From an uncultured bacterium (GTDB lineage Bacteria > Oederibacteriota > PGYV01 > CAWJRG01), in the NCBI GenBank assembly GCA_963845185.1, contig CAWJRG010000010.1, positions 416,001 through 480,000 of the forward strand: 64,000 nt of DNA, read 5' to 3'. Below are positions 1-64,000 of the stretch, one piece after another. Made by a program: the position numbers and the translations under genes. The notes below the pieces were generated by a model that did not search any database, had not been told where the DNA came from, and worked only from the letters and a program-made list of their open reading frames with translations. The first letter of the stretch is position 1, and each line of letters opens with the position of its first letter.

Positions 1-771
1 TACCCCGGTTTTAATTGAAACAACCTGCACTGTATGTATGCCTGTCTCTTCTATGGTAAGAGGTATTGATTTTGATTTCCGTTTTCTTTCCACTTTTCTT
101 ATTACATATCGCGGGCCGCCGTATACTTTTACGCCGTTGGTAGTACGGCATCCCGCATTGGTCTTCCAGCTTTTGCCGTTTTCAAGATGCACTTCGCTTT
201 GATTAAAAGTATACCTTTTGCCGTCAACGTCGCTGTCAAAGTAATATGTCACTTCCTCGTTTTCCGTATCATCTATGTATCTCCGCTCAACGTTAAAAGA
301 AGGGTTAAACCCCTGGTCGCTGAATTCTTCCGTATTGAAAAGCGGCACGTCAACAACCCCGTTTCTCATGCCGTTGCGCAAAACCAGCATTGCCGTCATC
401 ATGGCAGCCGGCTTTATTTTCCATTTTCCATAACCGCCTGTGCCGGCAAATACATCCTGGAGTTTTTGCACTATCTGCGGTATTTTTTCCGCCTCAGGCA
501 CTTCCAGAATCGTAAGTACTCCGGCCACTGCAGCTGAACACAGGAGTATCTTGTTGCTGAGGGAAAGTATGTTCAGACTCCTGGCGTACCATAACCCGGC
601 TTCCATGGCGCCTGAGTCAGCTATATTTTGCATGTGTATTTTCTCGTAAATCAGATTGCCAGACTCTATGACCGCTATCGCGATTATAAAAAGCACAACC
701 AGCGCCACAAGCGCCGGCACGATAACCTGGCCCTTGTTCTTCGGCGACAATCTTATTTTAATCACGTTCAT
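1..771 (-). CDS. TadG/Tad-domain pseudopilin-like protein, 3' end outside window
   Basis: Not in the ORF track. My translation from ATG at 771 (ATGA overlap with the tadE stop) is MNVIKIRLSPKNKGQVIVPALVALVVLFIIAIAVIESGNLIYEKIHMQNIADSGAMEAG: prepilin GQ site, TM helix and Tad 'Q..AD..A..A' motif. Confidence 0.75.
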   Translation of the reverse strand, partial: MNVIKIRLSPKNKGQVIVPALVALVVLFIIAIAVIESGNLIYEKIHMQNIADSGAMEAGLWYARSLNILSLSNKILLCSAAVAGVLTILEVPEAEKIPQIVQKLQDVFAGTGGYGKWKIKPAAMMTAMLVLRNGMRNGVVDVPLFNTEEFSDQGFNPSFNVERRYIDDTENEEVTYYFDSDVDGKRYTFNQSEVHLENGKSWKTNAGCRTTNGVKVYGGPRYVIRKVERKRKSKSIPLTIEETGIHTVQVVSIKTGV

Positions 772-1334
772 AATCCCCAGAACCCGGGATGATACCTCAT
801 TACGGAACAGGCATTTATTGTGTAAACCGGAAAGCCGGATTCTGCCGCCAGGATATCTCCGGAATTTGAGGAACTTTTTTGAAATAGCCCGAAAATTTTA
901 TTTACAAACGGCACTTTTAACGGCATGTCGTATGTTACGCTTACGGCTATAAACCTGCCTGCTGAACTCTTTATTGAATTGTCCCATCGCCAGCTTACAT
1001 TTGCGCCTTTGAATTTCCCGAGAAAAAATCCCTGCAGCGAATCAGCGCTCATTCCGGATAGAGTCGTCAGCATGCTGCCTGAAGGGTTGTTTGCCGCCGT
1101 CATCATGCCTTCCAGTATGCTGTCCGCTTTTGGCACCTGTGTGTATCTTTCAAGCGTATAAGTAGGATAGGCCACTGCCACTCTTGCGAGCATATACGCG
1201 GAATACTGCAGCATCATTTTATTTATGAATATCATGGAAAGCTGCACTATCCCCAGCACAAGCAAAATGAAAACAGGCAGGATTAAGACAAACTCAACCA
1301 TGCTCTGGGCTTTTTTGCTTTTTATTAACTTCAA
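768..1334 (-). CDS. tadE: TadE family pseudopilin
   Basis: KAQSMVEFVLILPVFILLVLGIVQL...YSAYMLARVA matches the TadE N-terminal pattern; GGAGG RBS upstream of a TTG start. Confidence 0.85.
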   Translation of the reverse strand: MKLIKSKKAQSMVEFVLILPVFILLVLGIVQLSMIFINKMMLQYSAYMLARVAVAYPTYTLERYTQVPKADSILEGMMTAANNPSGSMLTTLSGMSADSLQGFFLGKFKGANVSWRWDNSIKSSAGRFIAVSVTYDMPLKVPFVNKIFGLFQKSSSNSGDILAAESGFPVYTINACSVMRYHPGFWGL

Positions 1335-1358
1335 AAATTAACCTCCGGATAAAACAGC

Positions 1359-1385
1359 TAGGGGCAATACGCGAATTGCCCCTAC
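1359..1385. repeat. GTAG-type REP-like palindrome
   Basis: Arms taggggcaat / attgccccta; the minus strand reads GTAGGGGCAATTCGCGTATTGCCCCTA. Confidence 0.7.
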
Positions 1386-1407
1386 TGCACTCTTTGTCCC
1401 TGGTTAT

Positions 1408-1596
1408 TTACTGCCCGGCTGTTCCGTTCTTTATTCCGTTATCTACCTGCGATCCCACCGCGTTGCCGGAGTTGCTGAAGGCGTCTTTTATTTTCCCGCC
1501 GAAGAGCTTGACTCCCGCGATAACAAGTATTGCAATCAGGGCAATTATCAAAATATACTCGGTCATTGCCTGTCCTTTCCTTTCGCTTATTTTCAT
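1408..1596 (-). CDS. flp: Flp family type IVb pilin
   Basis: KGQAMTEYILIIALIAILVIAGVKLFG Flp motif (G|..xxEY), 62 aa, GGAGG RBS. Confidence 0.9.
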   Translation of the reverse strand: MKISERKGQAMTEYILIIALIAILVIAGVKLFGGKIKDAFSNSGNAVGSQVDNGIKNGTAGQ

Positions 1597-1611
1597 TTTC
1601 GCACCTCCCTT

Positions 1612-1776
1612 CTATGGTATTGGTAATGAAAATATGAAAACAAAGGTTTCAAAATACCTGGATAAAATAAAACGCCCAAACTGGATGCCCGCTATGCACA
1701 TGATGCCTACAATAGCCGTCAGCAGCACGTATTCCGTGAACGCCTGTCCCCGCATACCCCGCAATAGTTTCCGCAT
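1612..1776 (-). CDS. Second Flp-like pilin (54 aa; start moved from 1899)
   Basis: MRKLLRGMRGQAFTEYVLLTAIVGIMCIAGIQ: GQxxxEY motif and hydrophobic helix. Confidence 0.75.
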   Translation of the reverse strand: MRKLLRGMRGQAFTEYVLLTAIVGIMCIAGIQFGRFILSRYFETFVFIFSLPIP

Positions 1777-1777
1777 T

Positions 1778-1966
1778 TTACCGCTCTTCAATGATTGTGA
1801 TTTTTGAAATATTGTAGTTAGCGGGATTTTCGATATGCTTTTTTGCTTCAAAATGGGATTTCCAGGAATAAAGGTTGGAGAGTGCGCTTCCTTTCGCATT
1901 GTAATAAACGTTAGAAAGCGGCTTGCTTTGTGCTTGAAATACTAAAACTTTACGTTTTTCCCTCAT
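1778..1966 (-). CDS. Small hypothetical protein at the head of the flp operon
   Basis: 62-aa ORF with upstream AAAGGTG; its stop lies 1 nt before the next ATG. No motif recognised. Confidence 0.35.
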   Translation of the reverse strand: MREKRKVLVFQAQSKPLSNVYYNAKGSALSNLYSWKSHFEAKKHIENPANYNISKITIIEER

Positions 1967-2050
1967 ATCTTTTCACACCTTTCGCGCCATAAAATACCGG
2001 TTTTATTTAAAAAGTAATTTATTTGCTCCCTTTTTTATCATCTGCCCTTA

Positions 2051-2079
2051 ATTTTAGGAAATATCCCGCGGGTTGTCAA
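2051..2079 (-). promoter_or_regulatory. Sigma70-type promoter, copy 1 of a repeated block
   Basis: TTGACA-17 bp-TAAAAT on the minus strand upstream of the flp operon; near-identical copies at 10184-10212 and 13928-13956. Confidence 0.7.
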
Positions 2080-2326
2080 GGATTATAATAAATAATGCGG
2101 GGGGATTTTACCTTTTCTGCAGATTATCATTGTTATTATCCGTGTTTTCCATTGCGCCTATTTTTTCCAGCATTCGTGCCGCTTCGGTATTGCCGGCATC
2201 AATCGCAAATGCTTGTATTTTCTAAATAATGTTAACTAATATACATACCGTAATAAGTATTTTTGTCATAGTATTCTATATAAGAATAATTACTTAGAAA
2301 AGGAAAGGCTTCCCCCAGGTAGAGCG

Positions 2327-2887
2327 TTATTTAGTCTTTGAAGGTCCATAATTTAGGTCTTTAAGTTTGTGTATTCTGCTTAGTTTAAATAAACGTAAAA
2401 ACCAATTACATGAGTAATATTTTTTCCCCGTAGTATCTTCTGCTTTAATTACTATATCATTAAAATTATAATTTTTAAGTAAATCATATGATTTTTTATA
2501 TGTTATACCGTCATTAGGTAGAATTTGACGTAATCTATCAGCTTCATCTAGAGTTATTTTAATAAACTTAATGATTTTATCTATATTAATTAATAAATAA
2601 ACATCACTTATCTTTATTGGTTTGTTTCCTTTGTTTATAACAGAAACATTAAAAAATTTTTCGATTTTCCAATCTATTTTATTTTTATCATTAGATATAA
2701 ATTCATTATCATTAAATAGATCATCATAGCTTCCTGTCGGTTCTTCATATATTTCTGATATTTTAATCTTAACAATTATTTTATTTTCCTTAAAATGTCT
2801 AATTTCTTGATATAATGAAATAAATAAAGCTGACGCACTGGTAAACCCTGTCCAAAAAATAGGTTGTTTTAAAAAATTAAAATTCAT
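2327..2887 (-). CDS. Hypothetical protein with N-terminal TM helix
   Basis: 186-aa AT-rich ORF with RBS; hydrophobic IFWTGFTSASALFISLY. Confidence 0.65.
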   Translation of the reverse strand: MNFNFLKQPIFWTGFTSASALFISLYQEIRHFKENKIIVKIKISEIYEEPTGSYDDLFNDNEFISNDKNKIDWKIEKFFNVSVINKGNKPIKISDVYLLINIDKIIKFIKITLDEADRLRQILPNDGITYKKSYDLLKNYNFNDIVIKAEDTTGKKYYSCNWFLRLFKLSRIHKLKDLNYGPSKTK

Positions 2888-2899
2888 TTTAACGATTCC

Positions 2900-3145
2900 T
2901 CAACGCTTCAATAGCACAACAATTATAGCGGTTATTGCGCTTATAACTGAAGCTATTGCCGATACTAAAGTAATTATCCAAAGTTTAGATTCTCTTAATG
3001 ACCTTTCAGCTTCAATTACACGTCTCTGAATTTCAGCATCATCAGCATTACACGGAATGCTTTCCTGAGAAACAGAACCCATAGTATTTACTCCTAACTC
3101 AATTGCGCGTTTTTTTAATTCATCACCAACTAATAATTTTTTCAT
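2900..3145 (-). CDS. Hypothetical protein with C-terminal TM helix
   Basis: Likely start MKKLL after AAGGAG; C-terminal LWIITLVSAIASVISAITAIIVVLL. Confidence 0.6.
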   Translation of the reverse strand: MKKLLVGDELKKRAIELGVNTMGSVSQESIPCNADDAEIQRRVIEAERSLRESKLWIITLVSAIASVISAITAIIVVLLKR

Positions 3146-3180
3146 AATTATCTCCTTATAAATCAAAAATTCTCTTCGAT

Positions 3181-3399
3181 TCAGATTAAAAAATCATTAA
3201 AAAAAGAAGCCGGATTTCTAACTAAAATTTTAGGATTTTGAAACATATATTTGATATCGTCTATAACTTCGTAAAGCTCGCCCAATTCATTGTTTTTATA
3301 AGCGGCAACGTATACCTTCATATAAAAAGTTTTCTCCTGGGCGTGGTGCTCGGGCCCGAACAGGGAAATGATAAAGCCTTTAAACTGGTCCACGGTCAT
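3181..3399 (-). CDS. Short hypothetical protein or gene remnant
   Basis: 72-aa ORF, locally more GC-rich than its neighbours, ending ...VRNPASFF. Confidence 0.35.
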   Translation of the reverse strand: MTVDQFKGFIISLFGPEHHAQEKTFYMKVYVAAYKNNELGELYEVIDDIKYMFQNPKILVRNPASFFNDFLI

Positions 3400-3418
3400 T
3401 TGCGGTTTGTATCACCTA

Positions 3419-4411
3419 TTAAGTTTTTTTAGTACTTATCAGGTCCGGGTCAAAACTACTTTGTTCATTAAGTTTTTTAAAAGCTTCTACATCAAAAGTT
3501 TTTTTGGTAATACTATCAACAGTTTTGATTTCTTTTGTAGTTTGAACAGGAGCTTTTATCCACCCTTGAAATTGAGGGTTGTTTTCATATTCCTTTAATA
3601 TAGTTAGTATTTTAAATTTAAGTCCATCAATATTTGAAAAATATGCACATAATTTACTATCCAAAAGTTTCTTTTTAAAGTTTTTATACAATTTTACATT
3701 GTCTTTTTCTTCAAAATCTTTGTTTTCCGAAGTTTTTATAGCTACATACTCTTTATCCATTAATAACGTAAAAGGCTTTTTCTTTAATTTTTTTGCATAA
3801 TTATATTCTAATTCAACATAGCTTCGGCCATGTCGTTTATAAATGCTTCCATATCTTCCTCCAACAATTAACATAAATGTATCAGAATCTTGAATCCATT
3901 TCTGTATTGTTTTCCATTGTGATTCATCATTTGCTGTAAATAGTTCCATGCCGGCAGGTATATGACCCGCTTGTAAAACAGCTCCTACGGCTGCTTGTCG
4001 CTCGGCTTCCATTAATTTATAAGTAGAAGATATAAAGACTTGTATTTTTTTCTTTTGATTTTGAAGCACCCTTATTTCTTTCTTTTCTACTTGCCGGTCT
4101 ATATCTAAAGGTTCTTCATTAAAATCATCTTTTGCAGATTTCAATATTTCAATGCCTTTTTTTGTATCACCAACTTTATTTTCTTTAACATTAAAATCAA
4201 ACTCTTTTAGAAAGACATTATTTGATTTAAATAGGCGCTGTAAAAATAATTTTACTTCAACTTTCCATTTACAAAAAAATACACTTTGTACTGTATAATC
4301 ATTTTTTGTTGTATCAATGCCAATTATTAAAGGTTGTTTTTTAGTTTCTAATAGCAAAATTCCGCGAGTAATAAGTGAATCAAACCTATCGTTAATCCTA
4401 TTTTTATCCAT
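3419..4411 (-). CDS. DUF4062 (TIR-like) domain protein with an N-terminal helical domain
   Basis: QVFISSTY..MEAERQAA...GHIPAGMELF...SDTFMLIVGGRYGS...ELEYNYA is the DUF4062 signature. Confidence 0.85.
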   Translation of the reverse strand: MDKNRINDRFDSLITRGILLLETKKQPLIIGIDTTKNDYTVQSVFFCKWKVEVKLFLQRLFKSNNVFLKEFDFNVKENKVGDTKKGIEILKSAKDDFNEEPLDIDRQVEKKEIRVLQNQKKKIQVFISSTYKLMEAERQAAVGAVLQAGHIPAGMELFTANDESQWKTIQKWIQDSDTFMLIVGGRYGSIYKRHGRSYVELEYNYAKKLKKKPFTLLMDKEYVAIKTSENKDFEEKDNVKLYKNFKKKLLDSKLCAYFSNIDGLKFKILTILKEYENNPQFQGWIKAPVQTTKEIKTVDSITKKTFDVEAFKKLNEQSSFDPDLISTKKT

Positions 4412-4439
4412 GTATTTTCTTTTCCTTTTCCTTTAAAAT

Positions 4440-7373
4440 TTATTCTAACGATTCCTCAACGATTTTTATTTCTTCTTTATCTGAAATTTCGTAAAGTTCA
4501 TAAATTTTTCGGTCAATCTCTTTATCAACAGCTTGTATTTCATTTTCTCTATTCGATTTAGATTCATTTAATGACAATATTTTTTCTACCAAACTAATAA
4601 TTTCAACAACTAAATCTTTATTGGTATTATTTAATTTAATTATTGGTATTTGTTCAATACTTTCAGGATAAACATTTAAATTATAACCTAGAAAATTATT
4701 AAAATAGAAGTTTATTAGTTTTGAATTAATTAATCCTAACAAGAATTTAAGTGAATATTCCCTTGAAAGTTCTATATCGTTTTTTTCAATATTTATTTTT
4801 CTTTTACCTAAAAAAGATTTATCTTTATTTTCAATATTATATTTTAGGATTACACAACTTAATGAGTCATCTGAATAGTATTTTTTATTATCATAAACAG
4901 CTTTAATACCTTCTACACCTGTAACTTTTGAAATAAAAATTTTTTCTGATTCAAATAATTCCTCGAAAGCTGGCCTATATAATTTTGTTTTATCATATAA
5001 CAACCATTTATCCGCCCAATCAAGTTTATATCTACTTATATTTTTACCTTTAATCATTTTTTTACAAAAATCATTTATTTTATTATCCAAATGAAATTGT
5101 TCTACTGGAACCCCTCGAGCTCCCCATGAAGCTATAGCTACTTTCCCCAAATTAATACTATTCTCTTTTATTTTATTAATAATACCAATTGTTTTTTTAG
5201 AAAAAGCGTCTATTCGATACATATTTTCCGGAATTTCATAGAATTCTTTTTGTTTAATTTTATCAGTTTTATTGCCGTCATATACGGAAATGATATTGCC
5301 ATTTCTTTGCGCCTGGTCAGAACACTTTTCAATTATTAAAACAATATTTTTAACAGCAACGCCTTCAAATACATTTGTTTTAAATAAATTATAAATATTT
5401 ATTATTTTACAGTTATCTAAAATGTATTTACGTAATTTTTGGCCATAATCTTGAGTAAGAAATGGGTAAGGTATAATAAAGCCCAATAAACCGCCTTCTT
5501 TAAGTAGCAATATAGATTTTTCAATGAAAGCTATATATATATCAAATCTTTTTAGCGAAGTTTCGTAAAATTTCATATAAAAAGCAAGTTCTTCATCTTC
5601 AAGATTTTCAACGTTAATATATGGCGGATTTCCTATAATAAAATCAAAGCCATTATCACTAAGTGCTTCACAAAAGGAAATCTCAAAATTAAAAGGTCTA
5701 ATTTTTTCAATGTCTTTGAAATTTTCCTTTAACAGATTCCGGGAATTAATTTTTAATTGTTCTTCCAAAACAAGTATTTTTTTATAAAGTTTTTCCTTTA
5801 CTTCATCATCTGTGGTTTTATGAAAATGTTTTTTTAATTCTAATATGTCATTTATAAGTTCTTTACTATTAGAATTGGAGCTAAGCAAAGTTGTTTCTTT
5901 AATTACTTCTTCTGAAATTAATGAATTTCCACAACGAATATTTAATTTCATATTAGGCAATAATTTTTTCCCTTTTATATTTTGATACTTAATTCCTTCT
6001 AAGGTTTTAATTACTAAATTCAGTTTTGAAATTTCAACAGCTCTTTCATCTAAATCAACGCCATAAATATTGTTTTGTAATATTTTTTTTCTTAAATCGA
6101 AATCAAATAACAATGTTCCTCCAGCAATCCGCCTATAATGAAAGAGTAATTCTTCAAATACCTTTATAAGGAAAGAACCACTACCGCAAGCAGGGTCTAA
6201 TACTTTTATCTTTTTAAGATCCTCTTCAGTCTTAATTTTTGATAGTTTGGGTCTAATGGTATTTTCAATTATGTATTGAACGATGCTTTCGGGTGTGTAA
6301 TAAATACCTTGTTTTTTCTTTTTCTTTTTACCTTCTTCTTCGTCTAAAGATATACTTTTTTTACTTTTTTTAAGCAATTCACCTAAATAATTTTCGTAAA
6401 CTTCACCAATGATATTTACAGATAATTTTGAGAAATTAATAGAAGCTAGTTCTCGAATTATTGGAATAATAATAGCATCGTCAAGGTCAAGTTTAGTACA
6501 TTCATCTATAGCAAAAATTTCCGAATTAAAACGCTCATCCATTTCTTTAAAAACAATATTTTTTAATTCGTCATATATGTTTTTCTTTGAGTGTAATATT
6601 GCGTGTAGTTTGTCTTGCCCAATTATTTGATTGTCGGAACAGTAATCAATAAAAATAAGCTTATCTATAATTTTTTGTACAATTAATTCAATCTGCGTGG
6701 AGTTATAATGTTTTGAATATTTTTTTAAAATATATGTGCGTAATTGTTCTCTCCAATTTTTAAGTTTTATAAAAAAATCATTCTTAATTTCTTCTTGTTC
6801 AGGATAATATACAGAATTTAAGTCCCAACGCCCTTGTTCCTTAATTAGATTTTTTTTCGTTAATTTTGATAAAAACTCAATGCCTTGAGGTGATAATATA
6901 TTGATATAATTTTTTTTATCTACCTTATCCCATAGAATTGAATGAAAAGCATATTTTGTATCATTATAAAGTCTTTTCAAATGTGTATTGAAAACACGCC
7001 ATTCAATAAAATTTGTAAGAATACCCCAGTAAATACCTTCTGCTTCACAGTAACTATAAAGTTGTTCTGCATACGTTGTATCTTGATTAGTTCCATTAAG
7101 TTTATCACTTTTAGAAGCGTCTTTCGTTTCAATAACTTGTATAGTATTGCCTTCATCGTCTTTTAATAAAATATCCGGTCTTTTACCAGTTTTGACTTCT
7201 TGTCCTTCATTAATGAAAATATTATTTTTTTCCCAGCCTAAAATTTTTAGTAAATCCAAAAGATAATTTGCTTGAATATTTTCTTCTGAGGATTCAACGG
7301 CATTATTTTCTTTAAAATCATTTAATAATTTTTCAATTTTTTGTTTAGTTATTTTCAAAATTTTATTATTCAT
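4440..7373 (-). CDS. Type IIG (Eco57I-like) fused restriction endonuclease / N6-adenine methyltransferase
   Basis: N-terminal PD..ExK (RPDILL..VIETK) and ILTNFIEW; GIYYTP; motif I LDPACGSGSF; motif IV NPPY; C-terminal TaqI-C-like target-recognition region. Confidence 0.9.
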   Translation of the reverse strand: MNNKILKITKQKIEKLLNDFKENNAVESSEENIQANYLLDLLKILGWEKNNIFINEGQEVKTGKRPDILLKDDEGNTIQVIETKDASKSDKLNGTNQDTTYAEQLYSYCEAEGIYWGILTNFIEWRVFNTHLKRLYNDTKYAFHSILWDKVDKKNYINILSPQGIEFLSKLTKKNLIKEQGRWDLNSVYYPEQEEIKNDFFIKLKNWREQLRTYILKKYSKHYNSTQIELIVQKIIDKLIFIDYCSDNQIIGQDKLHAILHSKKNIYDELKNIVFKEMDERFNSEIFAIDECTKLDLDDAIIIPIIRELASINFSKLSVNIIGEVYENYLGELLKKSKKSISLDEEEGKKKKKKQGIYYTPESIVQYIIENTIRPKLSKIKTEEDLKKIKVLDPACGSGSFLIKVFEELLFHYRRIAGGTLLFDFDLRKKILQNNIYGVDLDERAVEISKLNLVIKTLEGIKYQNIKGKKLLPNMKLNIRCGNSLISEEVIKETTLLSSNSNSKELINDILELKKHFHKTTDDEVKEKLYKKILVLEEQLKINSRNLLKENFKDIEKIRPFNFEISFCEALSDNGFDFIIGNPPYINVENLEDEELAFYMKFYETSLKRFDIYIAFIEKSILLLKEGGLLGFIIPYPFLTQDYGQKLRKYILDNCKIINIYNLFKTNVFEGVAVKNIVLIIEKCSDQAQRNGNIISVYDGNKTDKIKQKEFYEIPENMYRIDAFSKKTIGIINKIKENSINLGKVAIASWGARGVPVEQFHLDNKINDFCKKMIKGKNISRYKLDWADKWLLYDKTKLYRPAFEELFESEKIFISKVTGVEGIKAVYDNKKYYSDDSLSCVILKYNIENKDKSFLGKRKINIEKNDIELSREYSLKFLLGLINSKLINFYFNNFLGYNLNVYPESIEQIPIIKLNNTNKDLVVEIISLVEKILSLNESKSNRENEIQAVDKEIDRKIYELYEISDKEEIKIVEESLE

Positions 7374-7547
7374 TAATCCTCCTTCAAATTGTCTTACTTT
7401 ACCACTTTTCTATTATTTTCTCAATTATTTTCGAGAGGCAAATAAAAAAAAGGCTTCGAGGTGTATAAAATTATTCATCTTTGACTTGTCTTAATATCCC
7501 TTAAATTTTTATCTTTAATTGCGACATTTATGTTATATAGGTTATAT

Positions 7548-7949
7548 TTATTTAATTTTTTTCCCAGGTCGCCATGTAGTTTCTTTAACAAGCTTGCCAT
7601 GCTTCCACTTTATTAAGCTAACAATTCCGGTACTGCTATCAAAATCCAATTCCCAACCATCTTTAACACCTTCAACATACGGAACAATTTTATCTATCAA
7701 TCCGCTAAAATCTTTATGGATTTCACCTTCGGTTGTATCATCCGGATTCAATCCATCAAAAATATTCCAGAGGTCTGAATTAACTTCACTATTTTTTGTT
7801 TCACGTCGTTGTTGTTGTTTTAGTTGCTGCTGTTGCTCATTATCTTGCTGATACCCCAGCAAAAAAAGTGCAGTCGCGTCATTAGAGTAGGCAAGATAAC
7901 TTGAGGATAAAAATATAATTATCATTAATAGTTTTAAATAAATTTTCAT
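7548..7949 (-). CDS. Hypothetical exported protein with a Gln-rich stretch
   Basis: Signal-peptide-like N-terminus, AGGAGG RBS, 133 aa. Confidence 0.65.
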   Translation of the reverse strand: MKIYLKLLMIIIFLSSSYLAYSNDATALFLLGYQQDNEQQQQLKQQQRRETKNSEVNSDLWNIFDGLNPDDTTEGEIHKDFSGLIDKIVPYVEGVKDGWELDFDSSTGIVSLIKWKHGKLVKETTWRPGKKIK

Positions 7950-8085
7950 TTTTCCCTCCTGATTAAAAATTGCATTTTATATTTATATAATATATCTGAA
8001 TATGTTTTAAACCATATTCACGAAGTTATTTATCACCTCTTAATATAAAATACACCCCAAAATAAAAAAGTCAATAGGATATAAT

Positions 8086-8159
8086 AAAAAAGGGCTCCGT
8101 GTTTGTTAGGTGTGCAAATGATATAGAGGGTATATCAAAAGGTGTGAACGGAGCCCTTT
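8086..8159 (-). terminator. Long hairpin / probable intrinsic terminator downstream of the ParB-like gene
   Basis: 12-bp arms aaagggctccgt (8089-8100) / acggagcccttt (8148-8159), inner tgatata/tatatca, U-tract on the minus strand. Confidence 0.55.
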
Positions 8160-8229
8160 GTAATTTTCATTTGTAAACCAACTTAATATCTTTGTCAATA
8201 ATAAATTCTTTACACCTTTTTTTACGGGA

Positions 8230-10119
8230 TCATTTAGACTGCTCCTGCGTAGGTTCTTCCATACCTTCGGGCGGTGCCACGGTTGACTTTAACTCTTCAA
8301 TCTTCGCTTTTATCTCCTTGTCGCCCGGGTTCATTTTAGAATACTTTTCATCGAACTCTACCGCACCCGTATAATCACCCAGATTCTCTTCGCATTCTCC
8401 CATATACTTGTAAATTTCCGCCTGGTCTCCGTGTTGCTCCCTGGTTTTTTCAAGCCACATAAACGCGCTTGCGTTGTCCCCTTGTGCGAAATATTGCATT
8501 GCATTTTTCCACTCACTGCTCTCATTATACGGGCCGCGCGCTATGACAGCGGGTTTGGTTGTATTATTGTCCGCGCCGGGCGCTATGGCAATTTGCTTCT
8601 GCGCTTTCAAGGAATATGCATTATTGATGTGCATAGCATGTACTATCTTCTTCATGCCAAGCCGCAGGACAAAGGCGCCTGCTACAACAGCAACAGCCAT
8701 GGCTATAAGTATTGTGTTTCGCGCGATGGCAGAGCCATTCGGAATTTGGGATTTGGCATTTAGCATTCCAGAGCTTTCAACCTCTTGAATTTCTTGAGCT
8801 TTTGAACCTTGAGCATTGAGCTCTTGAACCTTTTCTTCATCCTTTTGCGCATTTGAACTTTGATCCTGCGCTTGCTTTCTGCGGGTGTACAGGCCGTATA
8901 AAAACACGGCAACTGATTTCAATATTTTGCCGGAAAAAGTCTTTGGCGTGTGGCCCGAGGCGGCGGTCAAAATATTTTTAACAAGGTCAAGGGAATTCAA
9001 TTTGGGATTTTCAGAGTTTGGGATTTGGAATTTACTTACCATACCCTCACTTTGAACCCCTTGAGCTTTTGAACCTTGAACCTCTCCTTCCACCTCTTCC
9101 CGGAGCGCCTCAGCCTCTTGTTGCCTTTTGGCATCCTTATCCGCTTTGCCAATAGCGATATCATATATAGAGGGCAGTTCGTTCTCAAATTCGTTAGCGT
9201 CGCCGGCCTGTCCCGGCCTCTCCTTTAGTTCCAGCCTTTTTAATCCAGCCATAGCGCTGTAAAACGCCATAAGCGCCTCAGGCTCGGACAGGTTCATTAT
9301 TACCTGGTACCCATGGGGCTTCATGCGCACCTGTATGTTTTTCGGGGCCTTAGACCAACGCCCGGCGTTTGGGTCATTCGGGTCAAACCTCTGGTTCTTT
9401 GCCCCTTTAACCTTTGAGGTCTTTCCGTCAGCCGGGAATGTCTCAGGAGCATTGCCTTTATTTACCCATTCTACCAGTTTCTCTGCCTGCTTAACCGTCA
9501 TTTTGCGGTCAAACACGACCTTTAAAGCCTGTTCGACTGTATCCTGGTCATTTGGTTGTCCTTTGGCAAGGGCTGTCAACATCATTACAACGGCCACCGG
9601 CAGCTGCCAGTCTTTGGATTTTACCGAATTTCGGTAAATCATTTCCTGTGCTGATTTATTCAATATTGACAAGGCTTTTATGGCATTACTTACCTCTTGT
9701 TGGCTGAGTGCAACTCTATCAGCTATCTGTATTTGGGTCAGGTCAGGGTGTTTTTCCATGTAATCGGCAATATACCTGTACTTGTCCAGCCAGTGGTATG
9801 GCTCCCCATTATTGTTCATGAATCCCTTCAGGGAAAAGTCCTCCCTGCCACCCGTAAATACTTCAGCCTCTATCTCGGTCCAGCCAAGTTTCATGGCTGC
9901 CCGCAGGCGCCTCTCGCCCTCAAAAAGCTCGTACCCGGCAAGCTCTTTGCCGGTGCACCCCTGCGAGGCTGTGTCCTGGGCGGTCAGTTCGCGGACTTTC
10001 ACGGATTCGAGCTGGCCGTTTGCCTTCATGGACGCAGCAAGGCTGTCAATACCGTCGGGGTTGATAAAATGCCTGGGATTTTCGGGATTAAAGCGGATTT
10101 TTGAGATTTGAATTTTCAT
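8230..10119 (-). CDS. ParB-like CTPase/HTH protein fused to a TM helix and C-terminal TPR
   Basis: NPENPR, GQLESVKV, GERRLRA (ParB arginine patch), HTH TQIQIADRVALSQQEVS, TM ILIAMAVAVVAGAFVL, TPR-like C-terminus; AAGGAGG RBS. Confidence 0.8.
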   Translation of the reverse strand: MKIQISKIRFNPENPRHFINPDGIDSLAASMKANGQLESVKVRELTAQDTASQGCTGKELAGYELFEGERRLRAAMKLGWTEIEAEVFTGGREDFSLKGFMNNNGEPYHWLDKYRYIADYMEKHPDLTQIQIADRVALSQQEVSNAIKALSILNKSAQEMIYRNSVKSKDWQLPVAVVMMLTALAKGQPNDQDTVEQALKVVFDRKMTVKQAEKLVEWVNKGNAPETFPADGKTSKVKGAKNQRFDPNDPNAGRWSKAPKNIQVRMKPHGYQVIMNLSEPEALMAFYSAMAGLKRLELKERPGQAGDANEFENELPSIYDIAIGKADKDAKRQQEAEALREEVEGEVQGSKAQGVQSEGMVSKFQIPNSENPKLNSLDLVKNILTAASGHTPKTFSGKILKSVAVFLYGLYTRRKQAQDQSSNAQKDEEKVQELNAQGSKAQEIQEVESSGMLNAKSQIPNGSAIARNTILIAMAVAVVAGAFVLRLGMKKIVHAMHINNAYSLKAQKQIAIAPGADNNTTKPAVIARGPYNESSEWKNAMQYFAQGDNASAFMWLEKTREQHGDQAEIYKYMGECEENLGDYTGAVEFDEKYSKMNPGDKEIKAKIEELKSTVAPPEGMEEPTQEQSK

Positions 10120-10151
10120 GTTAAAACCCTCCTTTGATTCTTTTTTTAAAA

Positions 10152-10270
10152 TATTATCATTTTACACCTAATAAAACAGGCCGATTTTAGGAAATATAAC
10201 GTGGGTTGTCAAGAATTATTTAAAGAATTGAAATTAACGCTTATTGGATAAAAAATTGAGTTGACAAGCT
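10152..10270. repeat. 119-bp intergenic block, copy A (contains TTGACA-17-TAAAAT on the minus strand)
   Basis: Aligns without gaps to 13896-14014, including gggttgtcaagaattatttaaa.aattgaaattaacgcttattggataaaaaattga. Confidence 0.9.
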
Positions 10271-10427
10271 AAGACAGGTTTGTAATTTATTAAATTAATT
10301 AAAAATCGTTCTCCCCGCCTTTAAAATTCGAATACCAGGCATCATCATAATAACTAAGGCTCCCCTGTGCCGGGATATGTTCCCAGACATTTTTTATAAT
10401 GTAACCTCCTGTTTGTTGTTTTAAAAA

Positions 10428-12572
10428 TTACTGTTGAATAATTATTTGCTCATTTTTGATGGTTATATTATTTATTTTATATAAATCAGTACTTACAACG
10501 CCTTCGTCAAAGAGCGAGTTATATTCATTCAATCTGTTATCAACAATTATACCCGGCAAAGGAAAACCATTAATTTTATAGTAAGTATATTTAAAACGCG
10601 GCTCATTGTTTATATCAAGATATGGTTTTACAGCATATTCATAAGTTTTATTTTTTCTTATGCCGCTATAAACAATATTTCCTTTTTCAAATCGAATTAC
10701 AGGATTTTCAATCTTATTTACCCTGTATCGGATAAATGTTGAAAAAATCTTAAAATTATTATCATTTAATTTCATTCCATAATTTTTACTAAATTTTTCA
10801 AAATCATTTTGACTTATTATCAGTTCGTTTACTTCAACTGCATCAAAAGTGGACAATTCCATGTTACCGTTAAACATTGTAAATCCGGCATTTTTGACAT
10901 TTAAATCTATTTTACTTATCCGGAATATTTGTTCATTTTTATTAAATTTATTTCCTATTATGCACCCGTCTGATACAAGCCTAATATCTGTTCCGCTCTG
11001 GTTTTGACTTACTGCCTTAACATTTACCCCTTTGATAAATGGAAACATTCTCTTGAATACTATATTAGCTTCTTCCTTATTCACAAACCTGTTTTGCCTT
11101 TTAAAAATAAACGCATTTGTTCCATCAGGAAGCGGATACTTTGCCATTTTCTTGAAACCGGTATACTTGCCCGATAATAGTAAATCTGTTATTTTTTTTC
11201 GTTCATCAAATCTTCCGGATTCAAGCCCGTTATCTTTGTCTTTTATCAGGACATAATCTGTAAAATAAGGAAATTTATCGCTTTCAGTAACAGCAATGTT
11301 GTATTTACCGCTTAGCACTTTAAACCCCATTGTGTAATTATTTATATAACAAAAATCCGGCATAACACATAAACGGGTTTTGCCTTTTGAATCAGACTTA
11401 ACGTCGGAAAGCATTTGTTCAATTTTCCAATCAGATTCTGATGGCCATATTTTTATAGGCCAGTTTTGAATAATATTAAAATTACTTACAATGTATATTG
11501 CCATGGACAAAACAACTACAGTTGTCGTAGTAATTATGCCTGCGATTTTGTTTTTTATTATATAAATCAAATAAGACGTCAATATTGCCGCAAAAGGCAG
11601 AATTGGCATCAAATATCTGCCTTGCTTGTTTTTTATTAGAAAAAAAATTGTAAGCGGCACAATAACATACATCACGTACTTCCTGTTTTTTTCATCCAAA
11701 ATCATGATAACAATTGCTGCCATCAATAAAAAAATAAATATTGGATTCATAGAACCGGCCAGTGCCTGAAAACAGAGTGCCAAACTCTTTAAAGATAATA
11801 CAGGAGGCGCGTTTTGTAAGTCAGCTCCGCTATATGCTGCAAATTTTAATATGTCATATGCAGTGAACCCGTTCTCGATATACCATGCACCGCATATAAG
11901 TATTGAGGAAACAGCAAAAATAGCTAGATTTTTCAGCCTGTCCCCCATCTTCTCCCTGTTGAATACCTGCAATTCCAATATTAATGGGGTTATTGCATAA
12001 ATAATAAATGTCCATTTTGTAAGCATTCCAATTCCGGCTGTTATACCCGCAAGAAAAGAACAGACACCCGATTTAAAATTTTCAGTTCTTAATATGAGAT
12101 AAATATATATGGCTGTAACTGAAGCCAGCGGAACGTCAAGCATAAAATAATGTCCTTCGGTAATTAATGCCGGATATGCCGCTGCTATTGACGCTGCGGC
12201 AATAGCGCTTTTAAACCCAAAAATCCGCCTGGTAAAAAGAAATACTCCTGTTATTAACAGTAATTGAAATAAAATAATTATATATGTAAACCCGTCTTCG
12301 TTGCTTCCAAATACCCGCGCTGAAACCGAACCAGCTATCGGAACAAACGGCGGATAATAGCGGTTTATTGATAAAAAAGCGTCCGGAAAATCGCGCGGCT
12401 TGGTTATGCGGAATTGCTCAGCATTTTTAAGATGCAATGATTCATCCCATCGTTGCGGGGTATTATCCATCCTTAGCCATAAGACATTAGATATTGCAAT
12501 AAATATAAGTAATGAAACCAAAATAGAAATTTTTATTATTGTTAAATTATTTCCTATTTTTAATTCGGGCAT
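10428..12572 (-). CDS. GT-C fold glycosyltransferase (ArnT/PMT-like, GT39/GT83)
   Basis: WDESLH acidic motif after the first TM, YPP, many TM helices, GMLTKW, RYLMPILP; start MPELK after GGAGG. Confidence 0.8.
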   Translation of the reverse strand: MPELKIGNNLTIIKISILVSLLIFIAISNVLWLRMDNTPQRWDESLHLKNAEQFRITKPRDFPDAFLSINRYYPPFVPIAGSVSARVFGSNEDGFTYIIILFQLLLITGVFLFTRRIFGFKSAIAAASIAAAYPALITEGHYFMLDVPLASVTAIYIYLILRTENFKSGVCSFLAGITAGIGMLTKWTFIIYAITPLILELQVFNREKMGDRLKNLAIFAVSSILICGAWYIENGFTAYDILKFAAYSGADLQNAPPVLSLKSLALCFQALAGSMNPIFIFLLMAAIVIMILDEKNRKYVMYVIVPLTIFFLIKNKQGRYLMPILPFAAILTSYLIYIIKNKIAGIITTTTVVVLSMAIYIVSNFNIIQNWPIKIWPSESDWKIEQMLSDVKSDSKGKTRLCVMPDFCYINNYTMGFKVLSGKYNIAVTESDKFPYFTDYVLIKDKDNGLESGRFDERKKITDLLLSGKYTGFKKMAKYPLPDGTNAFIFKRQNRFVNKEEANIVFKRMFPFIKGVNVKAVSQNQSGTDIRLVSDGCIIGNKFNKNEQIFRISKIDLNVKNAGFTMFNGNMELSTFDAVEVNELIISQNDFEKFSKNYGMKLNDNNFKIFSTFIRYRVNKIENPVIRFEKGNIVYSGIRKNKTYEYAVKPYLDINNEPRFKYTYYKINGFPLPGIIVDNRLNEYNSLFDEGVVSTDLYKINNITIKNEQIIIQQ

Positions 12573-12709
12573 TTCAATTCCTCCGTTGTGCAATATATAC
12601 CTTGGATATAAAACTGTTCTTATTTCAAACAGTTTATCACAAATTATTTTGCGGGTTGCAGCAAATTAGACCTTGTTTTTTGCAGAACCTCGTCAATCGA
12701 AGTTTACAA

Positions 12710-13833
12710 CTAATCTTCCCTCCCCATCATTTCCCCATACATTTTTAAATGCTTCATTGCAATATCATTCCACTCCGGCACCATCTTTTTCGTCCTTTTC
12801 CTGCGGCCTGTGAAATCCATTGCGGTCTTTAGTTCTTCCGGTGAGCCGGGTTTCACGTAATATATATTTTCACCGGGATAAAACCCGTGCTTATCCCTGC
12901 TTGCCGTCACTATGTACGTATCCTGTTGCGCAGCGGCGAGAAAACTGCCGTTGCGCGGGGACAGGCCGCCTTTAAACGGGAACACGCATAAATCCGCAGA
13001 AGCCAGCCACTGCGCTATTTTTTGCGGGCCAAGCCCGGGAATGAACTTAATTTGCCCGAATACGCCTGCTTCAATTGCCTTTTGTTTCCACTCTGCCTGA
13101 AATGCCTCTGATTCATTGACGCGGCCAAGGTGCACCCATTTGAACTTAAGGAAATCAAAAGCTTTTACAATCTCGTCAAAACCTTTGGCCCCGGTTATAA
13201 ACCCGAATGTTACCATTAATTTCCGGCCTTTCCTGAGCCCTGCCTGTTTTTGTATTTTTTTCTTTTCGCTGCCTTTTAAAACTGCCTTTGGTATTTTTGA
13301 GCCTATTTCTATCACTTTTTTTGCCCTGTTGCCGAGCGCTGCCGCAATCAGCATGCCGGTTGTTTTCATGTTTTCCTCTTCCACAAAAACTGCTGCGTCG
13401 GAGAACGCGAGGTTTATTGCCAGCCTCAGCCTGCCGGTAAATTTCAGGCGCTTTAAAGGCTCGTGCAGCATGGACACCACTTTCACGCCCGGCATGAAAA
13501 TTTTTATCAGCATGGGTAAAAGGTTTGTGCCGGGATTTTTCCTGTACTGCGTGTTTGGATACTGGAAATGCGCTATGTTATGTCAGGTTTCAGTCCCTTT
13601 ATCCTTTTCAGAATGCTGAAAACATTACCTGCTTTCCATGAATTTACTTCAGGATACACCGATGGGTTCCCGCCTGACTTTTTTATACCGAGGTAAGATG
13701 ACGTCAGCACTGACACGCCAGCGCCGCTGCGCGCGAGCGTTTCAGCAAGTAAAGACGTGTAGTCCCCTATGCCGCACACCTCAGGCGGGTAGCTGCCTAT
13801 TACAAACAGCACGTTCAAATTATTTTTCTTCAT
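12710..13833 (-). pseudogene. GT4 glycosyltransferase copy 1, frameshifted
   Basis: YPPEVCGIGDYT, FGFI..AKG, ADLCVFPF motifs; a tandem TATGT duplication at 13574-13583 splits it into track ORFs 13573-13866 and 12710-13513. Confidence 0.85.
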
Positions 13834-13895
13834 ACTGCCCCATCCTGTTGTTAAAAAAATCCGCATAACTATTTCTTTATTATTTGCCTATAGAG

Positions 13896-14014
13896 TATTA
13901 TCATTTGCCACCTAATAAATTAGTTTAATTTTATGAAATACCCTGCGGGTTGTCAAGAATTATTTAAAAAATTGAAATTAACGCTTATTGGATAAAAAAT
14001 TGATTTGGCAAGCT
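13896..14014. repeat. 119-bp intergenic block, copy B
   Basis: Direct repeat of 10152-10270. Confidence 0.9.
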
Positions 14015-14077
14015 TGGGTTTTTAAGGTTGCGCTTGGAAGGAAAAAGTATTAAGATTCGAACAAAAGGAGCACAATA

Positions 14078-14176
14078 ATGGCAAATATAATACTGAAAAA
14101 AGAAACAGAAATAATGCAAGTCATTTATAGCAAATGCAGGTCAATTAGAAAAGCAAGTGTGGTATCGGCAGCTTGA
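14078..14176 (+). CDS. 32-aa upstream ORF coupled to the downstream GT-C gene
   Basis: AAAAGGAG RBS; MANIILKKETEIMQVIYSKCRSIRKASVVSAA; its TGA overlaps the TTG at 14173. Confidence 0.4.
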   Translation: MANIILKKETEIMQVIYSKCRSIRKASVVSAA

Positions 14177-15693
14177 ATAAACCCATTTTTAAATTAAATA
14201 CAATTATTATTATCCTTTTGTATACCATTCCTGCGGCAATTGCTGTATTTTTTCTTTTTGGCAACCTCGGCAATCGATACCTGTGGCAGGATGAGGCAGT
14301 AACGGCTTTTGTCGGCAAGACTGTAATCCAGCGGGGACTACCGTACGGGGATGACGGACTGAATATCGTAACGCAAAACGACAGATGTGATTGGGGAAAC
14401 GGCAGGATATGGAAATGGCATCCATGGCTTCAGTTTTACATAGCCGCGGCTTCCATGAAGCTTTTTGGATTTGATTCCTTTGGCGCAAGGTTCCTGTTTT
14501 CCCTTTTCGGGTTGTTTACAATAATAATTTTATATTTTTTCGCCATGGAACTGTTTTCAGATAAAAAAATCGCCTTTTTCTCGGCGCTATTGCTTATTGT
14601 CACGGTGCCTTTCATGCTGATTTCCAGGCAATGCAGGTATTACAGCCTGTTAAACTTCTTTTTTTTATTGACCCTCCTGGGTTATATTAGGGCAATAAAA
14701 GGGAGAAAATACGGTTATACGCTTTTTGCAGTCGCCATGTTTTTTCTTTTTCATACGCAGTATGTATATTGCGCGCCTGCCGCAGGAGCCGTACTGCTGC
14801 ATGCGTTTTTATACCATAAAAACCGGTTGAAAATTCTGGCTGTAATAATGGCCTGCGTTTTTATCATAAGTTTCCCAATGTACCAGTTTTTTTATAAATC
14901 AAATTTTCTCACAAAAAATTTCATTTGGGATATGTTGAAAAGGATTCATTCGTACTTTTTTTATTATACATCCTTTATTTTAAAATATATACTGCCTGGT
15001 TATATGGTGGCTATTGGTGGACTACTGCTTTTTATAAAGATTAAAAACGATAAAAGTTATTTTTTTCGGACAGACGGCATGCAGGAAGGATTAAGCCTTG
15101 TTTTCTTCTTAATAGTTTTTACATTCATATTTCTCTTCACAGGGCGCAATGATTATTCCAGGTATATCGAGCCGTTAATACCATTTTTTGCCCTGATAAC
15201 GGCCGTGATTTTAATTAAATCCGCGCAGATTACTCCTGTCATCCCGGCAGTACTCATTGTTTTATTGTTAAACACTTATAATATAAAAGATTTTTTATAT
15301 GAACTTACCCATAATTATGATGGGCCAATAAAAGGCATATCAAAATACCTGAATGAAAACGCGAAAAAAGGTGATATAGTCGCTATGGCGGGATACGGCG
15401 ATATAGCAATTAAATTCCATACGGGATTAAGAGTGGTTGGCGGAGAATCAAAAGACTTGAATAAGCAGGATATACTAAATGCAAAATGGGTGATAGTAAG
15501 GAAACATACGGTGTATGACAGGGATGAATTCTCAAAAAATGAAATTTTAAGTCTGGTTGACCTCAAAAAATACAAAAAGATAGTAATAAATTACCCTGAT
15601 ACAACATTTGAAACCAGGGAAAATCCCGAAGAGCACATGTTTAAGACCGACACAAAAGAAGACAGGGTTGTAATTTACGAAAAAATGAATTAA
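14173..15693 (+). CDS. GT-C fold glycosyltransferase (ArnT/PMT-like)
   Basis: LWQDEA motif, HPWLQFY, ARFLF, SRQCRYY, RYIEPLIP, multiple TM helices. Confidence 0.8.
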   Translation: MNKPIFKLNTIIIILLYTIPAAIAVFFLFGNLGNRYLWQDEAVTAFVGKTVIQRGLPYGDDGLNIVTQNDRCDWGNGRIWKWHPWLQFYIAAASMKLFGFDSFGARFLFSLFGLFTIIILYFFAMELFSDKKIAFFSALLLIVTVPFMLISRQCRYYSLLNFFFLLTLLGYIRAIKGRKYGYTLFAVAMFFLFHTQYVYCAPAAGAVLLHAFLYHKNRLKILAVIMACVFIISFPMYQFFYKSNFLTKNFIWDMLKRIHSYFFYYTSFILKYILPGYMVAIGGLLLFIKIKNDKSYFFRTDGMQEGLSLVFFLIVFTFIFLFTGRNDYSRYIEPLIPFFALITAVILIKSAQITPVIPAVLIVLLLNTYNIKDFLYELTHNYDGPIKGISKYLNENAKKGDIVAMAGYGDIAIKFHTGLRVVGGESKDLNKQDILNAKWVIVRKHTVYDRDEFSKNEILSLVDLKKYKKIVINYPDTTFETRENPEEHMFKTDTKEDRVVIYEKMN

Positions 15694-16803
15694 ATTTTTA
15701 TAATTTCTCTATACATTTTTAAATGCTTCCCTGCAATATCCTCCCACTCCGGCACTAATTTTTTAGTCCTTTTGCTTTTCCCCCTGAAATCCATGGCTTT
15801 TTTTAGTTCTTCTGCCGGGCCGGGTTTCACGTAATATATATTTTCACCGGGATAAAACCCGTGCTTATCCCTGCTTGCCGTCACTATGTACGTATCCTGT
15901 TGCGCAGCGGCGAGAAAAACTGCCGTTGCGCGGGGAAAGGCCGCCTTTAAACGGGAACACGCATAAATCCGCAGAAGCCAGCCACTGCGCTATTTGCTGC
16001 GGGCCGAGCCCGGGAATGAACTTAATTTGCCCGAATACGCCTGCTTCTGTTGCCTTTTGCTTCCACTCCAGCTGAAATGCCTCTGATTCATTGACTCTGC
16101 CAAGGTGCACCCATCTGAACTTTTTGCTGTCAAAAGCCCTGATAAGCTCGTCAAAACCTTTGGCTGCGGTTATAAACCCGAATGTTACCATTAGTTTCTG
16201 GCCTTTTTTAAGCCCTGCCTGTTTTTGTATTTTTTCCTTTTCGCTGCCTTTTAAAACTGCCTTTGGTATGTTTGAGCCTATTTCTATCACTTTTTTTGCC
16301 CTGTTGCCGAGCGCTGCCCCAATCAGCAGGCCGGTTGTTTTCATGTTTTCCTCTTCCACAAAAACTGCTGCGTCGGAGAACGCGAGGTTTATTGCCAGCC
16401 TCAGCCTGCCGGTAAATTTGAGGCGTTTTAAAGGTTCGTGCAGCGTTGACACGACTTTCACCCCGGGCACAAAAATTTTTATCAGCATTGGCAAAAGGTT
16501 TGTGCCGAGGTTTTTCCTGTATTGCGTGTTCGGATACTGGAAATGCGCTATGTCAGGCTTCAGTTCCCTTATTCTTTTCAATATGCTGAAAACATTGCCT
16601 GCTTTCCATGATTTTACTTCAGGATAGACTGCCGGGTTTGCTTTGGATTTTTTTATGCCAAGGTAAGATGACGTCAGCACCGACACGCCAGCGCCGGTGC
16701 GCGCGAGCGCCCCGGCAAGCAAAGAAGTATAGTCTCCTATGCCGCACACCTCGGGCGGAAAACTGCCTGTTACAAACAGCACGTTAAAATTATTTTTCTT
16801 CAT
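15690..16803 (-). pseudogene. GT4 glycosyltransferase copy 2, with +1 frameshift (possibly a sequencing error)
   Basis: Paralog of 12710-13833; A5 at 15915-15919 versus A4 in copy 1 splits it into track ORFs 15865-16836 and 15690-15884. Confidence 0.75.
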
Positions 16804-17671
16804 ACTGCCCCATCCTGTTGTTAAAAAAATCCGCAAAAGCCCTGAGCACGTATTTTAAGTTCTGCCTGTTTTTAAATATGGCGCCGAGCAAAGGCCAGCG
16901 CACGCACCACGCCGCAACAAAAAAAAGGAAAGCCGGGAAATGCTTGCGCGATATATAAAGCCTGTTGCGTGTGAAATAATAAAGCCTTAAAGGCGAGTCA
17001 GGGAAGGTTTTTGAAACCTTGTGGTACACTGTTGAGTCCGCTGCCATGGTTACTGCCATGCCTGATTTTTTTATCCGCGCGCATATGTCTGTTTCCTCGA
17101 ACAGAAGAAAGAGTTTTTCGTCAAGCATGCCTGCTTTTTCTATTGCCTGCCTTGACAGCATCATGCTGCAGCCCGATACATAGTCGAGGCGCGCGCCGTC
17201 AAGGACCTTGATGCCCGTGTCCTGTTTGTTCTCCAAATAATGCGACGTAGTGCCGCTGAACTTGCGATAAATCCCGCCCGCGAACCACGTTGTTTTTTTG
17301 TCAGGGTAGCACAGTATCCTGGAGCCTGCCGCGCCTGTCCCCGGTTTTTTCTCAAACGCGCTGAGCAGGCCGCTGCACGCGGATTTGTCAGCCAGCGTGT
17401 CGTTGTTCAGTATCCATATGTAATCTGCGCCCTGCTCCATGGCGCGGCTTATGCCCGCGTTGTTCCCGCCGGCGTAGCCGAGATTAGCCGCAAGTTCCAG
17501 GTAGCTTATGTCAGGGTGCGCCTGCTTTATTTTTTCCAGAGAGCCGTCATGCGAGCCATTGTCCACGCACAATATGGAAACCTGCGTGTCCTGCGATTTA
17601 AGCGGCGTTATGCACTCTATGGTGTCGGAAAAATTTTTCCATGTGAGCACAACTGCAAAAACTTTTGCCAT
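16790..17671 (-). CDS. GT2 family glycosyltransferase
   Basis: VDNGSHD, NLGYAGGNN, ILNNDT, SGCSMM, FEETD motifs; start MAKVF. Confidence 0.9.
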   Translation of the reverse strand: MAKVFAVVLTWKNFSDTIECITPLKSQDTQVSILCVDNGSHDGSLEKIKQAHPDISYLELAANLGYAGGNNAGISRAMEQGADYIWILNNDTLADKSACSGLLSAFEKKPGTGAAGSRILCYPDKKTTWFAGGIYRKFSGTTSHYLENKQDTGIKVLDGARLDYVSGCSMMLSRQAIEKAGMLDEKLFLLFEETDICARIKKSGMAVTMAADSTVYHKVSKTFPDSPLRLYYFTRNRLYISRKHFPAFLFFVAAWCVRWPLLGAIFKNRQNLKYVLRAFADFFNNRMGQYEEK

Positions 17672-17687
17672 TTTTAATCCTGCCTTT

Positions 17688-17845
17688 TCAGTGGAACCCC
17701 GTTGACGAGAGTCGGCGGCACCTTTAAAATCCACTGGAGCATTATAATCATCTCGCGACGTCCCCGAAGCGTCAAAGCGTAGCGGGGCCGGAGGTTCTCA
17801 TAAGTTCCCTCCGGAAAGGCTATAGTCCCGAGCGAAGTCGAGCGG
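17688..17845. repeat. Composite palindromic intergenic repeat remnants
   Basis: cagtgga..tccactg, ccccg..cgggg, ccggagg..cctccgg and cccgagcgaagtcgag fragments. Confidence 0.4.
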
Positions 17846-17852
17846 ATATTAT

Positions 17853-19154
17853 TCATCCCTCAACCGGAGTTGTGGGGATTTCTTTCCGGATGAATCCGAG
17901 CGCGAGCAGCCCGAAAAAATAAATTGAGTCCTCTATAAAATAAAACTCCTTGCCGAAAAATCCCGACGCCAGCCAGCCTGCCAGCCAGCACAGGCTTGCA
18001 AGCGCAAAGGCGTCTCCTGCTGCCCTGCGCGCCAGGAAAATGACCGAGGAGCCGAAAAAAAACAGCGCTGCCAGGAGGCCTAAAGCCCCGGACGCCAGCG
18101 CTATGCCGAGGTAAAACGAATGCGGGGATTCTATCAGCGCCGCCATTCCCTTGTTGATGCCATCAAAAACATACTGCGGGTCATTGTGGATTTTTATGCC
18201 ATACGTTGCGAAGCCCGTGCCTGTCCACAGGGACTTATTGAGCATGTCCATGGCAGCTGCCTGCAGTTTTGCCCTTTCAGAAAACAAAATATCCTGCTCC
18301 GAGCTCGCCAGCCTCTGGCGCATTGCCGGCACAAAAAGCATAAATGCAATGTAAAGCACGGCAAAAAGAAGCAGCGGCGCCGCTGCCTTTGCCCTTTGCA
18401 TTCCTGCTGCGGGCTTGAATTTAACTGTTGCCATTACTGCCAGGGAAACAAATACCGCGATAATGTTCGAGCGCGAAAAAGTCAGGATAAGCGCGGCCAT
18501 TGCTGCTGCCAGCAGCAGCAGCCAGAAGATGATTTTTGATTTGTCAGCCCTGAAATAAAAATACGCGGTTATGAAGGTTATGAAAAAAAGCATGTAATTG
18601 GAAAAATAATTGGTGTCGCAGAAAATCCCGCCCAGCCTCAGGCTGCCGTTATAATTCCAGTGCACAAGGCTGCCTGCCTTGAAAATGCGGAAAAACCAGT
18701 CCGCGGAATTCCCGGGAAAAAGCTCCAGAAATGCCGCTGCCGTGCTTATTATGCCTGTAACGAGCAGTACTTTTGCCAGGGTTTCCCTTCCTGAGTCATG
18801 CTGAAACGCGCTTAAACACGCGCAAAAAACCAGCATTGCAACTGCCGGGTTAAGCGCGTATTTCAGGTTTTGCAGCCGCGGCTCCCTGAAAAAAGCCAGG
18901 ATCACCCCGTATAAAACGCAGGCGCAGATAAAAAGAAGCTCCCTTGGCAGAGTGTTTTTTTCCCTGCGCAGCAGGCGCAAAAGCCACGCAAGGATGAAAA
19001 TAAAAGCAAGCGCCTTTGTGAGCGTAAAGGTATTCAGGCCCGGCAGTTTGACAGAAAAAGGCAAAAGCAGGTAAAAAGAAAATGACGCGTAAAGCGCCAG
19101 CCCCAGCCAAAAGCAAACCCTGTCTAAAATGTCTTTTTTTGCATCGTTGTCCAT
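17853..19154 (-). CDS. O-antigen ligase / oligosaccharyltransferase (Wzy_C) family protein
   Basis: RLGGIFCDTN, LTFSRS, SER, GTGF, PHSFYL; about 12 TM helices. Confidence 0.85.
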   Translation of the reverse strand: MDNDAKKDILDRVCFWLGLALYASFSFYLLLPFSVKLPGLNTFTLTKALAFIFILAWLLRLLRREKNTLPRELLFICACVLYGVILAFFREPRLQNLKYALNPAVAMLVFCACLSAFQHDSGRETLAKVLLVTGIISTAAAFLELFPGNSADWFFRIFKAGSLVHWNYNGSLRLGGIFCDTNYFSNYMLFFITFITAYFYFRADKSKIIFWLLLLAAAMAALILTFSRSNIIAVFVSLAVMATVKFKPAAGMQRAKAAAPLLLFAVLYIAFMLFVPAMRQRLASSEQDILFSERAKLQAAAMDMLNKSLWTGTGFATYGIKIHNDPQYVFDGINKGMAALIESPHSFYLGIALASGALGLLAALFFFGSSVIFLARRAAGDAFALASLCWLAGWLASGFFGKEFYFIEDSIYFFGLLALGFIRKEIPTTPVEG

Positions 19155-19158
19155 ATTT

Positions 19159-20631
19159 TTACTGCCTTTTTTTCAGCACGTACCTGATGTCCTCAACATA
19201 AGTCCTTGCGTTGAGCGCGAAGCAGACTGCGGCATAAACGGCGATTGCAAGGCACGCGAAAATTATCAGCAGGAAGAGGTTTTTCACCGGGTGCATTCCC
19301 GCAAGCCATTGTATGAGCGGGACAGTCAGGCAAAAAGCAGCCACAGGCGCAAAGAGCGCGCTTATCGGCTTGAACCCGTAGTCCCTTGCCGCGTCAGCCA
19401 TGTACTTGAACGAAGTGAGGTTCATGAGCAGGTTCGCCATGCCAAAGCCCGCTATGCCGAACTTCGGCACGAGAAAGACAGAGAGCAGCCACATCGTACC
19501 GGCCCAGACAAAGGAATACCTGAAATTATAGCCTGCCCTGCCCATGGCGTTAAACGCCGCGACAAGCGGGTATATCGCGGCAAGTATGAAATTTATCGGT
19601 ATAAAGTACTTGAAAAGCACGAGCGCGCTGGCCCATTTATCAGTATAAATTATGTGCGTTATCGGCCCGCTCAGCGACAGTATTACGCATGAAAATCCCG
19701 CTATCAACAGCGCGTTCAGGCGCACGGTGGTGTTCAGCACGCGGCTGAACTTCTCTTTGTCCTGCTGCAGCTTGGAAAAAAGCGGGAAAAGGACCCTGGA
19801 CAATATGGCTGACGCGAGCAGCGGGTAGTTTGCGACCGAAGTCGCCCAGTTGATAAGTCCCACGGAAGCGGTGCCCAGCATCGGCGCGATGACAACCGGT
19901 ATGAAGCTGTCCTTTGCCATGTTTACGAAGTGCACGCCCTGGAAAGAAAGGCCGAAAGGAAGGATGGGCTTGATGAGCCTGAAGTTCCATTTAAACCGCG
20001 GCTTGAACCTGGCGAAAAAGAATACAAATAAAAGCATGCAAATGTTTTTCACAGCGAGCCCGGCGATAAGCGAGAAAACCCCTTTGTGCATGAGCGCCAG
20101 CGTCACCGCGGTTGCCTGGAAAGCCACGACCTCTATGACTTCGAGCGCGGCAATCCTCGCAAAAGAAAGCTTGCGCTCCATCATCATGACCGGTATTATC
20201 CTGAAAGAAACCAGGTAGTAGGATACTATGGAAATGCGTATGAGCCAGATTGTCGACCTGTCGGCGAAAAGCCCGCCAGCAAAAAACGAGGCGATGAGCA
20301 GAAGCACGGCTATGCCTGCCATCACTACCTGTTGGAAGGAAAACACGGCGTCAATGGCACGTTCGGAAACCTTGCCCGGCTTCCTGATGAGCGCGCTTCC
20401 CAGGCCGCCGTCCCCCACGTACGTCAGAAAATTTATGACAAAAAGTATTATGAAATATATCCCGAAGTCCGAGGGCATGAGCACCCTCGCAAGCGCCACC
20501 TGCCCGGCAAAATTCACCAGGTTCATGGCAGCCTGCCTGAATATCATGAAAAACGCCGCTCTTGAAGCTTTATGCCTCAGCTCGGACATTGCCGCCAACT
20601 TTGCGGCCCCCTGCGTTTTTTTCTTTCCCAA
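19159..20631 (-). CDS. Wzx-type oligosaccharide flippase
   Basis: LARVLMPSDFG, GLGSALI, RVLFPLFSKLQ, DKW motifs; about 12 TM helices; start uncertain. Confidence 0.85.
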   Translation of the reverse strand: MGKKKTQGAAKLAAMSELRHKASRAAFFMIFRQAAMNLVNFAGQVALARVLMPSDFGIYFIILFVINFLTYVGDGGLGSALIRKPGKVSERAIDAVFSFQQVVMAGIAVLLLIASFFAGGLFADRSTIWLIRISIVSYYLVSFRIIPVMMMERKLSFARIAALEVIEVVAFQATAVTLALMHKGVFSLIAGLAVKNICMLLFVFFFARFKPRFKWNFRLIKPILPFGLSFQGVHFVNMAKDSFIPVVIAPMLGTASVGLINWATSVANYPLLASAILSRVLFPLFSKLQQDKEKFSRVLNTTVRLNALLIAGFSCVILSLSGPITHIIYTDKWASALVLFKYFIPINFILAAIYPLVAAFNAMGRAGYNFRYSFVWAGTMWLLSVFLVPKFGIAGFGMANLLMNLTSFKYMADAARDYGFKPISALFAPVAAFCLTVPLIQWLAGMHPVKNLFLLIIFACLAIAVYAAVCFALNARTYVEDIRYVLKKRQ

Positions 20632-20658
20632 AAGCGGCTGCCTGATATTGCCACGGTT

Positions 20659-21006
20659 TTAGTCCCCTATCATTTTTCTTATTATGTTTATATGGTCTTC
20701 CTTTATCACCAGGAATTCCATGCCAGACCTGTATTTTTTTATGCTGTCGTCGAATTTCGACCACTTGACTTCGGCAAAGGTGGCTATCGGCTCATGCTCG
20801 TCCTCGAGCATTATGTCCAGCCTCAGCATCTGGTCGGGGTTGAGGGTTTCGTCGCACAAAAGCTGTATGCCCATTATGCTAATGTCCGCGCTGTCAACCG
20901 TCTTTTTCGGCGGCTCCCAGCCCGGCTTGTCAATGTCGGAATTGGAAATTATTTTATACACCACTTTCAATTTTTTATTTGCCCTCTTATGCCTTCTTCT
21001 TTCCAT
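20659..21006 (-). CDS. PilZ domain protein (c-di-GMP receptor)
   Basis: ERRRHKR (RxxxR) and DISIMG (DxSxxG) motifs. Confidence 0.85.
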   Translation of the reverse strand: MERRRHKRANKKLKVVYKIISNSDIDKPGWEPPKKTVDSADISIMGIQLLCDETLNPDQMLRLDIMLEDEHEPIATFAEVKWSKFDDSIKKYRSGMEFLVIKEDHINIIRKMIGD

Positions 21007-21176
21007 GAATAATTCTCCCTGGGCATTGCACTGCTCCTGTTTCGGCGCTTCATTTGAACTGCGCCTTTTAATTTGCTTTATAACTAATTATATACTTTTA
21101 TCATTAAAATATCAAGGATATGTGTGGTGAAAAATGACGGCAAAGAATTTTGATATCGCCTACCGACTTTTTAAAC

Positions 21177-22115
21177 TTACAATTTTTCATATGATTCTGT
21201 TCTATTGTGCCGCCTCGCAAGTTCGCTCGCATATTTGAAACCTAAACTATTCTTGTTTGCTTCTGCCCAATCAGTCAGTTTGGTTTCTCCTGTTGGATGC
21301 GAATTGACACATAAAAGTCCGTCCATTAACCCCTTTATTTCTTCTTTTGTAATTACCACATCCCTAACAATCTTGCCCAAAATCCATCCCGCTATATATC
21401 CCCAAAAAGGTGGAATTGAAACAAGCAGCCGTTTCTTACCGATTATCCTGCCAATAATTTCAACAAGTTCTCTGTAAGAAAATGTTTCAGGACCAATAGC
21501 ATCTATAATTGCATTCTCTGATTTCTCACCTTTTTCAACTGCTAATTTTGCTAAATCATCAACATAAATTGGCTGTAATCGATATTTCCCATCCCCAAAT
21601 ATACCCATAACGGGCAGGTATCGCAGCATCCAAGCAATATTATTAATCAATATGTCTTCCTTTCCAAAAAGGACAGCAGGACGCAAAATAGCATACGAAA
21701 TTCCTAACTCTATTAATGCTTTTTCCAATTTTGCCTTGCCATTAAAATACGGCAATTTCGAATTTTCTGAAGGGTTCGTAATACTTATATGGACTATTTT
21801 CTGAACTCCTGCTTCTTCTGCCGCTTGAAACATCTTTAAAGTATTTTCAACCGCTGTTGTGTGGTTAAAATCTCTGTAATCAAACCTCACCCAATAAGTA
21901 TTGTACAGAACCTTTGTCCCTTTTAATGATTCAACAATTTTATTTTTGTCATTAAAATTAAAGGGATAGGATTTAATTTTCCCTTCAAATTGATTTGTCC
22001 TATCAGGTGAATTGGTAAGCGTATAGACATCATAACCCTTATTTAATAATCGTCTTGCTATGTATTTCCCCGAATATCCAAATGCTCCTGTTACAACATG
22101 TTTTACTACGGTCAT
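21177..22115 (-). CDS. NAD(P)-binding epimerase/dehydratase-like (atypical SDR)
   Basis: VTGAFGYSG Rossmann motif, YFNGK, ILRPAVLFG, QPIYVDD. Confidence 0.85.
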   Translation of the reverse strand: MTVVKHVVTGAFGYSGKYIARRLLNKGYDVYTLTNSPDRTNQFEGKIKSYPFNFNDKNKIVESLKGTKVLYNTYWVRFDYRDFNHTTAVENTLKMFQAAEEAGVQKIVHISITNPSENSKLPYFNGKAKLEKALIELGISYAILRPAVLFGKEDILINNIAWMLRYLPVMGIFGDGKYRLQPIYVDDLAKLAVEKGEKSENAIIDAIGPETFSYRELVEIIGRIIGKKRLLVSIPPFWGYIAGWILGKIVRDVVITKEEIKGLMDGLLCVNSHPTGETKLTDWAEANKNSLGFKYASELARRHNRTESYEKL

Positions 22116-22215
22116 TCTTTCCCCTTTCTTTTATCTAACCTGCCCCTATTTTATCACCTTAAATTTTAATGGCAAACCAAATAATTGATATATATCTTTG
22201 CTTTATCAGTTTATG

Positions 22216-23037
22216 TTATCTTGGTTCTGATATTTTTTTTGATAAACCATATACATCTCCATTATAAGTCCATTCCTGAATAGTTTTGTAGACATTACCT
22301 TTTTCAAAAATTTGTTCAATATAAACCTTCGGATAAACACTTGCAGTATCCGGAATAATACTTAAATATCCGTCTGTTTTAGTCAGGTTTTTATAATTAT
22401 CCTGAAACCAAAGGCCGTAGGACAAATCAAATATTTTGTAAAAATCCATATCCTTTAATTTATATATCTGGTAACTCTGGTCACTAATTCCACCATTCCC
22501 ATAATGTGTATCTAAGACACCAATAAAAATAGTTTTTGAATCAGAATATATTGTTTGCGAATCAAATCCGCTTTCAAAATGTTCGTTTAGTTCAATTTCA
22601 GCAACTGTATTCAGTTTTGAATCGCAAAGAATATAGCCATCAAATACACAATTACCGCAATCTCCATTTTCCGAGTAATGAAAAACATACGGAGCATTCT
22701 TAATTTGAGTCTTATATCCTGCCTTAATTTCTGTATTTAACATTTCATCTTTAGTTTGCTTGAAAGTCCTATTCCATTCTTCATTGTAATGGCTTTCTAT
22801 AGGGTGCATTTCAGTATATAGGTTAACGATGTTTTCTTTCGAAGGCGAATTTAAATCGCTTGCTGTTATCGTAGGCAAATTAACAATTATACTTGTCGGA
22901 GTTCCCGTAAATGTTGCAGTCGTTTTAGCTGATATTTTAGATATTCCTGAAGTTGTAGCATTAGAGTTCCCAGATGCAGATATCGTAAATTTAAACAGTA
23001 TCATAATTAACGTTGCTAAAATTAATACTTTTTTCAT
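22216..23037 (-). CDS. Hypothetical exported protein
   Basis: Signal-peptide-like N-terminus, Thr-rich linker, AT-rich ORF. Confidence 0.65.
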   Translation of the reverse strand: MKKVLILATLIMILFKFTISASGNSNATTSGISKISAKTTATFTGTPTSIIVNLPTITASDLNSPSKENIVNLYTEMHPIESHYNEEWNRTFKQTKDEMLNTEIKAGYKTQIKNAPYVFHYSENGDCGNCVFDGYILCDSKLNTVAEIELNEHFESGFDSQTIYSDSKTIFIGVLDTHYGNGGISDQSYQIYKLKDMDFYKIFDLSYGLWFQDNYKNLTKTDGYLSIIPDTASVYPKVYIEQIFEKGNVYKTIQEWTYNGDVYGLSKKISEPR

Positions 23038-23086
23038 TCTTTCCCCTTTCTTTTTTAACCTACCCCTATTCTGCCAGCTCTGTTTT

Positions 23087-23728
23087 TTACATTATCCCCT
23101 CTACTTCTTTATTCATCCTTTCAAAAAAATCCTTCATATACTCATGCCTTTTCTGCGCCATGCGCCTGCCGGCGCTGGTAAGCATGCGGCTTTTAACCTT
23201 GCGCAGCTTTACCATATACTCCCTGTATGCCGTGTCTTCTGCCGTATATGGTTTTGTCATGCTTATGTCAGTGCCTTTGCTGTTATGGAGTTTGGCGCCT
23301 ATTTCGCCCGCGAATAAAAAAGCCCTTCCTATGCCGACCGCGCCGATAGAATCCAGCTTGTCCGCGTCAAAAAGCACTTTTGCCTCAAGCGTGTCAGGCC
23401 TGTTTTTGCCCCTGAACCTGTGGCTCGCTATGCATTGGGTAATTTGTTTTATTTTTTCCGCTCCGAATTTGTGCCTTTTCAGCATATGCCCCACTATTGC
23501 GGCGCCGCGCTCCGCGTGGTCTATCCTGCCGCTTGACTTGTCCTCGCAGCTGCGCGCTATGTCGTGTAGGATTGCCGCGTATTTTATTGTTTCAATATCA
23601 GCTTTTTCTTTTTTGCCTATGCGCAGCGCCAGCTTAAACACCCTTTCAGTGTGCTCCCAGTCGTGGCTGCCCTTGGACCAGGAAAACATTTTCTTTGCTT
23701 CTGTTTTGATTTTATTGAAGGTGTCCAT
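23087..23728 (-). CDS. HD domain phosphohydrolase
   Basis: SHDWEH, LHDI, HAERGA, SHRF, DADKLD. Confidence 0.9.
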   Translation of the reverse strand: MDTFNKIKTEAKKMFSWSKGSHDWEHTERVFKLALRIGKKEKADIETIKYAAILHDIARSCEDKSSGRIDHAERGAAIVGHMLKRHKFGAEKIKQITQCIASHRFRGKNRPDTLEAKVLFDADKLDSIGAVGIGRAFLFAGEIGAKLHNSKGTDISMTKPYTAEDTAYREYMVKLRKVKSRMLTSAGRRMAQKRHEYMKDFFERMNKEVEGIM

Positions 23729-23742
23729 AAGATATGCCTGCT

Positions 23743-24546
23743 TTATTCCAGGCTTTTTTTGCTGCGGGTTTTCTGTAGCTCTATATCCGCTTTCCTGTTT
23801 TCCAGCATGGAAAGCGACAGCTCTATGTTTTCCTCAACCTCATATGTGCTCATGGTGCCTATTGCCACCATGTCTATTTCCCTTATGCTCGACCACACAA
23901 AATGAAGCCCGGTCGGCGGCATTATCCTTCCGGCAGCGAGCGGTTTTATAATCATAACCGGCTTTTTCGCTTCGCTGATTGTTTTTGCTATCCAGTCTGT
24001 TTCCACCTGGCACAAGAACCCTTCCGCGTTGTAAGGCTGCAAATAGGTTTCCACGTCAAGGCCGTTCTTGTCAGCGTAAACTATTGCCTCGGGCATGTGC
24101 GTGGAAAGCCCGGGTATCATGCCGCGCTCGCGCACAGCCTTAAGCCACGGCTCAATGCCTTTTATGTCCTGCTTGGCGCGGCTGATAAAAATATCGGTTA
24201 TTGACTGGTGGGGAAAGCAGAATACCGCCCCGTTTTCCTTGGCCCAGTCAATGCTTTTCATCTCGCTCACTGTGCAGATAAAATTGATTTTTTTGCCGGA
24301 TTTGTCCTGCGCGTCCCTGATTGCGCCGGCCAGCATGTCATTCGCCGGCCCCATTACCGCGTCAATGCCGTATTTTAAATAGGTTAAAAGTATTCCGGTT
24401 ATTTTTTCGCGGGTAAAAAAATCCTTTATGAACTTGTCTTTGGCGGCTGATATGTGCGAGTATCCCAAAAACCAGTTTGTGCCGCAGATCATGCGCGGCA
24501 TTGAAATCCCCCCAACAATTGTCCTTGGAAAAAACTTATCCGCCAT
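23743..24546 (-). CDS. Hypothetical protein, aldo/keto reductase-like TIM barrel
   Basis: PRMICGTN.F.GYSH, PGLSTH, IKPLAAGR; start MADKFF. Confidence 0.65.
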   Translation of the reverse strand: MADKFFPRTIVGGISMPRMICGTNWFLGYSHISAAKDKFIKDFFTREKITGILLTYLKYGIDAVMGPANDMLAGAIRDAQDKSGKKINFICTVSEMKSIDWAKENGAVFCFPHQSITDIFISRAKQDIKGIEPWLKAVRERGMIPGLSTHMPEAIVYADKNGLDVETYLQPYNAEGFLCQVETDWIAKTISEAKKPVMIIKPLAAGRIMPPTGLHFVWSSIREIDMVAIGTMSTYEVEENIELSLSMLENRKADIELQKTRSKKSLE

Positions 24547-24547
24547 A

Positions 24548-24928
24548 TTATATCTCGGCAAGCCAGTCTTTGGCTTTTTCAATGTCGTCAAAAAGCACCA
24601 GGTTTTTCCTGCCTGTAAACTCCGCTACAACGGAGTAAATCGCGGTTTTCAGGCCCTCAACGCCTATTATCGCGGTCATCCTCATATAAGGCTTGTTGTG
24701 GGCCGCGAAGTCTTTAAGCGCCTTGACAATATCAGGGTCAAAATCGCTGTCAGTCACGTCCATGAGCCCGAGCCCTGTCCCCGGCTTTATTTGTTTTTCA
24801 ATCATGCCCTTTGTCTGCTCCAAGGCTTTTAATATGTCCTTTTTCTGGGAATTTGAAAAATCCATGAAAAGTATTTTTTTCCCCTTGTGCTCGATAAATT
24901 CAGTTTTTGGCATTTCCTTCACCTTCAA
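24548..24928 (-). CDS. STAS/SEC14-like small protein
   Basis: FIEHKGKKILFMDFS...FDDIEKAKDWL pattern; start may be 24913. Confidence 0.6.
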   Translation of the reverse strand: MKVKEMPKTEFIEHKGKKILFMDFSNSQKKDILKALEQTKGMIEKQIKPGTGLGLMDVTDSDFDPDIVKALKDFAAHNKPYMRMTAIIGVEGLKTAIYSVVAEFTGRKNLVLFDDIEKAKDWLAEI

Positions 24929-24947
24929 TATTTTAAATCTCTCGAAG

Positions 24948-25099
24948 TGTCATTGCAAGAGTTAAAAAGTCCAGTGGACTTATTAACGGGTAGTTACATT
25001 ATATTATCATGATAAAGACTGCCCCGAAGCGACGAAGCAATCCCGCATTTAAAAGAAAAACCGAGATTGCCACGCTCCCTTTGGTCGCTAGCAATGACA
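24948..25099. repeat. GTCATTGC...GCAATGAC palindromic element with a nested insert
   Basis: Terminal tgtcattgc / gcaatgaca, inner gcaatc / gattgc; insert at 24959-25024. Confidence 0.7.
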
Positions 25100-25136
25100 A
25101 ATTATCGAATTTTTCAGCAACCTGCTAAAATACCTT

Positions 25137-25898
25137 TTAAAGCTTCATTATATTGAAAGCCCACGTTCCTATGGCTATCAGCGCAACGTCAAACCCGAGG
25201 ATAATAATTAAATTCTGCATGTACGGCATCGCCGCAAAGCTCGCGCCAAGTATCGCGCTCCGCAGCCCGTCCACAGCGTATGACGCGGGGTCAATGCGCG
25301 TCAGTATCCTGAGCCACACAGGCAGCTTGTCCAGCGGGAAAAGCGCGCCGGACAAAAGGAACAGCGGGTAAACAATAAAGCCTGAAAGTATCGCGTAACC
25401 CTCCGGGCTTTCCATGAAAGAGCCTATGATGAGCCCGAAGCTCACAAGCCCCATTGCAAGCAGGACAAGCATTATGATTGAGAGCAAAATGCCCACGGCC
25501 GTGTACGGTATGCCGAGGAAAAAACCTATGATAAGAAGTATGAAAGCCTGTAGCAGGGCGTCTGTCATGCATCCCACGACCTTGCCCATGAAAATGGTTG
25601 TCCTTGAAAGCGGCGCTATGAGCACCTCCTTTAAAAAATCTATTTTCCTGTCCCACACTATATACGCGCCGTTGAATATCCCGCTGAATATCACGAGCAT
25701 GGCGAGGAACCCCGGGAAAATAAAGTGCTGGTAATTTACGTCTGGCTTCGTGATAGAGCCCATGCCCCCGCCGAAAACAAGGTACCAGAAGAGCGGCATG
25801 AATACCGAGGAAATGACCCTTATTTTTTCCTTGGTAAAAACCTTGAATTCCCTGTACCAGATGGCGTATATGCCTTTTAATGTCTTTTTCATGTTCAT
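25137..25898 (-). CDS. ABC-2 type exporter permease
   Basis: About 6 TM helices; DRKIDFLKEVLIAP, LSGALFP, DPASYAVDGLR. Confidence 0.9.
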   Translation of the reverse strand: MNMKKTLKGIYAIWYREFKVFTKEKIRVISSVFMPLFWYLVFGGGMGSITKPDVNYQHFIFPGFLAMLVIFSGIFNGAYIVWDRKIDFLKEVLIAPLSRTTIFMGKVVGCMTDALLQAFILLIIGFFLGIPYTAVGILLSIIMLVLLAMGLVSFGLIIGSFMESPEGYAILSGFIVYPLFLLSGALFPLDKLPVWLRILTRIDPASYAVDGLRSAILGASFAAMPYMQNLIIILGFDVALIAIGTWAFNIMKL

Positions 25899-26866
25899 TT
25901 GTTCTGTCTCGCCTTTGTCATGGCGCGCAAATGCTCCATGCCGGTCCCTTCCTCTTCCCTGATTTCCTTGCCTGTATAATACAGGAAGACGTCGTTTAAA
26001 TCCGGTGAGTGCGCCTGCACATACGCCACTTCGCCCGCGGCGCGCAGCAGCTCAGGAAGGTTCTTGGCAGACTCCTCCACCGATATCTGCGTGAACGCGC
26101 CCTGCTTTTCCACGCTTTTCACAAAAGCAAGCTTTTTAATCGCGATAATATTCAGCGCGTCGCCTTTTAAGAGAACAATATCCCCGCCCAAAGCGTGCTT
26201 TAAGTTATCCGGCGTGTCAAGCGCCACTATCATGCCGTGGTCTATTATGGCTACCCTGTTGCACAGGTGGTCAGCCTCTTCCATATAATGAGTGGTAACA
26301 ACTATGGTCATGCCCGTGTTTTTGGCAAGCGACATTATGTATTCCCATATATGCTCCCTTGTCTGAGGGTCGAGCCCGAGCGTGGGCTCGTCAAGGAACA
26401 GTATTTTCGGCTCGTGCAGCAGCCCGCGCGCTATTTCCATCCTCCTGCGCATGCCGCCCGAGTATGTCCTGACCATGTCGTTTTTCCTTTTCTGCAAATC
26501 GACAAGGGACAGGACATCGTCTATTTTTTTGTTTATTATGCCCATGGGCAGGTTGTAAAGCAGGGCGTGCAGCTTTAAATTCTCGTATGCGGATAAAAGC
26601 TCGTCCGAGCTCGGGTCCTGGAACACCATGCCTATTGACGATCTCACCTCGCTAGGCTTTGCGACAACGTCAAAGCCGTTCACCGTCGCGCTGCCGGAGG
26701 TCGGCTTCAGCAAAGTGGAAAGCATCATCAGGGTCGTGGTCTTGCCCGCGCCGTTTGGGCCCAGGAGGCCGAAAATCTCGCCCTGCCTGACGCTGAAGCT
26801 TATGCTGTTGACCGCGGCCAGCTCTCCGTAATTCTTTGTAAGGTTTGTTATTGTTATGGCATCCAT
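25895..26866 (-). CDS. ABC exporter ATP-binding protein (DrrA-like)
   Basis: Walker A GPNGAGKTT, YSGGM, LFLDEPT, TTHYM. Confidence 0.95.
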   Translation of the reverse strand: MDAITITNLTKNYGELAAVNSISFSVRQGEIFGLLGPNGAGKTTTLMMLSTLLKPTSGSATVNGFDVVAKPSEVRSSIGMVFQDPSSDELLSAYENLKLHALLYNLPMGIINKKIDDVLSLVDLQKRKNDMVRTYSGGMRRRMEIARGLLHEPKILFLDEPTLGLDPQTREHIWEYIMSLAKNTGMTIVVTTHYMEEADHLCNRVAIIDHGMIVALDTPDNLKHALGGDIVLLKGDALNIIAIKKLAFVKSVEKQGAFTQISVEESAKNLPELLRAAGEVAYVQAHSPDLNDVFLYYTGKEIREEEGTGMEHLRAMTKARQNK

Positions 26867-26875
26867 AGTGGAAAG

Positions 26876-26903
26876 ATTATATTATAAAAAAAAGATTTGT
26901 CAA
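26876..26903 (-). promoter_or_regulatory. Sigma70 promoter of the ABC operon (near-leaderless)
   Basis: TTGACA-16-TATAAT, 9 nt before the ATG, no Shine-Dalgarno. Confidence 0.6.
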
Positions 26904-26938
26904 TGACTGCGTACCTGCTATGCTTGATAAATAAAAAA

Positions 26939-27169
26939 GTGTGTAATTTCAATTCTTATTATTGTCTAAAAAAAATTTCCCCTCTCCCTCGACTGAGTTA
27001 AATATCCCTGTGGGATATTTAACGGGTAGAAGTCATCTTTGTAATGCAAAATATGCTTTTTCTACCCACGGGCAGGGTGAGGGTGAGGATTTTGATGGTT
27101 TCTCCGCACCCCTCACTCTGACTCTCTCCCGCAGGGGGGAGAGAGGTTATTTGTTTTTGAAATTACACA
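26939..27169. mobile_element. MITE-like element copy 1 carrying paired CCCTCTCCC/GGGAGAGGG-type hairpins
   Basis: TIRs gtgtgtaatttcaa / ttgaaattacaca; same layout as 29066-30503. Confidence 0.7.
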
Positions 27170-27208
27170 AAAATTAAGTCAGCATCGTACCTGCTATGTT
27201 TGATAAAC

Positions 27209-27243
27209 AAAAAAGCCCGGAGAAAAATCCTCCGGGCTTTTTG
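27209..27243. terminator. Intrinsic terminator
   Basis: aaaaaagcccggag-loop-ctccgggcttttt. Confidence 0.8.
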
Positions 27244-27362
27244 TAGCTTATTATTTCTAGTTTCTTGTTTCCTGTTAACTCACCTATCACCTTTCGCCTA
27301 TCTCTTGCTTTTTATCACTTACCCCTTACCCCATCCCACTTGGCACTTTTATCTTCCGGCAC

Positions 27363-28361
27363 TTAATTCGACCACCACACGTTGTTATAATTAACAGTGA
27401 CGTTAGTTCCTGCTATTACCCACATTTCATTGTTATACACTACACTCGTATGGCCCACTCTCGGGCTGAATCCCGCGTTTCCTGTCGTTTCAGTCCAGTT
27501 TGTTCCGTCGCTCGAATGCCATATGTCATTTAAAAAACTGCTGCTTCCATTTTGCCCTGCTATCACCCACATTTCATTGTCAAATACCAGAACCGTAGGA
27601 GCTATCCGTGCGCCAAAATTCGCGCCGGACGTTGCCTGATTCCATGTTATTCCGTCACTTGAACTCCACACATCACTTAAATAAGTGGCGCCGTCGAGCC
27701 CTGCCGCTATCCACATCTTATTGTTATAAACCACGCTCACAAAATAACACCTTGGGCTGAAGCCTCCTGAAGCCGTTGCCCGCACCCAGTTTACTCCGTC
27801 GCTTGAGCTCCATGCATCACTCAAATAGCCGGTGGAAATGCCATATCCGCTTATTACCCACATCGCATTATTATATACTACGCTTGCATGCCCGTTTCTG
27901 GCAGAAAATGCCGCTGCCGTCGTGGTGCAACCCCAGCTTATACCGTCGCTTGAATACCATACATCGTTTAGATAGCCTCCGGTAAAGCCACCTATCACCC
28001 ACATTTCATTATTAAACACAACGCTTGTGTGTAATTTCCTTGGGACAAACCCTGCTGCTGCCGTCGCCTGGTTCCATGTTGCCCCGTCGCTTGAGCTCCA
28101 TACATCACTTTTCAGGCCGCCCGAATCATTGCCGGCTATCACCCACATTTTATTATTTAACACAACGCTCGTGTGGGCATTTCTTGCGCTAAAAAGCGCC
28201 GCAGAAGTTGCTTTTGTCCAGTTAAGGCCCGGGACCGGGGTATTTGTAGGCGTGGCTGTTGAGGCAGTCGGCGGCGCAGTAGGTGTTTTTATTTTCCTGC
28301 ATGCGTTTGCCAAAGTTAAAATAATAATTACTAAAAATATTGCCGTCAGTATTTTTTTCAT
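27363..28361 (-). CDS. Lipoprotein with Kelch-like beta-propeller repeats
   Basis: Lipobox-like ANAC; six F..R..H.SVV.NN.MWVI.G...DVW.S.DG repeats. Confidence 0.85.
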   Translation of the reverse strand: MKKILTAIFLVIIILTLANACRKIKTPTAPPTASTATPTNTPVPGLNWTKATSAALFSARNAHTSVVLNNKMWVIAGNDSGGLKSDVWSSSDGATWNQATAAAGFVPRKLHTSVVFNNEMWVIGGFTGGYLNDVWYSSDGISWGCTTTAAAFSARNGHASVVYNNAMWVISGYGISTGYLSDAWSSSDGVNWVRATASGGFSPRCYFVSVVYNNKMWIAAGLDGATYLSDVWSSSDGITWNQATSGANFGARIAPTVLVFDNEMWVIAGQNGSSSFLNDIWHSSDGTNWTETTGNAGFSPRVGHTSVVYNNEMWVIAGTNVTVNYNNVWWSN

Positions 28362-28362
28362 G

Positions 28363-28974
28363 TTAAAACTCCTTTTTTAAGGCCAGCTTGACCTGCCCTT
28401 TATTTGGGTCATAGCCTGCCGAAATATTTACAGGGAAAGCGGCGTGGATAAAAAACACGTCGGCTAAAGTGTATATCACCGCAGCGCCGGCCAGGCTGCT
28501 GAATAATACCATGGTATTTTGCTTGCTTTGCGCGTTATCCATATCCCCCAGCAGTGTCTGGTAATTCTGCTGGGTTGTGTAGTTTATTTGCGCGTATAAA
28601 TTGTTATAACTATCAAGCGTGTTGTTATAATCAAGATATTCGTATGCTGATATGCCGACAAGGGCCAGGTCAACTATCACCATGGCGATTGATGCGGGGT
28701 AAATTGATGTTTTTGGTTTTTCTTCAGGCTGAATCGCTGCTGCCTGCTTTTGCACGTTTGATTTTTTGACTATTTGCTCAAGCTTGACTATAAAGCTCCC
28801 GAGCTGCGTGGTGGGATTTTCCGAGAAAGCTTCCTTGTAATATTTCAGCGCCTCATTGTAATTGCCTGCCATGTAAGCTTCTTTGCCCTTGTTCATGTCC
28901 TGGCTGTAATCCGCAAACGCGCTGCTCCCCAAAAGCATAATTAACACAAAAAGACTAACCAGGAATTTCTTCAT
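28363..28974 (-). CDS. Exported TPR-containing membrane protein
   Basis: Signal peptide, TPR-like GKEAYMAGNYNEALKYY, two hydrophobic segments, C-terminal Phe. Confidence 0.7.
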   Translation of the reverse strand: MKKFLVSLFVLIMLLGSSAFADYSQDMNKGKEAYMAGNYNEALKYYKEAFSENPTTQLGSFIVKLEQIVKKSNVQKQAAAIQPEEKPKTSIYPASIAMVIVDLALVGISAYEYLDYNNTLDSYNNLYAQINYTTQQNYQTLLGDMDNAQSKQNTMVLFSSLAGAAVIYTLADVFFIHAAFPVNISAGYDPNKGQVKLALKKEF

Positions 28975-29108
28975 TTTTTAACCTTCCCATTTTTTATTTA
29001 AATAAAGTATATAACAGTTTCTTCCGTTTGTCAAAGCCAAAGCATTTTCGATATTGTCTTTATTAGTGTGTAATTTCAATTCTATTATAATTAGAAAGAG
29101 AAACCCCT

Positions 29109-29249
29109 TCTCTGAAAAGGCTTGTCAAGCACAAATCCAAGTATAAGGGCTAAAATGTTAATTAACCTTCTCTTCGCCGCAGTTCTTTTCACCCGGCATT
29201 ATAACAAATCAAATTAAGGCCCTCTAACCTCTCCCACAGCCCAGAAGAT
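29109..29249 (-). ncRNA. Putative bridge RNA / seekRNA in the downstream non-coding end
   Basis: Contains GGGAGAGG (target match, 29228-29235) and AGAGAAGG (circle-junction match, 29166-29173), each followed by TTA. Confidence 0.7.
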
Positions 29250-30299
29250 TTACTGACTCAGGGGAAAACAGAGCGGCCTATAAGTATATTTTTTATATAT
29301 CCTTTCTTCATAACCACGATTTTCTTTGAGCATTTTAAATATTATTTCTGCCATGTGCCTTGCAACTGCTATTATTGCCTTGTTTGAACCTCTGCGGCTT
29401 TTTACGTTCAAGTATATTGATTTAAAATACAAAGAACTTCTTACCGCTGTCCAAGCTGCTTCTACAAACGCACATTTTAAATGTTTGTTTGCCTGCCTTA
29501 TTATCGGACCTCTATGTATTGTTTTATTACTCGCATATTCGCTTGGAACCAATCCGGCATATGACGCTAATCGTTTTGCCTTAGAGAATCTATTTATATC
29601 AACTATTTCAAACGCCACTACCTTTGAAAGAACTTCTCCAAATCCAGGTACCGTCTTTATTATTTCCACATATCTATCTTTCCCTGTCATTTCTTTTGCA
29701 AGTTTTTCTGTTGCCTTTATTCCTGTATTAAGTTCGTCCACCAAATGCATCTCGAGGTTCAGCAATTCACGTTCGCTTTTTACCAGTTCGACTCTTTCTA
29801 TTGTGTCCCTGCCTTTTTTCCCAAACAAATCGCTGTGTACGCTTGTATCTATATGGTTCCTTGTCAATAACTGGTGCACCCTATTTTTTACAGCTGTCCG
29901 TGTGCTCACCAGGAATTGCCTCTCTCTTAATATGTTCTTCTTAAGCCTTATTTCCTTCGACGGCACATATACTTCCGGTATTAAATTTGCTCTCAACAAA
30001 TGGGCCAATATCTCCGAATCCCTTACATCGTTTTTTATCTGGCTTTCCGCTATCGCTCTCAGCTTCTGCGCATGCGCCAATTTTGTCTTTACGCCGAGTT
30101 CCTCCAAAAGGTCGTACACTACTCCCCAGCAGTACGTTGTCTCAATTACCGCTTCGCATTCCTCTCCAATCTCAGCCAGCATTTTCTTAAAATCCTCTGT
30201 CCTGTTTGAAAGAGCTCCTCTAAATCTGACTTGACCTTCTTTTGTCACCGCTGTAACATAAGACACGTTCTTGTGCACGTCCACACCAAGATACAACAT
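29250..30299 (-). CDS. IS110 family DEDD recombinase/transposase
   Basis: LGVDVHK, VIET, KNDVRDS (DEDD), TVPGFG, SYAGLVPSEYAS, AIIAVAR; AGGAGG RBS. Confidence 0.95.
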   Translation of the reverse strand: MLYLGVDVHKNVSYVTAVTKEGQVRFRGALSNRTEDFKKMLAEIGEECEAVIETTYCWGVVYDLLEELGVKTKLAHAQKLRAIAESQIKNDVRDSEILAHLLRANLIPEVYVPSKEIRLKKNILRERQFLVSTRTAVKNRVHQLLTRNHIDTSVHSDLFGKKGRDTIERVELVKSERELLNLEMHLVDELNTGIKATEKLAKEMTGKDRYVEIIKTVPGFGEVLSKVVAFEIVDINRFSKAKRLASYAGLVPSEYASNKTIHRGPIIRQANKHLKCAFVEAAWTAVRSSLYFKSIYLNVKSRRGSNKAIIAVARHMAEIIFKMLKENRGYEERIYKKYTYRPLCFPLSQ

Positions 30300-30542
30300 A
30301 CGGCACCTCCTAGGTTTTTAATGTTGTGGGTGCTAACACACGCCACGTTACCATTATACCTGGGGGTGCCTTCTTTTCATATTACCTCTCCCTTGATGGG
30401 AGAGGGACAGGGTGAGGGTGATAATTCCTATATTTCCTCCGCCCCCTCTCTCTTACTCTCTCCCTCAAGGGGCGAGAGTCTGTTTGTTTTTGAAATTACA
30501 CACAATAGTGTACACTAACGCATCTTCAAGGCAAATATTATA

Positions 30543-33500
30543 TTAACGAATCACGAATATCGTGCCCATTTTTAATATATCGGACTTTAACTTGATTATA
30601 TAATAATACACCCCTGGAGATACTGGGCTGCCGTATGAATTCCTGCCGTTCCAGTACACATCCGGAGTCTGCGCCGTCAGTGAAATTACAAGCTCCACTG
30701 ATATTGTGTAAATGTATATGTTTGCGCCGATAGGCAGGTTGATGATTTTTAAAGTCCCATCAAATGCTTTGCCGGGGCTGAAAGGGTTGGGATAAATAAT
30801 AATGTCACCAATGGGATATGGAGTAGGTGTTGGCGTGATTGTAGGCGATATTGTTATAGTGGGCGTTATGCTTGATGTGGGTGTTTGTGTTGAAGTAATC
30901 GTGCCGGTCGGCGATATTGTATAAGTTGGGGTCGGGGTAAACGTTTCCGTTATTGTTAATGTCGCTGTGTCCGTATAAGTAATTGTATAGGTTGACGTCA
31001 CGGTATAAGTCGGCGTTAATGTATAAGTCCGTGTTATTGTAGCAGTGTTTGTACTTGTGCTTGTAGTTGTGGCGGTGTATGTATTTGTATATGTGCATGT
31101 AGGAGACTTTGTGTTTGTATAAGTTGGCGTCGGGCTGGCGCATGCGCCGAATTCCTGGATTCTGTAATTGTATGTATCTGCAATATATATATTGCCGTTG
31201 CTGGACACTGCTACTGCTTCAGGCCAATTAAACTGCCCGGCACTGCTTCCAGCACTGCCCCATTGTGTTATATATACCCCGCTTGATGTGAATTTCTGTA
31301 TCCTGTTGTTGTTCATATCTATCACATATATGTTCCCGCTGCTGTCCGTGGCTATTCCAGTAGGATCATTGAACTGCCCTGCCCCGCTCCCGGCGCTGCC
31401 CCATTGTGTTATATATACACCGCTTGATGTGAATTTCTGTATCCTGTTGTTCACCATATCAGTCACATAAATATTTCCGCTATTATCAATGGCTATGTTA
31501 ATAGGTGAATTAAATTGTCCATTACCGTTACCAAGACTTCCCCATTGTGCTAAATAATTTCCGGCCGAATCAAATTTTTGTATCCTGTTGTTAATTGTAT
31601 CCGCAACATACACGTTTCCGCTGCTGTCCGTGACTAATCCGTGGGGAGTACTGAATTGCCCGTTGCCGCTTCCAGCGCTGCCCCATTGAGTTATATATGC
31701 TCCGCTTGATGTAAATTTCTCTATCCTGTTATTCCAGCTATCCGAAACATAAATATTGCTGCTGCTGTCCGCGGTTACTCCGCAAGGATGATTAAACTGC
31801 CCGTTGCCGCTTCCAGAACTACCCCATTGAGTTATATAACTTCCACTTGAAGTGAATTCCTGTATCCTGCTATTGTCTATATCCGCCACATAAATATTGC
31901 CGCTGCTGTCTACGGCTAAATTCCACGGAGAATTAAATTGCCCATTGCCGGTTCCCAAAATACCCCATGCCGTGATAAAACAGGGCGGTGGTACAGCTTC
32001 CGGTGTATTGGTTGGCGTTATGGACATAGTGTTTGTCGGTGTCTCTGTTTGAGTTATTGTTTGTGTTATTGAAGGCGTTGCCGACAAAGTGGGCGTCGGG
32101 CTGAGGCACGCGCCGAATTCTTCCATCCTGTAATTGCCCCCGTCTGAAGCATAAATGTCTCCGCTGCTGTCCACTGCTACTCCGTTAACACCTTCAAACT
32201 GCCCACTGTTTGTTCCAGTACTGCCCCACTGCGTTATATACGCGCCCGTGCTGCTGAATTCCTCGATCCTGTTATTCCCGTCGTCTGCAACATATACGTT
32301 TCCGCTGCTGTCCACTGCCACTTCCACAGGATAGTTAAGCTGCCCGTCGCCGCTTCCGGGATTTAAATATGAACTTCCAAACTGGGTAATATATGCTCCT
32401 GTGCTGCTGAATACCTCAATTCTGTTATTATTCAGGTCTGCGACATACACATCCCCGCCGCTGCCCACTGCTATTCCGTAAGGATAATTAAACTGCCCGT
32501 TCCCGGATCCAAGGCTTCCCCACTGTGTTATATATGTTCCCGTGCTGGTAAATTCTTCAATCCTGTTGTTGCTGGAATCTGCTACATACACGTTTCCGCT
32601 GCCTGATATCGCTACTCCATGGGGTTGGTTTAACCCTCCGCCCCATTGTGTTATATATGTTCCTGTGCTGCTGAACTCTTCGATTCTGCCATTGGTCCAG
32701 TCTGCAACAAATACATTTCCGCTGCTGTCTATTGCCATTCCGGTGGGGCCTCCAAACTGGCCGTTGCCGCTCCCGCCGCTGCCAAATTGCGTTATATACG
32801 CGCCTGTGCTGCTGAACACTTCAATCCTGTTATTAATTCCATCCGCAACATACACGTCCCCGCTGCCTGATACTGCCACTTCCCATGGGACTCCAAACTG
32901 CCCGTTGCCGTTTCCATAACTGCCCCATGCCCTGATAAAACAAGGCGCCCCGGGCGCTGTCGTGCTTGTCGGCGTCGGGGTTATATTGCACGGTCCGAAT
33001 TCTTCAATCCTGTTGTTTGAATAATCGGAAATATAAATATCCCCACTGCTGTTTACTGCCACTCCATAAGGATTGCGGAACTGCCAGTTGCCGTTTCCGG
33101 GACTGCCCCATTGCGTTATGTATGTGCCTGTGCTGCTGAATTCTTCGACCCTGTCAAGAGTGGAATTATTTTCCGCTACATACACGTTTCCGCTGCTGTC
33201 TATTGCTATCCCTACAGGGTTAAGAAACTGTGCGGGGTCGCTTCCATAACCGCCAAACTGTGTTATATACGCGCCCGAACTGCTGAATTCTTCGACCCTG
33301 TCATTGCTTGAATCTACTACATATACGTTTCCGCTGCTGTCTGTTGCTATCCCGGTAGGTTCAATAATCTGCCCGTTGCCGCTTCCATAACTGCCGAATT
33401 GGGTTATGTACACGCCAGTGCTGGTGAATTTTTCGATCCTGTCATTACCGCCGTCCGTAACATACACGTTTCCGCTGCTGTCTGTTGCTATTCCGTTGGG

Positions 33501-35692
33501 ACGGACAAACTGCCCGTCGCCTGCTCCATGACCGCCCCATTGTGTGATATATGCGCCTGTACTGCTGAATTCCTCTATCCTGAGATTACCATAATCTATG
33601 ACATATACGTTCCCGCCTGCGCCGACTGCCACTCCAACAGGGTTGATAAACTGCCCATAGCCGGATCCGGAAATTCCCCACTGGGTAATATACGCTCCTG
33701 TGCTGCTGAATTCCTCTATCCTGTTATTACCAGAATCCGCGACATACACGTCCCCGTTGCTGTCTGTTGCTATTCCTTTAGGGCCATAAAACTGTCCGTT
33801 GCCGCTCCCGCCGCTGCCCACTGCAGTAATAAAACATGGCGTCGGCCCTGATACTAAAGTGGCAGTATTGGTCGGCATCAAAGTAAATGTGCCTGTCGGA
33901 GACACTACAGGCGTGTCTGTCAAAGACGCAGTCGGTGTAAACGTGTCCGGCGGGGTAGGCGTTATGGAAGGAGTATCTGTCACAGATACTACAGGAGTAT
34001 TTGTCATTGTCGAGCCGGGCGGCACTGGCGTATCTGTCTGGGTTGTTGTCGGTACGCACAAGCACATTATATTAGTCCATGGGGATAATATCGGGCATAT
34101 TATGGAACTGTCAGGCGATGATTCTGTTTGAAATATGATACTATACGAAAACAGGTGCCACCCGCCCCAGGACCCGGCGCCCAGCAGTTTGCTGGGGCAG
34201 TTGCGCCCGGACCTCCAGCGCTTGTGTCGCCGTAAGTCACTGTTATCTGCCCTGTATTGGCAGCCAGGCCCGCAACCTCAACTGTTATATTGCCTCCGCT
34301 TACGCTTGAGCTGACCAGAGTCCCGCTGTTTACTGTTACTGTAAAATATCCCGGGTCAGTAGTTGTTGCGCTCGGCGTGTTCCATCCTGTCCCGGACATT
34401 GTTATTATTAAAGTCCCGTATCCGGGCAAGCTCGCCATGTGTCAGGCCCTGCTGTATAAGTAAAAACAATCGTATTGCCAGTGCTTCCCGCACAAAATGA
34501 TGCCGGGTTTACAGCTATGCTCCCCTCGCCGATACATTGCGTTTGTGTCACAGTTGGAGTGGACGTATTCTGCGGAGTCTCTGTTCCGGTAAATGTCTGT
34601 GTTACAGGCAGCGTGTTTGTCGGAGATACTATGGGTGTGTTTGTCAACGACGCAGTCTGCGTCGGCGTATCCTGCGGAGTCGGTGTTTCGGTAAATGTCG
34701 GCGTCATAGAAGGCGTGCTTGTTGCCGATACAACAGGCGTTATTGTCGGGCTTGGGCATGTGCCGAATTCCTGTATCCTGTAATTTAAAGTGTCTGCAAC
34801 ATACACATCCCCATTGCTGTCTATAGCTATTCCGTCAGGATCATTAAACTGCCCGTTGCCGCTTCCTTCACTTCCCCATTGTGTAATGTATGCGCCTGTG
34901 CTGCTGAATTCCTGTACCCTGTAATTGCCGTCCACGATATAAACATCCCCGCTGCTGTCTATTGTCACTCCGACAGGATGATTAAACTGCCCGTTGCCGT
35001 ATCCCTGGGTGCCCCATTGTGTTATATAATTGCCTGAACTGTCGAATTCTTCGATTCTGTTATTATATTGGTCCAGGACATACACGTCCCCGTTGCTGTC
35101 TGCTGCTATTCCCGTGGTTATATTAAACTGCCCATTTCCCGTTTCCAATGCCGCCCCATTGTGTAATGTATGCGCCTGTACTGCTGAATTCCTGGACCCT
35201 GTTATTATTCGAGTCAGTTACATATATATACCCGCTGCTGTCTATTGCTATCCCATAAGGGGACCAAAACTGCCCGTTGGCCTGACCTCCGCTTCCCCAT
35301 TGTGTTATGTAATTGCCCGAGCTGTCGAATTCTTCGATTCTGTTATTATCCAGGTCTGCAACATACACATTCCCGCTGCTGTCTATTGCCAGTCCTTCAG
35401 GGTCCATAAACTGCCCGTTGCCGGTTCCATAACTGCCCCATTGTGTAATATATGTCCCTGTGCTGCTGAATTCTTCTATTCTACTGTTTACTGAGTTGTC
35501 TGCAACATACACATCCCCGCTGCTGTTTATTGCTATCCCATTCGGGGAATCAAACTGCCCGTTACCGCTTCCGTAAGTTCCCCAGCTGAGAATATAACAG
35601 GGCGGGGCAGTGCCTGCGAATAAATTATTTGCCGCGAAAATAAATGACAATAACAAAATTGTGGTTATTATTTTTGCCTTACTTTTGCCCAC
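30543..35692 (-). pseudogene. Large secreted NHL-repeat protein (4 x 6 blades, Thr/Pro linkers, PNP-type Ig-like CTD), split by 3 frameshifts
   Basis: Four consecutive ORFs join after single-base corrections near 35138, 34435 and 34148 (about 1716 aa); may be intact if these are sequencing errors. Confidence 0.8.
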
Positions 35693-35778
35693 CTATAATG
35701 CTCCTTTTAAAAAATATGCATCTTTTCCGCTCCAGTTGACATAAATGCATTAAAACGCCCTTAATTACAGGTTGAATT

Positions 35779-35798
35779 ATTAGACAAATTATACACCA
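35779..35798 (-). promoter_or_regulatory. Shared extended -10 promoter motif
   Basis: TGGTGTATAATTTGTCTAAT, identical to 40694-40713. Confidence 0.6.
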
Positions 35799-35880
35799 AT
35801 AAGTTCCTTGTTTATTTAAAAAAATTCAATGGTTTAAGGCTTTTTATTGTTTCGGCTTATAAAACCCCCTGCTTTTAAAA

Positions 35881-36471
35881 TCAGCTAAACTTATTATTAA
35901 TAATCCGTTCCACGTCCTTGAGCCAGTTTTTCCTTTGCTGCGGCGTGCTTGTTACCATGATGCCGTAGGTTTTCCTGTAAAAATCCTTTATTCCGGCCAG
36001 GCCGAACACGCAGTTTTTCCATATTGTCTCCAGCGGGTCCCTGAATGTTTTCTTTTCCCTTAGCGGCTTTGTATTTGAAGTATTAAAAACAATCGCGGTT
36101 TTTGCCTTTAACAGCCCTACAGGCACGCCCTCGCCCTTGTCGCCTTCCAGGAATTTATATGCTGTGCCAACCCTTATCACCCTGTCTATCCAGCCTTTCA
36201 TTATTGCCGGCGGCATGCCCCACCAGTTCGGGTGCACTATAATAATGCCGTTTGCTTCCCAGATTTCTTTGCAGTGCTTTTTTACGATTGCAGGCAGCAT
36301 CGCTCCTCTTTTATCTTCCCCCTCCGGCAAGACAGGCGGAAATTTTTCCTCGTAAAGGTCGTGGAAAATTATTTCACAGCCTTTTTTCTCAAGCGCCTTT
36401 GCCGCTGTTTCTGCTATTGCCCTGCAGAAACTTTTTTTGTTTGGATTTGCCAGTATTATCAATATTTTCAT
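35881..36471 (-). CDS. NAD(P)H-dependent oxidoreductase, flavodoxin-like fold
   Basis: ANPNKKSF, DLY, HPNWWGMPPAIMKGWIDRV. Confidence 0.9.
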   Translation of the reverse strand: MKILIILANPNKKSFCRAIAETAAKALEKKGCEIIFHDLYEEKFPPVLPEGEDKRGAMLPAIVKKHCKEIWEANGIIIVHPNWWGMPPAIMKGWIDRVIRVGTAYKFLEGDKGEGVPVGLLKAKTAIVFNTSNTKPLREKKTFRDPLETIWKNCVFGLAGIKDFYRKTYGIMVTSTPQQRKNWLKDVERIINNKFS

Positions 36472-36481
36472 TGCGTCTCCT

Positions 36482-36712
36482 TTATCGCTTATTAAACCAT
36501 TCTTTAATCTGTTTTGTTTTATCCCCCTGTATTTCTATTGTGCCGTTCTTTACAGTTCCGCCTGTTCCAAGGATTGTTTTTAAATCCTTTGCAATCGCGT
36601 TTAACCTGTATTCGCCGTAAGTGTGCAGGCCCGATATGATCGTCACCTGCTTCGCGCCCCTTTTTTCAAAGTATATTTTTGGCTTTGGCGGCTGCGGATT
36701 GGATTTTTTCAT
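36482..36712 (-). CDS. yciH: SUI1/eIF1-like translation factor (YciH)
   Basis: EKRGAKQVTIISGL...LKTILGTGGTVKNGTIEIQGD. Confidence 0.85.
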   Translation of the reverse strand: MKKSNPQPPKPKIYFEKRGAKQVTIISGLHTYGEYRLNAIAKDLKTILGTGGTVKNGTIEIQGDKTKQIKEWFNKR

Positions 36713-36764
36713 TGTAACGAACCGATAAATGTGGCTATAGTCGTAAACCGCATCAGTGTTTTCA

Positions 36765-39700
36765 TTACAATACCACCAGCACGCCTGTCCAGTGTTTTTT
36801 TGCTTTTCCCTGGTTTGCCTGTTTTACTGCAGTCACATCCACAAAATAAATCCCGTTATCAATTTTTCTGCTGTTTTCCAGTATTATTTCCAGCTTTGTG
36901 CCCGGTGTCACACCGGCAAATACATTGTTATAAACCTTTCTCATGCTTACGGTAAATATTTTCACCCTTAAGTCTATTACGCCGCACATATCAAAAAGCA
37001 GGTTCACTGTCCTCCCGTTGCACGGATTTGGATATAACATGGCGCTCAGGTTCATGTCGCACACAGGCGTCTGTGTGTATGCCGGTGTCGTGGTGCATGT
37101 GGCAGTAAACGTCGCGGGGTATAATGTCTGCGTGGGCGAAGCTGTTGCAGTGAATGTCTGCGTATATGTCCTGGTCGCTGTGTATGTGATTGTGACCGTC
37201 GCTGTCTGGTTGCATGTGAAATAAGCAGGCTGGGGCAATTGATTGCAGGATTTCATTTTTACCGCTGTATAAACGCCGAAAATAGTATCAGCCAGGTACA
37301 CATTGCCGTTCTGGTCCACGTCTATGCCGTTGCCCGTGGCAAAGCCCGGAACGCAGCCCAGCAGTTGCGAGCTGAAAGAATTGTTGTAAACAACATACCC
37401 TCCTGTCGAGCCTGACAGGACATATATATTTCCAGCCATGTCCATTGCCATGGCAGTTGGCCACCCGGACATGGTTGAAACAACAATAGGCTGGTTTGAA
37501 TAAACATAGCTGTTCAGTCCACCTGTTTCAATATATTTTACAACTCTCGAATTGGTCGTGTCGTTCAAATAAAGGCTGGTCCCTGTCTTTACGCCTCCAG
37601 TCAATGGCCCCAGGGTAAGGCCTGTGCTTTGAATCAGGGCGCGCTGTGTTCCTGTCGGGTCCAGCTCGTAAACCAGTCCCTGGTCATTTGTCACATATGC
37701 GTTCCCGTAACTATCCACGTTTACGCTTCTTAATCCCGAGTTCGGCAGGGCTGCAAAAAGCGTTGTATTGCCTGACGCATCAACTTTTATTATGTCGAAT
37801 GTATTTCTGTTCACCACATATATGCCGTCAAAATTGCACCTGCCCCGGGCTATGCCATATCCGCCCGGCATGCTTACGCTTCCGCCCGTCCCAAAAGATG
37901 TGATTGTTATTCCGTTGTAATCAAAGGCCCACAGTGTGGAGTTGTTAGTCGGCGCATTGTCCATCACGTATACCCTCTTACGCTCCATATCCACAGCAAG
38001 CCCTCCTGCCGGTCCTGTAAGTGTAGGGTCGGTCCATGTATTGTCAAACGCGCAGCAGCCCGGAGTCGGTGTGGGTATGGGCGTGGCAACAGGCTGCCAG
38101 TACACCAGCACCCTTCCCCTGTTCAGGTCTCCTATATACAAATTGTTCTGGCTGTCAAACGTAGAGCAAAAATATGCCGAGCCAAAATCTTTTATGTACG
38201 CCGAGGCCTCGCCGTCCACCAGCGGGCTTGCCGCAGGGTTAATGAATATCTTCGGGAATTGAGAGCCTATATACATTGTGCCGAGCACCATGGTGCTGTT
38301 GTCAGTGGTAAATGCAGGCTCAAAAGGCCCGCATGCGTTCAGTTCAGGCGCCGGAGGCACGTCGCACAAACCGTATCCTGTATTAAAATCCCCGTTCCTC
38401 GCGAAAACAGCAGAGGCAGGTATGTGGAAAAGCGGCGTTGTTGCCGAGTTGTTCTGTATCGTGGCAAAATCATACCTGAGCAGCCGCCAGTTTCCGTATG
38501 ACTCCAGCGTAAAATCAGACACATACAAATTGCCGTTTTTGTCGAGCTCTACGTTGCCCGGCCCGTAAAGCGAAGCCGCGGAAGCGTTTTGCATTGACCC
38601 GTAATGTGTCGCGTCAATATAATTTATGGCGTTCGAAACCGCATCAGGCTGGCCGAGTATGATATCCACCTGCGGATTTGTAAGCGGATTGCGCACGCGG
38701 AAAACCCTGTTGTTCATGGTATCTGATATCCAAACATAATTCCGGCCGGTAGAATCAATATCCGGCGCCACGCTGAATACCGAATTTGCCCATGACACCT
38801 TTACAGACGGCTGCCCGAGCAGCGGTATTGAATTAGCAAGCAGCTCAGCAGGCGCCGCAAATGGAGTAAGAGGCAGGTTATAAATTTCCACCGATGATGT
38901 TCCGCCGCCGTTCCTGGCTGCCCACAAATGCTGTTGGGGCGAGGCATAATCCTCCCTGATGCGGCTAAAAGACACGGGATAACCGTAATATGAATAAGGT
39001 TCAGCCGCGAAATTTACGTTTGTGCTGTCTATGCCGGCAAACCCGTCTGCAGGCTTGTTATTATATAGGCCCGATGAAGCGGGACCAAGCCCGGGCATAT
39101 TCCAGTACATTAACCTGTATAGATCAGCCAGTATCAGCTGTCCCGCGGCCACAGCCAGACCTACTGGAACGCATATTCCCTTGTTTGTTATATTATTCAT
39201 CATACCGTGCTGGCGCGCCTTTAAAATATCTACATCAGCTGAATGCCCGGGCCCGGTGGCTCCAGGTACGAGCACAGGCGCTAGCGTGGGTATGGGAGCA
39301 GGGAACCTCAGCGCAGTGTTTACGCCGTTTCCAAAACCCACATACACATTACCGGCCTGGTCCACGCCAACCCCGCCGACAGGCCTTGTGGTTATATATG
39401 ACTGCGCTATTTGCCCGTCTGTGTATGTAAAATCCGGGCGTCGCCGGAAATTGCCGAGAACGGTGTCGCTACTCCCACAGGCTGGTATTGAAGCAATACC
39501 TCTTTAGGCGCAGCGGAAAATACCCCTCCCGGAAAAGAAACATTGAACAAAATCACCTGGTTGGTGCACATGTCTGTTACCCATACGTTTCCGGAAATAT
39601 CCAGCCCCATGCCTGTAGGGCATTGGAAATAATTGGTTATCATTCCGCTGGCGCTCATGCCGTTCGTGTATGCGGGATTGCCGTTTGTATCGGTGCCTGA

Positions 39701-40639
39701 AGGCTGGAAGACCAGTACCCTTTCCAAGCCTGCGTCAAGGACAAAAACATTTCCTGCATTATCCACGCAGACCGAGTCAGGCTGGTTCATCTGGTTAAGT
39801 ACTGTATTGTCCGAGGTTGAAACATTGTGTGTAAAATCAATTTGCCCGAGTACAACATCGGCAGTTGAAATCGGCACGCCCTGATTCGGCGCGTTCGGGT
39901 TCGGGAACCTGAGGACCCTGTTGTTTCCCGAGTCACACACCCATAGGTTGCCAACTGAGTCAATGGCAACTCCTCCCCTGCCGGTAAGGTAAAAACATAA
40001 TCCTGCCGCTGATACAGCGCACTGGTGGTAGCCTGAAACCATGTCAGCCTGCCCCCACTCATAGGACGCGGCAATGCCCTGCGACCCGGCTGCCGGTGTA
40101 TTGTAGCGCAGCACGCGGTTGTTAAAAACATCAGGCACATACAGGTTTCCCTGCTGGTCAACAGCCATAGTGACCTGGCACCCGCTTTCCCACGGAGACC
40201 CGCTTTCCAAAGGAGTGCCGCACAAAGAGCTTGCCGAAGGCTGGGGGTAAACAGGATAGTTCCCGAAATTCGAGTCGCCGTTGCACGCGCAGTGCGTGAA
40301 ATCCGGCTGGCCGAACACCATGTCCGCGTTAAAGCCTGTGCCTGTTATGCCCTGGTTTGGGGTAAAAATTGAAATATTGCTGTAGCCAAGTATCCTGCTG
40401 TTGTTCCCGTCAAAAATATAAAGTCGCTGCGGGTTTGAATAGCGGTCAACCACAACCCCTGACAGATTAAAACCCCTGCCGTTTACTACTGTGTTCGGCG
40501 CTGCGCCGGTAAAATCATCCTGTCCCAGCACCACATCAGCCCACAAGTCTCCTGAAACTCCCCTGACCGGCGCGGATAAAATATATGAGGAAGGCAATAA
40601 TAAGCAGAAACTCACGAACAGTATTTTTCTTTTATTCAC
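36765..40639 (-). pseudogene. Secreted NHL/beta-propeller protein with PNP-type CTD, one frameshift
   Basis: ADVVLGQ.DF and NNRVLR repeats; ORFs 39407-40639 and 36765-39365 join with one extra base at GGG 39436-39438 (about 1291 aa). Confidence 0.75.
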
Positions 40640-40693
40640 ATATCACTCCTCTGATGTGTCGTAAAATATACCCTAATAATTAAATCATGAGCA

Positions 40694-40713
40694 ATTAGAC
40701 AAATTATACACCA
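40694..40713 (-). promoter_or_regulatory. Shared extended -10 promoter motif
   Basis: Exact 20-bp repeat of 35779-35798. Confidence 0.6.
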
Positions 40714-40876
40714 GAAAGTTTCATTTTATTATTAAAAAATAACTTTAAAAGGAGGATTAAAATCAATAAAAAGTGGATTGCCTGCGTTTTAATCCCTGCA
40801 GGTATATGTTATAAATTGTTAATTGAAAATAACAAAGAAAGTTATTTAGTTCAAACTAATCAGGAGGAGGCAAAGC

Positions 40877-40963
40877 ATGGCAACTAAAAAAGCGGCAAAG
40901 AAAAAGAAAGCAAAAGTTTGTTCCGTATGTGGGAAACCAATGAAAAAGTGCAGCTGCAGGTAA
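40877..40963 (+). CDS. 28-aa Lys-rich, Cys4 micro-protein
   Basis: AGGAGGAGG RBS; MATKKAAKKKKAKVCSVCGKPMKKCSCR; terminator immediately downstream. Confidence 0.7.
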   Translation: MATKKAAKKKKAKVCSVCGKPMKKCSCR

Positions 40964-40979
40964 GCAGTCTAAGGATATC

Positions 40980-41021
40980 AGGGTCCAAATCAAAATTTTG
41001 GTTTGGGCCCTTTTGTTTTTT
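40980..41021. terminator. Intrinsic terminator between convergent genes
   Basis: agggtccaaatcaaaa / ttttggtttgggccct followed by a T-tract. Confidence 0.7.
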
Positions 41022-41023
41022 AG

Positions 41024-43798
41024 TTAATGAGTTTTGAATATTTTGCCCGTCTTTAATATATTATTGGAATTTAATTCAATTACATAATAATAAATCCCCG
41101 GCGATGCCTTGCCTCCGTATGAATTCCTGCCGTTCCAGTACACATCCGGTGTTTGCGCAGTCAATGAAATTACCAGCTCAGCTGATACTGTATATATGTG
41201 TATGTTTGCGCCTATTGGCAGGTTGATGATTTTCAACTCCCCTTCCACTGCCTTATCCGGATTAAAAGGATTTGGATAAACAATGATATTGTCAAAAGGA
41301 TAAGGAGTGGGAGTTATTGTTATTGTAGGTGATATTGTTAAGGTAGGCGTTAAACTTGCCGTAAAAGTCTGTGTTATTGTAATTGTCTTGGTTGGCGACG
41401 CTGTATAAGTCAGCGTTTCAGTAATCGTTTCTGTTATGGTTAATGTTGATGTTGCAGTATTTGTGATTGTGCCGGTCAACGACACGGTAAATGTCTGCGT
41501 TATTGTCGCAGTGTTTGTCGCTGTGGCTGTAAGCGTGTCAGTGCATGTATTTGTATATGTCACTGTCTGTGTATATGTGCATGTGGCAGATCCCGTGTTT
41601 GTGTAAGTCGACGTTGCTGAATAAGTAGGTGTTTGCGTATATGTGGGGGTAATTGTTCCTGTTGCAGTATAAGTCAGGGTTGCTGTAAGCGTCGCGGTCT
41701 GCGTGTAAGTTAGTGTTACTGTAAAGGTCGGCGTTATTGTATTCGTGCATGTCGGCGTTGCCGTACCTGTGTAAGTCGGTGTCTGCGTGTATGTAGTTGT
41801 GCCTGTACTTGTTGCAGTAATTGTATATGTCAATGAGCTTGTGTTTGAAATTGTTGCAGTTGGAGATATTGTCATGGTTGTGGTTTGTGTTATTGAAGGC
41901 GTTGCCGAAGGGGTCGGCGTCGGGCTCCCGCAAGCGCCGAATTCTTCCACCCTGTTATTCCCCCCGTCTGAAACATAAACATTTCCGCTGCTGTCCACTG
42001 CTATACCATTCGGAGAATTAAATTGCCCGTTGCCGCTACCAGAATTACCCCATTGGGTAATATAAGTACCTGTACTGCTGAATTCCTGAATGTTGTTATT
42101 ATTACGGTCTGTGACATATACATTACCGCTGCTGTCTACTGCTATTCCGTAAGGAAATTCAAATTGACCCGGACTGGTTCCGCTATTGCCCCACTGTGTT
42201 ATATATGCGCCTGTATTGCTGAAAACTTCTATCCTGTTATTGCCGGAATCTGTAACATAAACATTTCCGCTGCCATCCACTGCTATTCCATAAGGATTAT
42301 TAAATTGTCCAGGACCGTTTCCGGAAACACCCCATTGCATAATGTATGCTCCAGTACTGCTGAATTTTTGAACCCGGTTATTCCCAGAATCTGTGACATA
42401 TACGTTTCCGCTGCTGTCAATTGCTATTCCGGTAGGCCCATGAAAAAATTGTCCTGGACCGTTTCCAGAAGCACCCCATTGCGTTATATATATTCCTGTG
42501 CTGCTAAATTTCTGGATCCGGTTATTCCAGTCATCTGTAACATAAACATTTTCAGTACTGTCTATTGCAATTCCTACATTAGCAATAAAACCATAATTAC
42601 CGGTCCCATTACTGCCCCATTGTCTTATATAAGTGCCCGAACTGTTGAATTCTTCGATTCTATTATTTCCAAAGTCTGAAACATATACATTCCCGCTGCT
42701 GTTTATTGCTATCCCGCTCGGGCCGTTAAACTGGCCGTTTCCTGTCCCGGTAGTACCCCACTGTGTAATATAACAAGGTGCCGGCCCTGATGTAAAAGTT
42801 GGAGTATATGTAATCGTCGGCGTATTTGTAAATGACAGAATTGGCGTCACCGTCGGGCTGGGGCACACACCGAATTTCTGGATCCTGTTATTTCCCCACT
42901 CTACAACATAAACATTCCCGCTGCTGTCTATTGCCACTCCATAGGGCTGAGAAAACTGTCCATTACCGGTTCCACCACTGCCCCATTGTGTTATATATGT
43001 ACCTGAACTGCTAAACTCTTGAATTCTATTATTATTTGCGTCTGCAACATATATATTATCGCTGCTATCTACTGCCACTTCCGTAGGATAATTAAACTGC
43101 CCGTTGCCGCTTCCGGAACCGCCCCATTGTGTTATATATACTCCTGTACTGCTGAATTCCTGGATTCTGTTATTCGTTGTATCTGCAATATAAATATTTC
43201 CATTGCTATCTATTGCCACTCCAAAGGAACGATTAAATTGCCCGTTGCCACTTCCAAAACTTCCAAATTGATTTATATATGTATCCGAACTGCTAAATTC
43301 TTGAATTCTGCTGTTAAGAGTATCTGCAACATATATATTATTAATGCTGTCTATTGCTACTCCTACAGGATAATTAAACTGCCCATTACCAGCTCCAGTA
43401 GTACCCCATTGTGTGATATATACACCAGCAGATGTAAATTCTTGAATCCTATTATTGTACACTTCTGAAACATATACATTTCCACCACTATCTATGGCTA
43501 TTCCCTGAGGACCATTAAACTGTCCATTACCGATCCCAGCATTACCCCATTGTGTAATATATGTACCTGTACTGCTAAATTCTTGAATTCTGTTATTCCC
43601 ATTATCTGCAACAAATACATTCCCGCTACTGTCTATGGCTACTCCAAAAGGATAACTAAACTGCCCGTTGCCGGTTCCAGAAGTTCCCCACTGTGTTATA
43701 TAACAGGGAGCAGTATCAGCAAATGAATTATTTGCCGCGAAAATGAATGCTGAAAACAACAGCGCTGTGATTATTTTTTTTGCCATGCTTTTGCCCAC
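41024..43798 (-). CDS. Secreted NHL-repeat protein (2 x 6 blades, long Thr-rich stalk, PNP-type CTD)
   Basis: Paralog of 30543-35692; GTG start MGKSMAK after AAGGAG; YPNPFNP...WNGRN...SPGIYYY CTD. Confidence 0.9.
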   Translation of the reverse strand: MGKSMAKKIITALLFSAFIFAANNSFADTAPCYITQWGTSGTGNGQFSYPFGVAIDSSGNVFVADNGNNRIQEFSSTGTYITQWGNAGIGNGQFNGPQGIAIDSGGNVYVSEVYNNRIQEFTSAGVYITQWGTTGAGNGQFNYPVGVAIDSINNIYVADTLNSRIQEFSSSDTYINQFGSFGSGNGQFNRSFGVAIDSNGNIYIADTTNNRIQEFSSTGVYITQWGGSGSGNGQFNYPTEVAVDSSDNIYVADANNNRIQEFSSSGTYITQWGSGGTGNGQFSQPYGVAIDSSGNVYVVEWGNNRIQKFGVCPSPTVTPILSFTNTPTITYTPTFTSGPAPCYITQWGTTGTGNGQFNGPSGIAINSSGNVYVSDFGNNRIEEFNSSGTYIRQWGSNGTGNYGFIANVGIAIDSTENVYVTDDWNNRIQKFSSTGIYITQWGASGNGPGQFFHGPTGIAIDSSGNVYVTDSGNNRVQKFSSTGAYIMQWGVSGNGPGQFNNPYGIAVDGSGNVYVTDSGNNRIEVFSNTGAYITQWGNSGTSPGQFEFPYGIAVDSSGNVYVTDRNNNNIQEFSSTGTYITQWGNSGSGNGQFNSPNGIAVDSSGNVYVSDGGNNRVEEFGACGSPTPTPSATPSITQTTTMTISPTATISNTSSLTYTITATSTGTTTYTQTPTYTGTATPTCTNTITPTFTVTLTYTQTATLTATLTYTATGTITPTYTQTPTYSATSTYTNTGSATCTYTQTVTYTNTCTDTLTATATNTATITQTFTVSLTGTITNTATSTLTITETITETLTYTASPTKTITITQTFTASLTPTLTISPTITITPTPYPFDNIIVYPNPFNPDKAVEGELKIINLPIGANIHIYTVSAELVISLTAQTPDVYWNGRNSYGGKASPGIYYYVIELNSNNILKTGKIFKTH

Positions 43799-44014
43799 TA
43801 AATTGCTCCTTAAAAAAAAGGCTATAATCATCCCTTATTTATAATATATACCATACGATCGGCCTAATAACAATTATTAATATATTCATGCATTATCCTG
43901 AGTTTACGGCTGGTAATGTCTGCGAAAGCGGATAAAACAGGCGAGGCATGCATGAAGTGCTGCTATTGGAGTACGGCTTGAAAAATTCTGGTAATATGTA
44001 ATTTATTTTTACCG

Positions 44015-44093
44015 CATTCATTCATCCACAGGCAGTTTCCTGCGCCGGGAAAGCTAAATCTTCGGCGTCAGGAAACCCGTGGTATTCTGAATG
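44015..44093. repeat. Nested hairpin resembling IS200/IS605-derived end palindromes
   Basis: cattca..ccacagg..gtttcctg..cgccg / cggcg..caggaaac..ccgtgg..tgaatg. Confidence 0.5.
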
Positions 44094-44135
44094 GCTGTGA
44101 TTTTCGTTCAAATCTGCTGCGGGCTTTTTATTATT

Positions 44136-45257
44136 CTAATGCACCTGCACCGTCATATCACCGTTGCAGTCGCTGTATGTCAGGTAAAGATGCCCGCTTG
44201 ACTGGTCTACCGTAAGCCATGTGTCTTCTATATCGCAGGAATTCGGGTAACCGGCGTAAAGTTGCCAGCTGCCGTTGTTGTAGTATTTCACCGTAGCTGC
44301 TTCAGGGTTAGGCATACTGTCCTGGGCTTCATCGTCAAACGCAACATAAGGCACGCCGTTGTAAACACATCCGGAAACAGACTCAATATCATCACCGTTC
44401 GATATGCTTCCAAGAGTGCCTACGCTTTGCAGGTTGGTATTAAGTGTCATTACAACAGCGCCATAAGTTGAATTATAATATATCAAATACAGATTGCCGT
44501 TGCTTACTGTCATTACCGGGTCCCATTGTTCGTCAATCGTTACGGTGGTATTGGTTACCGGCAACCAGTTTGTTCCGTTATAATACATAAGGCTGAGATA
44601 GTTGTTATTATCGTCATCATAGGCAATATACAGGGTATTGTTGTAAACCACCATCGCTGCGTTTTCCGCGTAAGTGCAAATCGTGCCCAAATCAACCCAT
44701 GACAAATTCGAGCTGTTATACCACGCAGCATGCAATGCGCCGCTTGAATCAATATAAGAAATATATAAAACATTATCTAACACTGCCATCGAGATCATTT
44801 CATCAAAGCTTCCTACCGCAAAGCCGCTGGTTCCAAGCGTCACCCAGTTGTTTCCGCTTAATTGATATATTGTTATATTGCCGGTGCTGCTGTCAGTAGT
44901 GGCCAAATAAAGCGTATTGTTGATGGCAAAAAGCGAGTAATATCCGTCAGAAACAGAGCCTGTGGTAAAGCCCGGGCTGCCGGCATCTACCCAGCTTGTC
45001 CCGTTATATTTCATAACCGTAATCCCGTAGTTGGAAGTTGAGTAATCAACAAAAGCCACGTATGTAGTGCCGCCGGAAACTACAATCTGCCCGTCATAAG
45101 CAGCTCCGGGGTCAACTTCAGCTCCTCCGACGTTTGTCCAGCTCTGCGGAGTGGGCGTTGGGGCCGGGGTTGTGGGGGTTTTTTTTCTGCAGTTTACTGT
45201 GAAAAATAGGGCAAAAACAAAAAATACTAAAACAAAAAATGCTGTAAATTTTTTCAT
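44136..45257 (-). CDS. Lipoprotein with beta-propeller-like repeats
   Basis: Signal plus Cys (TVNC), TPTTPAPTPTP linker, repeated LY.AY.D...V..YNG..W units. Confidence 0.75.
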   Translation of the reverse strand: MKKFTAFFVLVFFVFALFFTVNCRKKTPTTPAPTPTPQSWTNVGGAEVDPGAAYDGQIVVSGGTTYVAFVDYSTSNYGITVMKYNGTSWVDAGSPGFTTGSVSDGYYSLFAINNTLYLATTDSSTGNITIYQLSGNNWVTLGTSGFAVGSFDEMISMAVLDNVLYISYIDSSGALHAAWYNSSNLSWVDLGTICTYAENAAMVVYNNTLYIAYDDDNNNYLSLMYYNGTNWLPVTNTTVTIDEQWDPVMTVSNGNLYLIYYNSTYGAVVMTLNTNLQSVGTLGSISNGDDIESVSGCVYNGVPYVAFDDEAQDSMPNPEAATVKYYNNGSWQLYAGYPNSCDIEDTWLTVDQSSGHLYLTYSDCNGDMTVQVH

Positions 45258-45503
45258 TTATTCCTCCCTTTTTGTTGAGATACGCCTTAAGCGTGTCTTT
45301 TAGAATATTATTGCATAATTTTTATTTCTCAATTTTCCCGTATAAAGTTTATATCCGGAATCTCCAATTGTCAATTGAAAACATTTCCGCCTATACATTT
45401 CCGGCGGAAGGTTCCTCGCGCACTACGATAATTACAGGAAAGGCCTTGCTGATTTTATGAACAAGGCAATCCAAATATACTGCGAAACAGCTTTAAAATA
45501 ATA

Positions 45504-46025
45504 TTATATTTTATTCAGCATTGATGAGTAGTCGTTGAACAAATCCAGCATATCAAGCTGCACCGATATTTGCCCGCGGTGGTGGGTCTGATGATTAAAC
45601 CACTGCAGCAAAAGTTTCCACAGTTCCTTTTCAATCTCTTCACCCTTATAGTTCTTAAACTTTATTATTGCGTTAAGTTTATTGTCGTCAAGTTCTTCAA
45701 CAAACTGGATAATTGTCTCATCAAGGTCCTTCCTGAACTTAAACAGCTTTGTGTAATCCCCTTCCATTTCTTTTTTCAGGGTTTCGTTGTCAAGTTGCAG
45801 GACAGAAGAGCCTGCCAGCGCCTTGTTTTCCGGCAAAGATGCCTTAAACCGCCTTAACCACGCAATATCCGTATTAAGAATATGTGACATAGTGTCAAAA
45901 ATCGCCGGGTAATATGCTTTTGATTTCTGAAATATCTTTTCTTTTGGCATAGGCTCAACCAGTTTCAGAATCTCCTGGTTAACGGCCTTGTTATACTTTG
46001 CGTAAGACTGGAATATTATCTTCAT
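45504..46025 (-). CDS. DinB family protein
   Basis: YNKAVN, TMSHIL..D..W, FNHQTHHRGQ. Confidence 0.9.
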   Translation of the reverse strand: MKIIFQSYAKYNKAVNQEILKLVEPMPKEKIFQKSKAYYPAIFDTMSHILNTDIAWLRRFKASLPENKALAGSSVLQLDNETLKKEMEGDYTKLFKFRKDLDETIIQFVEELDDNKLNAIIKFKNYKGEEIEKELWKLLLQWFNHQTHHRGQISVQLDMLDLFNDYSSMLNKI

Positions 46026-46056
46026 TTTGTTTCTCCTGTCTACGGCTTAAAGAAGA

Positions 46057-46180
46057 CCCCTTTCCCCTCGACGGGGGAAGGTTGGGATGAGGGTGACGTA
46101 GCGGCTACTTTGCCCATAGCGTCGATGCTGTTTGCTGCTTCTTCACCCTCACCTTTTTCCTCTCCCGTCAAGGGAGAGGA
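46057..46180. repeat. Paired CCCTCTCCC/GGGAGAGG-type REP-like hairpins
   Basis: ttcccc.tcgac.ggggaa..tgagggtga / tcaccctca..cctctccc-gtcaa-gggagagg; same family as the MITE interior. Confidence 0.75.
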
Positions 46181-46206
46181 GACCTCAAACTAAAGCCGAT
46201 ATATTT

Positions 46207-47166
46207 TTATTTAAAATTTTCTAATTCTTTCTCTATTTTTTCTATAACCTCTGGTTTGAGCGTAACATCCCCTGCCTTGACTGTCTCGAGTATCTGCCCG
46301 GGCTTTCGCGCTCCAACTATGGCTGAAGTTACTTCAGGCCGCCTTAAAATCCACGCTATTGCAAGCTGCGCGATGGTAATTTTATTATCCGCGGCGATTG
46401 CCTTTAATTTTTCAATGAGCTTGAGGTTTTTTGAAAGCTCAGGCTCATTAAACCTGGCGTCGCGCTTCCTGTGGTCTGATTCAGGCAGGCTGCTGACCCA
46501 TTCTTTTGTCACCTTGCCTGTCAAAAGCCCTCTTTCCATGGGCGAGTATACTACGACGCCTATATTGTTTTCTTTGCAAAAAACAAGCTGGTCGTTTTCT
46601 ATTCCGCGCCTTAGCATGCTGTAAGGCGGCTGCAAAGACGCTATCCTGCCTGTGCCCGCTATCTTTTTCATCTGCGCCGTGCTGAAATTCGATATGCCCG
46701 CGTACCTGACCTTGCCCTCTTTTACCAGTTCTGTCATTGCGCCCCAGCCTTCTTCCAGATCCTTTTCAGGGTCTGGCCAGTGCATCTGGTAAAGGTCTAT
46801 TACGGAAACATCCAGCCGCTTCAGGCTGTCCTCGCATTCTTTTTTTATCTCTTCTTTTTTAAGAACTCCGAAAATCTCGCTGCCGTCCTCGTTCCATCTC
46901 CTGGCGCACTTTGTGGCGATAATTAGTTTGTTCCTTTTGCCTTTTATTGCCTTTCCCACTTCTACTTCCGAGTGCCCGAGCCCGTAAACAGCTGCAGTGT
47001 CTATCCAGTTAATGCCGCTGTCTATTGCCTCGTGCACGGTCTTTATCGTGTCGCTGTCGTCCTGAGGCCCCCACGAAAACCTCCATCCTGCTCCGCCCGC
47101 TGCCCAAGTGCCAAGCCCGATTACGGTCAGTTCAAGGTCTGTCCAACCAAGTTTCCTTTTTTTCAT
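46207..47166 (-). CDS. Aldo/keto reductase
   Basis: IGLGTW, DTAAVYG, IATK, DLYQMHWPD, YSPM; start MKKRK after GGAGG. Confidence 0.95.
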   Translation of the reverse strand: MKKRKLGWTDLELTVIGLGTWAAGGAGWRFSWGPQDDSDTIKTVHEAIDSGINWIDTAAVYGLGHSEVEVGKAIKGKRNKLIIATKCARRWNEDGSEIFGVLKKEEIKKECEDSLKRLDVSVIDLYQMHWPDPEKDLEEGWGAMTELVKEGKVRYAGISNFSTAQMKKIAGTGRIASLQPPYSMLRRGIENDQLVFCKENNIGVVVYSPMERGLLTGKVTKEWVSSLPESDHRKRDARFNEPELSKNLKLIEKLKAIAADNKITIAQLAIAWILRRPEVTSAIVGARKPGQILETVKAGDVTLKPEVIEKIEKELENFK

Positions 47167-47181
47167 AAAACACCTCCAAAA

Positions 47182-47252
47182 CCCCCTGTTGTCCCCCTTT
47201 ATTAAAGGGGGAATTAAAATTCTCCCCCTTAACAAGGGGGAGTTAGAGGGGG
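47182..47252. repeat. Paired CCCCCTT/AAGGGGG REP-like hairpins
   Basis: tcccccttt-att-aaaggggga and ctccccctt-aac-aagggggag. Confidence 0.7.
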
Positions 47253-47356
47253 CTTACTTGATAACTTTAATAACTTAATAATTCATTTTATTCAACTTCA
47301 AAACAGAACATTCTACTGACCAAATTCTACCAATATAGATGTAGAGACACGCCATG

Positions 47357-48970
47357 GAGTCTGTCTCAAAACTCTTTTAAACGCCTTGCATTGCCTACAC
47401 TTATCGCGTTTTTTAGCCCCTATCTTTATTATTTCTCTTCTTTTCGATTTGTGGTTCTTTTCTTGTCAGGTTGCGAACCTTAATTTAACCTTACCTTCCC
47501 TCCACAAGGCATACATTGTCTTTATGTTATGGGCGGCGCATATAAAAGACCATTGTGTTTTTACGCTTTCGATTCCTCTAACACTAAATCTTGTAAAACC
47601 AAGTACGTTTTTTATACGTCCCAATAATGGCTCAACTATTGTTTTTCTCTTTCGAAGCTGTTCTTTCCAGTTATTGACCCTAGCTTCTTCTCTGTATATT
47701 GACACTATCTCCTCATACTCATGCTTATTTGCTTCTATTATCCTTCCGGATTTTACCTTGCTGCATTCGTATTTATAAATACAATCCCTATGATCCCCGC
47801 ATCGGTATATCATTGTCTCTTTTCCGTTTTTCTTCTTCCTTATACTGGTATATTCAAGCCTGCCATTTTTAGGACATACATATTCGTTTTTTTCTTTGTC
47901 GTATTTAAAATGCGCTTTGCCATACGGCCTATCGCTGTCATCCTCCGGCAAGTTAACAATTATATTCCTTTTTTCTTCTTTGGCTTTTGCCAGTTCTTCC
48001 GGTGAATAATACCCTCCATCCGCAAGCGTTACTCCTGATTTTTGTCCGGTATTCGACTCTGCTTTTTCTATCATATCATTCAGCATGTGAGCATCCGATT
48101 CCTTGTTTGTCACATTCTCTGCCACAATTATCTGTTTCTTTGCGTCCACAACAACCTGTGAGTTATATGCCTGTTGCAGTCCTTTACCTCTTGTCATCAT
48201 GAACCGGCTGTCTCTATCTGTGGGGTTTTCAGTTGTTTTTCCTTCACTTTTCATACGTTCTATATGTTCTCTTATTACCTGACGCAGTTTCTCCTTTTCC
48301 TGCAATTCTTTTGGCATTCCGCACTTACTTTTGCCCTCTTCATCGTCTTGTTCGTCATTTTTCTCAATTTCCACCATTATTTTGTCTATTTCTCTGTCTA
48401 ATTCTTGTATTTTTTTATTCATGTCTTTTATTGTTTTGGTCTTTTCCTTATTTACATCTGCCTGTATTTTTGTGCCGTCCACGGCTTGAATTTCAAAACC
48501 AACCAAATTGTTGTTTGTTGCCACACGCACCGTCTCCTTCAGTAAAACCCTTATCTGCTCTTTATTTCCTTTAAAAAATCTCCATAGCGTATTATGGTCG
48601 GGATGATTATTCCCGGTTATCCATATCATCCCCATTGAATCGTAAGTCATTTTTTCAACTTTTCTGCTGCTCTTTTTTCCTTCCAGTATGCCGTACATCC
48701 ATGCCCCAAGTAAAAGATCTACAAAATATCCCGGTCTTCCGGTTTCTTCTTCCATTTTAAAACCCATCTCTTCAAGCGGTAATTCTTCTACGAATTCTAC
48801 GACAAATCGAGCTAAATGATCTTTTGAAACCCAATCTTCTATTGCCGGTGGCAGTAGATACATTTGATTTCTATCGGCTCTTATCGTTGGCATTTGGTTT
48901 CTCCTTCGCTAAATTTTGAAACCATTATACCATTTATGTCAAAGAATTAAGAGGCTTTTGAGACAGACTC
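47357..48970 (-). mobile_element. IS1182-family insertion sequence inserted in a REP palindrome
   Basis: Perfect 15-bp TIRs GAGTCTGTCTCAAAA / TTTTGAGACAGACTC; CATG duplicated at 47353-47356 and 48971-48974. Confidence 0.92.
47466..48893 (-). CDS. IS1182 family transposase
   Basis: DUF772-like N-terminus (GRPGY, SSRKVE, PDHNTL), VDGTKI, TDRDSR, ADGGY, R+.IVEP. Confidence 0.95.
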   Translation of the reverse strand: MPTIRADRNQMYLLPPAIEDWVSKDHLARFVVEFVEELPLEEMGFKMEEETGRPGYFVDLLLGAWMYGILEGKKSSRKVEKMTYDSMGMIWITGNNHPDHNTLWRFFKGNKEQIRVLLKETVRVATNNNLVGFEIQAVDGTKIQADVNKEKTKTIKDMNKKIQELDREIDKIMVEIEKNDEQDDEEGKSKCGMPKELQEKEKLRQVIREHIERMKSEGKTTENPTDRDSRFMMTRGKGLQQAYNSQVVVDAKKQIIVAENVTNKESDAHMLNDMIEKAESNTGQKSGVTLADGGYYSPEELAKAKEEKRNIIVNLPEDDSDRPYGKAHFKYDKEKNEYVCPKNGRLEYTSIRKKKNGKETMIYRCGDHRDCIYKYECSKVKSGRIIEANKHEYEEIVSIYREEARVNNWKEQLRKRKTIVEPLLGRIKNVLGFTRFSVRGIESVKTQWSFICAAHNIKTMYALWREGKVKLRFAT

Positions 48971-48993
48971 CATGGCGTGTCTCTACAATTAAA

Positions 48994-51744
48994 TTATAAT
49001 TTTATTTTTACTTCTTCTCCCCCATATTTCACCACAGCATCAGGTTTTTTTGTATCTTCCAAGCCTGAGCCATGGCCTGCCCTCACAAATACTATTTTAA
49101 ATTTCCGCGCCAAAAGCATACCCGGAAACTTGCCTTGACGTTTGCCTATTATCAAAGTTTTCTTTTTCTCATCCCACTTTATCGGGATTATGGAATAGCT
49201 TCCTTTTTCATAGTTGTAATTGTCTCCCTCGTCTTCGAACAAATCAAATTCCGCGTCTTTGCCGGTATACACCCTGAGCTCTATCGGGTCAGCAGGCTTT
49301 TCAGACGTGTACTGCATGTCCGGGCCCATTGGTATTATCGAACCACCTGGCACAAATAGCGGCATTGTGCCAAGGGATGGCTTTAGTTTTATTTGCTGGC
49401 CGCCCGCAAGCACCCTGCCTGTCCAGAAGTCAAACCATTTCTTGCCTAGCGGCAGATAAACCATTACATATTTTTTTGCCTCATCAGCTTTCATTTCTGG
49501 CGTGTGCCAGTTCAGCCTCATTATTGCCTGCTTCATCTTAAATTGCTGATGTTCGAGTTTTATGTTGTATTTTGTATTTGCCTTGAGTTTTAATTTCGTG
49601 TTAAATTTTTTTTCCTCCCTGTTTTTCCATTCGTTTATCACAAGCTTGTCATCTATCCACACTCTCACGCTGCCGTCAGTGATAGCCGTGAAATCATACT
49701 CGCCTGCAGCGCCTGTCAGTATCTTTCCTGTCCATCTCTGCGAATATTCAGCGTCTATATCGAGCGGTATGTTGCCTGCCCATCCCATGCTTGACGTGTC
49801 GAGTTTCCGCTTCGCGCGCAAGTCGGTGAAATCCATGTTGTTGAATATTTCATAAACAAGCCCGTTTTCCTTGCCGTCAGGCGTAAAAAGGTTGTTGAGG
49901 TAGATATAGTCGCCTTTATTTTTAGTATCAGCATACAGTTCTTTTGTTATTGGGCATGCCATGATTGACTTGCCGAACATGTACTGTGTGGCAATGTTTA
50001 ACGAACGCCTGTCTTCAGTAAAGTCCGATGCCAGCGGCCTTATGAACGAATAGCCGTCGCTTGTCACTTTCCACGCAGTCGAGTAAATATACGGCATAAG
50101 CCTGTAGCGCAGTTTTATGAACTTTGCCTGTGTGTCATATTCTGTTGAGCCCGGATTTCCGAATCTCCATATTTCCCTTGGTAATGCCGTGCCGTGCGTG
50201 CGGAACACCGGCAGAAAAGCCACGAACTGGAACCACCTGAGGTAAAGCTCCTTATACGCAGGGTCATTGAGCGGGTCTTTGTATTTGAAAAACGGGTAAA
50301 AAGCTCCCACGTCGCTTGTCCAGTACGGCACGCCTGCAGCTGAAAAATTGATTCCTGCCGCGACCTGGTTCCTTAAAGTTTCCCATCCTGCAAACGTGTC
50401 GCCAGACCATGAGGCTGAAGCGTTTCTCTGCTGGCCCGCAAAAGCCGAGCGCGTAAGTATAAATATGCGCTTTTTATTGGACACCCTGCGCTGGTTTTCA
50501 TAAACGCCTTTTGTTGTCATGAGTGAAAACGCGTTCAGGTACTTTGCCATTGTACCGAGCGCGTTTTTTCCGCAGGCCTTGGTTGTTTCTTCCCAGACAA
50601 ACCTGTCCTCTGCAGACACGAACTCAGCCTCTGAACCGTCCATCCAGTACGCATCAACGTTATTGTCATATAAACACTTTTTTAAATATTTCCAGTAAAT
50701 CTTCCTGGCTTCTTCACTGTAAGCGTCATAAACCCTGGACCCTGTCCAGTGCGGCGGCTTGAACAAGAATCCCTTTGCTTTCATTTCCTTGTGAATTGCC
50801 GACTCCGGCCCGAATGCCGGCCAGACAGAAGCCATGAGATGCCCGCCCAGGCCGTGTATTTCCTGCATCATTTTTTTCGGCTCAGGGAAACGGTTTTTCT
50901 CCCAAATCATTCCGGAAAAAACTTCGTTCTCTCCCCAGTATCTCCAGTCCTGCACTATGCTGTCGATTGGAACTTTCCTCTCACGGTATTCTTTAAGTAT
51001 GTTTAAAAGCTCGTCCTGGTCAAGGTATCGTTCCTTTGACTGCCAGTAGCCAAATACCCATTTAGGGAACATGGGAGCATGGCCTGTTAAATCCCTGTAT
51101 TTGCTTATTGCCCCGTCAATATTTTTCCCGTAAATAAAATAGTAGTCCACGCAGTCAGCTGCTTCGGACAAAAAAGAAAAATCCTTTTCGCCTGCGTGGA
51201 ATTTTGTCTCTGAATAATTATCCCAGAGTATTCCCCATCCGCGGCTGGAAATCAGGAACGGATTTACAATCACTCTGTTTGCCTGCACCATTAAAACATC
51301 GCAGTTTTTGTAATTCATGAAACCTTCCTCATACTGGCCTAGGCCGTATAATCCTTCCTGTTTTGAAATTTCAAACCCCTGGCCGGCGTGAAAGCATTTT
51401 TCCTTTTGTACTATTGCAGGTTTTAAAATCCTTGTGTTTGTTTTTTCTTCAAGCAGCAGTTTGCCTGCCTTGTCGTAAAAGCAGGTTAAGCCGGTTCGCT
51501 TGTTGATTTTGACTTTTAGTTTTTCCGTTGTTACAACCATTTCTTTCGCGCTTTCCTGCAAATGGCAGGCTGTCTTTCCCGGCTTCATTGTCACAATAAG
51601 GCTTTTGTTTTGCTTTTTCGCGCCGACCGGGCAATGATTTACTCTTATAATCTCCGGCGAAAAAATCTCGACAACAAGCTTTTCTTTTCCTGTATTTAAT
51701 TCAACCTTATTTCTGTTTGCTTTACTCTTCATCTTTTCCTCCAC
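48994..51744 (-). CDS. GH31 glycoside hydrolase (probable alpha-xylosidase) with PA14 insert
   Basis: GYWQSKERY, IVQDW, WMDGSE nucleophile, LTRSAFAGQQR, WSGD, FRTHG; PA14-like region; no clear signal peptide. Confidence 0.9.
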   Translation of the reverse strand: MEEKMKSKANRNKVELNTGKEKLVVEIFSPEIIRVNHCPVGAKKQNKSLIVTMKPGKTACHLQESAKEMVVTTEKLKVKINKRTGLTCFYDKAGKLLLEEKTNTRILKPAIVQKEKCFHAGQGFEISKQEGLYGLGQYEEGFMNYKNCDVLMVQANRVIVNPFLISSRGWGILWDNYSETKFHAGEKDFSFLSEAADCVDYYFIYGKNIDGAISKYRDLTGHAPMFPKWVFGYWQSKERYLDQDELLNILKEYRERKVPIDSIVQDWRYWGENEVFSGMIWEKNRFPEPKKMMQEIHGLGGHLMASVWPAFGPESAIHKEMKAKGFLFKPPHWTGSRVYDAYSEEARKIYWKYLKKCLYDNNVDAYWMDGSEAEFVSAEDRFVWEETTKACGKNALGTMAKYLNAFSLMTTKGVYENQRRVSNKKRIFILTRSAFAGQQRNASASWSGDTFAGWETLRNQVAAGINFSAAGVPYWTSDVGAFYPFFKYKDPLNDPAYKELYLRWFQFVAFLPVFRTHGTALPREIWRFGNPGSTEYDTQAKFIKLRYRLMPYIYSTAWKVTSDGYSFIRPLASDFTEDRRSLNIATQYMFGKSIMACPITKELYADTKNKGDYIYLNNLFTPDGKENGLVYEIFNNMDFTDLRAKRKLDTSSMGWAGNIPLDIDAEYSQRWTGKILTGAAGEYDFTAITDGSVRVWIDDKLVINEWKNREEKKFNTKLKLKANTKYNIKLEHQQFKMKQAIMRLNWHTPEMKADEAKKYVMVYLPLGKKWFDFWTGRVLAGGQQIKLKPSLGTMPLFVPGGSIIPMGPDMQYTSEKPADPIELRVYTGKDAEFDLFEDEGDNYNYEKGSYSIIPIKWDEKKKTLIIGKRQGKFPGMLLARKFKIVFVRAGHGSGLEDTKKPDAVVKYGGEEVKIKL

Positions 51745-51784
51745 AATAAATTATATTATATTTTAAGTGCATCCTGTTTTAAAA

Positions 51785-53062
51785 TCATATGCTACTGACT
51801 TGCACAGGGGCCCGAACCCGTTTTTTAACCATATTGCCTGCTTGCTTCCACAAAGACCTTATAAAATAAACCCATATTGCCAGCAGGATAAAAAACTTGA
51901 ATGAAAGCAATAGTGACAAAAACCAGTTTTTGGCACTGGAAAAAGGGAAAGGCATCGCTATGCACACGGCTGCCGCAAGCGACAGGCTAAAAAAATAATT
52001 TTCGCCCGATTCAATCGCCCTGTACATAAGTACCAATAAGGCCGGAATTATGTACACAAGGTGCATTTCCCCGGAATATGATGATGTCATGTGCAAAAGC
52101 AGGAGAAAAGCGCACACCCCGTCCATGCTTGCCGCCCTAGTGTTTTTCGCGTTTATAAAAAGCGCAAAGCAGGAAACCGCGACAAGCGCAAAATTTATCA
52201 GGTACGGTGTTGCTGCAGCCAGAATTTTGCTTGCAAAAACCGGTTTCGAGTATTCGCTTTCCATAAACAGGCGCGACATAAAACTGTTTACGTTCACGTT
52301 CCACGGCACTGTCGGCGACAAAAAGTCCAGAATGGTTTTTGAGTACCCGAGTGTAGGAGCCACCTGTTTCGCCCAAGCCGGCCACGCTGCGCTTGGCAGG
52401 ACTATTATGGACAAGAGGTAGGCGGCAAATACGTAAAATATTGACCACAAAAGAACCCTGAATTTCCTGGCGAATATAAAATAAAACAAAAAAATCAGCG
52501 GAAAAAGCTTGAGCAGCAGGGCTGCCGCAAACGGCGCAGCTGTCAGCGCCGGGTGTTTGTTTTCGATTAAAAACGACCAGCCCAGGCATATTAAGACCAC
52601 AAGTATCAGGTTAACCTGGCCCAATTCTATATTTGCCTTGCATGAATAAAATAAAAAAACATAAACTGCGGAAAAAACCAGAAAAGCCCATTCTTTGCCG
52701 GCTTTCATCACTTTGAAAAGGAATATGTAAAGGAAGAGAAGTATCATTGCCTGGTTTATGAAAAACATGACCAGCTTCGCTATATTGTACGGCAGCAGGC
52801 TTAGCGGGTAAAAAAACATCAGGCCCGCAGGCGGGTACGGGTACGGGTACACAAAGGTTTTTTCCCCGCTCCCGGCTTTCTGCAGAGCCTCGTAATCATA
52901 AGGCGATATTCCCTTTTCAAACGCCAGTTTTGCCGGGAAATAAAAAGTCGGGAAGTCAATCGCTGTTTTCGGGATGGCCATAAGCCCGTCGAAGACAAAA
53001 AAAGCAGCGTACGCAGCTATGATTATGGCAAGATAAATTCTTTTATCTGCGCTTTTTTCCAT
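51785..53062 (-). CDS. GT87 / DUF2029 membrane glycosyltransferase
   Basis: DFPTFY, YPYPP, GQVN, LKLFP motifs; multiple TM helices. Confidence 0.85.
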   Translation of the reverse strand: MEKSADKRIYLAIIIAAYAAFFVFDGLMAIPKTAIDFPTFYFPAKLAFEKGISPYDYEALQKAGSGEKTFVYPYPYPPAGLMFFYPLSLLPYNIAKLVMFFINQAMILLFLYIFLFKVMKAGKEWAFLVFSAVYVFLFYSCKANIELGQVNLILVVLICLGWSFLIENKHPALTAAPFAAALLLKLFPLIFLFYFIFARKFRVLLWSIFYVFAAYLLSIIVLPSAAWPAWAKQVAPTLGYSKTILDFLSPTVPWNVNVNSFMSRLFMESEYSKPVFASKILAAATPYLINFALVAVSCFALFINAKNTRAASMDGVCAFLLLLHMTSSYSGEMHLVYIIPALLVLMYRAIESGENYFFSLSLAAAVCIAMPFPFSSAKNWFLSLLLSFKFFILLAIWVYFIRSLWKQAGNMVKKRVRAPVQVSSI

Positions 53063-53064
53063 TT

Positions 53065-55224
53065 TTATATTTCCCTCACGCCCTGCCCAGGCTCGCACAC
53101 GTAAAAATCCGCCGTCAATCCCGTTTTTTTCTTATACCCTGCCGCGACATTTGCCTTGAAATCAAATATCGAGTCCCTGTGCACAATGTTTATCGTGCAG
53201 CCGCCGAAGCCCGCGCCTGTCATGCGCCCGCCAAGGTATCCGGGCTGCTTTTTTGCCTCTTCAAAAAGCGCGTCAAGCTCAGGGCCCGTCACTTCGTAAT
53301 CGTCCCTTAAAGATATGTGCGACTCTTCCAGCAGTTTGCCGAGCGCCTTAAGGTCATTGCTCTTCATGGCCTTTACAGCCTTTTTCACGCGTTCGTTTTC
53401 CGACACGACGTGCCTGGCCCTTTTTTGCAGCACAGGGCTTGTGATTTGATTCTTGCATTTTTCGAATGTTTCCATGTCCATGTCGCACAGTTCTTTTATG
53501 TCAATTGCTTTTTTAATATCCAGCAAAGCCTGCCTGCATTCCATACGCCGTTCGTTGTATTTTGAGCCTGCAAGCTCCCTTTTTTTGTTTGTGTTTGCCA
53601 GCACAATGCGGTATTCCCCGAATTCAAGCGGTATGTAATCGTGCTCGAGCGTGTTGCAGTTTAAAATCATTGCGCTGCCTTTTTTCGACACGGCTGAAGC
53701 GAACTGGTCCATGATGCCGCATTTCACTCCCACGAACTCGTTCTCCGCCCTCTGGCATAATAATGCCATGTCCTCCTTGTCAATAGCCAGCCCGAATATC
53801 TCAGATAACCCGTACGCGAATACCGTTTCAAAGGCGGCCGACGAGGAAATTCCTGCCCCTGCAGGTATTTCGCTGAAAAACAAAACCTCGGCCCCGCTTT
53901 TTATATTGTAGCAGGCATCCATTAACGCGTTCAATACGCCTGCCGGGTAATTTGCCCATAATATTTCATTGTTAAATGCCGATTTTTCCCGCACATCGAG
54001 TTCTATGGTTTCCGGCGCGTTTATATCCTTTAAAATTATCTTTGAATCTTTTCTTTTCCTTATCGCCATATAAGAGTTCAGGTCTACTGCTGCCGGCAGC
54101 ACAAGCCCGCCGTTGTAATCAATGTGCTCGCCTATTATGTTTATCCTTGCAGGCGCAGAGAATACCCTTATGGCGCTGCCTTTTTCCGGGCTGGCGCCGT
54201 ACACTTTTATAAATTCGTTTATAAATTCTATTTTAAACCTTTCCTTGTCCCACGACGCAAAATATTTATATTTAGCTGCAATGAGCTGCTTTGCCGTGTC
54301 TTCCACGGCAGCCACGTTCGCGGCAGCCCATGCGCCTGACTCTGAAGACGCGTAATATTTTATCTTGTCCTTTGCCCGCAGAGGCGGGTAAAACTCTATG
54401 TGGAAATGGTAATATTTTTTGCTGTCCTTGTGCTCAGGCGAGTTCACCGGGCACTGGTGCGCGCACATCATGAAGGGAAACGGCCGGTTGAACACAAAAT
54501 CAAAAGCGCCTTCTATGATTTTCAGCGCCTCTGCCAGGTCTTTTCTTTCTTCCCTGTTTAAATCCGTTATATAGGGCCTGTGCATTTTGCTTGAAACAAA
54601 CACGCCAAACGGGTAATCCGTAAAATAAGGCAGGTACACAATGAAGCTTTTGTTTTCATATATAATCCTGCTTCCGGATTTTTCCTCTTCCTTGTTAATG
54701 CCGCATATCAGGCATTTGCCGGTCTTTTTGTAATGTGCCTTTGCGTTTTCAAGCTCGGTTTTTATTTTTAGCGGAATGAACGGGTATGCGTAAATCTGGC
54801 CGTGCGGGTGTATCATGGTGACGCCGACTTCCTCGCCTTTGTTCTCAAACGGGAATACGTATTTTATTTTTTTGTCTTTTGAAAGTTTTTCGCAGCGCTC
54901 TGCCCACAAATCCACGATCTTTGTTATATGCTCGGTTGGCAGCTGCGACATGGTTGTCTTGTGCTCGGGCGAATAAAGTATGACCTCGCATTTGCCGTAT
55001 GAAGGCGCGTTTTTGTAAACGGATGATTTTATTTTCCCGGGCTTTCCCGGGTTTTTCATAAGCGCGGGAAAGTCATTGTCGTATTTGAGCACATCGTATT
55101 TTTTTAATTTCCCCTGCCCCGGGCAAAACGCGCAGAAGTTTTCCTTCATATCAGGCCTGCCCTGCCTTTTTGCAGCGACCATTGTCCATGTGCCGAGCAA
55201 AGGGTTCCATCTCAATTCAGTCAT
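53065..55224 (-). CDS. galT-galK: Fused galactose-1-phosphate uridylyltransferase / galactokinase
   Basis: GalT: ELRWNPL, CAFCPG, HPHGQ. GalK: APARINIIGEHIDYN, PAGAGISSSAA, CGIMDQ, RMTGAGFGG. One 719-aa frame. Confidence 0.92.
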   Translation of the reverse strand: MTELRWNPLLGTWTMVAAKRQGRPDMKENFCAFCPGQGKLKKYDVLKYDNDFPALMKNPGKPGKIKSSVYKNAPSYGKCEVILYSPEHKTTMSQLPTEHITKIVDLWAERCEKLSKDKKIKYVFPFENKGEEVGVTMIHPHGQIYAYPFIPLKIKTELENAKAHYKKTGKCLICGINKEEEKSGSRIIYENKSFIVYLPYFTDYPFGVFVSSKMHRPYITDLNREERKDLAEALKIIEGAFDFVFNRPFPFMMCAHQCPVNSPEHKDSKKYYHFHIEFYPPLRAKDKIKYYASSESGAWAAANVAAVEDTAKQLIAAKYKYFASWDKERFKIEFINEFIKVYGASPEKGSAIRVFSAPARINIIGEHIDYNGGLVLPAAVDLNSYMAIRKRKDSKIILKDINAPETIELDVREKSAFNNEILWANYPAGVLNALMDACYNIKSGAEVLFFSEIPAGAGISSSAAFETVFAYGLSEIFGLAIDKEDMALLCQRAENEFVGVKCGIMDQFASAVSKKGSAMILNCNTLEHDYIPLEFGEYRIVLANTNKKRELAGSKYNERRMECRQALLDIKKAIDIKELCDMDMETFEKCKNQITSPVLQKRARHVVSENERVKKAVKAMKSNDLKALGKLLEESHISLRDDYEVTGPELDALFEEAKKQPGYLGGRMTGAGFGGCTINIVHRDSIFDFKANVAAGYKKKTGLTADFYVCEPGQGVREI

Positions 55225-55322
55225 TTGTTTTCTCCCGAATAATATGCAATTTATGAATTACCCTTTGATAATTTAATACTTGTTTTATAATAAGTCAATA
55301 GCATCCTTGCCAAATGAATGCC

Positions 55323-55352
55323 TTGACAGGCAATTAAACCGCGTAGTATAAT
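55323..55352 (+). promoter_or_regulatory. Sigma70 promoter
   Basis: TTGACA-18-TATAAT upstream of 55395. Confidence 0.65.
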
Positions 55353-55394
55353 TTTTACAATGATTTAAAGGCAAAACATTTAGGAGGCCAGGGT

Positions 55395-56138
55395 ATGAAA
55401 AAAATTTTAATCCTCTCCGCGTTTATTTTCCTGTCTTTTTCTTTAATCTTTGGCTCTTACCAGTCAGACGTCTCAAACGCCTACAAACAATACAAAGCCG
55501 GGCATTACAAAGAAGCGCTCAGGCTTTATGAAAAAGCATATAAACAGCACCGCACCAGACAGGTTTACGACTACATAGTGTACCTTCAAAATAAGCTGTA
55601 TAAGCGTAAGAATACCCGGGCTGAGAATTACTACAGCAGCGACGGCATTAAATGGGCCCCGCAGGAAAGGATTATAACCGTGAACCCGATCGGGCTTCTC
55701 GGCGGCGACCTGGGCGCCCATTATGAAATGACCATGGGCCGCTCAAACGGCCTCGGGTTTAACGCAGGCCTTGACTTTCACGGCGGCGACTGGCTCTGGC
55801 TCGGTATAAACGCAGGAACAGAATATAACTGGTATTTCCAGAACCACGCCTTAAACGGCTGGTTTGCAGGCCCCGGCGCCGGTATCAGCCTGCTCTTAAT
55901 CCGTCATAAATATACTCCGGCCGGGCAGACAGCATCCGTAACCGGTTCTTCTATCGGGCTCGGCATGCAGCTTGGGGGCCACGGCGGTTACAGGTGGATA
56001 TTTGACAACGGGTTTGTTGTTGACGTAATTGCAGGCCTTGGCTTCACAATACCGATAAGCAGCGCAATCAACGGCGCATACGCGCCTTTCGGCGGAATAG
56101 GGCCGTTTTTGGGATGCGACCTCGGCTACGCGTTTTAA
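55395..56138 (+). CDS. TPR plus small outer-membrane beta-barrel (DUF3575-like) protein
   Basis: Signal peptide, TPR-like helix pair, amphipathic beta strands, C-terminal LGYAF; AGGAGG RBS. Confidence 0.75.
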   Translation: MKKILILSAFIFLSFSLIFGSYQSDVSNAYKQYKAGHYKEALRLYEKAYKQHRTRQVYDYIVYLQNKLYKRKNTRAENYYSSDGIKWAPQERIITVNPIGLLGGDLGAHYEMTMGRSNGLGFNAGLDFHGGDWLWLGINAGTEYNWYFQNHALNGWFAGPGAGISLLLIRHKYTPAGQTASVTGSSIGLGMQLGGHGGYRWIFDNGFVVDVIAGLGFTIPISSAINGAYAPFGGIGPFLGCDLGYAF

Positions 56139-56155
56139 ACATTATATAAATTTGC

Positions 56156-56192
56156 AAATAATAAAGGCGCCCTTTCGGCGCCTTTATTATTT
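56156..56192. terminator. Bidirectional intrinsic terminator
   Basis: 16-bp arms aaataataaaggcgcc / ggcgcctttattattt. Confidence 0.85.
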
Positions 56193-56234
56193 ATGCACTA
56201 TCAAAAATATTCTTGCTTAAAAATTATCCCTTAT

Positions 56235-56867
56235 TTATTTCACTCCTGAGATATTGTCTATATATATGGGCCCGCCAAATGGCTTGCCTGAGTTTAAAAC
56301 AAGGTACATGTGCCACATGTCGCCGCTCAGTTGTGAGCTGTCCAGTTTATATTCCAGCTTGTTCCAGCCCGCTTTTAAAAATCCCTGCACCTGATACCAG
56401 GCGTTTGCAGAGCCTGAAAAAACAAGAAAAATCTGCGCATAATCCATGTCAGCTATCGTGCTTTTCGGCACATAAACATCCATGGTAATACTGGTAAATT
56501 TCGTAAGGTCCGGGGAAAACGGCCCGTCGTTTATTGCCACATTCTGGTTCCAGCCCGCTGAATTTTTCGTGTCGATTTTCATTGAATACTTTCCTTCGGT
56601 CACGTATTTCGGGTCATCATTTACCTGGCATGCGTCAGCCCATTTGCCCTTGCCCTGCCATCCGTCAGTGGAATTTGATTCAAAACCCCAGAGCACTGTG
56701 CCCTTGCCTGTGGTTGCTGCTGCCTGAGCTGTTGTTGTCGCGCCTGCAGCTGCCGCTGTTGTTGCCGTGGTTCCGCTTGATGCCGTCCCTTCCGGCGTAG
56801 CGCATCCTGAGAACACCATGGGTAAAACAAGTACTGCTAAAGCCAAAAACAATAAAACTTTTCTCAT
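56235..56867 (-). CDS. Lipoprotein with CBM-like beta-sandwich
   Basis: Lipobox FSGC, Ala/Thr linker, LWGFE...TEGKYSMK...IYIDNI pattern. Confidence 0.75.
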   Translation of the reverse strand: MRKVLLFLALAVLVLPMVFSGCATPEGTASSGTTATTAAAAGATTTAQAAATTGKGTVLWGFESNSTDGWQGKGKWADACQVNDDPKYVTEGKYSMKIDTKNSAGWNQNVAINDGPFSPDLTKFTSITMDVYVPKSTIADMDYAQIFLVFSGSANAWYQVQGFLKAGWNKLEYKLDSSQLSGDMWHMYLVLNSGKPFGGPIYIDNISGVK

Positions 56868-57070
56868 AACCCTGCCTCCTTTTCAATATTTTTCATTTTT
56901 AGACTGCTGATATTTGCCTCTAATGAGTGCATTTAATATAACACATTTTTTTCTATTTTTTAACAATAAATATTTTTATTGTGCCGTAAAACCCCTTATT
57001 TCTTTATAATAAAATGCAACGCTTAATTTTATTTACCAAAAATACATTGCAACCCTGTATTTCACTCTTA

Positions 57071-57193
57071 TCATTTTTCCTTTCCACAGTATTTACATTC
57101 CCATAATTTAGTGCTGTCCTGTATTTTTCCCCAATCTTTAAGCCTCCACTGATGAAACCCCATAAGGCAAAGTAAACGGTGTAAGAAGTTCAT
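57071..57193 (-). CDS. 40-aa putative zinc-binding micro-protein (DUF1660-like pattern)
   Basis: MNFLHRLLCLMGFHQW...WECKYCGKEK; ATGA overlap with the upstream stop; GAGG RBS. Confidence 0.6.
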   Translation of the reverse strand: MNFLHRLLCLMGFHQWRLKDWGKIQDSTKLWECKYCGKEK

Positions 57194-57624
57194 CTGGGCA
57201 CCTCATTTTCAGAAAGATATTTAACCAGCATTATATTATCGCTTAAAGGCAACCCGTTTTCTTCGTCAAAAATTTGTATGCTTAAAAGGCATTCATCTAT
57301 ATAATAATCCAGCCGGATTGTCGAGTCAAAATCTGTTTCTTCCTCGTAATTCGAAAGCTTGGGTTTCTGGGATGCTGTTTTTCCCCACATACCGCCGCCT
57401 CTATCTTCATTATTTTCAACTTTCGTCCTAATTGTATAAATTTCCGCTCCTTCCGGTGCTCGGCCTGCAAATTCGCTGTCCTCGTCAACAAATCCAGTGA
57501 CAACCGGGCTGTCCTCGTATATTTTTTTGTATGCTTCGGACAGGTATGAAATAGCTTCGTCTTCCGTAGTTATAAAAAATGCAAATTTAGAATCCAAGAC
57601 TGCCGGGTTTGTTAGTTGTTTCAT
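57190..57624 (-). CDS. Hypothetical acidic protein
   Basis: 144-aa ORF in operon arrangement with GAGGT RBS. Confidence 0.6.
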   Translation of the reverse strand: MKQLTNPAVLDSKFAFFITTEDEAISYLSEAYKKIYEDSPVVTGFVDEDSEFAGRAPEGAEIYTIRTKVENNEDRGGGMWGKTASQKPKLSNYEEETDFDSTIRLDYYIDECLLSIQIFDEENGLPLSDNIMLVKYLSENEVPR

Positions 57625-57647
57625 TTTCCCACCTCAAAAATTTAAAT

Positions 57648-58037
57648 TTATTTATCTTTACTTTTTATACCAAACCCCAGCCATCTGCCGTCAACATCCT
57701 CAACGACAAATTCCCTGTTGTGATAATCAGTCTGAAACAGCGGACGGGCTATTTTTGCGCCGGCAACCCTGAATTCCTCCTGCAGTTCTTCCTGTTTGTC
57801 AGTGAGAAAATACACGTCATACCCATACCCGTATAGTTTCCTGTTTGGAATGACTTCCTGCCCGTTTGATTTTGTCAGAATAATTTCTTCAGAATCGCGG
57901 TATAAACAAATATGCGGTTCTTTCGCGTCAAGATACTGCACTGCCTTAAATCCCATTACTTTTTCATAATATTCCGCTGTCTTTAATATGTCAGTACACG
58001 GAAACACGCACCGTGACGCAAGCAGTTTCTTTTTCAT
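57648..58037 (-). CDS. VOC / glyoxalase-bleomycin resistance family protein
   Basis: DILKTAEYY..VMGF, REFVVEDVDGRWL.F. Confidence 0.85.
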   Translation of the reverse strand: MKKKLLASRCVFPCTDILKTAEYYEKVMGFKAVQYLDAKEPHICLYRDSEEIILTKSNGQEVIPNRKLYGYGYDVYFLTDKQEELQEEFRVAGAKIARPLFQTDYHNREFVVEDVDGRWLGFGIKSKDK

Positions 58038-60223
58038 TATTTCACTTCAATATCCCCGTAAGACACGCCCCTGCCTTCTGCGGAGATATAGCACCTGCCG
58101 TATATCCTCGGGTCTCCGGTTATGCAATGTATAAATCCGTACTGGTGCCTGTCGTCGTTTATGCGCACCCAGGTATTTCCAGTATCATCTGACCTGAAAA
58201 TTCCTACTACCTCTGAAATTTTTCCCCATAAATATATTGCCGGGTATTTTGCGTCAGGCGCTGCCTTGCCGAAACCTATCCTGTAAGCTTCCCCGACATT
58301 TCCTATTTTATCCGCTGATTTGCCAGAGTCAGTCGAGCGGAAAAGCCCGCCGTTCTCGCCCGCAATCCAGATGTCTCCCTCTACTCCGGGCACAGCCGCT
58401 GCGGTGCCTACTCCCCAGCCAAAATCTTTCACCGTAGGCAAACCCGAAGCTTCGCGCGAAAAGCTCGCGCCTTTGTCCTCGCTTATCCACATCAGGCCGT
58501 TCACGAAATCATATATGTAAAACCTGGCAGGGTTGACCGTGTCTGCTATGGGGTGGTATATGCCGTCCGGAAGGTCAGCGCATTCTTTCCACGTCGCGCC
58601 GCTGTCAAAAGAATAATAAACTTTTGCGTTTTCAGCCTGCCAGCCTTTGCCTTTTTCCGGCGCCCACACTATGCTTTTGCCGTCAGCCGATATTGCTATT
58701 GACCTGCTGCCTCCGCGTTTTACTGCTTCCGGATGCGAAACAAAATCAGTCCATGTTATTCCGTTGTCAGTTGAATACGCGCCAAAAGGCGGCTTATCGA
58801 ATGTCTTTGCCATTAACTGCGGGTTGCTCCACGCGCAGGCTATTGAAAGCGTTGTCCATTTCGGCGGAAAGTACCGGTTTGGCGGCGCAGCGTCAAGGTT
58901 GTCTTCGTACCTGAATCCGTCCACGTCTCCTACAGCAGTGAATAAACGCGCGCCTGAAGGCGGGCTTATTATCTGCATTGGCACGGTCTCTTCTATTCCC
59001 TTGTCGTTAAAAAACCACTTAACATTTTTTGAAGTTATGTTATTGCTTGCCCACAGCCCGTAGCCGGTGACCCACATCGCGGTTTTGGAATCAAAAGGGT
59101 CTATTTTCACGTCTGCTATCCAGTGCGGCTTCATGTCGTTTTTCGTGTCTGTGTACGGCGCAAATGAATAATCCCATTTCGCTTCTTTTATAATAGTCTT
59201 CCAGGTCTTGCCGCCGTCCATGGACTGGAAAACATCGTCATGCTCAGCCCACCTGTCAATCGTGCTTATGAGTATATGCTTTGGGTTTCTTGCGTCAATT
59301 GATATGCCCGAGAACCCGCCTGAACCTTCGGGTGCTTTCAGGTCTGTCCACGCAGCGGTTTCTATATTATATTTCCACACCGCCCCGCGTGACGCGCCGT
59401 TTGGCCCGGGATTGTCCGAGAATGTAAGATAAAGTTCGCTTCCTGCCATGCCTGCCCTTAATGCCATTAAGTCCTTTGGCTGGCCCGCGACAAGCAACCA
59501 GGTATTTCCAGCGTCGTTTGACACGTACAGGCTGTCTGAATTTTCAGCTGCCGACGCGAATATCCTTTTTGTAGGGCTGCCTTTTTCGCCGCTTGACTTG
59601 TCAAAAATGACAAAATTAAAATTAACAGCAGCGCAAGAAGTGACCTTTGCCCATGTGTTTCCCGAATCCGCTGATTTCCAGAGCCCGTCCCTTGTCGTGC
59701 CCATAAAAATTACCGAGCCGAGGTTCGGGTCAACTGCCACCCTTTCACCGCAGCCCCTGCCGTTCTCGTTACCGCCGACTTTAAAAGAAAGCGGTACTGT
59801 TTTCCATGTTTCACCCCTGTCGTTTGATATCTGGAAAGCTCCCTTGCCTGCCCAGTCCTGCGTGTACTTGCCTGTCATCATGTAAACCTTGTTTGGGTCA
59901 TCCGGGTCAAGGCCAATGCTCAATATGCCGTTATACTCTGACTGGTCCTTGCCGAACATGTCGGTTATGCATACCCACTCTTTTTTATCCTTGTCCCATT
60001 TGTACGCGCCGCCCATGTCGGTCCGCAGGTACACGAGCCCCTTCTCCGCAGGGTGATATATAATGCCGGGTATAAACCCGCCGCCTCCTGCTATGACGCT
60101 CTTCCAGTTATATGACTGGGTTTTTACAGCCTTTTCCGGCGCTACTGCCGTGGCAGCGCAGCCGCAAAATATAAAAGATAAAACTAGTATTGCCGGGACT
60201 AAAAACTTCATTGCCTTTTTCAT
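58037..60223 (-). CDS. GH74 xyloglucanase-like lipoprotein
   Basis: Lipobox FCGC; GGGGFIPG, RTDMGG, GGNENGRGCGER, GIEETV, VGDVDG; Asp-box repeats. Confidence 0.9.
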   Translation of the reverse strand: MKKAMKFLVPAILVLSFIFCGCAATAVAPEKAVKTQSYNWKSVIAGGGGFIPGIIYHPAEKGLVYLRTDMGGAYKWDKDKKEWVCITDMFGKDQSEYNGILSIGLDPDDPNKVYMMTGKYTQDWAGKGAFQISNDRGETWKTVPLSFKVGGNENGRGCGERVAVDPNLGSVIFMGTTRDGLWKSADSGNTWAKVTSCAAVNFNFVIFDKSSGEKGSPTKRIFASAAENSDSLYVSNDAGNTWLLVAGQPKDLMALRAGMAGSELYLTFSDNPGPNGASRGAVWKYNIETAAWTDLKAPEGSGGFSGISIDARNPKHILISTIDRWAEHDDVFQSMDGGKTWKTIIKEAKWDYSFAPYTDTKNDMKPHWIADVKIDPFDSKTAMWVTGYGLWASNNITSKNVKWFFNDKGIEETVPMQIISPPSGARLFTAVGDVDGFRYEDNLDAAPPNRYFPPKWTTLSIACAWSNPQLMAKTFDKPPFGAYSTDNGITWTDFVSHPEAVKRGGSRSIAISADGKSIVWAPEKGKGWQAENAKVYYSFDSGATWKECADLPDGIYHPIADTVNPARFYIYDFVNGLMWISEDKGASFSREASGLPTVKDFGWGVGTAAAVPGVEGDIWIAGENGGLFRSTDSGKSADKIGNVGEAYRIGFGKAAPDAKYPAIYLWGKISEVVGIFRSDDTGNTWVRINDDRHQYGFIHCITGDPRIYGRCYISAEGRGVSYGDIEVK

Positions 60224-60261
60224 GCACAGTCTCCTTTTCTCGATGTTTGTCTTCTTTTATC

Positions 60262-60289
60262 GTAGAGACACGCCATGGCGTGTCTCTAC
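60262..60289. repeat. GTAG-type REP, perfect 28-bp palindrome
   Basis: GTAGAGACACGCCATGGCGTGTCTCTAC; identical to the reconstructed IS1182 target. Confidence 0.9.
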
Positions 60290-60311
60290 ATTTATGAAAA
60301 CATTTTTCTGC

Positions 60312-60653
60312 TTACATTTCCCTGAAAAAATACAGCGCAGCGGTTAAAACCGCGCCTACAATAAAAATAGTCCGCGTGTCGCGGACAAATAACGAATAAG
60401 CACATAATATTACGCCTATGATTATAAATGGAGCGTTTGATTTTTTCTTCCCGTACAGGAACGCGAAAACTCCAACCCCGCTGAAAACCGTGCCCCACAT
60501 AATGCCCCAGATTGAAAACCCCGCAAGCAGGCCTTTTGCCTCAGGCGGCAGGCTGCTGGTAAGTGAAGTGCCAATCATGTCCCCGAGTTCGTCACCTTGG
60601 GCAAATGCCGCGGCCAGCCATGTAAATATCATCATTAAAACTGATTTTTTCAT
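60312..60653 (-). CDS. Small membrane protein
   Basis: Signal-like N-terminus plus three hydrophobic segments, YGKK motif. Confidence 0.65.
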   Translation of the reverse strand: MKKSVLMMIFTWLAAAFAQGDELGDMIGTSLTSSLPPEAKGLLAGFSIWGIMWGTVFSGVGVFAFLYGKKKSNAPFIIIGVILCAYSLFVRDTRTIFIVGAVLTAALYFFREM

Positions 60654-60840
60654 TTTTTCACCTAAGTCGATGTTTTTGAGACAAACCCGAAGGGTGAAGT
60701 CGAAAATTACAACGACTTATACCCGCTCAAGTCTTGAGCTTGCGAAAGGCAAGCGGTATAAATTATACCAAAAAACACGCCTTTTATCTTTAAATATTTA
60801 ATTTGTAATTTTTAATTTATTTGTGCTATACTATTTGCAT

Positions 60841-62070
60841 ATGACACCAACACAAGACAGTTTTAACGGGCTCGGGATAGCACCCGGCCTCTTAGATATC
60901 ATAGCGAAATTAAAATTCACCGTACCAACTCCCATCCAGTACAAGGCAATCCCTCTCGCCGTCACCGGCACTGATATAATTGGAATAGCGCAGACCGGCA
61001 CAGGCAAGACACTTGCATTTGGCCTGCCCATGGTCCAGCGCCTGGCACAAACCCCGCATGGCCGCGGCCTTATAGTACTCCCCACGCGCGAACTGGCAAT
61101 GCAGGTAAACGAAACCATGATAAAACTCACGCCCGTTTTTAAAATGAAAACCGCGGTACTGATAGGCGGGCTTTCCATGTACAACCAGATAATCGCGTTA
61201 AAACAGGCACCCCGTATAATAATAGCCACGCCAGGCAGGCTTTTGGACCACATGGAAAGGCGCACTGTCAGGCTGGACGATGTCCGTATACTTGTGCTCG
61301 ATGAAGCTGACCGCATGCTTGACATGGGATTCATGCCGCAGATAATTGAAATCCTGCGCGCACTTCCAAAAGACCGGCAGACCATGCTTTTTTCCGCGAC
61401 CATGCCTTCCGACATCGTGAAAATAGCTTCAGGCTACATGAAACTTCCTGTGCGCACCGAGATCGCGCCCCAGGGAACAGCGGCAGAGCTTGTGTCGCAG
61501 GAAATATTCGTGGTGCAGGCAAATTTAAAACCCGTAATTTTAAACGAGATTCTCAAGCAGTATACCGGCTCGGTCCTGCTTTTCACCCGCACAAAAAGGG
61601 GCGCTGCAAGAGTCACGCGCAGCCTCAGGAACAACGGTTTTTCCGCTGCCGAGATACACTCGGACAGGTCCATGGGCCAGCGAAAAGAAGCATTGCAGGG
61701 TTTTAAGTCAGGCAGGTACCGCGTGCTCGTCGCGACCGATATAGCTGCCCGCGGCATAGACGTCGTAGGCATAGAGCTTGTGCTGAATTACGACCTGCCC
61801 GACGAGCCAGGGTATTATGTACACCGCATCGGCAGGACAGGCAGGGCAGGTTTGACAGGCCACGCAATATCCATAGCAACGCCCGACCAGGCAAGCGACG
61901 TCCGGAGCATAGAAAGAATAATAAGGACAACCATCCCGATTTCAACCCACCCCAAAGTACCTACGGAAAAATTTAAAGCTCCTGCTTTTGGAGGCTCCAA
62001 CTCAAACCTGGCTTTTTCCAGCAGCAAGTTTTTCAGGCGGGGTGGCCGCAGGCCAAGGCCGTGGAGATAA
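60841..62070 (+). CDS. DEAD-box RNA helicase (RhlE-like)
   Basis: Q motif PTPIQ, AQTGTGKT, PTRELA, DEAD, SAT, ARGID, HRIGRTGR. Confidence 0.95.
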   Translation: MTPTQDSFNGLGIAPGLLDIIAKLKFTVPTPIQYKAIPLAVTGTDIIGIAQTGTGKTLAFGLPMVQRLAQTPHGRGLIVLPTRELAMQVNETMIKLTPVFKMKTAVLIGGLSMYNQIIALKQAPRIIIATPGRLLDHMERRTVRLDDVRILVLDEADRMLDMGFMPQIIEILRALPKDRQTMLFSATMPSDIVKIASGYMKLPVRTEIAPQGTAAELVSQEIFVVQANLKPVILNEILKQYTGSVLLFTRTKRGAARVTRSLRNNGFSAAEIHSDRSMGQRKEALQGFKSGRYRVLVATDIAARGIDVVGIELVLNYDLPDEPGYYVHRIGRTGRAGLTGHAISIATPDQASDVRSIERIIRTTIPISTHPKVPTEKFKAPAFGGSNSNLAFSSSKFFRRGGRRPRPWR

Positions 62071-62294
62071 GGCTTACCTGAAGTGTCTTAAACCCAAGCG
62101 CCAGCCACGAATTACTTAATTTGAATAAAATTCTTGCAAATCGTCCATAAAGATGAACAATCGAGCAATTGAACAGTTGACCGCAGGTGAACTGGGTCAA
62201 GTCAACATCTTCCTTGTTTGGGTTTTACTTTTCTCATCTGTTCACCTATCTCCTGCTCACCTGCTCTAAAATGAAATAAGCCAACTTCTTGGGC

Positions 62295-64000
62295 TTATTT
62301 CATTTTCGGTTCCCCGTATAATACTCCCCTGCCTTCTGCCGAAATATAGCACCTGCCATAAATCCTCGGGTCGCCGATTACGCAGTGTATGAATCCGTAC
62401 TGGTGCCTGTCGTCGTTTATGCGCACCCACGTTTTGCCTGTATCATCCGACCTGAAAATACCAGTAATCCCCGCGATTTTCCCCCATAAATATATTGCAG
62501 GATATTTTGCTCGAGGCGCTGCCTTGCCGAACCCTATTCTGTAAGCCTCCTCGATAATTTCTATTTTACCCGCTGATTTTCCTGAATCATTTGAGTGAAA
62601 AAGCCCGCACTTGCCCGCGGCAATCCATATGTCGCCTTCCCTGCCTGCCACGGCTGCTGCGCTGAAATCAGCCATGCCGTCATAGCCGCTGTAATACCCC
62701 CCGGCATCCAGTCCTGAAACTCCTGTCGAAAAACTTTGACCGCCATCTGTGCTGACAAGCAGGCATGCCTTGACCCCGTCATAAATATAAAACTTATTTG
62801 GATTGGCCCTGTCTGAAAACGGCCACAAATTTTTTGCCTCAACTCCGGCGCAGGTGAGCCATGAATTGCCGTTATCTTTTGAATAGGACATTGCAGCGTT
62901 TAGCGGCTGCCATACTATGTTTTTGCCGTCGCTTGATACAGCTATGCTTCTCAGCCAGCCCTTTGTCGCTCCTGCCGGATATGAAGCAAAATCAGTCCAG
63001 TTCAAGCCGTTATCAATTGAAAAAGCCCCGTATGGCGGTTTTGAATTAAATGCCTTTACCATAAAAGGCGTTTTTTCCGCGAAGTCTATGGCCAGTGTTG
63101 TGCCAACATGCGGTTTGAACCTGTCTTCAGGGGATGCGTTTAAATTTTTATGGACAAACCCGTCAATGTCGCCCATTGCAGATATCAAATGCGCACCGTA
63201 ACCAGGGCTTATTATTTGCATTGCCACTGTTTGTTCTATTTTTTTGTCGTCAAAAAACCACGTGACAGGTGATGACAAAATATTTTTGCTTGTCCATATC
63301 CCGTAGCCTGTCGTGAAAATTGCCCTGTTTGAATCAAACGGGTCTATTTTGACATCAGCAATCCAGTGCGGTATCAGGTTTGATGTGTAGCCAGCGTATG
63401 TCCTGTCCCACTTTGATGTTTCAAGCAGGTCTGTCCAGGTTTTGCCTGCGTCAATTGAGCTGTAGATTTCGTCAAACGGAAACCACCTGTTAAGCGTGCT
63501 GACGAGCATGTGCCCGGGATTTTGCGCATCAATTGATATGCAGGCAAACCCGCCTTCGCCTGCCGGCACATTAAGGTTTGCCCACTCCCCGCTTTCCATA
63601 TTATATCTATATACCGAACCCTTTGTAGCGTTTGTCGGGCCTGCCGAATCTGAAAAAGCCATAAAAAGGTTTTTGCCTGCTATGTCAGCCCTTAATGCCA
63701 TTAAATCCATTGGCTGGCCGGATACCAGCGACCAGCTGTCACCGGCGTCATTTGATATATAAAGGCTGCCTGAATTATCTGCTGCTGCCGCGAATATCCT
63801 CTGCGTAGCCTTGGATTTCTTAACGCTTGCTTTGTCAAAAATCACGAAATTTATGTTTAGCACAGGAAAAGAATTTACACGCGCCCAGGTATTACCGTAA
63901 TCAGCCGACTTCCACAGCCCGTCTTTTGTCGTACCCATGAAAATTATGGAGCCAGAGTTCGGGTCAACGGCCAGTCTTTCGCCCGCGCCCCTGCCTCTTT
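62295..64000 (-). CDS. Second GH74 xyloglucanase-like protein, 5' end outside window
   Basis: Frame stays open to the window edge (RGRGAGERLAVDPN); collinear paralog of 58037-60223, MGDIDG. Confidence 0.9.
   Translation of the reverse strand, partial: RGRGAGERLAVDPNSGSIIFMGTTKDGLWKSADYGNTWARVNSFPVLNINFVIFDKASVKKSKATQRIFAAAADNSGSLYISNDAGDSWSLVSGQPMDLMALRADIAGKNLFMAFSDSAGPTNATKGSVYRYNMESGEWANLNVPAGEGGFACISIDAQNPGHMLVSTLNRWFPFDEIYSSIDAGKTWTDLLETSKWDRTYAGYTSNLIPHWIADVKIDPFDSNRAIFTTGYGIWTSKNILSSPVTWFFDDKKIEQTVAMQIISPGYGAHLISAMGDIDGFVHKNLNASPEDRFKPHVGTTLAIDFAEKTPFMVKAFNSKPPYGAFSIDNGLNWTDFASYPAGATKGWLRSIAVSSDGKNIVWQPLNAAMSYSKDNGNSWLTCAGVEAKNLWPFSDRANPNKFYIYDGVKACLLVSTDGGQSFSTGVSGLDAGGYYSGYDGMADFSAAAVAGREGDIWIAAGKCGLFHSNDSGKSAGKIEIIEEAYRIGFGKAAPRAKYPAIYLWGKIAGITGIFRSDDTGKTWVRINDDRHQYGFIHCVIGDPRIYGRCYISAEGRGVLYGEPKMK

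Follow-up and report, generated by a model that had tools for sequence, protein, structure and literature searches.

The closest described systems are the IS1111 elements ISEc11, ISPa11 and ISKpn4 with their seekRNAs (Siddiquee et al. 2024, PMC11187229), and IS621 (Durrant et al. 2024, PMC11208160; Hiraizumi et al. 2024, PMC11208158). As outlined in the first of these accounts, IS1111 seekRNA elements carry a gene for a DEDD recombinase of 330–350 aa followed by a long non-coding region, together with subterminal inverted repeats and a promoter formed at the circle junction, and short segments of their seekRNAs match both target strands, the top-strand match being placed 5′ of the bottom-strand one, an order that is the reverse of that in ISEc21; ISPa11 lands in a repeat hairpin (REP). 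IS621 is described with a target loop and a donor loop, same-sense guides that include the core, a DEDD + Ser catalytic set, and a short core beyond which nothing is duplicated (PMC11208160, PMC11208158). Bridge RNAs have been predicted in the right end of 93% of IS1111 elements, pairing with target and donor over 8–14 nt and often placing the donor-binding bases in a multi-loop (Durrant et al. 2024, PMC11208160), and ISPpu9 of Pseudomonas is reported to occupy, in multiple copies, the same position within an extragenic palindromic repeat, with a small RNA gene after its transposase gene (PMC12288879).

The locus analysed here lies in a 64,000-nt stretch of DNA from an uncultured bacterium (the window), and the preferred reading, to which a probability of nearly 0.9 was given, is an active or recently active IS110-family insertion sequence of IS1111 layout, with the guide RNA, target word and junction promoter explained below. 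It shares the listed features of the IS1111 seekRNA elements, the promoter being a predicted one, the right-end placement and the pairing lengths of the predicted IS1111 bridge RNAs, the loops, same-sense guides, catalytic set and short core of IS621, the repeat-hairpin landing of ISPa11, and the repeated landing position and downstream small RNA (here predicted) of ISPpu9. As far as the cited accounts describe these systems, it differs from the seekRNA elements in its short, interrupted subterminal repeat and in an RNA start inside the coding region; from the predicted IS1111 bridge RNAs, compared by description, in that both loops are plain internal loops with stems of their own; and from IS621, in which the left end holds the RNA, ahead of the gene, the guide order within the loop is reversed and the core is CT (PMC11208160), also in that protein similarity is recognisable only in the C-terminal half and a second donor guide was not found here. 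The initial annotation had called it a probably uncharacterised RNA-guided recombinase, which holds for this element but not for the kind of system, already published: the element is a clear new example of the mechanism described in 2024, is no new kind of system, and leaves the picture of how such systems work unchanged.

Delimitation of the element

On the + strand, CCT at 29106–29108 and at 30385–30387 (AGG in recombinase orientation) marks the bounds of the element (Table 1). Excision of 29109–30387 produces cccctctccc-ttgat-gggagaggg, which bears out the earlier claim that removing the element restores a hairpin. Two paralogous unoccupied repeats, C10:+218755 and C9:−346651, align gap-free through the junction, with near-identity across it over about 130 nt and 100 nt, respectively, and because both empty sites read straight through, the element ends are exact. 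Comparison of filled and empty sites gives an insertion without target duplication beyond the short core; AGG flanks both ends in 5/5 copies, and the ends are identical in the five copies (genome copy comparison). The host repeat that is split by the element is roughly 159 bp long, and a 14-bp inverted repeat marks both of its ends.

Table 1. Positions of the element, the host repeat and the observed or predicted features within the window.
Feature	Position	Strand	Remarks
Whole element, AGG core at both ends	29106..30387	−	1279 bp + one extra core
Left part of host repeat (roughly 159 bp)	29066..29105	+	split by element
Right part of the same host repeat	30388–30503	+	
Rest of target hairpin (ctccc-ttgat-gggagaggg)	30388..30406	+	missing 5′ part = 29104–29108
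Left subterminal inverted repeat TGAAAAG(aa)GGC	30368..30379	−	inverted relative to 29113–29121
Right subterminal inverted repeat GCC-TTTTCA	29113..29121	−	
Recombinase gene	29250..30299	−	349 aa; RuvC-like DEDD domain + Tnp domain
Predicted bridge/seekRNA-like two-loop RNA	29156..29280	−	covariance model R1 match, 67.9 bits, E 2e-15
Target-loop closing stem, 5′ strand GGCCgCUCU	29270..29278	−	pairs with 29218–29225; inside coding region
Target-loop closing stem, 3′ strand AGAGGGCC	29218..29225	−	
Target-loop inner hairpin (AGUC...GGCU)	29238..29259	−	
Donor-loop closing stem, 5′ strand UUAAUU	29212..29217	−	pairs with 29158–29163
Donor-loop closing stem, 3′ strand AAUUAA	29158..29163	−	
Donor-loop inner hairpin (GCCG...CGGC)	29176..29197	−	loop holds UGAAAAGAA
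Same-sense (bottom-strand-pairing) target guide GGGAGAGG	29228..29235	−	left flank + core; exact junction match
Putative opposite-strand (top-strand-pairing) target guide GUUUUCCCCU	29260..29269	−	CCCCU at 29260–29264 pairs with core AGG + GG
Same-sense donor guide AGAGAAGG	29166..29173	−	right end + core; exact match to 29113–29106
Tentative opposite-strand donor guide UUAUAAUGCC	29195..29204	−	would pair with GG + TAATATGA of left end
Predicted outward-facing −35 hexamer TTGACA, right end	29123..29128	−	read from sequence
Predicted −10 hexamer TAATAT, very start of left end	30379..30384	−	
Weaker resident promoter-like site ATGAAA-16-TATAAT before recombinase gene	30353..30380	−	10/12 matches; consensus match only

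Recombinase and subgroup assignment

The recombinase gene (stop codon TAA at 29252–29250) is intact in its reading frame and in all motifs, and its product was matched above cut-offs by PF01548 (69 bits, residues 4–147) and PF02371 (76 bits, residues 212–296), and by NCBIfam NF033542 (IS110 family RNA-guided transposase; 221.5 bits, cut-off 140), a model that names the broad IS110 family only and not a subgroup. Among 31 relatives (alignment A1, 31 proteins), D7, E53, D91, D94 and S257 never vary; they probably correspond to D11, E60, D102, D105 and S241 of IS621, an equivalence taken from family position. The motif reads GLVPSEYASN against GL-P----S(t)G in IS1111, with GL, P and S kept and Asn in place of Gly. 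In IS621, the Gly that follows the catalytic Ser holds the Ser loop. Among the relatives the residue at this position is G, S, A or N while the Ser is invariant, and Asn is also found in three of the closest relatives. Proteins of 60–73% identity exist, and among 99 genomes of the phylum a relative of >50% identity occurs in only one other.

The only named IS1111-group match found in pairwise comparisons was an ISEc11-family recombinase, at 25% identity, with the alignment extending over 94% of the protein, whereas IS621 and ISCro4 match residues 177–328 only. Apart from this distance, the element differs from the ISEc11-type elements, as the cited text presents them, in having Ser-Asn for Ser/Thr-Gly. 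The subterminal repeats (7+3 bp, set in from the cores by 5 and 4 nt) are at the lower limit of the 7–17 bp range, and those of relatives are longer, e.g., about 13 bp in L128. The arrangement of the non-coding ends (141 nt after the stop codon, 85 nt before the start codon) is that of IS1111, a layout consisting of a short left end, the recombinase gene and the guide RNA, here a predicted one, in the right end.

Family scope, the low identity to a single named recombinase and the short subterminal repeat would also suit an element of the IS110 subgroup in the strict sense, or of a separate deep branch that is IS1111-like in layout only, with the RNA being a relocated IS110-type bridge RNA, and Siddiquee et al. 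note branches of IS110 type in which the non-coding region is downstream (PMC11187229). This assignment was nevertheless considered unlikely: the ISEc11 alignment spans almost the whole protein and those of IS621 and ISCro4 do not, an IS1111 character is seen in the protein length (349 aa), in the GL-P motif, in the placement of the RNA downstream and in the order of the guides, and the relatives have the longer repeats. Membership of the IS1111 type, as claimed in the initial annotation, is the reading supported by the family match, by the downstream covarying RNA and by the matches between guides and flanks, the last two of which are described below.

A predicted two-loop RNA overlapping the end of the gene

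For the RNA, a covariance model (R1) was built from 23 sequences, the window among them. Within the 64-kb window, 29156–29280 is its sole match, and a search against Rfam returned no family match at the two-loop RNA. Applied to 160 related loci, R1 located the RNA in 153 (77/80 genome loci and 76/80 metagenome loci; plus L008 and the window), on the recombinase strand and directly after the gene; no RNA was found with R1 in 9 loci whose recombinases are only 29–36% identical. A script that required a perfect closing stem chose the 23 seed RNAs (strict stem filter, passed by 41 of 171 loci, two of which, L110 and L175, are false), and helix 1 in the 23-RNA alignment is therefore partly selected.

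In a plain MAFFT alignment of the 23 RNAs (A2), 87.9% of cells are paired, compared with 37–52% when the partner strand is slid, and in a 77-row alignment fitted to the model (A4) the values are 92.1% and 37–46%, with 22/22 pairs changing on both sides. Broken down by helix, the target-loop closing stem (helix 1) is 98–99% paired, with both-side changes in 6/9 pairs (A2) and 9/9 pairs (A4); the target-loop inner hairpin (helix 2) is paired in 67% (A2) and 83% (A4) of cells, with both-side changes in 4/4 pairs; the donor-loop closing stem (helix 3) is 93–96% paired, with both-side changes in 3/4 (A2) and 4/4 (A4) pairs; and the donor-loop inner hairpin (helix 4) is 81–85% paired, with both-side changes in 2/5 (A2) and 5/5 (A4) pairs. 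The covariation analysis of homologous ends that the initial annotation had proposed as a check thus gave stems that covary, and guides that track their own flanks and ends. A search of public sequencing runs listed no RNA run that holds the element, and production of the RNA and its binding by the protein are inferred.

Two parts of the original description of the RNA are revised by the model. It had been placed in the 141-nt non-coding end, and its position in the right end downstream of the gene stands, but the first stem and the opposite-strand target guide fall within the gene, in the final 29 nt of its coding sequence (29278–29250); a new point is that the predicted RNA begins 29 nt inside the coding region. 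Single-sequence folding of the 141-nt non-coding end was no better than that of shuffles (z +0.67), and inclusion of the coding tail gave z −1.95. A GGGCUG/UAGCCC stem had also been proposed to enclose both guides, and is abandoned here, as GGGCU is the 3′ arm of the target-loop inner hairpin, UAGCCC is outside the model match, and the two loops are closed by separate stems (GGCCgCUCU/AGAGGGCC for the target loop, UUAAUU/AAUUAA for the donor loop).

Predicted guides for target and donor

The two guide segments named in the initial annotation, GGGAGAGG (29235–29228) and AGAGAAGG (29173–29166), each followed by TTA, are real and occupy guide positions of the two-loop RNA; over about 134 positions, about 0.002 exact 8-mer matches would be expected by chance for each (own arithmetic, not a tool result). 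At the homologous RNA positions of relatives, a match of at least 8 nt to the own left flank was found in 61/123 cases, compared with 51/2937 mismatched pairs, and to the own right end in 72/127 cases, compared with 154/2848 mismatched pairs, the donor-guide position following right ends that differ between relatives, e.g., ATGGAAGGA, AGAAAAGA and ATAGGAGT.

On the target side, segments of the loop covary with both target strands in relatives. The position homologous to GUUUUCCCCU complements the core plus the own right flank in 21 relatives, with a mean score of 7.3 against 4.3 for 420 mismatched pairs (L008, L101, L154 and L150 were left out, their right-end repeat match having been judged by eye not to be the element end). 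CCCCU (29264–29260) is newly assigned as the predicted opposite-strand target guide, and it lies 5′ of GGGAGAGG (29235–29228), the same order as in the 21 relatives. Its pairing extends over only 5 nt, compared with 7–10 nt in most relatives, which fits GG being the only conserved right-flank bases of the five copies.

On the donor side, a candidate for the opposite-strand guide, UUAUAAUGCC, forms the best duplex with the top strand of the junction (1 mismatch and 2 wobbles) and is in the same register as in L008. In relatives, a best-duplex scan for this guide gave scores of 5.7 for own and 5.4 for mismatched pairs, a complement of the left-end hexamer was present in 6/61 own donor loops and in 7.4% of mismatched pairs, and an exact-match test over the whole donor loop gave no own-versus-mismatched signal for the left end; relatives have conserved left ends, which gives this left-end test little power. 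Within the donor loop, the inner hairpin presents UGAAAAGAA, which is identical to the left subterminal repeat, a 9-nt identity seen in the window alone (1/60 loci). It is conceivable, if quite unlikely, that the clade is a compact three-guide variant of the bridge system, in which the RNA would read both strands of the target and one strand of the right end, and the protein would recognise the left end through the subterminal repeat; the donor side would then be only half programmable, served by a minimal RNA of ~120 nt overlapping the coding region.

Genomic copies and landing sites

Mapping of other genomic copies, likewise proposed in the initial annotation, gave five full copies, which all share the target word, and one relic. 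Four of the full copies are 100% identical, over 1282 bp and with the Asn codon included, and the fifth is frameshifted by a 1-nt deletion and a 1-nt insertion. The copies might be fossils of past movement, with the present Ser-Asn recombinase, or an RNA with a 5-nt guide, now inactive; Asn in place of the conserved Gly beside the catalytic Ser, the frameshifted copy and the relic would fit, as would the search of public contigs, in which short, low-depth pieces from three DNA runs of one study held no circle joint and no empty-site joint, a result uninformative at this depth. Inactivity was judged very unlikely, since the identity of four copies, Asn codon included, suggests that precisely this sequence moved recently, the residue varies in relatives beside an invariant Ser, and the frame and motifs are intact.

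The five insertion sites read GGGAG/GGGAG/GGGAG/GGGAG/AGGAG, then AGG, then GG/GG/GG/GA/GG. Copies 1 and 3 are in the repeat hairpin and copy 2 is in a degenerate hairpin, and copies 4 and 5 are in unrelated, non-hairpin DNA that has only the target word in common. The element had been described as aimed at a multicopy repeat hairpin, which is correct as to the usual landing site, but the aim is set by the roughly 10-nt word GGGAG-AGG-GG and not by the hairpin itself. Unoccupied copies of GGGAGAGGGG number 7, compared with 1.6 expected from base composition, and a 37-nt module of the repeat (query positions 107–144) accounts for >30 of 65 BLAST rows among the matches listed; the hairpin in this module supplies the word many times over and is therefore the usual landing pad. 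That the protein instead reads the DNA hairpin, like REP-associated or IS200/IS605 enzymes, with the right-end matches as by-products, is barely credible even though the relic and three full copies are in hairpin repeats and the RNA guides are here deduced from sequence, since copies 4 and 5 share only the word, the guide positions of relatives track flanks that are unrelated and not palindromic, the segments fall in the loops of an RNA whose stems covary, and RNA dependence of the family has been demonstrated experimentally for ISEc11, ISEc21 and IS621.

A search of the host repeat against Rfam gave sub-threshold hits only, to several microRNA precursor models and to Whalefall-1 (21 bits; threshold 37). 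The use of a family of repeat hairpins as landing sites is already known from Pseudomonas and E. coli, and REP-targeting IS110-family elements of Pseudomonas were reportedly described by Tobes and Pareja in 2006. Compared with those elements, as published accounts present them, the host lineage, the repeat family and the target word are different here.

Predicted junction promoter and proposed mechanism

When the ends are joined, TTGACA and TAATAT are separated by 17 nt (14 nt + the 3-nt core), and a spacing of 16–18 nt between the hexamers was found in 12/19 relatives examined. End joining is thus predicted to build a TTGACA-17-TAATAT promoter, which is a new point for this element. By analogy with IS621, ISEc11 and ISEc21, the element would leave as a circle in which the right end, one core and the left end are joined, and the promoter created at this joint would drive a single transcript that covers the recombinase gene and continues into the RNA, the latter being trimmed afterwards. 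Recombinase dimers would bind both loops, with the first loop pairing with both strands of chromosomal GGGAG-AGG-GG and the second pairing with the circle junction, and strands would be exchanged at the core by Ser257 together with the DEDD site.

The locus offers a natural, putatively RNA-guided recombinase that is fully delimited (its ends are exact, empty sites are identified and the target word is 10 nt long), and its parts are compact (a protein of 349 aa and an RNA of about 120 nt) and come from a little-studied uncultured lineage. Such elements are in development as genome-insertion tools, and compact, annotated natural variants are therefore useful starting material; the covariance model, which recovers the RNA in 153/160 relatives, does so across many phyla. 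About 150 loci of the clade were found in this analysis, in genomes labelled Elusimicrobia, Chloroflexi, Rhizobium, Omnitrophota, Actinomycetota and others.

Recombinase and place among known systems

The initial annotation had read the element as an IS1111-type insertion sequence whose guide RNA is aimed at a genomic repeat hairpin, and this reading is right in substance. RNA-dependent target choice was published in 2024 for ISEc11, ISPa11, ISKpn4 and ISEc21. The 2024 work on IS110/IS1111 elements also described landing in repeat palindromes and bridge RNAs with two loops, which were predicted for the right end in 93% of IS1111 elements; all features of the element in the window match these descriptions. 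It was also called probably uncharacterised, which holds for the element itself, as it has no name and the closest named relative found is only 25% identical, but not for the kind of system, which is already known. The element's layout and size, its subterminal repeats and the order of its guides suggest an IS1111-like subgroup.

The recombinase matched Pfam DEDD_Tnp_IS110 and Transposase_20, and the NCBIfam equivalog 'IS110 family RNA-guided transposase' (221.5 bits, cut-off 140). At E ≤ 1e-40, 1039 proteins matched it, and D7, E53, D91, D94 and S257 were invariant in an alignment of 31 of these. The match to the solved structures of IS621 and ISCro4 was confined to residues 177–328; an ISEc11-family gene on a plasmid aligned to 94% of the recombinase at 25% identity. 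The residue after the catalytic Ser is Asn258, as in the three closest relatives, and other relatives have Gly, Ser or Ala there. Since Ser-Asn, Ser-Ser and Ser-Ala all occur, the Gly, which is reported to help hold the Ser loop in IS621, is not fixed in this clade.

Features of the element and its surroundings (window coordinates)
Feature	Position	Strand	Remark
Recombinase reading frame	29250-30299	minus	349 aa; the region's one long frame
Asn258 codon	29529-29531	minus	
R1 match	29156-29280	minus	only match in the 64-kb window
First-unit stem	29278-29270 / 29225-29218	minus	GGCCgCUCU / AGAGGGCC
Second-unit stem	29217-29212 / 29163-29158	minus	UUAAUU / AAUUAA
Target 8-mer	29235-29228	minus	GGGAGAGG, then TTA
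Donor 8-mer	29173-29166	minus	AGAGAAGG, then TTA
Candidate opposite-strand donor guide	29204-29195	minus	UUAUAAUGCC
TTGACA	29128-29123	minus	right end
TAATAT	30384-30379	minus	start of left end
Terminator-like hairpin	29101-29123	minus	inserted state only
~159 bp repeat	29066-29105 and 30388-30503	plus	interrupted by the element
37-nt module	30385-30421	plus	CACCCTCACCCT, then hairpin CCCTCTCCC-loop-GGGAGAGGG
Secreted protein	30543-34067	minus	1174 aa
Lipoprotein	27363-28361	minus	332 aa

Element ends, copies and target word

In recombinase orientation, the element lies between two AGG trinucleotides, starting with TAATATGAAAAG and ending with CCTTTTCAGAGA. Deleting 29109–30387 restored a palindrome on the plus strand, cccctctccc-ttgat-gggagaggg, as initially claimed. 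A search for copies across the genome that the window comes from (3.50 Mb in 11 contigs) gave five that are full-length and a fragment of 220 bp. Four of the five are identical across all 1282 bases, and in the fifth the frame is broken by the loss of 1 nt at position 279 and the gain of 1 nt at 1041. AGG is present at both ends in all five, the left flank ends GGGAG in four and AGGAG in one, and the right flank starts GG in four and GA in one.

The word GGGAGAGGGG was unoccupied at seven further places in the genome, with 1.6 predicted from base composition. Two of the seven, paralogous to the flanks in the window, are gapless across the junction, which makes the element ends exact and leaves the 3-nt core as the only shared sequence. 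Mapping of the copies bore out the proposed hairpin target in part: the window's copy and copy 3 are inserted in a 37-nt module carrying the hairpin and copy 2 in a degenerate hairpin, while DNA surrounding copies 4 and 5 has only the word in common. A relic about 2 kb past the window's end (G000:C10:481955-482175) is a decayed 220-bp left-end fragment (92% identity, start codon lost); the hairpin that it lies in is similar, and its junction has GGGAGATG.

Predicted guide RNA structure

For RNA comparison, 80 genome and 80 metagenome loci with recombinase relatives 36–48% identical, plus one at 56%, were sampled. The DNA 3′ of their stop codons has a common plan of two successive units of the same build (stem, variable stretch, small hairpin, variable stretch, UU/AU, return strand of the stem), the second beginning directly after the first unit's return strand. 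In the window, the first unit begins 29 nt upstream of the stop codon. In a MAFFT alignment of 23 RNAs, made without structure fitting from RNAs picked by a script that demanded a perfect first stem, 87.9% of cells were paired (slid partners 37–52%), and 15 of 22 pairs had changes on both sides.

A covariance model of the two-loop RNA, R1, was built from these 23 aligned RNAs, and matched 77/80 genome loci, 76/80 metagenome loci and the further relative L008, giving a single match at each, in every case directly 3′ of the gene and on the strand of the recombinase. The 77-row alignment fitted to R1 had 92.1% of its cells paired (slid controls 37–46%) and changes on both sides in 22/22 pairs. 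R1 had no match at nine loci with distant recombinases (29–36% identity), and no Rfam family matched the two-loop RNA. Two further IS110-family genes in the genome (G000:C6:73825-74841 and G000:C9:363013-364002) are 28–29% identical to the recombinase, and R1 found no RNA beside either.

Target and donor guides

The 8-mers and trailing TTA named in the initial annotation lie at the positions it gave. The same-sense (bottom-strand-pairing) guide is the stretch directly 5′ of each unit's return strand. Among relatives, the first-unit guide reproduces the locus's own left flank plus core (GTATCAGA in L023, TAGCGAGG in L107), and the second-unit guide its own right end plus core (e.g. ATGGAAGGA, AGAAAAGA, ATAGGAGT). 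Over 140 non-identical RNAs (matches of at least 8 nt), the first-unit guide matched its own upstream DNA at 61/123 loci and in 51/2937 mismatched pairs, and the second-unit guide its own downstream DNA at 72/127 loci and in 154/2848 mismatched pairs.

The opposite-strand (top-strand-pairing) target guide follows directly on the 5′ strand of the first stem and is complementary to the core and right flank, with a mean duplex score of 7.3 (21 loci; L008, L101, L154 and L150 left out) versus 4.3 for 420 mismatched pairs. The window's is GUUUUCCCCU, of which only CCCCU pairs, with AGG+GG, in agreement with the two conserved right-flank bases. IS1111 seekRNAs are reported to have the same order, with the top-strand match preceding the bottom-strand match, whereas the order in ISEc21 is opposite. 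For the opposite-strand donor guide, family-wide tests gave no signal, the relatives' left ends being too alike for a strong test; the best candidate, UUAUAAUGCC, forms a duplex with GG+TAATATGA that has two wobbles and a single mismatch, and is in register with L008.

In some relatives (L148, L128), the same-sense donor guide extends 2 nt beyond the core, matching the insertion's right flank and not the left end, an arrangement similar to the 'handshake' positions reported for IS621. A 9-nt stretch of the left subterminal repeat recurs in the loop of the donor hairpin in the window only (1/60 loci).

Predicted promoter and terminator

Once the ends are joined through one core, TTGACA and TAATAT are predicted to lie 17 nt apart, and the spacing is 16–18 nt in 12 of 19 relatives examined. 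The left end also has a weaker resident promoter-like site, ATGAAA-16-TATAAT. In the terminator-like hairpin, the right subterminal repeat pairs with core plus flank, and a T-rich run follows; such a hairpin could terminate read-through transcription at the element boundary.

Host repeat and neighbouring genes

The interrupted repeat has a perfect inverted repeat of 14 bp at its two ends (GTGTGTAATTTCAA / TTGAAATTACACAC), includes two G/C-rich hairpins and resembles a small mobile element of the non-autonomous kind. Several longer copies are present in the genome (BLAST rows spanning 110–200 nt of the query), and its right-hand end is common to the empty sites in contigs C9 and C10. Among the matches listed (60 of 65 BLAST rows), more than 30 rows were of the 37-nt module (query 107–144), at more than 30 other genome places scattered over all large contigs. 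Rfam gave the module sub-threshold matches only (Whalefall-1, 21 bits versus 37; microRNA precursor models).

Both neighbouring genes are unrelated to the element: the secreted protein has many near-identical ~45-residue repeats (motif ...NNRIEEFSSTGAYITQWG...) with Thr/Pro-rich linkers, and the lipoprotein has ~47-residue repeats (...SDVWSSSDG..W...).
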